This document shows positions 1 through 64,000 of a stretch of 64,000 nucleotides of DNA, piece after piece; positions within the stretch are counted from its first letter, which is position 1; each line of letters starts with the position of its first letter. A program made the position numbers and the translations under genes. The stretch spans positions 496,001 through 560,000 of the forward strand of contig CAJFCJ010000003.1 in assembly GCA_904063045.1 (NCBI GenBank), given 5' to 3'. The stretch comes from Dimorphilus gyrociliatus (lineage: Eukaryota; Animalia; Annelida). The notes below the pieces were generated by a model that saw only the letters and a program-made list of their open reading frames with translations, ran no database searches and was not told the origin of the DNA.

Positions 1-279
1 GTTAAACAGAAGAAAGAAGAAATTGAACAGAGTTACAAACAGGATTGTGAAACATTTGCGGCCGTTGTCAAAATGCTTATAAGGTTTGTACATATCTATA
101 TATGTATATGTATATAGACATGAGTATACAGATATTTATTGAAATAATAATGCACATATAGTAAAGATCATTCACTAGAAGATAAACTTCAACAATCTTT
201 AAGAGATAATCTTAAGGATATTGGTCAGAGATGTATTCATGAATTGAAGGAGTATATTGAAAATTTAAAACCAGAATGA
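1..279 (+). CDS. PPHLN1: Periphilin-1 C-terminal domain (3' end of gene; HUSH complex subunit homolog)
   Basis: Exons 1-83 and 162-279 (GT-AG intron) give VKQKKEEIEQSYKQDCETFAAVVKMLISKDHSLEDKLQQSLRDNLKDIGQRCIHELKEYIENLKPE*. This closely matches the periphilin C-terminus as I recall it (EIEQVYRQDCETFGMVVKMLIEKDPSLEKSIQFALRQNLHEIGERCVEELK). Not in the ORF track. Confidence 0.85.
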
Positions 280-847
280 ATTGCATTTCCATACTCAAAT
301 AGTAACAATAATAATCACGAAAAAAGAAAAAAGGGATCATGATAAAGATACTGAATTACAAAGATAAATGATCATGTTTTAATTCAAATACCTTCTCTAT
401 ATATTTGTCTTTTTCTTATTCAAATCACAGTTGTGTGTATGTTCTATATAAATATTAACACTTGGCAATTATAATACTTATTCTCTCTACTAATTATAGC
501 CTTCTAATTACGTAAATTTATTCAAATTAAATATTCAATATTTCAAGATAAAGAAATAATAAAACAAGCAAAAAATACTTTTTTTCTTTATTTCAAAAAT
601 TTGGCACAACAAATTATTACAATTGACATCATTTCATCATCATTTTATCCTTGTTTCTTCATTCATTTTCATCCTTCTCTTCCTCTATCTTCTTCTTCTT
701 TTTCTTTTTCTTCTAGAATAGAATGCTTGCTGATGAAAAAACAAAAAACAAATGTGTTTATATGGCTTTTTTTTGTCTCTTTTGTCTTCCTTTATCTACT
801 CGTCCGTCTACTCATCCTCCTTCTCCTCCTCCTCTTCTTCTCCTTGT

Positions 848-3800
848 CTATAAAGCTAAAGGATTCGAACTTCCAACTGAAGACATGCTATCTATTTCAT
901 CGGCTGTTATTCGACCCTTTTAATAAACGAATTATTTAAGTTTTTTAAGTAGAAACAAGTATATTTCATTAATTTTACTTGTCGAAGCATGGCAAATACA
1001 TCTGATTCATTTTTCTTTCTCTGAGCCATAATTTTCTTTGGTTTCTTCCACGAATTCCACAATCTCATTGAACAATCCCATGCTACTGTTATATACTGAT
1101 CTCTCTCTGGTACATGTATCACATCGCGAATGTTCATAATATGACCATAATTCGTTTGCATTAGACGATATTTTTCAACTTCGTATACTCTATTTAGGGG
1201 AAAATTATATTGAAATGTTGGATGTTTTAATATCAATATTAACAATGATATTAATAATAATTTACTTCATAACTTCCTCAACTCCTGCAATAATCGCACC
1301 AGTGATTTTATCTATACAGATGGCGTGAACGCTCCCACCTGCGGCCAAAATCACTTCCTGATTCATACCATCATCGGACTAATGGAAAATTTATATCAAA
1401 TATGTAATTGAAAGTAATAATTTAAAGAGAAATCCTTTACCCATATTCGAATGGTTCCATCTTCCGAAGCCGTAACCCATTTTTCTGTTTGGGGGCTCCA
1501 TCTAATACATGTTACATCCAATGTATGACCTTGCAGTGTATTTTCTAATTTCATTTTAGAACCATCAAGACTAAATTGCCTTATATAAACTAGTTTATCA
1601 GTTGAAGAGTATGCGAATAAATTCCTTTAGAAGAGTATTTCAAAAAATAAAACAAAATTAATGAAGACAAAGCTTAATCGTGGCTAATCCTTCTTACTTA
1701 CTTGGATGGGCAATAGTCTAGATCTGTAATCTCTCCATCGCTAGCAATTTCTGCCGAGTCACCTTTCTCTGCGGCAGGATCTCTAAATACTGTTTGTAGT
1801 CTATGGGGTTGATTTTTGCATTGTGTATGTTTTATTGTGATAAGGGAAAAGTGTTATATGTTGATTGGCACTTACTCTCCTTCGTTCAGATCCCAAACGC
1901 AGATTCTCTTATCCCAGCCGGCCGTAATCTAAAAAAAGAAGTAATGAATGAATAAATGAATGAATGAATGGTTAAAAGAATTGGAAAAGATTTCCTATTG
2001 TGTGTGTGTGTGTGTGTATTAGTTTGTGTGGGTATTGGTGTTTTCCTTTTCTAATAGAATTCTATCAAATGAGACCTACGGCAAACATATGTTCTACAGT
2101 CTTTTCAATTTCCTTATATCCTTCTTCATTCTCCGTTGTTGGTACTGTCTCTTTTATTATTTTGGAATGGAGAAGTATGGACAATGATGTAACAATACTG
2201 TAAAGCAAAATAGATGCATACGCACTATACATAGGACGAAATGGTACTCTACTTACCTCTTATGTTCTGATAAGATGTGCTGACAGACAAATCCAGCAAC
2301 TCTATTAGTTACGGAATCCTCTTCCATTCGATCCTATATATAATACGTATTCGTGGAAATTATGAAGAATATTTATATACCAACTCTCTTCTGCGCTTTA
2401 AGAGCTTCCAGATCAACTTCTGTCTCTTCATCCTTAGTTAAGAGAATATGATATTTTTCTCTTGTTTCAGCATCAACACCATCCGATTCACTATCGGATT
2501 TCATATTTTTCAAGACGGAAACGGCGTTGAGATCAAATCCCCAAACGTCTTTTTAAACGAATAAAATGAATTTTGAATACAATTATTATATAATTATTGT
2601 TTGTACAAACAAATATTTCCATCTTCGCAAGTACCAACAAGAAAATCTAATTCCTCAACAAACTTCATCCTCAAAATGGACGTATGAGGATGAGAAGCAT
2701 TCTTGTTTTTACCTATTAGAGGTTTATTAAATGAATATTGACTCGATATTTGTCTTCTATTTTTGGTTTTCTCTGGAATTTTATTCTTTTCCCTAAGTTC
2801 TCTATCAAACTGTATGATGAGGAAGAGAATCATGGATTCTTTAATATTGTTTAAAACTGAAATATTTACTGTTCTAGCATATTTATCTGCATATTTCTTC
2901 TTTGTTTTCATTAATTTATGAGCTTCCAAAATACTCAAGTATTCTTTCCTATTGTTTATTTATTAATAGTGAACTAATTTAATTAACTCATAATGAATAT
3001 TCATTCTTATACTTACGTATACATAAAATGATTTGATTCTTTTCGTTCCCATTTTGTGACTGTACCAGTTTGATCTGCACTAAATAGAAGCATTGGAACT
3101 TTACTAGCTGCAGGGAAAAATCATTTATTAGGTCGAATTAACCAAAGCATAAAGCTATTATATTCTTACTATAAGTTAAACATTCCATTTCGGATGATGT
3201 TCGTAATGTGGTTATGCAACCTGACGTATTATACTTCCATACAATTAAACAACGACGACTGGTAGAACCAACAACTATGTTCGGTTCGTTAAACCATTGT
3301 ATTAATTGTAGAGAATACTTGTTCATGCCCTCTTCAGCATCATTTTCGAAATTACCTAGGAATTCTGTAACATTTTCACCACTTTTTGGATCAAAGATAA
3401 GTGGATAAGTTCCACCTGCAACTACCCAAATAGTCCTTGTTCTATTAATATAACATAGACCAGTAACATTTGCGTGAAAAGCGGCATCCTCAACAGTATG
3501 TATTCTCTTTCCATCAGCTGTCCATATTTTAACAGTTCTATCGAATGAACCAGTTACGATCCTATTATTTGCAATGATTAAGACGTGAGGAATGAATAAG
3601 AGAAAAGAAGAAATTGATACATTTAAATATATACAAGATGTAATAAATCATCATTTACCAAACGTTATTTTCGCTATCTTTAAACAATGATAAACTTGTA
3701 ATACCAGCAGCGTGGGCTGAAGATTTTCTGTAAGGAAATAGCAAAGTTAAGATAAAGAAGGAAGAGAAAGAAAGATAATAAATAGTAACAAAGTTTAGAA

Positions 3801-4648
3801 ATTTACTAATACTAACACTACTATGGGTTTAAGAAAATTTTCTCTTGTATAGGATGAATCATAAACTACCAATTTACCATCGTAACCCGCCGAATAGACC
3901 CTAGATTCCGAGCCAACTACACACTTGACAACATCATTATGTGCGGTAGATTCACTAAATGAGGCAACGTTTATGTAATGGCCGCTTTTCCTTTCTATAT
4001 TGAAGCATGGGGAAAATCGGAAATAGAGGAGAAAAAAAAACGATGATAAATGATTGTGGTAAAGGAACAAATGATATGTAAATTTTCTCTTTGACCTACC
4101 AGGATCTAGATCATAACAATGAATAGCTCCATTCAAACCACATAGTAGTTGTTTTTTACGATTATTAATCAATAAGGATAATTTATAAACAGGGCGTTTA
4201 ATCTGTTGAATAACGAAACAGGGTGTTTTCAATTCTATACAATTGTTAAGTGTTTAAAAGTTTACATGTATATGATCGACAGCTGTACCACCGGAACCCC
4301 AAATAATTAACCAACCATCGTTAGATGCGGAGATGAGCATTTTAACTTCAGGCCAATAGAGAAAGTCGGTAACCCAGCCGTTATGCTCTTGATAAGATAC
4401 CGTACTCTTTCCCTCGTCAACGTCCCAAACCTTGATGAAGCCATCTTAGATTGAAGGAAAGAATAGATAAGTAGTTGTAGGAAAGATTCTAGTAAATTTC
4501 TATTCAGATCGATTAAATATACTTGAAGGAGAAGAAAAACAATACCTTCGCATCCGGCGAGAATTTCCCTCCTTGCTGGATTATATCCTAACGCTGTAAT
4601 GGCCCGAGTATGTATATGGGCAAAATAAAATTGTTGTTCAATCGACAT
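848..4648 (-). CDS. Multi-exon WD40-repeat protein, family not identified
   Basis: ATG at 4648 (MSIEQQFYFAHIHTRAITALGY). Spliced exons carry many WD repeats (DGFIKVWD, AHNDVVKCVV...SAGYDGKLVVYD, TGSFDRTVKIW, TAGWDKRICVWD, GHIMNIRDV...TVAWDCSMRLWN). The last exon GRITADEIDSMSSVGSSNPLAL* ends at 848. Confidence 0.85.
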
Positions 4649-4713
4649 TCTCCTTATTTGTTTGAAAAAAATTAGTTAAATTTGTTCGCATACAAAGTGG
4701 CGACGGCATTCTT

Positions 4714-4728
4714 GTTTGGACTAGCAAC
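4714..4728. promoter_or_regulatory. RFX/X-box-like element upstream of the WD40 gene
   Basis: GTTTGGACTAGCAAC with a perfect TAGCAAC half-site, about 70 bp upstream of the ATG; motif resemblance only. Confidence 0.25.
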
Positions 4729-5205
4729 GGCCTTACAAACACAGCATAGCGCAGCCTTCTCTATCAATAAAGACTTATTGAACACTTCAAACAATAAATT
4801 ATAGGCCTCAAATTTTATCGATACGGTGCCCCTTATCAAACATTGTGCGTGTTTACGATATCATGTCTAATATCATTAATAGACGATTATAATTATTATT
4901 TTAAGTAACAAATGACAAGATATCAATTGTCTACACGATATATTCAACCATTTTAAATTAACTATTTAAATGGCACCTGTTTGAGTGTATTAAGATATTT
5001 ATACCTTCCTTTAAACTTAACCATACAAGCATGAATTTTTTTCCCCCAAAATAGGTTATCAACCCTCTTTTCTAAAAAGGAAAGATAGTCAAACACAAAC
5101 AGGCATTATTTACAAAGGCCTATATGCTACCTTTTTAGATATATTTATAGAGCTGAAGAAAATGACAACTCGACAGAATTTTTTCAATAAAACGTCATAT
5201 TCTCA

Positions 5206-5219
5206 CCCTATAGATGGCG
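5206..5219 (+). promoter_or_regulatory. CTCF-like motif
   Basis: CCCTATAGATGGCG versus consensus CCACTAGRTGGCR; lies between the divergent WD40 and GRAMD2 genes. Confidence 0.3.
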
Positions 5220-5482
5220 TTGACTATATCATAGTAATATTAGCAAGAGAAGTGTTAAAATGTCCCACAATTGAGACTAAGCAATATTAATAAAGAAATA
5301 GATAAGGAGAGCGCCAAAACACGTTTACATTCTCAGTCAAAATATGTTCTGTTACACAGCCTTCTATCATACTATACAATTTCGTTTATCAGCGGAAGAA
5401 GTTGGTTTGAACGGGGAAACAATTCGAGAGAGTACTTATCAGTAACATTGATATAATACTTGTTATATATACAGTTTATATA

Positions 5483-5486
<4 letters not shown>

Positions 5487-5514
<28 letters not shown>
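5487..5514. repeat. (TA)n microsatellite
   Basis: Uninterrupted TA run read directly from the sequence. Confidence 0.95.
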
Positions 5515-5517
<3 letters not shown>

Positions 5518-6158
5518 AAATTTCCATACTGTTTCCCCTTCATAAATGTTTTACGGGGTTTTCCTTACTCTATACCAAGTTCATTTAATCAAATAGGAAT
5601 TCGCCAAAGACCTTTTTTTCCATATAAAAGATACAAAATTTACCATATCCCCTATGATCTTAACAAAAAATATCAATTATCGTCATACTTTTCCGAGAAT
5701 TATTTGGGAATAGAATGTGGCGTAATTTTCTATTTATAATTGTGGCGCAATATTTTATTGAGTTATGTAATGAAGCTTTTTCATTACTTAGAGTTTATTT
5801 AATTACGTTCTTGTATAATTGGTGTTTTGTTCTTTGATGAATTATTTATTGTTTATTGAAGTACTAGAAACTTAGACACTTTCGAGTGTAGCACAATTCT
5901 GTATATCATCTGACCGCTTTTCTGATCACCACATGCATCACGCGGTGGTTGCCGTGGAATCCAAACAGGTGACTGACCGGTAAATAAATTATCGCGAAAA
6001 ACATTGTAATATATTTTATAAATATTCAAATAATATTCTGGGAAAAATCAGTAAATTAGTAGTAATTTTTTCTAGAAAACCGGTTTCGAACCGGTCAATG
6101 ATTAAAAATTTCCACGATTCAGCGGGATTGATCGCAAAACCGCTCATTCCGACAGAAG

Positions 6159-8892
6159 ATGCCTGGTAAAAAGAATCAAGACGATAACATATCAACTTCT
6201 TCCAGCTCAGGCCCAAATGATATCTACTCTGCAAGAAGGTAAGAAATTATTGTTTATAAAATTGCTTTTTATCAATATCGACCTTGTCCTTTCTCAAACG
6301 CGCATTGGAGTATATAAATACAAAATATATATAAATACATCTAGTTGTATATATCCCTATCGCTATCTGACTGATAACAGGCAAAGCCAATGAAATATAT
6401 TTGTGATAAAAAGGCAAAGCTCTCTAGTCTTCGGTATGACAGCTAAAAAGCAACGTCCTGTGTCTCTGTGTGTGGAGAACCCAAGTTCCCGCGAACTTCG
6501 AGAGTAATAATCAGAAATCAGATTAAGTAGCTATCACATACTAATTGAATTCATTTGTAATGATATAGATCGAAGTCTGAATCGCATTTTGAGGGTCTTA
6601 AAAGACTGTCGGATTCTTCAAACGGCGATGTTAATTCCGCAATAGTACCTAATACCAATACAAAGACAAAGGGAAAAAGGTAAGATAAATTTATAATATT
6701 ACGATGAACTCTTCCTTAATCTCTGTCAATTGATATAAACACGATACAATGTGACATTTGTTCAGATGTAGACAGGCATGTAAAAGTATTTGATATATAT
6801 AAATGTTATCCAAGATTATACAATCATCCTGTAAATCCTGTTTTATATACTGTATTAGGAGGATAATCTAATTAAACGGCTAATAAAAGTATAATTAATT
6901 TGCAAAGGTTAAAATAGAATAAATTATTCGATACTTTATAAATTCCGAAAGTAAGAAAAATGAATCATTTACCATAGAAATGATTTTTTTTTACTTGTGT
7001 TCGAATTACAAAACTATAATATTTCCTTTCCCTTTAGCTTCTACTACCACTTTTTGCTTCCTTGTCTGCTAAATGTTAGGGCGTTTATCTTATTTCGTAT
7101 TCAATACGATAATATATTTTATAAAGCGTTTCGCATGTAAGAATAGAGAGCAACCAATGTATAATAACAGATATACAATTCTTAATTTGGGACAATGAGT
7201 CAGATTTGATAACAGACACGGTATAGATTAGGGAAAGATAGTTTTATCTCGTATATGGTTTGATATATGTATATATATATATATATCCATTTAATATGAA
7301 TTCGGTTAGCAGCTATTATTTGTAGTATAGAATAGAATTTCGATTTTCGATCACGTGATTCCCTATATCTAGAACATACAGGGTACGTTTATGGTTAAAT
7401 CTTTATATAGAGTGGTAAGGTATTCTGAATTAAATTTTAACTTCTAGTGAAGTCACGTGGTACGTTATAACTGGTACATCTAGGGCGATATCGCCTTAAC
7501 ATAAAAACAAGGACAGGTCGGTCACTCGTACGCTTGGGGGCAAAATTCAACTTACATTCATAAAAGTTCAACCCAAGTCACGTGATATTATGTAGAACAA
7601 ATAGGGTAAAATAGAAAATGCCGCTTTGCCTTAATTTTTATTTGAATTCCAAGAATCATGAAGCTACTTTGTTTCAGCCCCGAGTCATTAATACCAGAAG
7701 TGCAATATAGAAAGGTAATATATTGAAAATAATATTTATTTAATATTATATTTATTCTATTGCTTAGATGTAAATATAAACATCAACAAATAATAATAAT
7801 ATTTATAGTTTTCGTTGTTTTGTCCTCGTAGGATTCCAAAGTTCACAGGAGTAAAAATGAAAAATTCCATAAACTCTTTCCCAATGTTCCATCAGACGAA
7901 TTGGTCATCAATACCTTTTCTTGTGCATATTTCGGAGATATACTTTTCCAGGGATTCCTTTATATATCGTCTTCGTATTTTTGCTTTTATTCTAAAATTT
8001 TGGGTCACGAAACAAGATTGGAAATACCATTGGAAAGTGTCATCAATATAACAAGAGAAAGAACTGCTTTTGTTATACCTAATGCTATTGGAATATTATC
8101 AACTCAGGACAAGTATGTTTTCGGATCATTAATGGCAAGAGATAAGACTTACAGATTAATGATCAACGTTTGGAAAACATTCTTACCAAATAAGAAAGGA
8201 TTAGAAGAAATCGAACAGGAAGAATCATCTGTCGGAACGCAATCAGTAAGTCATTTTTTATTCTTAACAAGATTTTATTATTGTTATTATTTCTTATCTT
8301 TTTCTTATTAGGATGACGAGAGCAAGCAAAATCTGATCGAATTGAGTGTCGACTCGTCAGACGATTCGTCAAATCAGTGTCCAAATTGTGGTATTTTACA
8401 AACTGAGAGTGTATCAAAACTTCAAGTAAAAGAAAAATCAGGTACATATATACATTAAATACATTTTATTAATGATTAATAATGTTAATTAATACAACTT
8501 TATTAAATAAATTAGATTGTGAAACCTCCCACAAACCCGGTGCTTTACATAATGAAGAAAAATCAAATAACTTCGTAATAAATAGGACCAATTTAACTTT
8601 AATTGTATGTTCACTGTTGGTTGTTATTCTTTCTGTCTCTGCTTTCTTCCTAACCGTGCGACTTTTCAACCTTCAAAACCAAATCGAACACGGATTTGGT
8701 GTGGACGAAATAACTGCAGCTCATTCAAGAAACCCTTATATACTTAACTATAATTTGAAACAAATAGAACATTCTGCAAATATTCATCACTTGCATTCCG
8801 TCTTAAGGGCAAACATCGATGCTCTAAAAGAAGTTGGAGACTCTCTCAGTCACCTGGCAACGTCTTCTAAACATTCAAAACCGACTGATTAA
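6159..8892 (+). CDS. GRAMD2: GRAM-domain tail-anchored membrane protein, GRAMD2-like (no VASt domain)
   Basis: Phase-compatible exons 6159-6238 (or alternative 6436-6503), 6569-6679, 7654-7714, 7832-8245, 8312-8441, 8516-8892. GRAM domain RSKNEKFHKLF...FSCAY..DILFQGFLYIS..YFCFYSKILG...ITRERTAFVIPNAIGI; C-terminal TM LTLIVCSLLVVILSVSAFFL followed by a coiled coil. Confidence 0.85.
7351..7585. promoter_or_regulatory. Cluster of three TCACGTG E-boxes (CLEAR/USF-like), probable internal promoter or enhancer
   Basis: TCACGTGA at 7351-7358, GTCACGTGG at 7452-7460 and GTCACGTGA at 7577-7585, just upstream of an ATG-containing exon (7658). Confidence 0.55.
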
Positions 8893-9484
8893 TTGTTTCG
8901 GAAAGCCTTTAATTAAGTTTTTACAGCCTGCATTTTTTGTGATTATCTTCTCAACATTTTTATTTATAAAGACAGATTTTTATACTCAATTATTAACATG
9001 TTTACGTTAAAAACAGTTGATAGTAATGTTATTAAAGATTGCAGAATGATCTCCAACTATATTATCTGTTTTCTTGTCATCAAAATGAAAGAGAAACGGA
9101 AAAGAAGAAACACAAATAAAACACACAAATTCTACAATAAACCATGTGTGATATTGCTATGTATACGCATACAAATATGTTAATGTGAGTGTATATAGCA
9201 ATATTATTTAGCCAAAGTGTTAACTAAAGTGGAAATGCACTCTTTCAGTGTTTTTATATGTATATTTATCAAAATGAACGAAATGAAATCTTTCTTTCAC
9301 CATTGTTGATTGGAAATAATAAAATAAGTAATTACAGCGAAAAAAATGCAAAAATCACGAATTTTATCTAATTCATCCCTATTTTTATATAATATCTGTT
9401 TAAGAGTTCGGAAGAATTTTCGCTGGAAAATCATAGCCGAATAATTTCTGTCGTTTATAGCTCGCTCTTTCTCACCCCCTTTCT

Positions 9485-11691
9485 CTATGAGAGAGGATAG
9501 TTTTCGTCAGTCTTCACACTTGAATATTCAGAATTGCAGGAACGTTTTCTATGGTAAATAATCACTCCAACGGCAGCAATACACATTAGTGCTCCTATGC
9601 AAATAAGAAGAACTAAAAAAGTCTTTAGTTGGAATACTCTTTCGACTTTCAGAACATTAGTCGCTAGAAAATGTGTACTACTAGATTTCACACAGGTTAA
9701 ACCAGTTAATGAACATAAAAGTTGATAAATTTCAACATTACGAAACGGTTCTAGTTGGATATTTTTTCGTATCGATGGACCAAACGCATAGAATATACCA
9801 TTCATAGCACGATTTGATGTTACATAAGGATCGAAGCCATGATCTCCTTTATTGTATTTATCCTATGAAATGAATACAAGTAAGTAAAAAGGTGAAATTA
9901 AGAAGTTTTAAAAATAAACTCATTTAAAGTGAAACCACACGACAACCTTACTCTTAAAACAGCAACCAAGGTCAATCGTTGCAATGACTGGAGCAATTCG
10001 TGAATTTTTTCTATAATGATAGTTATTTTTAGATTCATCCTTTTTCAGCAACACAGTAATATTGTCAACTTTTTCTAATTCTTTCACAATCTTGGGAAAG
10101 TAAATGAAAATTTATAGGATTATGAACAAATAGAAATTTTTAAAGTTCCTCTTTACTTACTTCCTCTTTGTAATTCTCCATTGGCCAGATATGATAAAGA
10201 GTAGAAGATTTTTGCACGTGACGTACTAAGGTTTGGTTATTAATTATATGCTCCAAATCAACCAAACAATCTTTGTCAAAAGTCGCCATCCCGTGATCTG
10301 AGAATATTACAGTATCAACCATATCTTTTAGTTTACAACTGCCATTTTTATAATGAAAATTTTCCAATTGATTAATTAGATGGCCAACAACATCCTTATC
10401 TATTTGCTTAACTTTATCGGCCAACTCTTTAGAATTTGGTCCATATTTGTGTCCAAAATCGTCACCATCGGGCAGGTATAACACTACGAGAATAACAGTA
10501 ACATATTGATTTTAACTGATTAATATATGATGCAATATACTTACAAGCAATATCAAGTTGGTTAAGTGAAAAATTTCCAAGTGCGTAATTAAGATTTAAT
10601 TGAAAATTTGGTATTCCCGAAGATGAATTATCGTAGATAATATCTTTAAAATCGCTGCAGCATTCTGGCTTTACTCCATTAAAGTTAGTGTAATAACCCA
10701 GCCAATCCCACATCTTCACTCTTCGTTTCTAGATATTCATTGTAAAGGGTAAAAATCAATTAAAATAATGTAATTATTAATAGAAAATTATAATTTATTA
10801 GAACTTGTCTGATAGCTGATATCCAGAATGGTTCTGTTTCATTCCACCAATAGGTATTATATCTTTCGTTAGACGTTTGTTTAGAAAAGCCTATAAAGGT
10901 CCTATTACGTTTCGGATCCCACATATTATTAGAAACCATTCCATTATCCTCTGGATATTTACCTATGACATATGTATGCAAATAAATAAGTTTATAGAAA
11001 TTCCTTCTTTTATATAATAGTATATATATAGCGTGTAAATTTTCAAATGAAATATTTTTAATCAAAGACTTGAAGGGGAAATATCATCAAGTTATTTTTA
11101 TCTCAAATACATAAAAAGAGGAGGATGAAAGCTAAAGAAAATCTCAATAAAAGGAGGACAGGTGAGAGAAAGTTACGATTAGGTGACATTGATGAAATAT
11201 TTCGTTTTGGCATAAAAAATAGCTGATTCATGAAAATTGTCATACTGATTTCACAACTCTCCAAGTGCAACGTAAGTGAATTTTAGTACAAGGAACCATG
11301 CAATATTATTTTAATGCATACAATTCACTATTTATGAATTTGCCATAATAATAAACTATATATAAACATTATATTAGTAAACTTATACACACATTTATAT
11401 GAATGTCAGTGTATAATATATATTTATATATATACCTGTTAATGGACTATAGTAATTGGGTGCCGACATTGATGGAAAAACTGGCTGTAATTCACCAACA
11501 GCGCCATTTAAACCCAATTTATTAAAGTTCTCAAGTTTGTGTATTTTGGCATAATCGTGTCTAAAGCCATCAAATAGAAATACTAAGAGTTTCTTCTCTT
11601 TAACATCACAAGATAATGTTAATTTAATATTGAATAGCTGTGTGATTCCGTATAAAATCCATAGCCTTTGTATTATATTTAAATAAAGCAT
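9485..11691 (-). CDS. ENPP6: Ectonucleotide pyrophosphatase/phosphodiesterase, ENPP6-like (Ser nucleophile), type I membrane protein
   Basis: Signal peptide; metal ligands FDGFR, PDGDDFGHKYGP, SDHGM and GDHGFDP; active-site segment FPSMSAPNYYSPLTG with Ser as in ENPP6; C-terminal TM (VLLICIGALMCIAAVGVIIY). Subfamily assignment is less certain than the family. Confidence 0.8.
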
Positions 11692-12240
11692 TTCTCATGT
11701 ATAGTTTCTTAGAAATGTATGTACATTATCTGAGCGATATTAGAGAAGAATAAAATTCTATGTGGCGGGTGCAACCATGAATTGAAAAAACTCCAAGATT
11801 AGCCATTAATGAATTAAATAATTATTTTTAATTTATCTATTAGGAGTCGAAAAAAAAGTTTTTTATTTAAATTCTCCCCGCTGTTGACAAAACATCTGCC
11901 TCAATCGGTTTCTTTCGTAGCCATTTGTTCTATTATTATTCACTAGAAATGAACGTTGAACCATGAAATGTGCTATATTGATATCCATCTGCTTACAGTT
12001 ATAGCTATATACATATCGATAAACTATTAGAAAAATTTATTAAAATGTTCATTTCGAAATTCCCGCCTTTTTTTCATTTTTTATAAGGATTACGTAGCCA
12101 GATTCATACTTGAAGGTAGCAAGAGTAACTATCCAAAAGATCGTCGCTATGTCTCTACTGCAAAATATTAGCCGTTTGTCCTTAAGAACAGTTCACGTTC
12201 GACACTTCTCGGGTTTGTATCCATGCTCTAGGAGTCCCTT

Positions 12241-13623
12241 ATGATGAAATTATGCAAAAAATCAACACCAATTTTGTATAAATGCTTAATAGAACCTTCA
12301 GGGTCATGCATGACGAGTATAAACATTTCATATAGTATATGCTCAAAGAATGTCTTTTTTCTATCTTTAGTAACAAATGCATCGAAAAGTAACATTGGTT
12401 TCATTGGTCTTGGCAATATGGGCAATCATATGGCCAAGAATCTCATGAAAAAGGGCGAATCTATTGTTGTATTTGATATTTCCAAAGAATCTGTCAATTC
12501 TCTTACTACTGATGGTGAGAAAATTAATAATTTATTAAGTAATTTAATGGTTTTAGCATTTAAATAATGCATAGCATATATTTATGTATTAACTAGGAGC
12601 CCAAGCAGCTTCGTCACCCTCCGAGGTCGCCGCTAATTGCGAGAAAATTATCACCATGTTGCCATCGAATCCTCACGTTAAAGAAGTATACACCGGAAAT
12701 AACGGAATATTATCTGGTGTAAAGAAGGGGTCACTTTTACTTGACAGTAGCACTATTGACCCTGCCGTTAGTCGTCATGTAGGAGAACAATGTCAAGCAA
12801 AGGGTGCATCCTATATGGATTGCCCAGTTTCCGGAGGTCACTATACTTATAGAGAGAATTAAAAGCCTTAAAAGTTTGTTTATTGAATTCTCTTATATTA
12901 TTAGGAGTTAATGCTGCAAGGGATGGAATTCTTACTTTTATGGTTGGTGGGGATTCTGCGAAATTCGAAGAGGCAAAATCTATTCTAGAGAAGATGGGAA
13001 AGAATATTATACAATGCGGTGAACTCGGTACTGGAAATTCTGCAAAAATATGCAACAACATGCTTCTAGCAATCTCAATGATAGGCACTAGCGAAACTAT
13101 GAATTTGGGAGTAAAGTACGAGGAGAAAATTTGTTTACTATCTGTTTTATTTAATCATTTTTATTTTCCATCCAGACTTGGCTTGAAACCTGAACTATTA
13201 GCACAAATCTTGAACATGTCAACTGGAAGATGTTGGAGTAGTGAACTATATAACCCCTATCCCGGCATTTTACCAAACGTTCCGTCATCAAATGATTATC
13301 AAGGCGGATTTGGCTCAGCCTTAATGCGAAAAGTATTAGAGATTTTAATCTTCTCTATTGAATCTTTTATTGACAATGTTGTTAATTTTATTAGGATTTA
13401 GGCTTATCTCAAGATGCTGCAAGTGCAACAAAATCTGCAACACCCTTGGGTAAAAAAGCCTTTGAAATTTACAGGTGAAACAAGTTTAATTAAATAATTA
13501 ATAATTTATCAAGAATAACTCTATATCAATTATGATTATAGCGAAATGTCGGACAAAGGATTTGGACAAAAGGATTTCTCATCAGCTCTAAAATTCATTC
13601 AAGATGTACTTGAAAAGCAGTGA
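12241..13623 (+). CDS. HIBADH: 3-hydroxyisobutyrate dehydrogenase, mitochondrial
   Basis: IGFIGLGNMGNHMAKNL, DSSTIDP, DCPVSGG, AKICNNMLLAISM, STGRCWSSELYNP; multi-exon, TGA at 13621-13623. Confidence 0.95.
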
Positions 13624-14209
13624 AAGCGAATAGAACAACATTAGAAATAACAATATATTTGAATAAATGGTAATAGAGATTTGTATTGTTAACTGCGAAT
13701 AATAAATGGCTTTAAATAATAGAAATTCCTGGTATACTATTGAATCCGTAGGTGTTATAATAGAGATTCATTAAAGGTTATTGAACTTGTAGAGAGAAGT
13801 GGGCGATAGTACTAACTTGATCGTAACTATTAGACCATTCAAAAGAGAAATAATATTGTTCAAATAGAACTAGCTAATAACAGGCAATTTAATAAGATAT
13901 ACAGTGTATGTCAGTAAACTGGTACAGATAGAATATTTAGCTATTATTGATGCGGCTTCCTAGAAAGTACGTTGCCGGTGGATATCAATAAATATTACTA
14001 ATGTGTAAACTATTTGCAAAGTGAAAAACGTTAATCAACGTAAATCATACGCTTAATCGAACTCGATTATTGATTAAAGCTTGAATTGTTTGAAATAGTA
14101 TATGTAATTTCGTGTGTGAATAGAAAATAAATCCAATTGTTCTATCAATCCCTCATCTCTCCCTCTTATTCTATTTCTGCTTCTTCCTCCTCCTCATCAT
14201 TTAACGAAC

Positions 14210-15766
14210 ATGTCTGAGAGTGATGATTCTGAATCTGAAACTGAGACGACGGTAAGGTTAAGAAGATCGTATGCACTGTATATAAATAGCTATCTATATA
14301 CAATATATAATGTATACATTCGCAATGTTACTATTTTTAATATCTTTCTATTAGAAATGCGAATTAGTGTTAAAAAAGAAAAAGAGACCTGTAAATACTT
14401 CAACTATATCGCCCTATTCGGCGAAGTTGACAAATCCCGTCCGGAAAAGGGATATAAGGAGACGAGAATTTGATAAGGATTTAAATGAGAGTAGTTTGGC
14501 GAAAGAGATTAGAAATGTTCCTGGAAGACCCAGCTTTAAATCTCCTGAAGATTATTACGATGATATAATAGCCTTGAAAAAGGTTCTCTATTTAAAATAT
14601 AGTATAAAATTCTGTCTATGTTATTATTAGTGCTAAAAAAAGGAAAACAATCTCTTTCTTCCATAGAAAATTAAAAATCTAAATGAAGAAAATTCGATTT
14701 ATAAATTAAAACTAAGGAGATTAGAAGAAGAGAATAATAAGAAAGAAAAGGAAATTGATCAATTACTTAATCCAAATAAAAATCAAAATTTAAGAAGAAC
14801 GCTTGGAGATAGGAAATCCGAATTGTCTTCCTTAGTTTACAGTCTTAAACAGAAGATATTTAAACTGGAAACGAAATTGAAGGAAAAAGAAACATTGTTA
14901 AAGTAAAATTATATACTTTTAATATAATAAAAATTATAGTAATAGGAGAAGATTATTATCACTTTTTTTTAATAAATAAGACAATCTCCATTTTTATATT
15001 CTATTTATTGTTCGTTTTTTTATTATATAGCCAATTACACAATCATCTTAAAACAACAACAGTAGAGGAACTACAAATTGAAAGAAAGGTATTTTTAGAA
15101 GAAATACAACGTCTAAGAGCCCTCATAGAGTAATTTTTCTTATAAAATTATACTCGTTTCCTTCCTTTTATTTCCTTTTTCCATCAATATTTAGCTTTTC
15201 CAACCAAGACAAGAATAACATGAAACAAATCTCGTTAGCAAAAAAGACGGCTAAGCTCACTGTCAATCAAAATTTACGACTAAGGGAAGAGAATCTACAT
15301 TTAGGAAAAGAAATAGGAAAGCTATTATCTGGGGAGGAGATTGACCAAGAGGAAGATGAGAAAATAATTCATCAAAGAATAACTGATGGCCCCTTCAGAT
15401 ATCATCAAAATGTTATCAAAAGACTCTTCGAAGAAAAGGAGCATTTTAAAAGAAAATATGAACAAAAAAGGTTTTTTGCTTCTCTTCTCTTCCTTCTATA
15501 TCGTATATATGTCTTATTGTTTATTGTTTTGTAGAAAAGACTACAAACTCCTCAAACGAGAAAATGAATCTCTTATAAAGAAACTTGGCACTTCTGACTC
15601 AGCTTTTAACGACAATACGGTCGAACTGTTACAATCAACTATGAGAGGTCACGTGTTCAGAAAGACAGAGATGAGCAGGAAGGATTATGATGACCAGATT
15701 GCATGTCTAGATAGAAGTGATAATGACGATATTATGGGAGCAGACAGCGAAAAAGAATCTACTTAA
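14210..15766 (+). CDS. IQCE: IQ domain-containing protein E (EvC-zone ciliary Hedgehog regulator homolog)
   Basis: KSPEDYYDDIIALKK...YKLKLRRLEEENNKKEKEIDQLLNP...LRRTL...SLKQKIFKLE...KTTTVEEL matches the IQCE coiled-coil region. One C-terminal IQ motif, LQSTMRGHVFRK. Confidence 0.85.
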
Positions 15767-15863
15767 ATCTGCTATTCGTTTGTGCTATTGTTCTCCCTTT
15801 TATTTTAGAACAATAATAATGGAGAATCTAAGATTTCGTTCTAGAATTTATTCGACCTTGAAA

Positions 15864-17835
<1,972 letters not shown>

Positions 17836-18057
17836 AATTTCTATTAGTATCAATTAGAGCGATAAATTCTAGTAATAGTATTCGCACAAAACGAAGCCGA
17901 ATAGTTTCAACCGGAAGCGGAAAGTGAAAAATGGAGGTTGGGACACTGGAGACTTCTTTCACGTTTTCTTTTAATATCCACAAGACGTCGGCTAGTTTGT
18001 AATGACAGTAGAGACATCTGTATTTCAGACCTGTCACAAATTCGTCTGTATTATAAG
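17836..18057. promoter_or_regulatory. Bidirectional promoter ADH5/METAP1
   Basis: Only 222 bp between the divergent ATGs; contains tandem ETS-like CCGGAAGCGGAAAGTG near 17911-17926. Confidence 0.65.
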
Positions 18058-19747
18058 ATGGCTACTATGGAGCTAAATGGAAAACTTTGCGAAACCACTG
18101 GTTGCGAAAAACCAGCTAGTTTACAATGTCCAACATGTATAAAATTAAAACTAGATTCATCTTTTTTTTGCTCTCAGGTAAGTTAAATATAAAACATTTA
18201 TTACAAAAATGTATACATTATATAAAAACATGTAGCGATAATACGTTGATTTTGTTTCAGGAATGCTTCAAAGGATGTTGGAACGAACATAAGAAACTTC
18301 ATAAGAAAGCTAGTGAGTACAAAAGATACATCTTTAGATACCTATGAATATATTCTAGTTCGTTTTGAGTATAATTTATCCATTAAATCTATATTAATAT
18401 GTTAGATTTTATAATTTAAATAGCATGTACCAAGTTGTTCTGCCCATTAGGCGATGTCATGATTTTCTATTTATTTTCTGTAGGCCTAATCCTTTTTCCA
18501 TATTTTAGATTATTTGATGATTTAACATTATTAAAAAAATTATGTTTTCTTTCTTTATAAAAGAAGAGATAACCACAACGAATGGTACTTCGGCTTATAA
18601 TCCTTGGCCTGGATTCAAATTTACCGGCGAACTAAGACCTTACCCTCAAACACCTATAAGAACGGTTCCTAAACATATCAACCGCCCCGATTACGCCGAC
18701 CATCCAGAAGGTTTCCCAACTAGCGAACGAGCCATTAGGGGATCCACAAACATTGTTCAATTAAACGACGAAGATCAAGAGTCAATGAGAACAGCTTGTA
18801 AATTGGCCAGAGAAGTTTTAGATATAGGCTCTCAGGCTGTCGAAGTAGGAGTTACTGCAGACGAAATAGATAGATTGGTTCACGAAGCTTGCATTGAAAG
18901 AGATTGTTATCCTTCACCACTGAATTATTATAATTTTCCAAAGTCTTGCTGTACATCAATCAATGAAGTCATTTGCCATGGTATACCAGATACCAGACCC
19001 TTAAAAGATGGAGATATTGTAAACAGTATGTTTGCTATATGTATATTTGTTCAAATTGTTCAATTATGTTTTATTCTTCTCCCCCACTTCTCTAGTTGAT
19101 GTTACTGTGTATTACAATGATTTCCATGGTGATTTAAACGAAACGCTATTCGTTGGGAATGTACCCGAATCGAGCAAAAATTTGGTTAAAGTAACGCACG
19201 AATGCCTATCAAAAGCTATAGAAGAAGGTAAGATAATTACTTACAAAGATAGTTTTACTCTTTTAAACCCTGTACTGAAGAAAAAAATCAATTAAAAATC
19301 TCTTTAATTAGTTCGACCCGGCGTAAGATATCGTGATATGGGAAATATTATTCAAAAACACGCTCAACAACACGGTTATTCAGTTGTTCGCACTTATTGC
19401 GGACACGGAATACATAGACTCTTTCATACCTCTCCTAATGTTCCCCATTATGCTAGTAAGTATTCTTACCATTCTGTTTTTCTATCGTTTTTTCATTTAT
19501 TCTCTTACTTTTTCTTTTAGAAAATAAAGCTGTTGGTGTAATGAAACCTGGACATGCTTTCACAATAGAGCCAATGATTTCAGAGGGTACTTGGCGTGAT
19601 GAGACTTGGCCAGATAATTGGACTGCCGTAACACAGGATGGAAAAAGATCGGCTCAGTTTGAACATACCCTATTAGTAACCGACACTGGATGCGATATCT
19701 TAACGGAAAGACCAAAAGGTCAACCGTGGTTCATGGACAAACTCTGA
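18058..19747 (+). CDS. METAP1: Methionine aminopeptidase 1
   Basis: N-terminal zf-C6H2 (CETTGC...LQCPTC...[18 protein letters not shown]); [47 protein letters not shown]. Confidence 0.97.
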
Positions 19748-20271
19748 AAGGCTCTTCAAGTAGAAATATAAACTAATTCTAGAAAATGTCTTTTTTCTTC
19801 TTCTCTTTTTCTCTTTTAAGAATTTTATTAGGAATATAGAGACCAAAAACACAAACAGGAAGAAAGCAGCAACAAATGTAACCTCCTACACGCATTAAGA
19901 TATCCCAAACTTTTATTAAGAATAGATAAATTTTTAGACTAAAATAAAACCGAAATTAAGTGTTGCTTATTGTTTTTGTACTTGAAAATTATCTACAAGG
20001 CAAGCTAATTGATTAAAAATGCCTATAATTAATAATTGATAATCTAAACGGCAGATGACGCTTTACCTACTACATATGGTGTCTAAATTCATTTCGTTGC
20101 TGACGTTTCGCTATTCTCAGGGGTAACACATTTTTACTGTACAATTTTTTTTTCTTATAAACTAACATTTCACAAAAAGGAACATTTAATCACTATCCCA
20201 TAACTCAACAAAATAATTTCCTCGTCAATAGATAGGGCCTGTGGCAAGGTCATCTTTAGGAGTTGGTAGTC

Positions 20272-21715
20272 ATGACTAAAGTATTAAAGAATATTAAATA
20301 TATATGCAGTGATGATAAAATTGATGAATATTGCAGTCATCTTAATTCGGATAAGACATTTCATGATTTTGGTAACGAACACTTTGAAAAGACAGTTTTT
20401 GATTTATATTTACCGAAGGACAAGGGTAAAGATAAGAGAAAACTCATCGTGTTCGTTCATGGAGGAGGTAGGCGTACTCTCTATTATGATTATTTAAATT
20501 TATAGCTTATGCTAGTTATCAAGTCATTTATTATCTATATATACTAATATATATATACTGTATATAAATATATATGTATATTTCTCATACAATCCCATAG
20601 GATGGAGAGCTGGCCATACCGATCCTTGGAGACATTTCGTCTCCCACTACGACACTAATCTCTTTGCTTTCCTCCTTCTTTATTTGACTAATTACGTTTC
20701 CCGAATGGCTCATTGGTTTACTAGTCAAGGCTATGCTCTAGCTGTTGTTACTTATCCATTATCCGCACCAAGTTTTCCCTTCAACTTAGTTGAAATGTTT
20801 GTCATCAGGCCTATAGTGTCGAGTTTAGTTGTATTTTTGCCGATTTCAGTTGCCAATTATATTCTCCACTACATAATTGGCTTCGCAATAAACATCCGTT
20901 CGCTTTGGTGTCTCTCTCAACTAAGCATTTGGATTGTTATCGGAGTTTTTAAAGCCCAATATAGGATCAATATTCTTCAATACCTTTGTCCTCTGATAAT
21001 ATGGATTTCATTAAATTATTTCCTCTTTTATCCCACTCTATCAAGTAGTTTTCTTCTATGGGGTTTCATAGCTGTTGTTCACTTTTATAGGACGAATAGA
21101 CTAATCTCGCATCCAGTCCACGTTCAACACATTGTCAAAGCTCTAAGGACGATAGATGAGATTCGAAAAAAATCTAATCTATATGACTCGCTCGTACTGT
21201 CTGGACACTCGGCAGGTGGCCATTTATGCTCGTTAATTGCTTTCCAAGAAAATATCCTACCCGATTATCACTTAGATTTAAAGGCTTTAAAAGTTGATGG
21301 AATAATCTACATAAGCGGCGTTTACGATCTAATAAAGTTAAGCAAGAGTTTCCTGGCTAATCAAATATATGTAAAGAACCAATTCACTCAAATAGCAACT
21401 ACCCTTTCAAAGGCTTCTCCTATAAATTATATTAAGGACAAAAAGAATAAACACATACCTATGCTATTTCTAAATGCAAACTATGAAAAGATTCTATTAA
21501 ATCAAACTGAGGAGATGCTCCAGTTACTCAGGAAAAACAATTATCAAGTAGATTTTCATTTATTTAAAGATTTCAATCATTTCGATATCGTTCAAGGATT
21601 TAGCGATAGTCAGACTTTTCAATCGATTGTATTCGATTTTATTTCAATTGGAACATGTCTTCATAACGAACTGGAAAGAGACGAGAAGAGTCAATTGAAA
21701 GGAGAGAAAGTATAA
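20272..21715 (+). CDS. HSL-family alpha/beta hydrolase (kynurenine formamidase/PCME-like) with a large hydrophobic insertion
   Basis: Exons 20272-20467 and 20601-21715. Oxyanion HGGGW spans the splice junction, nucleophile GHSAGG, putative His in FNHFDI; about 110 aa of hydrophobic sequence between YPLS and HPVH. Confidence 0.8.
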
Positions 21716-21725
21716 AGAGATGAGA

Positions 21726-22652
21726 TTAACCTGTATACTTGATAAGAAATCCTCTCCTCCTTGTTCCTCCTTGATAATCAACTCTTAAATGTTTGAAGAT
21801 ACCGTCGGTTTGCTCATCCGTTCGATTACACGATGGAACGCTTAATCTCCTATCGTTGTTGTCAATATCCTCTATAACAAGAGTGCTGCATTGATTGGCA
21901 TTCGCCTCATCTGGCATATGTAAAATCTAAAGAAATCATAAAGAAAAGACAAAAAAAATGGACTAGTTCCGGAAAGACAATTTTGTGGAAAAAAAAAAAA
22001 AATTGCTATTTATAATTATACTTGAACTTGTAAATGTTGTCCAGGGTTTGTCCTTAAATCTAATTTGCACGAGGATCTAGGGGGCATTCCCTTTGGATAA
22101 TTAAATGTTGTTATGTAACCAGTTTTGGGTTCATCTATTCGTACGACCTTGTCTTTTCCACTACACATATAGATAAAATCTGAAACTATTTAATAAAATA
22201 GAATAAAGACAAAGCATCTAATGGAAAGTGTTTGAAATTTTACCGTCAGCGCATTGATGTTCAGTTTCTAAGTACTTTTCAATGTCCGGTAGGCAGGGAT
22301 TGGAAAATTCCCTATCGTTTACCGGAACTTCGCAATAGGTTGTTCCAAAGCATAATCTTTGAACAGATGCTATTGCATTAGGATCGTAGCATGTTTGGAA
22401 TTTTTGAGGATTACATATTTCTTCTTTCCTCCTCCCATAGACGGCGCTTTCAATTACCATAAAATTTCCCTCATCTGGATAACACTTGATTTTGAGAGTA
22501 GACTCTTGACAAGTGAAACGATGATAATCATCCAATTGAAGTTTTAAGGGTTCTTCATCAGGAAGGCTCCCATGAGAAGTTGAGCGCTTAACGTAATCAC
22601 AGATAAGAACTATTTGGACTAGATAGTATAATAAATTAACTAAACGAAGCAT
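21726..22652 (-). CDS. Secreted SUEL (rhamnose/galactose-binding) lectin + CUB domain protein
   Basis: Signal peptide MLRLVNLLYYLVQIVLIC; SUEL domain (TCQESTLKIKC...IESAVYGR...C...C....CEVPV...FSNPC.P...KYLE..HQC). Exons 2-3 give CUB (GYITTFNYPKG....SCKLDLRTNPGQHLQVQ...C...C...GFLIKY). Confidence 0.8.
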
Positions 22653-23756
22653 TCTCGTTTTCCCCTTGACAAAAGGGTGTAATACAGATCTTAGCCCTAT
22701 TTTCAATACATATTAATCAAAAGTTGTTGGTTCAAGAATTAATAATACACCGGCAGCCACCCCCATTATCGCCATCTGTCGGAAGGACGACTGGGCAAAC
22801 AGTTTTGCGTTGTATAGGAAGAGGTTAATTAGAATGAAAGAGTGCTGCAGGCAGTGGAGGAAATGATGAAGAAAAAGATGATTAATGAATAGAGTAATAT
22901 TATATAAAGTAGAAAGAATTAATAATAGATAATTGGACAGAGTGAAGGCTATTTACGGAAGAGAGGGTTGAGTCTGGGCGGAAAGTAGACTGAAGGGTTG
23001 GGTTTTAGATGTTATGACGAGCAAGAATAGGTTAATATTAATTAGCAAACTGTGTATATAATCGAGTGAGAGCCACGCATACATTTTACAGTAATTCTAT
23101 AACTCGCCCAGTGTAATATTATCATAATATAAAGGATATAATCAAGTGAACGATCTGGCGAGCGACACTTTCTTATTAAGTCAGTTAATGACACGTTTTT
23201 TACGCCTACCCGTTGCTATTTTTACACCAAATATTATAATATTACTACTACTTATAGAGGAGAATCACTATTGTCGTCCGTAGTACGGAACGTACAACAA
23301 GGATAGTTCTACGGAGGCAAGTAATTCATTAAAAAAAAACCCCCAGATAAACAATAACAATTTTTTTCAACAATTAATGAAACATTTCTTTATTAATAAA
23401 TTAAATAATTGTAATAATAATAATAATAAATAATAATAATAATAAAGAACGGTATAAAGAATTCGATAGAAGGTTATAAACCTTATAAATTAAGAAGGAT
23501 AATAGAAGAACATAAATTCAACTGGACGATTTATTTACAGTATATACAATATACTACCTCGGAGCTATTAGAGTCTGTTTCTTTATCAGAGTCTGGCAAT
23601 TTGAAAACTGTTTCCCCCGATAAAATCGGCGTCAGTTACAGAATTAATTACCGCGGAAGAGACAACGTTGTCTGAAGATATTCTTATAAATTCTACGTCT
23701 TTTCCATTATCAATACAGTAGTTGGTCGTACCCTGAGCTCGGCTCATTTGTTCGAT

Positions 23757-24191
23757 ATGAAATACAGGTATAAATCAAACTCTATTCTCTATTTATTCTA
23801 TCTAAATTACTGTTTTATTATTTATTATGTAATTTTAATAATTTATACTTTGTTTTCTTTTTTATACGTAATCATTATCAGGTGGTTCTTTTTCACCTGC
23901 CTTATTGTCGTCTTCTTCTCGTCGAGTCTTGAAAAACCGGTCAGAAGCGACAGTTTAATTGCCAGGCTAGACAAATGTGTAGCGTCGATAGTTCTTACTG
24001 AGGAGGAGAATGATAATTGGAATGATTTGAAATCTAAACATTTAGCTTCAAGTTTCAACGCATGTGATGATGAAATATGGCGGCAGTTTGGAAAAGGAAC
24101 GTTTACTTGTAATGAACTTTGGAGCATATTTCAAATAGAGTTTCTTGAATGTTTTATTAGAAAGAATAAGATGGTTATGGAATCAGGATAA
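23757..24191 (+). CDS. Putative orphan small secreted protein (106 aa, 4 Cys in mature part)
   Basis: ATG 23757, GT-AG intron 23768-23881. Product MKYRWFFFTCLIVVFFSSSLEKPVRSDSLIARLDKC...NAC...FTC...LEC...RKNKMVMESG* has a signal-peptide-like N-terminus. No recognised family. Confidence 0.5.
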   Translation: MKYRYKSNSILYLFYLNYCFIIYYVILIIYTLFSFLYVIIIRWFFFTCLIVVFFSSSLEKPVRSDSLIARLDKCVASIVLTEEENDNWNDLKSKHLASSFNACDDEIWRQFGKGTFTCNELWSIFQIEFLECFIRKNKMVMESG

Positions 24192-25890
24192 GAAAATTTC
24201 TCCTTTTCGCAACCTAACTCCATATCTCCAATCCAGTAGTTCTACTAAAACTGCCGCCGCATCTGCTTTCTTCAGAACCTCATCTCCCTGATATTCCCGT
24301 TATCTATTTCTCACAGACATTCTCTGTCTCTGGTTCCCTACCTCAACCTTCTCACAAAAAGCAAGCGTCTCTCTCATGGTCTCTCAATCTCACTCAATTC
24401 TCCCTTTCTCACCCCCTTTCACACTCTCTCTCTTTTCCATGTAGGCCCACTCAATATCTCTTGCACTTTCTAGCTCAACCTGTTCCTGCTCCTCCTGCTC
24501 CTCTTGCTCCTGCTCCTCCTCCTCACAAAATATTTAACAGCCGCCTACTTTACTCCTCTCCGCCCATCTCAATCCTCATACATTAAAAAAAAAAAGAAAT
24601 AAAAGAAAGAAAATGGAAGTATACAAGTGATTTATCCATTAATCCCATAATGGATAAGCTTATGTAATCGATCTATTTTTTTGATGTGTTGAACAAAATC
24701 AAAAAAAAAATAACTAAAAAAAAATTCCTGTGCAGTAAAAATTTACTGTATTAATAAAAAAAAGTAGAGAGCACAATATGGAAAAAATGTACATTTTTAA
24801 AGACTTTTTTGACTTTAAACTTGTTTTTTCTCTTATTATTTTATTCCTCTTTTTTGCTATTCTTTATTTTTATCTATCTATCTATAAATGTTTAACCAAT
24901 TGATATAAGTAACAAAAACTTTGTAAGGCTGTAATATACGAAGATAAAACTTTTCTAAGATGATATTTTCTTAAATTGGTACTTTCCTTAAATCATATCC
25001 CTTCTTCAGACACTACAATGCCACCTATAGGCGATCGGTGTAAGCTTATATGTGCGTGTGCATGTGTGTGCGTGTGTTTAAAAGCATAAAAGTATGTATG
25101 TAACTAGATGTACAGTGTATATTCTTACAATTATAAAAGCGTAAATCGGTATATTAGATTTTTACTACTACAGTATTGCATTGTTCTTTGAGAGGGAGAG
25201 AGAGAAAGGGAAAAGAGAAAGAGTGAATGAAAGGGTTAAAGAGGACTTTTCGAAAAAAATATAGATTTTGAAATAAATTATATGTCACTAACAACGGTCG
25301 GATAGATAAAGATAAATTTGGATGAATAGCTAGACGGAACACACGAAGAAAGTAGAAAAAGAGACAGGCATACTGAGTGCGTAGTATAACAGTATATAAA
25401 ATGATGTATGAATGCCTTAAGTGTAATCAGTGTTTATGATCGTGTAACTAGATACTTGCGCAGATTGAAAATTAGTAAACAATTACAGAAAATGGCGACA
25501 AAGACGAGACCTTACTATCTATAATCTGTTAATACGTTATTCGCCCCCCTTTCGCTCACTCTCTCTCTCTCTCTCGCTTCTCTCTCTTCGCTCTCAAACT
25601 AGCTTGCTCTTTTTCTTCTCGACACCCCTTCACCCCACCGCCTTCCCTCGTCGGTTTACAAACTGCGGATCTATCCGAATAGACCTATAGAGTATAGGTT
25701 AAGAAAAGATCTAGGGTGAAGGTCATTTATAATAGATTCGACTAGTTAGCTTCTGATGTTTATCGGGCTTGTGCAGGTTTTTTTGGCACAGTTACTACAA
25801 TCGCGATAATGACTCTGATAGAAAACATGCTGTTGGGAAAAAAATCCGATTAAAACACAACTCTAGCTCGGCAAGTAAACGAGGCAGAAA

Positions 25891-27413
25891 ATGGATAACA
25901 AAGCTACCAGTTTGAACAGCACCCAATACAAAATCCAGGAGAGCTTTTACCGCAATTTTACTGATATGGGCAACTTTTACGACAATAGAACAAGTGGTGC
26001 AAACCTTGGTGACATCTTTAAACAACTCTTAAAGACTGTTACTTTTCGCAGATCCTTAACAACTTGGTAATAATTTTTCTTAAAACTTCATCCATTCATT
26101 CTTCTCTTTCTCTTTCTCTCTCTCTCTCTTTCACACACACACACACATACACACACACACACACACAAACAAACACACACACAAACACACATGTATATAC
26201 ACCTATGCACACATATACACACATATATATATATCTATACTGTATATATATATATATATACAACACTATATACATGTCTCATCCATTTCTATTTTATATG
26301 TATTTCTTAATTTAATAGGGAAGAGATTATTATAATCGTCTTTTATGTTATCGTCGCCGCTGTAGCGGCAATTGGCAATGTTCTAATAATGATCGCTTTC
26401 AAGAGGAACACAAGATTACGGAACGTAACCAATTCCTTCCTGCTATCTTTAGCGACGAGTGATCTTTTCATAGCCATATTTACGATGCCCTTTCAGGTAA
26501 GTTTAACATTGGCCTGTATATTAACTATACAAACAATTTGAAATCATTCTAGTTGTGCCAGAATTTATACATTGGATGGAGTTTGGGGAAAGCTAGTTGC
26601 CAGTTTGCCAAATATTCGCACGCTGTCTTTATGCTGGTTAGCTCCTTAACTCTAACAGCTATAGCCTTGGATAGATGTCTCCTCTTTCACAATCCGTGGA
26701 GGACCAGAAGTCTTCTTACAATGAGGAGGGCATACGTCGTTATTAGTTTACTCTGGCTAAGCGCCGGAGTGATGATGATTCCTCGCATAATATTTTCCGG
26801 ACTGCAGCCGAAGTATATTAATGGAGAAACTAAGCATATTTGTGTCTTTTTCGTTCCGCAACACATACCGAATTTTGCTGAAATTTGGATTACAGTAGAG
26901 ACGTCTAGTTTCTTTATAATTCCTTTCGTAATCATATGCGTGAGTTATACCCTTATCGGTATCAGATTAAGCAGGAGAGAAATTACCGGAGGTGACGAAA
27001 CTACACACAGAATTATCAAGCAGAACAAGAGGATAAACATTATGATTATTTGCGTTATGTTAGCATTTGGTCTTACTTGGACGCCGTATTATATGTTCAA
27101 ACTTTATCTTAATTGGACAGGCCACCATCTGGGAGATATGAATAAGACAAGAATGATTCTATCTCACTCCTTTGAGCTTCTCGGCTATAGTAACGCTGCA
27201 ATGAATCCGTTCATCTATTGTTTATTGAATCAAGTTTATCGGTCGGAAATGAAGAGTATCTTTTCATCTTGCCCTTTGAAAAAGTATTGGATGACAGTCA
27301 TTTCCTATTCCTCTCAAACCGAATCGAGGAGTGAACCGTCAACTAGAAACGTGAATAGCATGTCGTGCCTTCAAACGACAGCAGTCACGGAGGCTGACGA
27401 AACGAAAGTGTAA
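25891..27413 (+). CDS. Rhodopsin-class neuropeptide GPCR (RYamide/NPY/tachykinin-receptor-like group)
   Basis: Exons 25891-26066 (N-glycosylation sites NST, NFT, NRT), 26319-26496 (TM1 GN, TM2 LATSD) and 26553-27413 (TM3 DRC, TM6 LTWTPY, TM7 NPFIY). Confidence 0.92.
26103..26256. repeat. Compound (CT)n-(CA)n-(TA)n microsatellite in GPCR intron 1
   Basis: Read directly from the sequence. Confidence 0.9.
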
Positions 27414-28770
27414 AGGGGAGGAAGAGATGGATGAGGAAACAAAACAACAAAGAGTAAACAAACAAATAAAAATATGAACATTTTTTTCCTTCTTTTTATT
27501 TTTAATTTCTTTTATCACTTTTTAAATTATTTTGTTTAATTTTTAATTTTGCGGTGATTTATCTGTTTTTATTTCAATGTGCATAATAAGAATTACTCGA
27601 TTATAACGTATATTTAGACATATCTCTGATGAATCTCTCTCTCTCTCCTTGAGAAGATAAAAAGTTAGGATTAAGTGATTACAAAAATATTTCTTTTTTA
27701 CATATTAGATATACGATAAAAACTGTTTTTATCAATTGATCAAACTCTCTATTCGTTTAAATTTCTTATCTTACTCTCTCCCACTCTCTCTCTCTCTCTC
27801 TCTCTCGTACGTGCGCACACGCGCTGTCCTACTATCTAAAAAATACACTTCTCAATGATCATAAAAACTACTCTTCTTCTACTTAAAGAGTCGATTGTTA
27901 TCATCTTTTCTGTTCGACTTCTTTTCCAATTGTACTGACAAATATCGAGCAAAAAAAAGATTTAAAGTGTTATTGTCACGTTTTTTGTTTAGAAGATTTA
28001 TCTAATTTCTTAACTATATACCATTCATTTCCTTCTCTCTTCGGACTTTTAAACTCTGACCAATTTGAGTTCAAACAGACTCAAGATATATGTATACATT
28101 TACTCTAACAAAGTTAAATTGCACTCCAACCAATTCCCATTAATATTTGTTACCAAGATATGAAAGTACTTTAGTATCGTATCTCTTGGCTCGTGGCGCC
28201 AAACGTTTTCCAAACTTAATTCGATCTGTTTGTCAATTAATTACTTACTAAAAGGCCTATAATTATGGAAAAAACATACAAAATTCAGGCTTTTTCCAAC
28301 CTTGAAAAAACAAAAAAGGCTCCCGCTAAAAAAACAATTCATACTAGACATTTTGTTATTCTTTTACTTGTTTATAAACATTATTTTTACTATTTAATTA
28401 ATCAGCTTTTTACCTATAAGTACGTGTTTTTTCCTAATTCGACACACCCCTTCATAAACTACGAAAAATCTGCCATTATGTTACACTTGTAGACAAATAC
28501 AATAATTAGGTTTGTTTACGCATCGTTTCCAAAGATCTACGCACTATAAATATATTCAAACGAAATTAATGCTTATTACGTTATTTAGAGGTGCATATCG
28601 CTATAAAACATTTAGAAATGTTTCTAAAGATCGCTAGCTCCATCTACGTTAATTTAAAATAGGTGTATAAATAGCTACAACCTTAATTGAAGATAGCGAT
28701 TTGCCCATTAATATATATTAATTAACAAAGTAATTTTATTATTTTTCGTTTTTCGCTACATATCAACTTC

Positions 28771-30766
28771 TTAAGAGTTTAATAGTTTATCGACATATTC
28801 TTGAACGAATCTCTTCCTATCATTGTCATCTTTGAACTTGAATAGGCAACAGTTTTGATTAAAATTAACCATATTCTCTTCTGTCATATTTTCATCATCT
28901 TTTTCATGCTCTTCCTCTATTATCTTATCATCATCCGTCTCATCATCGTCATCTTCTTCCTCCTCGCCACCTCCTTCACACTTCTCATCAGCATTTTCGT
29001 CCTCATTCTCCTCTTCTTCCACCCCCTTGTCTGTCTCCATAATATTTCTCTTATTATAATTACATTTTTCCTTCTCGACATAGTCATTATCTTCGTCATT
29101 ATTGTCATTGTCACCAATGTCGTGAAAATCATAGACTATTTTTTGCTTACTTCGCATATATTTCTTAAATATAGAGAAATCGGTATTATCAAGTTTAACT
29201 ATAGGTTTAATTATTGTAGGTTTCACTAGTTTCACAAATGCTTCTAGTTCTTCCAGAGAACTATGGTCAGAATAGGGAATGATAGCACAATGCTCACGCA
29301 CTTTGGGCTCGGCTTGACCGGAAGGTAATAGAGTAAAATGCTCAGTCTCATCACAGGCTTTATTCTAAATAGACGAGAGGGAAAGAAAATAGAAATTATA
29401 GGAACGCTTTCTTTTATATTATAGTTGGTTATTTATATATATAAAAGATAAAATTTCGTTCGTTATTACTTTAAGTTTGTAAGGTAAAGCTATTATTTTA
29501 CCACCATCTCTATCTGTTGTAAACATGGAAATATCAACATCCTCCAGCTGCTGTATAATATTCATATGAGAATGATCAACAACAACTTTAGTATTATTTG
29601 CAGCAGCAACAGTTATTAGAATGTTTTCTTTTCCTATTTTAGGTGTGATTATTCTAATTTTATTCTTTACTAGGCAAAGTTCAATAATCTTCTCTAAAGC
29701 ATCGATTCTGGACGGAAATGTTCGATATTTTTCTGAACAATAAGTATTATCTAGGTATAACACATCAACTTCTTTCGGCAAGCACGAAATACTTTTAAAA
29801 CACCTCTCAAAACGAAAGTCTCCGGTATAAAGAATAGAACCAAAGTCACCTTGAAAAAAAAAAAGAATAAAGCGTATTAAAAAAATGTTCTTTTTTTTGT
29901 TCTTTATAGAATTTATACATTTCTATAAATAAAAAATAACTTTACCTAAACTTTTATTTTCTATTTAACACTAAAAATTAATTAAATCAATTATGTTTTT
30001 TGTTACTCTTTCCATTTTTTAATATAATAAAAATAGAATATAATCCACGCTTAATTGACGCTAAAATGAATGTAATAAAAAAACAGCTCTTTATTAAAAA
30101 TAATAAATAAGAGGACGATGGTAAGATGGACAGGAAGTAATTTAATTTCGATTATTTAATGAAAAGTTCTTGTTTCACAGCAGTAATTACTCATTAAATT
30201 TCATTTAAATATAAATATACATTATATATATATATGTATATACGTGTTGTTTTTTTTGATTCTTTATATAAATAGAATATTAAAATCTACTAAATAGTGT
30301 TTCTATATATGTACTGTATATGTACTGTACGCACATATCTGCTTTCTTACTTTTGTCACTTAAGCTATTGATTATTTATGAAACCATTATCTTATTTTCT
30401 ATATTACGAGTATTCTGAAAGGGAATAATTATGAATACCTTCAAAAAGAAACATTACAGCTCCTGGGCAATGTTCGGCATCAATTAGTCTAACGTTTACA
30501 ACCTTTCCTGTAGATGTCTCTAGCTTATGTTTTACGTTGACACTTAATATTCTTATATATTTTTCATTCACCCCCAAAACGTTTTTTGCAATTGCTGCGC
30601 TGATTTCTGATGCATAGAAAACTTGATTCCACTTTTTATTGAGGCCTTTTGTATGATCTGAGTGACAATGGCTTAAAAATAATAATCGACCTTGTAAGCA
30701 GTTATTTTTATTCGTCCAAAAATCAACCGCTACAGGAGCTTCTGTTAAGAGATGACCATTCGACAT
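28771..30766 (-). CDS. DCLRE1B: 5' exonuclease Apollo / SNM1B (MBL-beta-CASP)
   Basis: PVAVDFW, FLSHCHSDHTKGL, DAEHCPGAVMFLFEG, ILYTGDFR, LYLDNTY, IPYSDHSS; acidic C-terminal tail. Confidence 0.92.
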
Positions 30767-31185
30767 CGTAGATTTTATTCCAAACAAGTTTTTACTGCAT
30801 TCAAATATGAAAAACTTATACCCGTTTATGTAAAGACGGGTTAGTCATCGAATCTATTAAAGCTTCGCACTAAATACCCCATTTGGCGCGTTTAAATGAA
30901 ACAAAAAAAGCCAAAAACTCCTTTAAAAGTAACAAAACTCGGCTAAAAACAAAAGATTTACGGTCATAATTTTTAAGTTTTTATTCGTTTCTAAAAAAGA
31001 AAAAACAACAGCTAGTCTTCAATGCTCGGCTAATACTTAATCTTTTTATCTTTAGTTAGAAAGTAAGGGAATATGGAAAGGGAAGCGTTGAAAGGTAAAA
31101 GGAGTGAAGGAGAGTGTGAAAGAAAATCCAATATTCGTGAAATTTTCAATAAGTCCATTCTCTCAATTTTAATAATAGACTTAAC

Positions 31186-33270
31186 TTAGTCAAATGGCCT
31201 TAGGAATACATTATACTTTTCAACAGAATGCTCAGTTTGCTCAACAGCAGTGGCAAAATGACTTTCATTAATTCCCTCAATTAACTGATCTGTTAAAAGA
31301 ACACAATAATCCTCTTTCGTAACCAAGAAAGCGTCACTCATTTTATCACAATCTAACCCGTAGAGGGGACTTATATTCTTCATGAGAGAAGATAATGAAA
31401 AATCATAGAGCAATATTCCATGAAAGACTTTTTTTTCAAGCATTTCTATCCATTTTTTCTTGTGCTTATCATAATAGCTTTCGTCCTCGTCGCTGGAGAC
31501 TTCCTTCATTGTTCTTTTGCAGTGTGTAGGTTTAGGTGAACTTGATAGAATTTCTTCCCTACTCCTAAGATAATAGAAAATAATAGAGGGAAATTTTACA
31601 AAACATTTAAAATAGTAGTTCTTGATTTTTTTGAATGTTTCTTGATTTTTTTAATATATACAAAGATGGCGTAAAAAAAAGAACCTATTTAAATTAGAGA
31701 ATAGATATCAATTATAATTTATAAAGCTTTGTAAAACAACCCTCTAGTTGCGATTTCGAAAAAATTAAACTTTTTCCTTCTTCTAGATGCCATTGAAGGT
31801 GATTCTTGGCAGAGATATAGGCTTAATTTAGCTTTAACTTTCTTGGAATGAAGAGCATTTTCAAGTCGAATTCCATCAATTAAACCGCATATTTGAATAA
31901 AATCCTCTCTGCTTAGACGCAGAATATCGATACCAGAAAAGTCACGAAATGTGTTGATGAATTGTTCAAACCGATTTTCTTTTAGCCATTGACAAACTTG
32001 GTTTGTTGTTGACGACTCATGCAATTTCGTCAGTTGATTAATTTTACGATTTTGTTTAATTAACCTATATTCCTAACAAAATTGTTGAATGGGTATATTA
32101 ATTATTGTTTGTTTTGAATACTATAAATAAAAAAATTAATTAAAAAAGGGGGAGAAAATAGGGTTAGGAGAGAAAAGAAAATAGATGGAGGAGAGGAGGC
32201 GGAGGAGGAAGAGCAGGAAGAGGAGAAAATTTACTCTATTTCGTTTCCCTTTTAATTAAATCTTAATTTCGAATAAATTAAATTAATGTAAATTAAAGAT
32301 AGATAAATTTTTATACCATATCGTTTGAATAATTAAGCTCTTTTGTCGATTTTAATTCCAAATCCATAAGGATTGTTGTAGACGTTTCAGGTCTAAAAGC
32401 AATTCTTTCATTTCTGAACTTTTTCTCTATCTTTTCTCTATCTGTTCTTTGTTTTCGATCAGCTCCCTTTGACTTGAACGTCTTTACTTGACAACAAGCT
32501 GCGTGTATGATTCGACCATCTTGATAAGTTTCCACTTGAATTCGAAATGGTACTCCTAAAATATTAAACAAAAATGCTAATCGTTTAATAGAGCATTATT
32601 CATTCTTAACCTTTTTCTCCACCCTGCTTTCTCGGACTAAACTCCGAACTGGTACACTGGATAATAAAGAAGATAGATGCTTCGACATCTTTCCATAAGA
32701 ATTTTATTGAATTGACGCTTGGAAACGTAACATCAAAGAAACCAAATGAAAGAGATGTCTCCAGATCCAATAGTCTTTCACCGGGATGATGATTTTGCCA
32801 CGATTCTATTAATTCCTTTTCGTGATGCTGAAATCTCTTATCATGAAAAGTTAAAATGATTTGACTTTCTAAAATCTTCAAGTCTTCTCCGCTTCTTTGT
32901 AATCTTAATTCGTAGGGTTGCGATTGGTTAAGATACGTCAATGTCTCATCTTCCAATTTCGTAGCCGCCGAAATGGGAGCGCACAGCTCATAAGTAAACA
33001 AACTATTACCGTTTGGAAGAGTCAAAAGGGCTTGGCTGAACAATGGCGAAAGAAAGGCTTTAGATAAATATAGTATGTATGATACATGTAACAAGTTGCA
33101 ACTGAATCTAAATCAATTAAAGCAACAAAATTGTCCTAATTTCCGAGATGTTTTAGGTCGAACCTCATATCGAATATTGTCGAATTGACGTCCAATCCAA
33201 GGCCCGACAATGAATCATCAAAATCATCGATCAAAATCTCATTTATCTCCTGATTTTTAGGTTCTGCCAT
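31186..33270 (-). CDS. TFCP2: CP2/LSF family transcription factor (TFCP2/UBP1-like)
   Basis: N-terminal DDFDDSLSGLG, ETLTYLNQ, SSEFSPRKQGGEKGVPFRIQ, CQVKTFKSKGADRKQRTDREK, SAM domain WLKENRF...FSGIDILRLSREDFIQICG. Confidence 0.93.
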
Positions 33271-33343
33271 TTTCTCAAGAGAAAGTTTAAATATGGTTCG
33301 TGTTGATTTCGAATTGTTATCTTCGCTTATCTTATAAACTGAT

Positions 33344-33357
33344 GCAATAGGGGGCGC
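33344..33357 (+). promoter_or_regulatory. CTCF-like motif upstream of TFCP2
   Basis: GCAATAGGGGGCGC versus consensus CCACTAGGGGGCGC. Confidence 0.4.
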
Positions 33358-34466
33358 TTTACTAGCTTGTCAAAAATATAAACATTACGATACTGAGAAA
33401 AAGGTCAAAATTAAGCCTATCGATCCAACGAATTAATTAGTATAATTTTTTTTGTAGAAGTCTTTATTATAAAAGGTTTTACGTTTAATAACTTGCTTTC
33501 AATATCTTTTTCTCCTTAAACTTTAATCCTCCTTCAAGATAGGCCTATAGGAGAAAGAGTAAGTAATTATTGATAAATTTTTTCGTCTAGCTAAGCTAAC
33601 TATGCAGGTAGTTAGTCAGGTAAGGAGAGGATTTTGGTAGAAATGAAAAGAAGGGTATAAAAGATATACGAATGTAAATAAATAAGGTAAAATGAGTAGC
33701 GGATCTAGTTTGGGTTTTAACAAGCGCAATTTTTTTGTATACAAGTATTTTTCTCAATTGTCATAATTTCTAATTTATTATATTCAAATTAAAAAAATTA
33801 GGTCAAAAAATAAATAAAAACAATCAATAAAGTACAATTTTTTGTTTGGTCAGTTGCAAGTCTGATCACATTTAAATATATTTTTAAAGTTATATCAATT
33901 CATGATTAGTTTCGTATTAAAGCAGTTAAAAACGAAAGAGGATCTTTTGTAAGACTTAAAATATGACTATCTAAAACATGTAAATAACAAGATAAACCAA
34001 GTACACCGACACTTGATAAAAATTAGGGAGAAGATAATAGTTGGAGTAGTAGGCGAGGGAACGGACTTATCAGGAAAGAGTAATCAAATGTAGAATTCCA
34101 TTCACACCTCTCTTAGTAAAAAGAAACGGCTTAAAAATAACTAAAAAGACAGAAAGACAAAGAAATAAGCAAATTGACAAAATAGAAATAGCATAAGTTC
34201 CTAAAATTATATATATATATATATATAACTGTAATGAATTAAATAGAGAGATCATCATTATAATGGTTTTATCAATAATAAAAGTCTTATATAAGCAATA
34301 ATTCTTCAAAATGAATTGAGAACAATAAAGGTGAAACAAGAATAAAATCAAACAATATGGCAAAATCAATCAGTTTTAAATGGAATATGCTTTTAAAAGA
34401 AAGCCTCATAAGATTTATCCCTTCTTTTCACAAAAGGGAAGATTTTCTTATAGATAACGAATGAAT

Positions 34467-34510
<44 letters not shown>
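34467..34510. repeat. (GA)n microsatellite
   Basis: Near-perfect GA run with one C interruption. Confidence 0.95.
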
Positions 34511-34789
34511 TAATGAATACAATAAACATAATTTCAAGCATTTGTTTTTTTTTGGAATCTAATTTGCCTTGTTTTTTACTTTTCTTTTAAATGAAAATAA
34601 TTTGAGCAGCTAATTTTTTGAGATACAATAATGCTTTTTTTCTCCTTCTTCTTCTTTTTGTTAAATGAATTGATTTAACTAACTTAAAAGGTTAATATTT
34701 AGGATTTTTTAATGTTTTCTCTGTTTTTTTTTCTTTTTTTTTTAGGCACTTGTATCGTAACACAGTAAGAGTTTGACTTCTCTCCTTCT

Positions 34790-37700
34790 CTATTTGAGAT
34801 AGATGTCATCATCGTTGTCGTTGTCATCGTCGTCTTCTACCTCGAGTAGAAAATCATCGTCGTAATCTTCTTCGGATATCAGGTCGCTGTCCTCCCTGTC
34901 ATCTAGGTCACCGAGACTATAAAGTTGGTAAAAGAGAATTATATTACGTAGAGGTGTTAAACTAATATTGATTATGAATATAGGCACAAACCCATTAGGA
35001 GGAGCGTTGTTCTCTTCTTCCGGATCCAGTGGAGAGCTAGCAAATTTCTCTTTGTCTTGTAACTTCAACAGACATTCAGCAAATATCCTTCCCATAAAGG
35101 CCAAATGACTGGTATTAACTTGTTTATTCTTCATCGAACCTATATTTAAGGATCTATATTTATATACTGGTAGACTTACAGTAGATTTAGTAATCTATTA
35201 TTAATAATAATCTTTCACCTTGATCAAATCCACAATAAGTCGATTCCATTGTATATGATCTAACAATGCCAAACTGTCTCCACACGGCTACTCTTGCGCT
35301 TCCTTCCTTTGGTCTTTCAACGGTAAAAGCGCAATTTGATAATGAAAATGCAGGGGAATAATAGTCTAATAGATTAGGCAAGGTTTTCCAGCCTTGATCT
35401 TTTAAAGCTGGATTAAATACGTCTGGGCTAATCCAGCTTTCTTTCGGATTGCAACCGAATAGGAAGACATTTTTCCTTCTAGAATGGCCGTGAAGATCGC
35501 AAAAGACAAGAGGTTTCTTATTTACAGCTACCAGATAATGTATTAGGGATTTTGTCGCTTTAATTGTTGGTTGAAGATTTGTAGGATTAATCCAATGTCT
35601 ATTTAGGTCTTCACCTCCTAAACCACATCTATAGTTACCGTTTATAACACCATCCGGATTCAGCATCGGAACAATCTTAAAAATGAAGCTCTCACGTACA
35701 AGTTGAGCTACATCGGATAGCAAATAATCTATTAGGCCATGCATGACCCAACTAGCGTTACTCTCTCCAGGATGTACTCTACCCGATAGAAATATGTATG
35801 GACGGGAAAGAAATTCTTCAAGACCAAGGCTATCTTTTGTTCTAGGCGGGGCAGTTATGGTAACAACTGGGCAGTCATTTCCACCAAGAGTTTCGCAAAG
35901 TTTATTAATTCTAAAGTAAATATTATCATTCTTGCAAGATCTCTCTCTCCAATACTCTAAATTAGTGCGAAGGTAGGTATAAGTGTAAGGGTAGTGGTAA
36001 GCTAAATAGCAGACATCGTTCTCGAATGGAAATTCTATTTGAAAAGATGCCGTAAAATAGTTTCTCGAATCCGAACCAACTTGATATTCGTAATGATTCT
36101 GGAAGAAAATGAATACAAACCGTGAAAAAGACTAATCTAAAAGCTGAAATTACTATATATTTACCTTATAATAGAAAATATTTGTACCGCATCTCTTCCA
36201 CATAGGTTTCCCATCCTTTAAACTCTCCTTTACGGAGAAAAGAACTGGTTGCATACCAAAGTTAAATTGACTATTTAACTTTTCGAAATTAACTAAATTA
36301 AATGTATAAGTTGTTTTAGCTGACATGTTTCTAACTTCAAAATAGAACCATTGATGATGAGAATTGGTATTTACATCAGAATTTAGGAACAAATCATATT
36401 CATAGTCTCTAATTTTAATAACTTTCTTTAAATTACCACTTTCGAATCTTGAATTAAATTCTAATTCGTTTGAACCAAAACCATGATTACGTTCGGATAG
36501 AATTCGTTGAATATCATTATTACCCAATTCACTAGCAGAAGATGAAGACAGTGTTGTTGTTGTCTATTTAGAAAAGAGAAAAAGTTGAGTACTATATTGT
36601 TAATCTTTATTTTAATTTGATAATTTCTTTTTAATTAAATAAGGATATAAATATAAAATAATTTGGTTTTTAATTAATTCATTTCCCTCGTTAAACTTAT
36701 TTAAAATTACTTACTAATTCTTCTACATTATAAATCAATTTATTCATCAATTCTTCGTCAAAAACCCTTTTAACATCCGATAAAATACGTCGTTTAAAGG
36801 CACTTTCTTTTCTATTTAATAGATTTTCATCGTTTGAACGTAAATGACCATACATATCGGGATAAGCCAGTTTATTAAATTCGTCAACTGATTTTGCATA
36901 TTTAGATATTCTAGAGTAATCTTCAGGATCAACGCGAAAATCATATTTGGCTGTTGAAAATGCGGATGTAGATACTTCGAAATCATCATCCGATGTACTA
37001 GTATTTGGACCAGGACTGAAATTAAAACGTAAACTTTAGTTCTTTCTTACTCCTAATACTTGACAATATTTATATATATAGTATATATAAATATAAGTTA
37101 ATATACGGATACATATACATATATAGACATGTGTATATATATGTATTTCTGACTAATTTTTCTCTCTCAATCTTTCGCCCTTCATCAGCTTCTTTCCCCC
37201 ACCCCAACCCCCCTTCCTTCCTCTCTCTCTCTCTCTCTCTTTGTCTGTTTTAAATATTTACTCTAATATTTCATTCAGTGAGTAATAAAGAATGGTATCT
37301 ACGCTATGTTATATATTAGTTATGAAATGCATTCTCATGTCTATTTCATTCAATGCTAATATTCAATATCTAAATAACTGATTTAATCTGATATAAATAA
37401 AGAAAATATTGGAAAAAATAATGCAAAATAATTATTATGTCACTATCCCACATCAAAATACTGGAATATCCTTTACCATTCTCTTTAAATACGTTGGTAA
37501 TTGAACATTATTTATATATAAATATGTTCTCAAAAATCATCATAGGGCATCGTCTCATTCTTAGTATAGTGAGTTTGGTTTTTTTTATTGTTTGTTTTTG
37601 TTTGTTTGATTTTTTTAGAGGTAGAAAATTCATTCGAACTCTGAAAAGAACATTAGAAAATCGAAGAAAAAAACAAAAATATGAGATAAGATGAACAGGT

Positions 37701-39596
37701 TGGTTGGTTGTTTGATAGTTTTTTATTTTTGACCTACATCTAATCTTTAAGATATAAGGAACCCCAAAAAAAAAAACAAAACTGTGTTAACTATTGTTGA
37801 CACAATTGACAAAAAAAGAAACTTAATTAATTCATAAAACTGTTACTATTTCGATACTCTTTTCAATTAAAAAAATGAAGTAATATGTAAATGTATAGTA
37901 TCTAGGTTAAATAATACGAGAAATTCGAATAAGTTCAATACTACGATAAAATATAAAAAAAAGAATAATAGTATAGATTAAAGAGTTTTAGATAGATATA
38001 GTTGTCCTTGTTGTTTAAATTATTATACAGTATATATATATATATATATATATTAATATTAATGTGTACTAACCCAGATATATCGGCAAAACATTCAAAA
38101 TCAGTAAGTTCAGGGAAGAATACACTATAATTTTTAACATCATTCCAATTAAGAGATATATTATATAAAGGTGTTTCGACTTCAGGATCATCTTCGTCAT
38201 TATTCTCGGGAAGGTTATAACGTTGTACCGGATAAGAGCAAACTTTAATTCTAGGTATTAATCGGCGAAGAATTAAAGATAAAAGCATCCCGTTTGAATC
38301 GGAAGTTTCGTAAATGTCCGAGAGGATTTCTAATGGGAGGGGGTTATATACGTTATATAATTTTGTGTTAATAATAATTTATGTATGTTTTTATATAGAT
38401 TAATAAATAAATAAAGTTTTAAATATTAAAATATTTCTAACCCAAAGCTCCACAACTATTTAAAATACATCGGGCTTGTTTTAGCATAGCAACACGTTTA
38501 AATATTCTCAATAGACCTTTTCGAATAGCATTAAATCTTGGTTTAGTATTTTCGTACTTTTGCCAAAAAACAAACAAGTTTAACAGAGTGGGTAGGGCGT
38601 CACCGCCAACTAATCTAGCAGCATTATTCTTATTCTTAACCAAGACTGATATAGTTTCTAAAGTGAACTTGAGAAGCATAGTATACTTTTGTCCGCAGCC
38701 ATTTACAATTTTCATTAACGTAACTAGGATATTCTCTTTTCCCATATAAGACGAATTTAGTGCGCTGGCCGAACAAAGTTTTAGAACATGAACAATTGGT
38801 ATAATACTTCTATAGTACGTTGAACGTTCCCGTACCAAATTAATTAAAACCTGTAGAATAGATAATTAAATACTCAACAATACTCGTAAACTTTTTATTC
38901 TGTTGTTTAACGTGTAACAACACGAAAAACGAAGCGGAAAAAGTCAATAGATCCTTCAATATATAGTATAATTAATTGACTATTGTAAACTTTTAAAACA
39001 AAAAAACCACTCTAAAGGGTTTTTTATATATGTCTGTATGTTTATAAATACCCATAAATAAAAAATAGAGTTTTTTTAGTCAATAAATTAATTAACTAAG
39101 TGAAGAAAATAAATTGTTTGTAATTTAGAGAAAATTGAAATTTTACCTGTAAAGCGCCAGTTAATCGTGCCTTAGTGGCAACTTTCTTATCTCTCACTGC
39201 TAGCTTTGTTATTATTGTAAAACAATTTAAAAGTATTTCTAAGAATCCGCTACGGTTTTCAAATCTCACAACATATGTAAAAACTGTTTGGGTAACTCCT
39301 TGTTGAACTAAGGCAACTAGCCTTGAAGAGCCGGATGATGAAATTAAATCTCCTAAAATGTCCACAGTTAACTTTGTTATTTTTTCATCCTCGCTCAACT
39401 TTGGTGTTCTCAGTAGAATGTTTAACGAGTTATTACAATTTTTTGCCAGAAAATCCCTATTAGCCTTATCTTGCGATCGAATATATTGAAGAGTTTTCGT
39501 TAAACAGTTTCTAACTTGAATAGTTTCATCTTCGTTCCATTGATCATTGGAATTTTGTAACTTGTCAAGATTTTGAATAACGGCGGCCAATCTCAT
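34790..39596 (-). CDS. AGTPBP1: Cytosolic carboxypeptidase 1 (tubulin deglutamylase, Nna1)
   Basis: N-terminal ARM-like exons; [23 protein letters not shown]; Zn motif RVHPGES; [12 protein letters not shown]; DLHGHSR; YTMEST; acidic tail. The start codon could lie slightly upstream. Confidence 0.92.
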
Positions 39597-39853
39597 ATTT
39601 ACTTCGAGCCGTTCTGCTGTATTATAGCTTCTGCATGATGCTTAACAGTGAAAAGAATTTATAAATAGAGATGACCTTGACCTCTATCTTGAAATAACCA
39701 GTTTATTTTGAGAACCAAAATAGACTGGTCATGAATTTTTGGATTCCAATGCCAACGAAAAATTACCAGTATTTAGTGCACGCGCATTTGGCATACTAAA
39801 GTTTATGATTTTTACGGTTGTTTTGCTGCCTGCAGTTATTTATACAGTCAATA
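39597..39853. promoter_or_regulatory. Bidirectional promoter AGTPBP1/PPP1R35
   Basis: About 257 bp between the divergent starts; contains TGACCTTGACCT (ERR element / DR0) at 39672-39683. Confidence 0.55.
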
Positions 39854-40695
39854 ATGCAGTGTGCATCACCTACCAGATATCTAGACGATGACCCAGATCT
39901 TTGTGTGACACCTTTACGTGAATTGAAGAATTTGGACGAGAGGAAACCTGTCAGAGTTCGATTCGATAAAACGGTTAAAATACAAGAAGTGTCCCCAAAT
40001 CAATCATCTTCTCTAGATCTTTCTATGTCAGACAACGAGAATAATAGTTTAGAAATTATAGACATTCAACCGAAAACATTAGTTTCTCATGATTTTACAT
40101 TATCGTCGAAAATCGATTTATCCGAACCAGTAGAAAATGTTCTTTTCCGTCCAGAACTCAATTCCACGCTCAGAACTAAACAAAAAATGAAATTGATCGA
40201 GCAAGAGGAAGTTGACCTATGTTCAGCTGTTGAAAAGAAGCTCAAAACCCCGTCCGTAAGGGAGTTTGTTAAGGGAAAGGTTTGTATTTTTTTATTTTGA
40301 TGAAATCCTAAGTCAAATAAAATAAACTTTTTTTAGATAACATCCAAAGTAAACGCAAATGAAGATTTTTACAGGAATTTGCAAAGTGTAGATACGATGG
40401 AAAATGAATCTCTCTTTATTAAACCTGTAAAAACAACCAAGCAGAGAGAAGTAAGTAAAGTAAGCATTTATTCTAAATACTCCTTAATAAATTTTCGAAA
40501 TGATGCTAATAGGCCAAAGAAGCCCTTGTTGATTCACCGATGTTAGACGAATTCGATAGGGGAAATATTCAAAAGGAATCTTTGTCTTTAACTTTACATA
40601 GTCAACCTCGTTTCGAAGTTGGTTTAGTAAGAGTTCCACCTTCAGCTGGATTTATTGTTTACGAACATTCAAGAACATACGACGGTTTAGCTTAG
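39854..40695 (+). CDS. PPP1R35: Protein phosphatase 1 regulatory subunit 35 (centriole elongation factor)
   Basis: RVxF-type PVRVRF; PELNSTL...AVEKKLK....VN..EDFYRNLQS; C-terminal LTLHSQPRFEV...F.VYEH resembles the PPP1R35 C-domain; three exons. Confidence 0.72.
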
Positions 40696-41206
40696 CATAT
40701 CAAACTAAAGAGATTCTGCTATTGAGTTTTTTTATTTTTAAATTCTTTTATAATTCTCTTCTTAAAATAAATTCTTGTTAGGATCAAATTCCTTTTCAAT
40801 TTGCATCCAACTTTCGCCCGCTGATAATAAGAAATCATTCTAATACTATCCTATAACGTAAAATACTAGGTCTAATGGATACATCTTCCAAGAAAATAGG
40901 ATTTATTTGATTTAGAAAAATTGTTGAGCTAACTAAAATTAGATGTAGAGAAATAAACGTAGGAATTTTCCATTTTTTTTCTTATTTTCTTCGTTTTCTT
41001 TATTATTCTTAATAAAGGAAGGAAAGGAAGAATGCATTTTGGCAATATGTTAAAAAAATTGATAGATATTTAAACTTTATCACCATCATATTTACAGATC
41101 ATTATAAAAATATTTGTATCCTAATTAAACATTATATTATATTATACTATGTATTTATATACATATATAAATATATATTTTACCTGAATAAAACAAATTA
41201 GTGACG

Positions 41207-42959
41207 TTAAAATTCAAACATACACTTATATAACCTTTGTCCTAACTTAACATATTCGTCTCTTTCTCTATCGGTCATTGTTTCAACAAGTTGCTCGTCT
41301 ATTGAACTATAAAGTACAGGTTTACCACCGACGTATATAACTGGATCTTCTTCTGGCCGACCTATATCCATTTTATCTTCATTATCAATTTGAACTGTAG
41401 AAACTATTTGAACTTTGGGTTTGGATTTTCTTTCGGCTTGTTTTGCAGCTTGTTTTAAGGAATTTTTCTCGTTAGCTTCATCTTCTGAACTTGTACTGTC
41501 GTCTGAATCACTACTTTCGCTTGTCTTTTTAACAACTGATGACACAAGATTATTCTGTTTGCCTTTCCTCTCATAGATTAGTAAAGTGTTAATAATTTCA
41601 TCATTTTCACTTTTAGCTTTTGAAACGTTTGTCACACTTGAAGGTGGCGCCATAATGGTGGTTTCGTCGTGCTAAATAATAAATGATAAATAGTAAAAGA
41701 AAGAAATCAGTAGAATATACTTTGGCAGGGAATTAAATTAAAATATATATCTATATTTATTACATAAGCTTCTGCTCCATCGATTGTTGATTCCTGCATC
41801 CATATTGGCTGCTCTTTCTTTTCTGCTTTTTCGTCATTATCATCCATATTAATAATAATTTGTGGATCAGCAGGATCGTATATTGAATGATTTTTCTCTT
41901 TCCACCTTTCTTCTTTTGGAGATTTGGCTGAGTTTCTTGCCTTACCAATGCTATATTCGTGGGGAGCTGGTTCGTTCAGCTCTCTACTTAATTTCATATC
42001 TTCTACTTGTTTCAAAAGTTGATATATAGGCTCTATTTGTTCATTAAATTTAACCATTAACGCTCGAGCATCTTCAGCAGGAGTTGTTGTTTCTTCTTCT
42101 TCCAACTCGGTTTGACAGTATGTGCACCTAAATAAATTTTCAAAATACTTAGCAAGGATTCATTTTTAACCGAAAATTCGCAACAAACCTAAATTGTTTA
42201 GCTATGGGATCAAACAATTGATCCGCTTCTAAATCAGTGAATTGTTTCTGACAGCATGGACATTTGAATGAAGCCCTATTTGTCGAATCTCTTTCTTCAG
42301 TTTCGATTTTCCTTCTCATGTGTTCCAATTTATATTTAACAACGTTCACAAACGTTGTATAATGAATAGAATAATAATTATGCCTAGTTGCTTTTCCCTC
42401 ACTATCAGTCTCAACCTTCATTTGTACTCTGACGAACTTGTCCAATTTCAAACTGCTAAGATAAGACCGCAATTGTTTTCTAGATGAGGAAAGGAAAAAG
42501 CCAATCACTTTTAATCGTTTTTCATTAAGTAAAACATTTATTAATTCTAAATATATTCTACCATTGGTAATGCTAGAAGTTTTGAAAAACATTTTCTAAT
42601 TGAATGATAATCAATATAGTTCTAATAGATAATAAAACTATATTAGTTTTATTGCAATAAAAAACAATTAACAAAGTTTTCTGAAGTTTAGTTTACTGCA
42701 TTTATTTTACCAATATTCTAATTCAAAAAACAAGATTTTACAAATAGTATTAAACCGGCGTAACATTTGAAATAATTTAGTACCTTTCAAACTGCAAAAG
42801 TAAAGCAATATCATCCTCCTTGATCCCTGGTTTTCTAATAAGCACATCCACCACTAAGGAATATTCTATTCCGTAGAAAGCTCTTATAATATAACGGACT
42901 AGCCTCGTTAGGATTTGGGGAACTTCGGTTAAAACACCCGGATCATGAGGATCAGCCAT
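41207..42959 (-). CDS. GTF2E1: General transcription factor IIE subunit alpha
   Basis: [35 protein letters not shown], Zn ribbon FKCPCC...[15 protein letters not shown]-terminal acidic domain. Confidence 0.96.
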
Positions 42960-43130
42960 TATCGCTCAGAGATCTGAGTGTTGTTCGTAAACATTCGATG
43001 AACATTTAAATTGAATAGGTGGTTCTCTACTTCGTAATTCGCTTCTATTATTGATCCCAAATATTTCATCATAAAATTATACAAAAAAGCTTTTCCGAAA
43101 ATTTTTGACTGGAATACGAAGACAACCTTC

Positions 43131-43140
43131 ATGACGTCAT
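43131..43140. promoter_or_regulatory. Palindromic CRE/ATF site in the 276-bp GTF2E1/ABHD17 bidirectional promoter
   Basis: ATGACGTCAT, a perfect palindrome. Confidence 0.5.
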
Positions 43141-43235
43141 AAACAAAAAAAATGAAGGAAGAACGGTCGCAAGTTGAAAATAAAGCATAGTTATTCATTC
43201 AATGTGATTCACAACCGCTATAAGACGATAAAGAC

Positions 43236-45377
43236 ATGAACGGATTATCTTTTAGCGAACTATGCTGTTTATTCTGCTGCCCGCCCTGCCCATCGAGGAT
43301 TGCAGCTAAATTGGCATTTCTTCCCCCAGATCCTACTTATTCTATCATATCGGACGAATCTGGCTCCAGATTTAGCTTACACCTGACAGAAAGAGCTGAA
43401 TGGCAATACGGGCAGAGAGAATTAGATTGGATTGAGGTTAGTGCTTTTGACTCATCGTTATGACACAAAAATTGATGGAGTGGTATAAAAGCCTACGCTT
43501 CACGCCTTAAGCTTTCATATGTACTTCTTTATAGAAGGATGTCTTTATAACTTATTTTAATATTACTAGAAAATCAAAGAATGTCTTTGTACAAGATGTA
43601 TATTGGCATATATATACATATAGGAGAGGTATGTCACATCGGTATTATATACCTATCTAAATGGTAGATGGTCTACTAAAATACCACTAAACCTGCCCAC
43701 TGTGATTCTATACAATTAAACTTGATACTTGTTGATTAGTTACTTCATTACGCTTTTTTTTTAAACATTAGTTTTATAATGACAAAAATAGTAATAAATA
43801 TAATAAGGAATATTTGCACTAAAACTAATCAATTTGCTAAAATCAATTACAAGAACTAAAATTATGTTTGATATATAAATAAACGCTCTTTTTCTTGGAG
43901 CGTATCAGAAAGATGATCAACTTAATTTATGTTGGAGAAGAGAATATTGATATTTTACTTATACATAATATATTTTTTATTACTTTTTAATTTAAAAAAA
44001 AGCAAAGTGTTATAGGCGTTTAAAAATGATTAACAATTAATAGGCGTTATTATAATTTGATTCTCTCTAGTCAGAAGAATAGAAAAACTTGACTTATTTT
44101 TTCTTCTCTTTTCTATCGGCTTTATATTTAGTTTAATAAATAAATATACTGTATATCAATAAGTTTTTTTTCCAATTTATAGATCCTTGCTCCTCCTTTT
44201 ATTATTATATCTTAATGATTTGGTGCGTTTCCGTAAATATAGTTTGTCCTAGATGTTTGACGCTTGAAATATTAAGTACAATATAATCGATAAGAAAGAT
44301 TGTTAATTATTATCATTTTTTTAGGTAAATTAGTAGTTTCTATATAAACATATATATGTATATTTAAATATACAGTGTATAATATATAGATGAACTAGTT
44401 CGTATTTAAGAATATATTAAATTATTGCAAGGTACACTCTCCACTGTTGTTTTACAAGGTATATAATCAATTACTTTCTATGATTCTCTCTAAGTGTTAA
44501 CAGTACTTGTTCCGCATGCATAAAGGGCAGAGAGATATTATGAGCTTAATTCAGTACATTTTTTTCCCATTAAATAACGCTTTTATTTTTTTCGCCCCTT
44601 GTTATTTTATACAAAAGATTGTGTTTTTTTTTACAGGTTTTTAAAATTAGAACGTCGAGGAATAACCGGATAGCATGCGCCTATATTCGATGTTGTCCAA
44701 AAGCAAAATATACTGTTCTCTTTAGCCATGGAAATGCCGTAGATTTGGGCCAAATGACCAGCTTTTATATAGGATTAGGAACGAGAATCAACTGTAATAT
44801 ACTGTCCTATGACTACAGTGGTTATGGAGTAAGCACAGGAAGACCGTCTGAGAAGAATTTGTATGCTGATATAGACGCTGCCTGGGCTGCATTAAGAAAC
44901 AGATATGGTATTAGTCCTCAAAATGTGATATTGTATGGTCAAAGTATAGGAACGGTTCCTACAATTGATCTGGCTTCCAGATATGAGGTTGGAGCTGTTG
45001 TACTTCACTCACCATTAACGTCGGGAATGAGAGTTGCATTCCCAGAAACAAGGAGATCCTGGTTTTTTGACGCTTTTCCAAGGTTAAATTATATAGAGAT
45101 TAATTAAAGTTGATTCAATTGTCATTAACGTAAATCGTGTTCTATTTAAATTTACAGTATTGATAAAGTGCCGAAAATTACTGCCCCCGTCCTAGTCATT
45201 CACGGAATGGAAGACGAAGTAATTGACTTTTCGCATGGAATGGCAATACATGAGAGATGTCCTCGAGCAGTTGAACCACTTTGGGTCGAAGGAGCCGGTC
45301 ATAACGACATCGAAATTTTCCCCCAGTATCTGGAAAGGTTAAAAGCTTTCTTGAACAATGACCTTCTGCACGATTGA
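43236..45377 (+). CDS. ABHD17: Alpha/beta hydrolase domain-containing protein 17 (depalmitoylase)
   Basis: Exons 43236-43436, 44637-45082, 45158-45377. Palmitoylation cluster [19 protein letters not shown], triad GQSIG / EDEVID / GAGHND; TGA at 45375-45377. Confidence 0.97.
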
Positions 45378-45762
45378 CAATTAGCGGCGGCGACGACAAC
45401 GATGGTGACGGCGACGACGACTAATCTTACACCTATGCTTACCGACGATGACAGACCAACAACTGAAGACCGTCTCGAAGTTATCAGCAATCCTGTAGCA
45501 GTTGATGGTGATCAAGCTTCTAGAAATACGTCATCTCCTATTTTTACAGACGGTGGGGTAGGGGCTATGTTCAAATATGAGCAACCGAAAAGTCTCAACT
45601 TTCGGGTTATTGAAGGCGCCGAGGGACACACCGTCACCTCAACTTATTATACAACAATACCGCCATCGTCACCATCACAGGTTCAAAGATTAGCGAATGG
45701 AAAGTCTAATTCGAAAGGTTTATATGTTCATAATCCAGGGAATGGTCGATCGTCGCCGCCGC
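45375..45762 (+). promoter_or_regulatory. Readthrough signal: UGA-CAAUUA plus long-range RNA helix
   Basis: TGA CAA TTA; 45384-45396 GCGGCGGCGACGA is the exact reverse complement of 45750-45762 TCGTCGCCGCCGC; nested 45401-45410 pairs with 45667-45676. Confidence 0.65.
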
Positions 45763-45836
45763 ATTCGGATCCGGGCAGCTCACCGCGTTTTCTTGGTGGG
45801 CGAAAAAGTCCGGCGCCTAGTTCGCATTCGAACTAG
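45378..45836 (+). CDS. Candidate stop-codon readthrough extension of ABHD17 (152 codons, S/T/P/D-rich)
   Basis: In frame with the ABHD17 TGA and open to TAG 45834-45836. It is GC-rich like the exons and drops abruptly to AT-rich UTR after the TAG. Confidence 0.7.
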   Translation, partial: QLAAATTTMVTATTTNLTPMLTDDDRPTTEDRLEVISNPVAVDGDQASRNTSSPIFTDGGVGAMFKYEQPKSLNFRVIEGAEGHTVTSTYYTTIPPSSPSQVQRLANGKSNSKGLYVHNPGNGRSSPPHSDPGSSPRFLGGRKSPAPSSHSN

Positions 45837-46688
45837 ATATTTTTATGAGAATTATTTCGTTTCATTTTTTTTCTTTTTTTTTTAAACAATCATTTATTAA
45901 ATTGATTCTGTTAAAATACAAATTATAGCCGGTGTATCAACAAAAGCATAGCGGTATCAACAATAAAATCTACAGAACTGCAAGGATCCTAAACAATAGT
46001 CATGCCTACCAACCCAGTTGCTTATTTTGCATTTTTGTGCATGACTAGCATAATTTTGTGTCTTATGAATATGTATTGGAGAGTAAAAGTTGAAATGAAA
46101 CATTATAATCTAAAACACGTTCCAAATAGCTCAGTTAAAAGAGAAAAAAGCAGGCATCTCTTAATCAAAGCTTTTACCTCACCCAAATAAATATTTTTTT
46201 ATTTAATAAGAAGAATCGGTTTACGTCATATAAGAATCCTTTTAATACTTGTTTATTTCACTACTAATGATATTTCTAGATGTAAGGCTTTTGACGCTCC
46301 TTTAATTTCTTTCATTTGCCTATTCACGAAAGAGTCCATTAAGAAATCACATTTTTCATTTTGTATATATATTAATATAAATATATATATAGACAAGTAC
46401 ACATATTTCATAGGAAAATTTCATAAGTCTTCTATTACATAAGTAGCTGATTGAGTTGATAAATGATAGACACACAACCTAATAAATAATGATCAACTTC
46501 CTTTAAAGCAAGGTCCTAAAACCCTAAATTGGAATCTAAATAATGCGTTGACTAAATTACCTTAAAAAATGAGCAACCAACAGAAAAAAAAATATTTTAG
46601 AAGCAAGTCAACCGATGAGAACTCCATCTTCCATAATAAGCTTAGTTCTTTCCGGTAAAGAAAAACTAATTTCAGAAAAAAAAATACC

Positions 46689-46820
46689 TTTGACCTTTTA
46701 AACGGGTCGATCATTTCCTTTGACCAATCAGCCTGTTTGACCTATTCGAAAGGGCCACAAATATAAAAACTAGATAACATACAGTGTCTATTGAGAAAGA
46801 GAATAAGTAAAACGGTCAAA
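46689..46820. promoter_or_regulatory. Nuclear-receptor half-site cluster with CCAAT box (putative enhancer)
   Basis: GGTCAAA/TTTGACC at 46689, 46719, 46736 and 46814; CCAATCAG at 46724-46731. Confidence 0.35.
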
Positions 46821-47426
46821 GTTGAGGTAAGGGCAAAAAAAAAAAGAGTAAATAGAATTAGTGAGGAAACTAGTTTATACAAGACACAATTAGAGAAAAT
46901 AATGTTTGGGATTTTCGTAAGTTATCTTTACGCAGCAATGAACTAAACTAATATGAGTAAGTTATAAATTGACTAAAATAACTAAAATAGATTGTAGAGA
47001 GAATTTCATTTGTCCTAAAAACACTTTATAATTATAACCAGGGGAAAACCACTAGTCACTACATGTAAAGACTTTATTCTGTCCTTTTACTCTCTATATC
47101 TTTCTATCTCTTTCGTTTCAAGTATTTTATGCTTAAAATTCCATGTGGAGAGACAAACCGCATAAGTAGAGGCTTACAACTATTAAGCTACTACTAAAAT
47201 AGCTACTTAATAAGTTGTCACTTTTCCATCTATATTCGACATCGTACAATATTGAAAGATTATTTAGACATTTTTAATATATTTAAAGAATTATAGTAAC
47301 AATTAGAATTAATACATTGCGTCTATGAATAATAACTTGAAGTTTTTCAATCCCTCATGCCATCTCATATTTTCCTCATTCTTCTCCTTTTCCCACTCTC
47401 CCTCGCTCTCTCTCACGCACAACTTC

Positions 47427-48083
47427 TTAGGAGGTGACTATCTTTTGTAATGGTTCTTCCAAATATTCGGCTAAAGCTTTTGCTTTTGCTTTGAGCATTC
47501 CAAATCCAACCTCTCTATCAGAGTATATGCATAAAAGAAGATTGGCAACCCTCTTAATGGCAACATTTCCATCCTGTAAAGTAACACATGATTAATGCTC
47601 TTTCGCCTCTAGCTTTATTACTAGTATTTGTGTTAAGTGCTATATATTATTCTTTCATAATTTAGCCTTTATTAGAGGTTTTTTCCCTCTTTATTTAAAA
47701 GTATTGTGTGTTGATTTTTTCTTTCACAATGGATTTATTTAAGAATTCTTCACTGTTCGAAACTTACCTCGCATTCAATAAGAATAACATTCAAGTTGTC
47801 TGACTGTGTAGCTTGTCTTCCACTCTTTTCGAAGCACGACCATATACTGCTAGCTAATGCTGCTGTTGTCCTCCCATCATTCTTTCTATCTTCAAAGCCA
47901 GCATATGCCAATAATGCTCCCTCAGAATTTATTAATCTAATAGTGTATTTTAATAACTTGTTAAGATGATAATGTAAAATTTAAATATAATCTTTATCGG
48001 TAAGTTGAAACTTACAAAGTGCATCTAACCCCTCCGCTATTTGCCTGATTCAAGACTTGAGTTAAAACCTTAGGTTTTAACAT
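47427..48083 (-). CDS. LAMTOR2: Ragulator complex subunit LAMTOR2 (p14/ROBLD3)
   Basis: Exons 48016-48083, 47768-47936 and 47427-47573 give [36 protein letters not shown]...AIKRVANLLLCIY....VGFGMLKAKAKALAEYLEEPLQKIVTS*. Absent from the ORF track. Confidence 0.96.
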
Positions 48084-48545
48084 ATTTGAACATAAATATT
48101 ACCAAAAGGAAAAATGGGCAGTGATGATTAAAAGTCCGCAGAAACGAAATGGGGTATTACTAAAATACGTAACAAAAGGTATATAAGACACTACAAATTG
48201 AAAACTATAGACTGGGTGAACCTAAACTATGCGTGCTATTTGAATCATTCCATATTATTCTAATCTGTATTGTTATCTATGAGCTTAAAAGCAATCTAAA
48301 AGTTTCTTTGAAAACCAATGCAATGTTATCGATTAACAATCTGTAAGTACAGAATGATTTGAAAAAAAAAAACAAAACTATAAACAAAAGTTTCATTTGA
48401 AATTGATAAAAATTTTAAGTAAACAAGTTTTTTGCCTATTAAATAGTTTATAGTTTATATTTTATATACTGTATTGTATATTTAAATTCCTTCAACGAGT
48501 ATAAACAAAAAATAAACAAAATCAAGTATATATATACTAATATAT

Positions 48546-50282
<1,737 letters not shown>

Positions 50283-50490
50283 TTTGATGGATTTCGTCGT
50301 TCACAGAATCACGTTTTAAAATAAGTCCTATAGTTTATCTCGTGGTAGTTTTGCAATATGAAAAATATGTGTGGGATTACTAACCATATAAATTTAAATT
50401 ATATTGAATAATATAATAAATAAAAAATAAACATCTTTTAAAGAATAAAAAAATATAAAACTTAATAAAATTGTTTATTTTTCGCACACA

Positions 50491-50520
50491 CTTCCGGTCA
50501 ACCATTTTCAAAATGGCGTC
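50491..50520. promoter_or_regulatory. ETS + YY1 motifs in the RIOK2/DIXDC1 divergent promoter
   Basis: CTTCCGG at 50491-50497 and CAAAATGGCGTC at 50509-50520. Confidence 0.45.
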
Positions 50521-50940
50521 GATTTTCATCTTTCAAATTTCTGGATAAAGAATCAGTTCTTCTTTCGATCATCGAACTAGTTTGGAGAAATCGAATATTG
50601 AACAATTTAAAATTGATATTGAATCTTCTATTTTCTGCTGTTTTATTTGGATAATTCACGAGATTTCTCTTCTTGATAACATCGCTAGTTAACCAAACTT
50701 GAACGGACACGCCTCGCCGAAAAATCGGCGAATTTTATAACGTTACACGATTGGAATATTTTACTGGAATTTATTTCATAGTCTAGTGTTTAATTTTGAA
50801 TTTGCTTGTCAAAATTAGAAGAGGTCTGAGCAATATCAACTTTAGCAAATTCCCTCTTTTTGATTTCCTCCAAGATATGTAGGAGAACATTTTTACATAA
50901 AAATCAGATATAGAGATTAGGAAACTTTTTTTTTTAAAAA

Positions 50941-53900
50941 ATGTCATCAGCAAGTGGAGGAGAAGGATCAGAGTCTTCCCATAGTTGGAACGAATGGCAG
51001 GTAAGAAAATCAATCGCAATCAAGAAAGTAGTAATTACTTTTGGTAATTATCTACAATTTCCCTGTCAAAGGGAACACTTGTGTGAATATTCCAGCTTTG
51101 TTCTTTGATTTGTTAGGGGATTTGACATTTGCGTTGGAAGAAATCTTGAGTTTTTATCGGTTTTCTTTTGTTAGAGAAGTGATTAATCTCTTTTAAGCGA
51201 AGGGAATGCATCTGTTTTTGGTAACAATAGGAAAAAAATGAGCATGTATCTGTAGATGTAGATATATGTTCGTTTTTTATATAAATATACATATATATAT
51301 ATATATATGACAATTTTAAGGGAATAGAATAAAGAATAATCACTTAAAAATTAATAATTTCTTTTTTTCTTTGTCCTTTGAGAAGTAAAAAAATAATGAC
51401 AAGAGGTTTCTCTATATTTTATATTTAAAAATACTTATTTTGTACTATATAACACAGAAACTCAAAAGTGTTATTTATCCAATAAACAACAAGACTTTGT
51501 CATAACTTTAAAAAGGCGTAAAAGTAAATTGATTATAGGATTTATACTTTATAAATCGAATTCGCTTAATCCATTATTGATTATCCTAATCAATAAGTTA
51601 AAATGAGATGATATACTCTTAAAGATTGACAATGATCGTATATGTGTAAAAAATAGAATATTTTATATTATTTATGTATTTATATAGGTTCTTTTTTTAT
51701 AAAACAGCAACAATTACAAGCTTATGTGGCCTGGGTTAATTCTCAATTAAAAAAAAGAGCTGGCACAAAACTTGTTAAAGATCTCAGCTTGGATATGATT
51801 GACGGAACTGCTTTTGCTCATTTAATCAGTATAGTTGGTTAGTTTTGTAGTTTCATTAATTTTATTTATTAACCTTATTCAATTTATTTTAATATTTTCA
51901 GGAGGAGAGGAAGTTGCCGGTATACATTCATATCCAACAACTATTATTGAAATGAAGGAGAATAACGATCGTATTATACATTTTATGCGTTCGAAAAGAA
52001 TTCGAATGCATCAAACAACTTCTAAAGGTGATTTATATTTAATAAATAATAAATACAAATTTTACGTATATATATAGTATAGAGTATATTTGCATAAATG
52101 ATTATTTTCTCATCTTTATCACAATTTCTAAAACAATGAAACCATTTTCTCTTATAGATATTGTTGAAGGTAATTTTAAAGTCATTATGAGGCTTATTTT
52201 GGCTTTGGCAGCTCATTATAAACCTACAAGTGTCAAGCATACGCCAACAAAACGACGAAATATGGTTGAAATGGCACAGGTAAAAGAATCGAGGTAAAAC
52301 GAGACGAAATATTTTAATTATAGGTTTTTAACAAAGGGAGCGGTTACGGCGTTGGCTCACGCCAAACAGAGAGCGTCATTTACCAGCGTGAAACCTTGTA
52401 AACCCCGATTACCTGAAGGAAAATTTTCTGGTGCTAGGTATTCAATTTATTCATTTTATTCACTTTATCCGCCACTTCAAACCTATTTAACATTGTTACG
52501 CGATAACAGATTATTGGGCAGTGGCAGTGACCTTTCTGATCAGGCGAAAAGGTCAGATCGAGAGGACGATAGGGCAAGTTCCGAGGATAGTCATTATGCC
52601 AGTACTTTTGCGAGGTATGTACAAATTAGCATATTAGGAATGTATGCGATATCAAAAATTCACACTAACAGTCCACTTTCTAGTTCGACGGGATCTCCGC
52701 TAGGATATCGAAGAGGAAGTTTCCCGAAGAGCAAAAGCGAACAAGTACTATCAGGTATGTATTTAGTTATCCTTATCTCTGCAAAACATTTATTTTCTCA
52801 ATACAACTCGCATTAGGCGGTGGAACTGAAAGCGCTATCGTTGCCGATGCTCCAACATCTAGCGGAAGTGTTATATCATTAGAACCAGCCTGGCAGTCCC
52901 TTTTAGAAGATCATGAACATATTGGAGAAGATTTAGCCTCTACTCGACAAGTTTTATTATCTCTTCAAAACCTAGTCAGTTTAGATAACTTGGTATTTTT
53001 TTAGAGTTAATTTTTTTTATATTTTATTTTTTTCTTTTAGTTATTAACCGGCCATTACGAAAAACTCCACAAGTCCGATCCAGATGGTCTATCGAGCGGT
53101 GACGAAAGTGACAATTGCCTACCAGCCGAAGGTTCGAATGCGGAGGAGCGTTTAGATGTGATGAAAAGTCGATTGCAATTATCGGAAGAGAATAGTAGAG
53201 ATCTAAGAGCTGAAGTTTTAAAAATGAGAGCAGAGATATTCGAGTTACAAGGTCAGAAGAGAGGTTTACAAGCAAGATTAGAGCATCATGAAGATGCAAT
53301 GTTAAAAATGAAAGCTGAATTATTAAGAGTAGGATTCGCATCTCAAGGTTTACAGAATGAAAAGGTAAAATAATAATTCTATCTTTTATTAATAAATGAA
53401 ATCAATTGAACGCTATTTTATTATATTTTATAGCAAGAGTTGGAAGATAAAGTAACTGATAAACAAAGGGAAATCGATGATCTAAGGGTAAATATTTTTC
53501 TATTTTTATAATATTCTTCCTATATTCATCATTAATCTATTTGCAGAAAGAGTTAATTAACAGAGATAGAAATTTGGATGAACTCTTAGCTAGCGTACAG
53601 GTTTGTACTTCTGCTTTTTGTTTAATGTCTTTGTATTTTCTCTGTTCATAAATATTTAATCATCTATTGCTATTTATAGCTGGAACAACACGAGAAAGCC
53701 GCTACAACACGAAGCTTACGTAGTCAAATACAAGAGTTGCACGAACGTTTGAGGAGAGTGTCTGAAAAAGAAGCTTCTTTAACAAATCACGTTGGCCAAC
53801 AAGATAAACAAATGACAAAGTTAGAGGCAAGAATACTGCAATCTGTAGGCCATCAGCGTTCTGGTCCCTCATCCATTCTCTCTAATCATGTATGTTCACA

Positions 53901-54592
53901 ATTAATTGAAAGAGATATGTTGTCTTATTTTTTATTAAATTTATCTATTTAGAGTGCTGAATCCGATGAATTACAATTAGTACGAAAGTCATTGCAATCT
54001 CTTAAAACGTCCTTTGCCGGTGACGACCCTTCGCATAGGACTATTGATACACTGGAACAAAGTATTACATCTCTAATGGAACGACTTGATTTAAATAATG
54101 AAAGATTTAGAAATTCCCACAGTTTAAGAATTGAGGTTTGTTTTCACAACAAAATTCGTAGTTTATGATAAAAACAATCAATGTATTTTATACAGGATCA
54201 ACCTCCTCTTAGACGAAATTATACTTCATCACCAAGCTCTTCTTATCCATCTGTAGACGATGAAATGCCATGTACAAAAGTCTTATATTTTACCGATCGA
54301 ACTGTAACTCCATATATGTGCACCATTCCAAAACGGTGAGCGCTTTTCGTCTTATAGATGAAATCGTATTTATTTTATAAACATGCACATTGTTTTTACA
54401 AATTATAGCTTAGGAGACATCACCTTGGGCGATTTAAGACAAGCTTTGGATAAGCATGGCCGTTGTAGATTTCATTTTAAAGCCTTAGACCCTGAATTTG
54501 GTACTGTTAAAGAGGAACTATGCAACGACGAAGATATTGTACCCGGTTGGGAGGGAAGAATTGTCGCTTGGCTCGAGGAAGACGGCCTATAA
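50941..54592 (+). CDS. DIXDC1: Dixin (CH domain, coiled coil, DIX domain)
   Basis: [17 protein letters not shown]...[33 protein letters not shown] (CH); central coiled coil; [14 protein letters not shown]...[17 protein letters not shown]...[10 protein letters not shown] (DIX). Confidence 0.95.
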
Positions 54593-55582
54593 CAATTCAA
54601 ATTGATGAGAAAGAAAATATTCATATTTTTTTTTGTGCTTAAAAAGAAAAATTATCAACGACTAAAGGAAGAAAATGAGACGGCGAAGAGAGGAAGAAAA
54701 TGAAAAAGAAAAGAAAAAAACAACCGATTTAAAATACTTGAATCAGAAAGAAAACATAAAGAAATCTGACGGGGAGATAAAAGAAGGAAAAAAGTCTCTG
54801 TTTTGATAATCTTATCTGAATCTGTTCAGTATTGAATTCTTTGAGTTTTATAGATGTCTTCTTCCTCTTTGCTTTTTTTTTTCTTAATTTTTCTACTAAT
54901 TTTTTCTCTTTAAAATAATTCGACTCCATCCCTCCTCTCCCCTTTCGAACTATGTTTAACAACGTTTGAATGTGGTTAAGAATGTACTAGTCAGTTGGAT
55001 TATTAACTCAGTGTATTTTTTTGTCTCAATATATTGCATGTAATACATTTAGAGTTAAACATTTTCTTTATTTCAAAAGAAATATATCTCCTGTTTATAC
55101 AAGTCATTTCCTTTTATATCCTTTGTACTATTAACAAATTCTTACTATCTTTTCACTCTCACTCATTCACTCACTCATACATACTTTCTCTCTGTCTCCC
55201 CCCTGCTCTCGCCTTCTCTTTCTCTCTCGTTGTAGCCCTTTGTAAATAATTAGTTGAAAATTTGAATAAAATTTCAGTTATAAATTTAATCATTTCTCTT
55301 CCTATCGCCAATACTCTATCTAGTCTATGCTCATTAAGATAAGACCGAACATTTGTCAATTTGATCCTGAGGCGAGATAAATTTATTAACTACTTTTAAA
55401 GGGAAATAATATGTATTTTGGCATCAATAATTGCTTTAATTAGGCCTTAGAAATTGGCAGTTTGTTAGTACTCAGTATTTTCGGCCATTTTCAGATACAA
55501 AACAGAGCCTTCTTACTCATTGAAAAATAACCTCCACCCCTCTCCTTAAAAAAACAAAAAAAAGCATAAAAAACGAGAAATT

Positions 55583-56488
55583 ATGGAGACGTTAAGTAGG
55601 ATTATTAGACCATATAGAAGAAGACCAAGTGTTAGTAAATGCTTAAAATATTTTCTATTTTCGGTAAACTTAATTATTTGGTTTATATCTTGTTTTGTTA
55701 TGGCTGTTGGAGTTTGGGCTTATTCGGAAAAATTACGGAACCATCCAAAAAATGCTAATCTTATCAATCCTCTGTTTGATGCTGCCATAATATTAGTAAT
55801 TGTTGGAGCTTTTGCTTTAATAATATCTTCGGCTGGGTGTTTAGGAGCTTTAAGGGAGAATTGTTGTCTATTAAAATTTTTTGCGGTAGCTGTTTCGATT
55901 CTAATAATATTGCAGATCACTGCAGCATTGTTAGTCATGATTCTTTCAAATAAAATTAAAAAATTTTCGGAAGAGAAGATTGGTATGGAAGCTATAAAAC
56001 GTTATAGGGCCGATTCCGATCTGAAGAATATGATTGATTGGATTCAAGTAATTATTTGAAACAGAGTGCTTTAATATAAATATTATGTATAATTTAAAAC
56101 AAAATCATCCCTCTTATTTCATTATCAGGAAGAATTCTACTGTTGTGGAACATACGTTCATACGGATTGGTCAAAGAATATGTATTACAATTGTACGGAA
56201 AATCCAATAACCATCGAAGCCTGTTCCGTTCCCTCTTCTTGCTGTCGGGAGGAATTCCGAAATAATATATTCTGCGGTCATGATATGCAAAGGAGAACAA
56301 TGGTAGAAGCCAGTAAAGAAATATACACTAACGGTTGTGTTAATAGCGTTTATAATAAAATCAAAAAGAACGCTATTATTATCGCAATATCGGCATTAAG
56401 CTTATTACTATTTCAAATATTTGCGGCATTTGCGGCACTGTACTTAAACCTTCAAGTAAAAGCTGTAATAAGATTCTGTAGTCATTAA
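55583..56488 (+). CDS. TspanC8-subfamily tetraspanin (TSPAN5/14/17/33-like)
   Basis: Exons 55583-56047 and 56129-56488; four TMs, GCLGALREN, CCG motif, eight Cys in the large extracellular loop. Confidence 0.9.
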
Positions 56489-56907
56489 ATGATGATATAA
56501 AAACAAAGAATTAAGTTTTCATCTTGTAAATGTAGTATAATAGGCAAACATAACATATTAGTGCATGTATAAATACTTGAAGTATTTTACTTCGTTCGCT
56601 AACCCATTAAAGTGCTCATGTTACTATCCTAAAATAGGTAAAGAAAAGAGAAAGATGTTATCTAATTTCAGACCCAAATTAGTTTCTATTGTAAAGTGAA
56701 TTCGCCTGATTAACCATGAAAAAAAACGAGATTAGATAGTTTGGTTCCTATTTGTAAAATTGAATGATGTCAACTTTAAAAAGAAAATGGAGAAGAAAAC
56801 TTTAATTATACCGTGTCGCTTTTGTGTGAATTGCGTGGATAATGTATTGTTAAAATTAGTCGTATGGTGTTAATACGTAATACTATAATTAAATGTTAAC
56901 ATTTCCT

Positions 56908-57880
56908 TTATTCATCTGTTTTAAAAGTACCATCGACACCGAAATATAGCGAGAATATATTCTCTAAACCTTTGCTTTTTAATAAAGGTAATAAATGACT
57001 TCGTCCCATTTCTTGAAAATCGCCAAACTTTCTCATTTTATTCATTTCTTCATATGATGAACATTTAACATCAGTTCTCTCCTTTTGCATTAATCTTTGC
57101 CATTGCATTCTTCTTAATCTTTTCCAAAACTCGTCTACTGAATCCCGTGAGCCTTCTATACAAATTATACCTGGCTTACCTGGCATAGAGAAGCCTTTTG
57201 AATAAGAAAATAGAATTACATAATTTAAATTCTCTGCTAAATTAATGAAATAGAGTTTTACCTGTCAAGTTCAATTCATCGGAAAAAGCAAGAATGTCAC
57301 GACGCTTGAATTTGCTATAAATATGATGACTGTACATCCATAGTGTTGAAAATTCACATTCGGTAACTTTACTTTTAGGAGATTGCGGGGTCGGATTTTC
57401 TTCCTCAATTGATGAACATTTTTGCCGACACCAGTCTATGATATCCATTAACTTTAGTTCCCCCTCTTCTAATTGATTTATATATGACTGTAAATTCTTA
57501 TTGAATTTCTCATGTATAGATCTACTGATATTCGGAAGTCTAACAGAACAACTCGGACAAGTCTTCGGATAGTGATGTGGCAAATTTATAGATAATTCGA
57601 CACGTTTATCAGCTGAATCTTCCGAGGACAGTTTAAGTGTAAAGCCTAATCTTTCTCTAAGTATATCGTAGTCTATGTGATTTTTCAGGAATAGTTCAAT
57701 ATTTTGTTTGCAGCTTGGATTATCCCACTAAATAGAAAACTCGATAATAGCTTATTCTTTTTTACACACTAATCAATAATTAGAAACCTCGAATTCTTCA
57801 TCCAGAAACATGGAACTTACAGCTTCTACCTCCTCTAACTGCAACTTTAAATTCTTCTTTATTTCGTCTAAATCTTCCAT
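56908..57880 (-). CDS. RWDD2: RWD domain-containing protein 2
   Basis: LQLEEVEAVSSMF, LPHHYP (RWD); C-terminal LWMYSHHIYSKFKRRDIL...[20 protein letters not shown]. Confidence 0.88.
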
Positions 57881-58292
57881 ATTAATTATAAAAGTATTCA
57901 GAAGATATAATTTAACAAATATTCGAATAAAGCTTGATTAATTGTGAATTTTAACTAGTTTTTACATGAAAAACTCGTTTTAAAGAAATTATATTAATAG
58001 CAGACGATATAAGTATTTTTTTTTAATACATAGTAGCGACACCTTGCGTTCGTGACTTTTAGTAAAATAGAACATTATGTATCCCATAAATAATTGACAA
58101 ATACTATAAATAGACATTTGTTTGATGTAAATCGTTTTCTTTATTTAAAAGTAAGAAATCAGTCTAAAAAGTAAAAATAAAGTCTTAAAAATTTAGCTTA
58201 CAAGCATTGTAAGTAAAGAAGAGACGTTCTAAAAATAATGCAGATATTTCCTCTTTCCAATAGGGAAAATATAAAAGAAAACAAAAATCAGT

Positions 58293-60336
58293 CTATAAAA
58301 CTGAATGTTGACTTGGAAAGATATTTGGTGCACAATAATTAGTAACGCGGTCGTCTATGACGTCCTTTAGAGATTCCCGAATTTTGATGAATTGCCTCTT
58401 AAAATGTATTCCGTCACCCTAAAAAGAAAAGAATAAAAGGAGAAAGCTTTTAGAATTTTAATAAAAGGATAGAAATTATACAACGAACTTGTGATAAGCG
58501 AAAATCAACTAGCAAGTGATCTCCAGCCGTAATAAGGAAAGCTTTGAAGGTAGTATGAATTCCTCTTCGACTTGTCGTTTCAAAAGTAACTTGATCGTTC
58601 TGCTGATTCTTAATGGAATAGCCAAATCTTACTAATAGCAACAGATTGTGGGCCATGGCTTGTTTAGAAATTTTTACAAAGAATCTTGTCATTCTTTTCA
58701 CTAAACTCTGGAATAGTCCCTAAAGGAAAGAAGCAAGTAGTAATAAGACTAAACCGCCAAGGACAATTCAAATAGATTACTTGAGACGCTCCTGAACCAG
58801 TCGGTTGGCTTTCTACAAACATATCTTTACTCTTTGTCGGTTGAGAAAAGCACGTAACTTTTGCAGAGCCATCCTCTTCCATATCGTTAGAGTAACGGTT
58901 TGGATCCGGTTGAGAGACGCTCATTAGACTTCTGAAAAAGTTATTATTAAAAGCTATCGTAATCCTTATGAAAAGTGAAAAACATACTCTACATCATTTG
59001 AGGATCCTTCCCCCTCAGCGCAAACTCTCTTCAAAGGATGTTTGGCAGACTTAATAATGGGTGGGCTAGTTGTTGGATCTATTTTAGATTATAACAAAGT
59101 CAGCAGCTATCACTCGATGAGAGCAATACTCACTTGCCGATATAACTTCAACACTTGAATTATACCATGCGTGTCTTTTAATAAAGTCGATAGTGGCTCT
59201 TTGTTGAACGTTCTCTTGGAGCATATTCTTTAAAAGAGCTATTAAAGTCTATAATCAGATCATATTTAATCGAAATTAGAATTTTTCTAATTACACAAAG
59301 CTAAATTATTTATTTTACTCCACGGCGTAATTGTAAATTCGAACGCTTTCCATTGGACATAATCTCTACACTTGTCTGTTGGTTCGTCCCAAGGAAGTTC
59401 ACCCGCCAACAACGTCACCAAAACAACACCACAAGAGAATATATCAACAGGAGTTGCATGATATGGCTTGCTCTTTTTTTTGGAAAAGAAAGGAAAATTT
59501 TATTGGAGGATAGACAACTTGTTTACTTCTAACGAAACCTGTAAAATTTCTGGTGCTACATAGGGTCGAGTTCCACAACAGGTGTCTAACATTCTCTCTT
59601 TACCTTGGTATCTAAACACTGTTGCCATTCCAAAATCAGATATCTTTACTTCGTCTAAATTAAAAGAAAATAAAGACTAAGAATAAATGTAAAAAATAAA
59701 TTAGAGTATTTCGAAGAATAACACAAAAAACGCACTTTGGTCAGTCAATAAGATATTTTCTGGCTTCAGATCCCTATGAACTATTCCTTTTGAATGTAAA
59801 TACTCCTACAATATCGATACTTATATTATAAACGATTATTAGTCTTTTATCAGTGACTTACAACGCCATTAATTACTTGCTTAAAGTAACGCTGGCCTTC
59901 TAGGGCGGAAGTGCCGACATCCGGCTCGATACGATCGAATAATTCGCCTCCCCCAGCGTATTCTAAGAAAATATAATGTATACCTCCATCTAAACGCTGT
60001 CCGTATAGTTTTATGATGTTGTCATGCTTCAGCATTCGGTGAATAATAAACTAGCAAAAGAAATTTAGACGAACAAAATAACTATTTAGACCTTAAATAA
60101 TATTTAATTACACCTCTTTTCGAGTATTTTTCTCGGCATTCTCATGAGAGGCCAAATTAATTATCTTAACGGCAATAGATTCATTTGTCTTTTTGTTTAA
60201 GGCAAGTTTCACTCTGTCGTGAGAAATGAACTACTAATAAGAAAAGCTCGACTCAATAAACGTTAACTTACTCTCCATATGCACCTTCACCCAAAACTCC
60301 AACAAACACCCAATCGTTTATAGAATCGCAATCCAT
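58293..60336 (-). CDS. CHEK1: Checkpoint kinase 1
   Basis: [43 protein letters not shown]; ATR SQ cluster (VSQP, CFSQP, ESQ, ASQ); KA1 region RMTRFF...[17 protein letters not shown]. Confidence 0.96.
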
Positions 60337-61272
60337 TAAGCAACGATTTTAAAGAACTGTCAAAATGAGATATAAACTTATATTTTTTATGGTTTCAAGA
60401 TAATATTAATGATATAAAAATTTACAATAATTTTTTAAATAATGTAATCAGCATTTTTGAAATATTTCAGTAAATATTTACTTTCTTTGTCTTGCAAGGA
60501 AAAAGTTTTATTATTGAATTCTAAGTTCACATGCGCGCCTTTTTCCAAAATTTAAGGTCAGCTATAAGGAAATCTTATGTAAAGTCTTTTACGATTTAGC
60601 TTTTTCGCAACTTCCGTTTCTACGGGTAGCGGAACCGGAAATACGTCACAGGTCTAAAAGATTGAAGATATTCAGACAAAATTGGTAAAGCACGGATTTG
60701 TCCTTATTCTTTGAAATTGGTTAGTTATTAAGCATTCTATTTATTAATGGATAGACAATAAAGCCTCTGTTGTAAAACCAAGTATAAAAATTGGTTGTAA
60801 ACCTTCTCGATTTCGAGCTTTAAACACGCTTGGTATACAGGCGTCTGCACGATTTTTGCGCGGTTCTTAGTCATTCGTCGATCTACCTTCCCTCTTAACT
60901 TAAATGTGATCGGCAAGTTTTTGAAGTTCATGGTAATATTCAAAGTGATCAGTTGTAGATAATTATTCTCTGAATAACTCGATTTTGTGTGTTGAACTAA
61001 CATTAAAGGTGAAATTTTCACGAAATTCAAGAGATAAAGTCGCAGCATGATTAATTAGCTTTCCTAGTTTGTGTTCCTAATAGTTAAGAAATTGAAGTTT
61101 GATTTGGAAAAAGTGTAAAGTTGATGGCGTTTATCACGAAAACGGGGATTTTATGATTAAGAATAAATTTTTAATATTTAATACTCAGTTTTTTTAATTC
61201 CCTCTTAAAAAAAACCAACCGTTATAAATATTTTATACAAGAATTTTCTATTATCACAGCGTTTAGTAAAGA

Positions 61273-61320
61273 ATGAGCAAAGAAAACTTTTCGTCTGTTA
61301 CAAGAGATGAACAACAATAG
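61273..61320 (+). other. Out-of-frame upstream ORF overlapping the GSK3 start codon
   Basis: ATG 61273 (A at -3), [18 protein letters not shown] 61318-61320; spans the main ATG at 61307. Confidence 0.5.
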
Positions 61321-63975
61321 ACCGCGAACGGTATCAATGGTCGACGCGGGAAACAAGCAGTCCTCTTCGACTAACATGATAACCGGAAGTATGAGAACAG
61401 TTCAACGAGATGGAAGCCGGGTGACAACTGTCGTAGCTACACCCGGTTTAGGAAGCGATAGAGCTTCAGAAATTTCATACACGGACACTAAAGTTATTGG
61501 AAATGGTTCATTTGGTGTTGTATATCAAGCGAGGTTGGCAGAGACCAACGAATTAATCGCTATAAAGAAAGTTCTGCAGGATAAAAGGTTTAAGAACAGG
61601 GAACTGCAGATTATGAGAAAGCTGGAACATCAGAATATAGTACAATTAAAGTACTTTTTTTATTCTAGTGGCGACAAAAAAGACGAGGTAAGTGTTCTCT
61701 GAGCTTAAAGTTATTTTCTCATATGGGAGTCGTACCTAGTCGAAAATTTTTTCCCTGAGCCCGATACTAATCGTCATATTTCGTGAGTTGATAAACTCTT
61801 TTAGTATGAACAGTATAACACTCTGCATATAAATTTGTCAATAATTTATCTATAAAACTACATATATTGTCTAAATTACCTGGAGATGGAGAACGCAACT
61901 ATCCCAAAAAAAGTATTTTGTTAACGACTATCAAAGCTTTTCAGGAAAAAGTTCATTGTCCGTAAAGTCACGTTCGCTTTATCATACACAAAATGTTACT
62001 ACAATTCCCTTAGATAAAAAAAGTATTGTTCCATCCAGGGAATTATTTATTATGAAAGTTAGTTATACCCAATTTATATGCCTGTGATATACTCTTATTA
62101 TTATTTAAGAATTCATCAAATTATTTTGACTGTAAGAAGTAGACAACCCTCTTAAAATGCTTTAAGTCAATAATACTTAAACTTCAATATTCAATATTTA
62201 AATTTTAAAAATGGCAATAGTTCCATAATTAACGGTTTAATAATAACAGTATTAATGATAGCTTAGGAGATATGAATATAGGATTTAAAGAGGTGGATTA
62301 GACGGTACAGATAATATAAAAGTAGGGAGCAGGGAGGGAGTTAAAGAGGGAGGTGGAAAGGGAAAGAAGCTATACTAAAATTAAATTATATTTGTATAAT
62401 TTGATAGAATTATCTTATTAATGTACATTTATTCTCTTTATATTCGTTATTTTTTTTTATTGTGATAAGAAAAGATGAGACGTGTTGGAGAAAAGACTTA
62501 AAAAATTTTTTTACTACATTTAAACGGCGTAGATATAATTTGATTTTATCTTATCTATAAGTATCTTATATATTTTTATTAGTCTCTCTAACATTTACTA
62601 GCAATCGTAGTCAAAATTTCTACTTTTATTTATTTAAAATTCCTATGGGTATTCTAGAAAACCGGAGGAATAATCAATAGTTGTAATTTAAGTGTCTTGT
62701 ACGAAGTTGAGAAAGGGAGGGGAGGGAGGAGGGTGAGTGCTGGGCGTGATAAGGAAAAAGTTGAATTGAAAGAGAATGTAGAATAGGAAATATTGATAAT
62801 AATTAGAAGAATACTTACTGTCATATACATACATATATATGTATCATTTTTGCTGGAAAACTTTTAAACTGACGTTTAGTACCACAGCAAGACCGATAGT
62901 TAACTAAATATTAATACAAGCATTACTATTCTAGATTCATTCTCCAGGTAAAGCGACTCATGTTGCGTCGAAGTGTCACAAGCTTTACATCAAAGATTGT
63001 TATTGATGAATTTTCCACAGTTTTCTCTTATATATTTTTGTAGGACTTGGTTTGTTATTTAAAAGAATTTATGTAAAATTTATTTATTTATTTATATTTT
63101 ATTAAATAAGTAGATGAATACGTCTTTTAGCTATTTTGCATACATGGTCATTTTTTGAATAATTTACACGTATTAAGCATATATTTATATACATACTGTA
63201 TTCATACATATTTATCATAAATTGTGTTCTTATTCTATCTGTCTCTCGATACAGGTGTACCTAAATCTAGTTCTGGAATATGTACCCGAAACCGTTTACC
63301 GTATAACGCGACATTATTCAAAGATGAAGCAAACAATCCCAATGTTGTACATAAAAGTATATATGTACCAATTATTCAGGGGCTTAGCGTATATTCACCA
63401 GGAGGACGTATGTCACCGCGATATAAAGCCCCAAAACCTTTTATTAGATCCTGAATCGGGTGTTTTAAAACTGTGCGATTTCGGTTCAGCCAAACAACTA
63501 GTACGCGGTGAACCTAACGTTTCCTACATTTGTTCGAGATATTATCGTGCACCTGAATTAATCTTTGGCGCTACTGATTATACGCCTCAAATTGATGTCT
63601 GGTCTGCCGGCTGCGTCGTTGCCGAGTTATTATTGGGACAACCGATTTTCCCAGGAGATAGTGGCGTTGATCAGTTGGTTGAAATTATCAAAGTTCTTGG
63701 TACTCCTACTAGAGAGCAAATTAGGGAAATGAATCCGAATTATACCGAATTTAAATTTCCTCAAATAAAAGCGCATCCTTGGGGTAAAGTGTTCAGACCC
63801 CGAACCCCGTCAGAGGCATTGGACCTAGTATCGAAGCTGTTGGAATATACGCCAACGAAGAGGATCATACCATTGGAGGCCTGCGCCCATTCGTTCTTCG
63901 ATGAACTACGTGGGCAAAATACTAGATTGCCTAATGGACGACCACTTCCACCCTTGTTCAATTTTACGGAGAAAG
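61307..63975 (+). CDS. GSK3B: Glycogen synthase kinase 3 (partial; continues beyond the window)
   Basis: Exon 61307-61687 ([34 protein letters not shown]) and exon 63255-63975 ([28 protein letters not shown]), ending at a GT donor. Confidence 0.98.
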
Positions 63976-64000
63976 GTGAACAAAACAAAAAATACTTTTG

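Follow-up and report, generated by a model that had tools for sequence, protein, structure and literature searches.

The mRNA of the ABHD17 gene of the annelid Dimorphilus gyrociliatus most probably undergoes programmed stop-codon readthrough, a reading to which we give a probability of roughly 0.78 on the basis of genomic and transcript sequences. Most ribosomes would stop at the UGA at 45375-45377 and release the canonical 288-aa enzyme, while some would decode this UGA with a near-cognate tRNA and continue for 152 codons up to the UAG at 45834-45836. The product of this leak would be a 441-aa isoform with a disordered tail rich in Ser, Thr and Pro, 153 aa long counting the residue at the UGA. 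The UGA-C / CAA-UUA context probably favours the leak, and so, probably, does a 13-bp stem that would lie near the mRNA entrance of the ribosome while the stop occupies the A site. PSD-95 and N-Ras are among the proteins that ABHD17 enzymes depalmitoylate, and an additional isoform bearing a long disordered tail could shift where or when this takes place. Readthrough of ABHD17 itself is already listed for Drosophila and Anopheles; what is new here is the phylum.

A sequence-only reading of the window (the whole stretch of 64,000 nucleotides that was analysed) had proposed UGA readthrough adding a 153-aa tail. That proposal is supported by a coding signature in three lineages and by exclusively synonymous differences in a fourth, and further by the conserved UGA-CAAUUA, by an mRNA that continues through the stop and the extension without a splice, by a search that found no SECIS element and by the fly and mosquito precedents. 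The parts of the gene are as follows:

43236-43436, + strand: ABHD17 coding exon 1, with the N-terminal Cys cluster (spliced RNA contigs; CDS as in DgyrCDS2063)
44637-45082, + strand: ABHD17 coding exon 2, hydrolase core (RNA contigs; CDS as in DgyrCDS2063)
45158-45374, + strand: coding part of the last ABHD17 exon, ending in ...LNNDLLHD (RNA contigs; CDS as in DgyrCDS2063)
45375-45377, + strand: first stop, TGA followed by C, the proposed leaky stop (window, L001, L002/L003, RNA contigs)
45378-45383, + strand: CAATTA hexanucleotide, a tobamovirus-type CARYYA context (same in three lineages)
45378-45833, + strand: proposed readthrough extension, 152 codons, Ser/Thr/Pro-rich (dN/dS, third-position bias, no stops or frameshifts)
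45834-45836, + strand: second stop, TAG, conserved (lineage comparison)
45837-46149, + strand: AT-rich 3'UTR, as far as the transcript contig reaches (X19)

The spliced product of 288 aa matches the NCBI entry DgyrCDS2063 of D. gyrociliatus at every residue, and the UniRef entry linked to DgyrCDS2063 carries the name palmitoyl-protein hydrolase. With 75-82% identity to ABHD17B/C across animals, the product belongs to the ABHD17 / FAM108 / AHO-3 orthologues, and it matches the Pfam families Hydrolase_4 and Abhydrolase. From what is known of this fold, the coding part of exon 3 should carry the catalytic Asp and His. In spliced RNA contigs the first junction lies at 43434|44635 (+2), and the 5'UTR starts at about 43158. 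In X19 (1708 nt) and X1, splicing removed two introns only, and both contigs run continuously across the TGA and the extension; X19 matches positions 45156-46149 with zero differences, and L001, from a related lineage, is a spliced transcript contig of the same layout. Only these two constitutive junctions were seen across four RNA runs, in evidence that consists of assembled contigs, from which rare spliced or edited forms drop out.

The coding sequence of ABHD17 closes with ...CTG CAC GAT TGA, followed by CAA TTA and 152 in-frame codons up to the TAG ending at 45836, exactly as had been described from the letters of the window. The TGA is found in the window, in L001, in L002/L003 and in RNA contigs from two runs. 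GC content is 0.45-0.49 across the extension and 0.25-0.31 straight after the TAG, bearing out the earlier description of a GC-rich extension followed by an AT-rich UTR, of which the first ~110 nt (from 45837) are well conserved. The other five frames of the extension stretch contain 5-16 stops, and in mononucleotide shuffles frame 0 stayed open in 0.05% of trials. Taken together with the fall in GC exactly at the second stop, these figures rule out chance as the origin of the open frame.

Comparison among three lineages, namely the window, L001 and L002 (L002 and L003 represent a single lineage), revealed that the extension evolves as a protein in frame with ABHD17. At the nucleotide level the CDS is 93-94% identical to L001 and L002, the extension 76-78% and the 3'UTR 64-73%, and the sole indel of the extension is of 6 nt, against 44-140 gap positions in the 3'UTR. 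Differences within the extension were distributed over the first, second and third codon positions as 30/16/64, 24/14/64 and 16/9/47 in the pairwise comparisons (chi-square p 6e-8 to 1e-9), and the dN/dS ratio, which the sequence-only reading had put forward as a check, was 0.13-0.15. Moreover, 52-63% of the changed codons were synonymous in frame 0, compared with 5-14% in the other frames. This third-position bias, the low dN/dS and the frame-specific synonymy are the basis for considering the extension as protein-coding. Early stops or frameshifts in close relatives, which would have spoken against a coding extension, were absent from all three lineages; random substitution at the observed level leaves the ORF open in 2-3% of cases. 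The TGA, the CAATTA, both arms of the stem and the TAG were identical in L001, L002/L003 and the window, so that the conservation of TGA-CAA-TTA expected by the earlier reading does hold in these relatives. Additionally, a metatranscriptome contig from a fourth, close lineage (X10, covering 45443-45679) showed six listed differences, all of them synonymous and at third positions.

The predicted long-range stem pairs two distant parts of the extension:

45384-45396, + strand: 5' arm of the stem, GCGGCGGCGACGA (minimum-free-energy, centroid and three-lineage consensus folds)
45750-45762, + strand: 3' arm of the stem, TCGTCGCCGCCGC (same folds; invariant in three lineages)

This stem is a perfect, GC-rich helix of 13 bp enclosing a loop of 353 nt. 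Its 5' arm begins 7 nt after the stop, with CAATTA doubling as a spacer of 6 nt. It was present in the minimum-free-energy, centroid and three-lineage consensus folds (fold z = -3.07), and a stem of such length so near the stop had a probability of about 0.002 in shuffles of synonymous codons and appeared in 0/3000 shuffles of codon order. Third-position identity was 6/10 in the first ten codons, 6-7/10 in codons 111-150 and 1-4/10 in codons 51-110, and the 3' arm falls within the block of highest synonymous-site conservation. With neither arm varying among the three lineages, the stem shows no covariation.

The extension could also be expressed on its own as a protein of ~144 aa, starting at an internal AUG and translated by termination-reinitiation, by internal entry or from a separate transcript, which we regard as improbable. 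The candidate start is:

45402-45404, + strand: in-frame ATG in good Kozak context, possible start of the 144-aa ORF P0001 (conserved in relatives)

Gene callers predict a stand-alone ORF here (P0001, P0005 and P0006), the ATG, flanked by A at -3 and G at +4, is kept in each of the three lineages, and its distance of 24-30 nt past the stop fits coupled reinitiation. Nevertheless, reinitiation after an ORF of 288 codons is normally very inefficient, and an independent ORF would have no need for a conserved leaky UGA-CAAUUA and a stem just past the stop. The ORF is in frame with ABHD17 in all lineages, the lone 6-nt indel lying between the TGA and the ATG and preserving the frame. Of six orthologous extensions surveyed, the five from named molluscs and insects have no Met whatsoever (L006 has one). 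As for a separate transcript starting at ATG 45402, which the sequence-only reading had itself raised, no RNA contig begins near 45400 and there are no loose ends in that place.

That a minority of transcripts lose or recode the UGA at the RNA level, through alternative splicing inside the last exon or through A-to-I editing of UGA to UGG, is very unlikely. Rare variants of this kind would indeed drop out of contigs, and a long GC-rich duplex lies nearby, but the stop codon itself lies outside the 13-bp stem, position 45377 is A in all RNA contigs, and the four runs show no junction beyond the two constitutive ones. The weak AG at 45383-45384 had been pointed out as a possible splice route to the extension. 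A bypass from exon 2 to this site was rejected: judged from the exon coordinates, such a splice would enter the extension in the wrong frame, it would remove the coding part of exon 3, and its junction is absent from the contigs. Moreover, neither splicing nor editing would explain the conserved leaky context.

We attach even less weight to the UGA being a selenocysteine codon. Annelids do have selenoproteins, and a UGA that lies in frame ahead of a conserved coding stretch would suit one, but an Rfam cmscan of 45100-46600, including the whole 3'UTR, on both strands and at E<=10 found no SECIS element, the canonical protein of all surveyed orthologues ends at this very codon, and the orthologues of Drosophila and Anopheles are listed as cases of readthrough. 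Finally, a non-functional accident of the 3'UTR or an assembly error at the TGA can be dismissed, since the prior that most open frames past stops are due to chance stands against frame-specific purifying selection and the shuffle tests, and the TGA recurs in three lineages and is confirmed by independent RNA contigs.

For the tail that programmed readthrough would add to ABHD17, AlphaFold gave a mean pLDDT of 40.6, in agreement with the disordered Ser/Thr/Pro-rich tail proposed earlier, and with such a value there was no fold available for a structure search. No Pfam family or domain was found in the extension. An HMMER search of 1.84 billion representative proteins returned only the window's own ORF and bacterial repeat proteins (P0002-P0004), the latter rejected as spurious on account of a compositional likeness to 'DDDFTTTED'. 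A word-index search with the tail matched only two close relatives, and metagenome scans with two conserved blocks returned nothing and then one unrelated GC-rich contig (L014). The extension was seen only in three or four closely related lineages. A role of the tail in phospho-regulation or localisation is a matter of speculation.

Among more distant animals, the orthologues from Haliotis, Aplysia, Dreissena, Gryllus and Polistes, as well as L006, have TGA-C followed by 26-79 open codons and end in E-x-[LV]-[LV]. For the five extensions devoid of Met, readthrough would be the only possible expression. The Dimorphilus tail does not end in the E-x-[LV]-[LV] motif, and therefore its homology to the mollusc and insect extensions is unproven; one might speculate that 'TTEDRLEV', inside the tail, is what is left of the TEKLL/ERVV end motif, although it is too short for a test. 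Counting the three dinophilid lineages, TGA-C was found in 11 of the 13 surveyed sequences. The contexts following UGA among the annelid, gastropod, bivalve and insect orthologues include the leaky CAAUUA, CUAG and CAACUA, while the hemichordate orthologue has tandem stops. In the annelid Owenia, TAA-C is followed by an open frame of 60 codons, which was unconvincing and left uncounted, as it is AT-rich and comes after TAA.

The maintenance of TGA-C and of mostly Met-less E-x-[LV]-[LV] extensions in mollusc and arthropod orthologues suggests a protostome-wide origin. With UGA-C at the same stop in an annelid, gastropods, a bivalve and insects, with leaky contexts and coding extensions, and with tandem stops in a hemichordate, we tentatively suggest, as a possibility that we would not yet favour, that ABHD17 readthrough comes from the protostome ancestor instead of being a dipteran or pancrustacean acquisition, and that abundant readthrough of the insect style, with virus-like context and stem signals, exists also in Spiralia. 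The protostome ancestor lived more than 500 million years ago. Abundant functional readthrough has been attributed to insects and crustaceans only, and was conjectured to have arisen within Pancrustacea (Jungreis et al. 2016, PMC5100048). Abundant readthrough in Spiralia, if true, would contradict this conjecture. In any case, the annelid signature, the orthologous 'ancient' stop of flies and mosquitoes and the mollusc sequences make ABHD17 a test case for readthrough that predates the split of the protostome phyla. The genome of Dimorphilus is very compact, so that this animal could be a convenient non-insect system for the study of the CAAUUA context and the long-range stem.

The closest known cases are those of the Diptera. 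In Data S1 of Jungreis et al. (2016, PMC5100048), the Anopheles gene AGAP010402 is given with readthrough of TGA-C over 69 codons, and AGAP013018 with TGA-C, 93 codons and a double readthrough leading to a third ORF of 786 codons. Both are there orthologous to Drosophila CG33096-RG, whose status ('RT', orthologous stop, 'Ancient') we take from these two Anopheles rows. The sequence-only reading knew of no described ABHD17 readthrough, whereas these three genes were already present in that table. Its appeal to readthrough in neural genes of insects cannot be carried over directly, the host being an annelid, but the fly and mosquito orthologues of ABHD17 do serve as precedents. As described in those rows, the dipteran cases share with Dimorphilus the gene family, the orthologous stop, TGA-C and a protein-like extension, and were likewise called by evolutionary signature. 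They differ in belonging to the Diptera and not to the Annelida and in the length of the extension (69 and 93 codons vs 152), and the Dimorphilus extension has no detected similarity to annotated proteins. Additionally, there is no second readthrough in Dimorphilus, in which only 3 open codons follow the TAG, in contrast to the 786-codon third ORF of AGAP013018 and the 402 codons of Polistes.

Within annelids, the sole earlier proposal of readthrough that we found concerns the EFLGa peptides of Platynereis (Conzelmann et al. 2013, as cited in PMC5100048). These derive from an unrelated neuropeptide precursor, for which we saw no comparative signature reported.

With cellular readthrough of the UGA-CUAG type (2014, as cited in PMC5100048), Dimorphilus shares a short context and UGA-C. 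The gastropod ABHD17 genes (Haliotis and Aplysia) have exactly TGA-CTAG, whereas Dimorphilus has CAAUUA. This hexanucleotide corresponds to the tobamovirus-type CARYYA, being an exact CAAUUA directly past the stop and conserved in three lineages, although here it belongs to a cellular animal gene with UGA and a downstream stem, and not to a plant virus with UAG. Firth et al. (2011, PMC3159437) measured 5.8-10.1% readthrough for UGA-CAA-UUA in reticulocyte lysate and HEK293 cells.

The same authors described readthrough stems of 11-14 bp located 7-9 nt past the stop, with loops of 101-268 nt (Firth et al. 2011, PMC3159437); their extended-stem examples come from alphaviruses, furoviruses and a readthrough gene of Drosophila that is discussed together with kelch and headcase. 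The Dimorphilus stem, predicted by folding, departs from these in its spacer (6 vs 7-9 nt), in its loop (353 vs at most 268 nt) and in having no compensatory changes, its arms being invariant. Nevertheless, it resembles them in falling within the range of 11-14 bp, in beginning a few nucleotides past a UGA, in closing a large loop and in coinciding with raised conservation of synonymous sites.

Joined, the ABHD17 exons encode a 288-aa protein that matches DgyrCDS2063 of Dimorphilus gyrociliatus (Annelida, Dinophilidae) without a difference; it is a typical ABHD17/FAM108 hydrolase (75-82% identity to the proteins of other animals). The gene and its neighbours are arranged as follows:

43236-43436, 44637-45082 and 45158-45377, plus strand: ABHD17 coding exons, TGA included; junctions fixed by RNA contigs
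41207-42959, minus strand: TFIIE-alpha gene (Pfam TFIIE_alpha and TFIIE-A_C), head-to-head with ABHD17
38437-39596, minus strand: CCP1-like carboxypeptidase, further upstream of ABHD17 than TFIIE-alpha

Because the first ATG of TFIIE-alpha and the 5' end of the ABHD17 transcript contigs (43158-43236 region, plus strand) lie only ~200 nt apart, the two genes probably have a common compact bidirectional promoter. Two stretches of ABHD17 intron 1 (44140-44172 and 44342-44372), both flanked by loose ends in contigs of the RNA run X19, show 90-95% identity to other abundant X19 contigs and are probably a dispersed repeat.

The last ABHD17 exon ends in ...LNNDLLHD and is followed by TGA (45375-45377), CAA TTA and an open frame, 152 sense codons in all, up to TAG 45834-45836. 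Each of the other five frames contains 5-16 stops across this stretch, frame 0 stays open in 0.05% of shuffles, and GC is 0.45-0.49 across the extension and 0.25-0.31 immediately 3' of the TAG. All of this agrees with the sequence-only reading, which had proposed programmed UGA readthrough giving ABHD17 a 153-aa C-terminal extension; the disordered tail that it envisaged is also predicted by structure modelling. No Pfam family was found in the tail, and protein-database and word-index searches detected no homologue outside Dimorphilus and related lineages.

We compared the extension with two related lineages from Logan assemblies, L001 and L002/L003, in both of which the two stops (TGA and TAG), CAATTA and the reading frame are preserved.

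Divergence of ABHD17 regions from the window in the related lineages
Coding sequence (last exon): 93-94% nucleotide identity; no indels
Extension: 76-78% nucleotide identity; one indel, of 6 nt
3'UTR: 64-73% nucleotide identity; 44-140 gap positions

Differences in the extension fall mainly on third codon positions (30/16/64, 24/14/64 and 16/9/47 for positions 1/2/3; chi-square p 6e-8 to 1e-9), dN/dS is 0.13-0.15, and 52-63% of changed codons are synonymous in frame 0 vs 5-14% in other frames. With substitutions placed at random, as many as were observed, the frame stays open just 2-3% of the time. In X10, an RNA run representing a fourth, closer lineage (45443-45679), all six listed differences are third-position and synonymous. 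Selection on the extension, conservation of TGA-CAA-TTA and the lack of frameshifts or early stops in relatives, which are among the points on which the earlier proposal could be checked, came out in its favor. Judged from these comparisons, the extension is evolving as protein, in frame with ABHD17. At ~1.0, its dS exceeds that of the coding sequence next to it (45158-45374; 0.24-0.30) by a factor of three to four, and NCG codons are heavily used (GCG in 6/10 Ala codons vs 0/22 in the coding sequence). The first ~110 nt of the 3'UTR (45837-45950, ATATTTTTATGAGAATTATTTCGTTTCAT...AAACAATCATTTATTAAATTGATTCTG) are almost unchanged across the related lineages, the remainder being indel-rich, and may be a regulatory element.

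The CAAUUA 3' of the UGA forms a tobamovirus-type context, and CAA-UUA placed after UGA yielded 5.8-10.1% readthrough in animal systems (Firth et al. 2011; PMC3159437). A perfect 13-bp stem, pairing 45384-45396 with 45750-45762, begins 7 nt after the stop (6-nt spacer) and is found in minimum-free-energy, centroid and three-lineage consensus folds (fold z = -3.07). Stems equally long and near to the stop are rare among shuffles (P ~0.002 for synonymous codons, 0/3000 for codon order). The stem shows no covariation, since both arms are invariant; third positions are more conserved at the extension start and around the 3' stem arm than in most of the middle.

The strongest rival is an independent ORF initiated at AUG 45402, because this ATG and its good Kozak context are conserved. 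Nevertheless, the frame with ABHD17 is kept even across the 6-nt indel between stop and ATG, the leaky-stop signals are conserved, reinitiation is generally inefficient after a long ORF, and Met is absent from five of the six orthologous extensions ending in E-x-[LV]-[LV] in other animals (that of L006 contains one). Editing of the UGA, which would also yield a long isoform, is not seen in the RNA contigs, and the 13-bp stem leaves the stop codon uncovered. Splicing from exon 2 to the weak AG at 45383-45384, named earlier as a possible bypass, would be out of frame, and its junction is absent from the RNA contigs of four runs. In these, the two constitutive junctions are the only ones, and no loose ends occur near the stop: a 1708-nt X19 contig has 0 differences from the window (blocks 43167-43434, 44635-45080 and 45156-46149), a contig of X1, a metatranscriptome, and a contig of this kind is likewise unbroken over 45156-45785. 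L001, of a related lineage, is also a spliced transcript containing coding sequence, TGA and extension. RNA contigs demonstrate presence, not absence, and rare spliced or edited forms may exist. A selenocysteine UGA is disfavored by the absence of a SECIS element at E<=10 (Rfam search, 45100-46600).

Over 43100-47000, X1 (from coral) carries spliced Dimorphilus ABHD17 transcripts with 0-2 differences per contig, and X10 (a marine metatranscriptome) those of a relative ~3% diverged; therefore, dinophilid worms were present in those samples.

We also read the sequence 3' of the ABHD17 stop in other animals.

Stop context, open codons, end motif and codons after the second stop in ABHD17 orthologues
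Haliotis (L007): TGA-CTAG; 49; ERVV; 11
Aplysia (L010): TGA-CTAG; 79; ERVV; 95
Dreissena (L013): TGA-C; 28; ETLL; 14
Gryllus (L008): TGA-CAACTA; 30; EKLL; second stop TAG, then 74
Polistes (L009): TGA-C; 46; EKLV; second stop TAG, then 402
L006: TGA-C; 26; EKLL; 15
L005: TGA-C; 5; none; 28
Nematostella: TGA-C; 5; none; 20
Owenia: TAA-C; 60, AT-rich; none; 2
Ptychodera: TGA-TGA tandem stops; 0; none; 8

All six extensions of 26-79 codons (Haliotis to L006) end in E-x-[LV]-[LV], which looks like a conserved C-terminal motif exposable only by readthrough. That a leaky stop and this ending are common to molluscs and arthropods suggests an event older than either phylum.

The sequence-only reading knew of no described ABHD17 readthrough, but Data S1 of Jungreis et al. 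(2016; PMC5100048) lists Anopheles AGAP010402 (69 codons, TGA-C) and AGAP013018 (TGA-C, 93 codons; double readthrough, the third ORF having 786 codons), orthologues of Drosophila CG33096-RG marked 'RT', with orthologous stop and class 'Ancient'. CG33096 is named in a paper describing the conserved hydrolase AHO-3. Jungreis et al. (2016) also conjectured that readthrough is abundant in Pancrustacea only, and cited a single proposal for an annelid, concerning the Platynereis EFLGa peptides; we found no literature linking Dimorphilus to readthrough. Dimorphilus ABHD17 is, with a probability of about 0.78 on the sequence evidence, a real and well-supported readthrough candidate, a known phenomenon in an unexpected phylum.

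In Polistes (L009:3772-5121) and Gryllus (L008 after 3243), the second stop is TAG-C followed by a long open frame, which echoes the double readthrough of AGAP013018. The Dimorphilus tail differs from the extensions of other phyla in being three to five times longer and lacking the E-x-[LV]-[LV] end. Firth et al. (2011; PMC3159437) describe a class of extended 3' stems with 11-14 bp, spacers of 7-9 nt and loops up to 268 nt, to which a Drosophila readthrough gene discussed alongside kelch and headcase belongs; the Dimorphilus stem resembles this class, although its spacer is 6 nt.

Follow-up and report, generated by a model that had tools for sequence, protein, structure and literature searches.

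A possible two-element readthrough signal, with a long-range 13-bp RNA helix, in ABHD17 mRNA from the annelid Dimorphilus gyrociliatus

Stimulators of frameshifting and readthrough act at the mRNA entrance of the ribosome. In tombusviruses and luteoviruses the readthrough signal comprises a local stem-loop that pairs, through its bulge or loop, with a distant element located hundreds to thousands of nucleotides away. Extended stem-loops, which occur in alphaviruses and several plant virus genera, have stems of 10–12 bp or more that start 7–12 nt after a UGA stop codon, connect arms 96–154 nt apart, stimulate readthrough and are marked by two peaks of synonymous conservation (PMC3159437). The set used for comparison here (Firth et al. 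2011, PMC3159437) comprises the alphaviruses VEEV and SINV, the furo-, pomo-, tobra- and pecluviruses, and the coltiviruses. Benyviruses combine the sequence stop-CAA-UUA with a stem about 9 nt downstream (PMC3159437), and the CAAUUA motif works in animal cells (PMC13517186). For cellular genes, RNAz analysis has indicated conserved structures no more than 100 nt from the stop codon in 9–10% of the readthrough candidates of Drosophila and Anopheles (Jungreis et al. 2016, PMC5100048). For annelids, a limited literature search returned one proposed case of readthrough, the Platynereis EFLGa peptides.

ABHD17 is a depalmitoylase acting on membrane-anchored signalling proteins. Its gene in Dimorphilus gyrociliatus lies in the 64-kb stretch of DNA analysed here (hereafter the window, numbered from its first letter). 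A preliminary description of the window had proposed that the UGA stop codon of this gene is followed by a TMV-type hexamer and by the first arm of a GC-rich 13-bp helix, and that the helix is a distal stimulator of the kind known from viruses. On the evidence below, we tentatively propose a readthrough cassette in the ABHD17 mRNA with the helix as its second stimulator, a proposal to which we give a little less than an even chance. The features concerned are as follows.

43236–45377, plus strand: ABHD17 coding region, 288 codons and stop (exons 43236–43436, 44637–45082 and 45158–45377)
45375–45383, plus strand: leaky stop context, UGA at 45375–45377 and the hexamer CAAUUA at 45378–45383
45378–45836, plus strand: in-frame extension of 152 sense codons, an open frame that ends with TAG at 45834–45836
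45384–45396, plus strand: 5′ arm of the 13-bp helix, GCGGCGGCGACGA, read as codons GCG GCG GCG ACG A
45401–45413, plus strand: 5′ side of a nested helix that is exact over 10 bp and reaches 13 bp if a 3-nt bulge is allowed, its register being particular to this lineage
45660–45676, plus strand: 3′ side of the nested helix, the exact 10-bp partner being 45667–45676
45746–45935, plus strand: highly conserved block of about 190 nt, sliding-window invariance 0.76–1.0 versus 0.43–0.7 in mid-extension
45750–45762, plus strand: 3′ arm of the 13-bp helix, TCGTCGCCGCCGC, read as codons TCG TCG CCG CCG C
45837–46149, plus strand: 3′UTR after the second stop, to the end of the transcript contigs (L001 aligns to 46148)

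The exons of ABHD17 were joined by mapping of the L001 transcript and translate into 288 amino acids. The identification of the gene upstream of the helix as ABHD17 holds, the protein being 99% identical to the L001 protein, for which the best named match is Dimorphilus gyrociliatus DgyrCDS2063. For comparison with the window, two relatives were recovered from public assemblies, the contigs being L001 (from a spliced transcript, with the full ABHD17 ORF, stop and extension) and the genomic L002 and L003. The hexamer CAAUUA does stand directly after the UGA, as had been noted, and TGA-CAATTA shows no change among the window, L001, L002 and L003. The extension encodes a Ser/Thr/Pro-rich peptide, in which no Pfam family was matched. 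Its dN/dS is 0.12–0.14 at a dS of 0.6–1.0 in the three lineages; the values for ABHD17 itself, window versus relatives, are dS 0.51 and dN/dS 0.02. From these sequence comparisons, purifying selection on the encoded peptide is clear, and among antisense and alternative-frame ORFs, considered as a cause of the conservation, none exceeds 67 aa.

The extension has a narrow distribution. Searches by word and by profile, and an HMMER search over 1.84 billion representatives, found only the window protein and two relatives as homologues; an 852-aa match was rejected as an unrelated low-complexity protein. In other animals, ABHD17 terminates at this same point. In the Logan transcript L005, the TGA of ABHD17 is followed by 5 codons, with neither extension nor arms. 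The Owenia fusiformis gene (L004, 18867–19052) has TAA-C and then 60 open codons that are unrelated to the extension, probably open by chance, and contain no arms.

Stop-codon readthrough is the best reading of how the extension comes to be translated, because the extension has a coding signature, is continuous with the stop in the same exon of the RNA, lacks a SECIS element and follows an invariant TGA-CAATTA; we infer on these grounds that readthrough occurs. In the RNA contigs, and likewise in the L001 transcript, the stop, both arms and the extension follow on exon 3 without interruption, all on one unspliced exon. The X15 contig of 1,708 nt has both introns removed at GT..AG joints and runs through 45156–46149 without a joint or a difference, and an 818-nt contig from a coral metatranscriptome (X1) joins 44893–45080 to 45156–45785. 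Neither contig, from two independent runs, has a joint that bypasses the stop or a base change in it, and splicing or editing around the stop was rejected as seen in these two contigs; rare isoforms and low-level editing lie below what such contigs can exclude and are compatible with them.

We consider it quite improbable that the extension is translated without readthrough, be it by termination and reinitiation at AUG 45402, by selenocysteine insertion, by rare A-to-I editing that turns the UGA into UGG, or through an uncommon splice isoform. Reinitiation is conceivable because the in-frame AUG 45402, 24 nt after the stop, is conserved in all three lineages, as is AUG 45435. Such routes sit poorly with a classic leaky stop context that is invariant, with an ABHD17 frame that is kept despite a 6-nt indel between stop and AUG, and with RNA from two runs that passes through the stop unaltered. 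Editing by ADAR would need a duplex, whereas the stop codon lies outside any predicted duplex in the minimum free energy (MFE) fold. For selenocysteine, an Rfam scan of 45100–46400 (E ≤ 10) detected neither a SECIS nor any other family, its three matches all being unrelated and below threshold. A splice from AG|GT at 45337/45338, the sole splice-like site upstream of the stop, to the AG at 45382–45383 was also rejected, as this 45-nt intron would shift the frame into an early stop. The sequence AAAGGTTAAAAG at 45333–45347, in the last coding exon, resembles the 5′ splice site of intron 2 and is unused in the RNA contigs.

The complementarity between the arms is exact to the base (100%), as first described, with 353 nt between the arms, and 11 of the 13 bp are G:C. 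The helix also begins where it had been said to begin, just after the ABHD17 stop: its 5′ arm starts with the 7th nucleotide after the TGA, leaving a 6-nt spacer. The preliminary description judged a chance match unlikely in AT-rich DNA. The AT-rich composition of the window is borne out, and shuffles of the extension, the 64-kb window and the genome all show a 13-bp helix to be rare. A perfect inverted repeat of at least 13 bp appeared in 2 of 2,000 codon permutations of the extension, in 4 of 2,000 protein-preserving synonymous permutations and in 4 of 2,000 dinucleotide shuffles; with the 5′ arm also required to fall within the first 20 nt, the count was 0–3 per 2,000 shuffles. Across the window, the arms form the sole inverted repeat of at least 12 bp and at least 60% GC within 500 nt. 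Counting both strands, the 77.9-Mb genome has just four copies of the 13-mer of the helix, two of them being the arms themselves. A genome-wide count of TAGCAATTA showed no enrichment over control.

The same description had allowed that triplet composition raises the chance of such a match, which is correct and can be quantified. Each arm is a series of in-frame NCG codons, Ala-Ala-Ala-Thr in the 5′ arm and Ser-Ser-Pro-Pro in the 3′ arm. In such a series two positions out of three, those of the CG dinucleotides, are self-complementary. The reverse complement of an in-frame NCG run is itself a run of this kind, so 8 of the 13 pairs follow automatically from the choice of NCG codons. This automatic pairing favours a reading in which the complementarity is incidental: two NCG runs are each conserved for a reason of their own, the 5′ run as an extended primary-sequence stop context and the 3′ run as part of the 190-nt conserved block, and any readthrough is due to UGA-CAAUUA alone, as in tobamoviruses. 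Contexts of the tobamovirus type work without extended structure (PMC3159437). The stop context, directly next to the 5′ arm, may reach past 6 nt, and positions beyond +6 can matter in some systems (PMC13517186). The codon tract 45384–45421 that contains the 5′ arm fits an incidental origin as well, since it draws many unrelated metatranscriptome contigs, at a likeness of at least 80%, as low-complexity sequence.

Several observations weigh against this incidental reading, the main rival, which we regard as possible and rather doubtful. Shuffles that preserve codons or protein reach 13 bp in just 0.1–0.2% of cases, and genome-wide the 13-mer is close to unique. Elsewhere NCG codons are avoided: they account for 8 of 8 comparable codons in the arms, 18% in the ABHD17 coding sequence and 27% in mid-extension, and none of the 22 Ala codons of the ABHD17 coding sequence is GCG. 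The helix also starts at a spacing typical of recoding stimulators.

Folding, which the preliminary description had named as a check, places the 13-bp helix in the MFE structure of 45375–45840, with z = −3.5 relative to shuffles. The partition function gives a pair probability for the helix of 0.86–0.99 in the window in three sequence contexts, and of 0.86–1.0 across the window, L001 and L002. The isolated 13-bp duplex has a computed energy of −28.8 kcal/mol, and RNAalifold retains all 13 pairs for the three lineages. On these predictions the helix would be expected to form in vivo. The folds show a single, direct long-range helix, and the interval from the stop to the 5′ arm holds no local hairpin. 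The 3′ arm has a rival partner in the window, 45400–45417, which wins in a truncated fold.

Within the tract 45384–45421, composed of GCG, ACG and GAC codons, CGGCGACGAC is nearly duplicated, with one copy at 45388 and the other at 45409. Pairing of the latter with the 3′ arm would give an alternative conformer, in this lineage only.

The nested 10-bp helix of the preliminary description, 45401–45410 with 45667–45676, fared less well. It is exact in the window, but its register is not conserved among lineages: the predicted energy is −22.6 kcal/mol in the window (13 bp with the bulge), −19.5 kcal/mol in L002 (10 bp, shifted) and −13.3 kcal/mol in L001 (8 bp, weak). With register and strength both varying, we rejected it as a conserved element; the homologous regions do retain some pairing, which we do not take as a sign of selection.

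The arms of the 13-bp helix behave differently from the nested helix, in that both are identical in all three lineages. Covariation, which had been named as a further check, is absent: all 13 pairs are identical in the three lineages, and with neither arm varying there are no compensatory changes. Since the arms are invariant, conservation of the sequence is inseparable from conservation of the pairing, and the incidental reading gains from the lack of covariation. The arms were defined from the window alone, so invariance of their codons in the relatives is an independent test, one that favours constraint. Counted over invariant amino acids with four- or six-fold degeneracy, 31 of 72 codons are invariant overall; the four-fold-degenerate codons of the arms are invariant in 8 of 8 cases and those outside the arms in 23 of 64 (~35%), with a probability of roughly 3e-4 for 8/8. 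The nearest changes lie at the arm borders, at 45398 (the first synonymous change after the 5′ arm) and at 45747 and 45764, which flank the 3′ arm. That invariance stops exactly at the arm borders argues against an incidental match.

Other aspects of the conservation point the opposite way. In L001 the 5′ arm is intact and is immediately followed by 6 extra in-frame nucleotides, an inserted CGA/GAC repeat unit (L001 985–996 versus window 45396–45399); this indicates triplet slippage in the tract, as the incidental reading would have it. The 3′ arm forms the 5′ edge of the block of about 190 nt, so that its conservation is not arm-specific. The block, almost invariant in three lineages at a synonymous divergence of about 1, takes in the final 29 codons of the extension and, beyond the TAG, reaches ~100 nt into the 3′UTR. 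Locally the 3′ arm is unexceptional because 19 of 26 tail codons with invariant amino acids (73%) are themselves invariant, a level of synonymous invariance that the incidental reading would obtain from the block in any case. Of the two peaks of synonymous conservation, that at the 5′ arm runs into the stop context and the 3′ one contains the arm as the edge of the block. The block 45746–45935, judged from its sequence, resembles a regulatory element under constraint of its own. Weighing the evidence on both sides, we put the existence of a selected RNA helix at slightly better than an even chance.

Two features of the conserved block are recorded for completeness. Its AU-rich 3′UTR portion holds TTTTTAT-like motifs. 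A hairpin at 45817–45836, CTAGTTCG-CATT-CGAACTAG, includes the second stop, TAG 45834–45836; its 7 outer pairs are invariant in the relatives and its top pair is broken in L001 and L002.

A helix that forms and is selected could serve another role than the stimulation of readthrough. It might bring the 3′ block and its presumed binding factors to the stop, compact the long 3′ region in a way that affects mRNA stability, NMD sensitivity or localisation, or provide feedback, being melted whenever ribosomes translate the extension. The helix does juxtapose the stop with the start of the 190-nt conserved block, it is predicted to pair strongly in all three lineages, and a span of 353 nt is unusual for direct stimulators. 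We nevertheless think such a role unlikely, given that the 6-nt spacing suits an element directed at the ribosome and would otherwise be a coincidence.

The description of the helix as a virus-like distal stimulator is borne out in its geometry near the stop, a 6-nt spacer and 13 bp being close to the extended stem-loops of Firth et al., but not in its span, the loop of 353 nt being two to three times longer than the 96–154 nt of the viral examples. With the viral extended stem-loops ABHD17 has in common the UGA, a stem of 10–13 bp near the stop and a 3′ arm deep within the readthrough ORF; as to synonymous-site conservation, by which the viral arms stand out, both ABHD17 arms are invariant, the 5′ arm beside the stop context and the 3′ arm within a conserved block. 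Its spacer of 6 nt is 1 nt below the published range of 7–12 nt, and its stop context is CAAUUA where the viral ones have C or CGG. Unlike the viral cases, ABHD17 is a cellular annelid mRNA and has no compensatory substitutions in its arms.

Other described signals share single elements with this locus. The hexamer CAA-UUA directly after the stop is identical to the tobamovirus type I context, whereas the stop is UGA rather than UAG and the −1 codon ends in U rather than A. Benyviruses have a local 12-bp hairpin with an 8-nt loop, in contrast to the long-range structure of ABHD17. The insect cases (Drosophila headcase and kelch, and the RNAz candidates) likewise concern a cellular gene with UGA-C, a long coding extension and a predicted 3′ structure, but the insect structures are local, no more than 100 nt from the stop, while the ABHD17 helix encloses the whole extension and the host is an annelid. 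As in tombusviruses and luteoviruses, a distal downstream sequence pairs beside the stop; unlike them, ABHD17 has no local stem-loop and forms one direct helix. What sets the locus apart from described signals is its span of 353 nt, the presence of CAAUUA alongside the helix, and the phylum of its host. The locus is probably best filed as a new member of the 3′-structure-assisted readthrough signals.

The proposed mechanism is as follows. Most ribosomes would stop at UGA 45375–45377 and release the normal 288-aa depalmitoylase, and a fraction would decode the UGA by a near-cognate tRNA, aided by CAAUUA, and add a Ser/Thr/Pro-rich tail of 152 residues. The 13-bp helix, at a predicted energy of about −29 kcal/mol, would close the whole extension into a 353-nt domain. 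With the UGA in the A site, the helix would stand at the ribosomal mRNA entrance because its base is 6 nt after the stop; the 6-nt spacer would put the first pair at about +13 from the first P-site nucleotide. There it would most likely act as a second stimulator of the alphavirus and furovirus extended stem-loop type, resisting mRNA movement and eRF1 accommodation and so allowing more time for the near-cognate tRNA. That the helix raises readthrough in this manner is plausible from the modelled structure and its placement, if a shade short of an even proposition.

A more far-reaching version of the readthrough proposal is that a spiralian cellular mRNA carries a virus-like two-part signal, CAAUUA plus a 13-bp helix that closes a 353-nt readthrough ORF and sets a conserved block beside the stop, and this we hold to be distinctly less than likely. 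A readthrough ribosome would melt its own stimulator, since the 3′ arm lies within the extension. Were the two-part signal real, it would amount to a self-limiting switch governing how much short ABHD17 is made relative to the long form.

Should the helix stimulate readthrough, ABHD17 would provide a cellular, non-insect example of the extended stem-loop signal, which is supported mainly in RNA viruses, and would combine this signal with the TMV-type hexamer, the two being usually seen as alternatives. It would also mean a second ABHD17 isoform with a lineage-specific, phosphorylation-prone tail, and would point to readthrough as a source of protein isoforms in the compact genome of Dimorphilus.

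Spliced ABHD17 transcripts near-identical to the window were found in a coral metatranscriptome, and a close variant in a marine metatranscriptome (runs X1 and X2). Judging from these sequences, the worm or a near relative appears to live in the coral and marine samples concerned.
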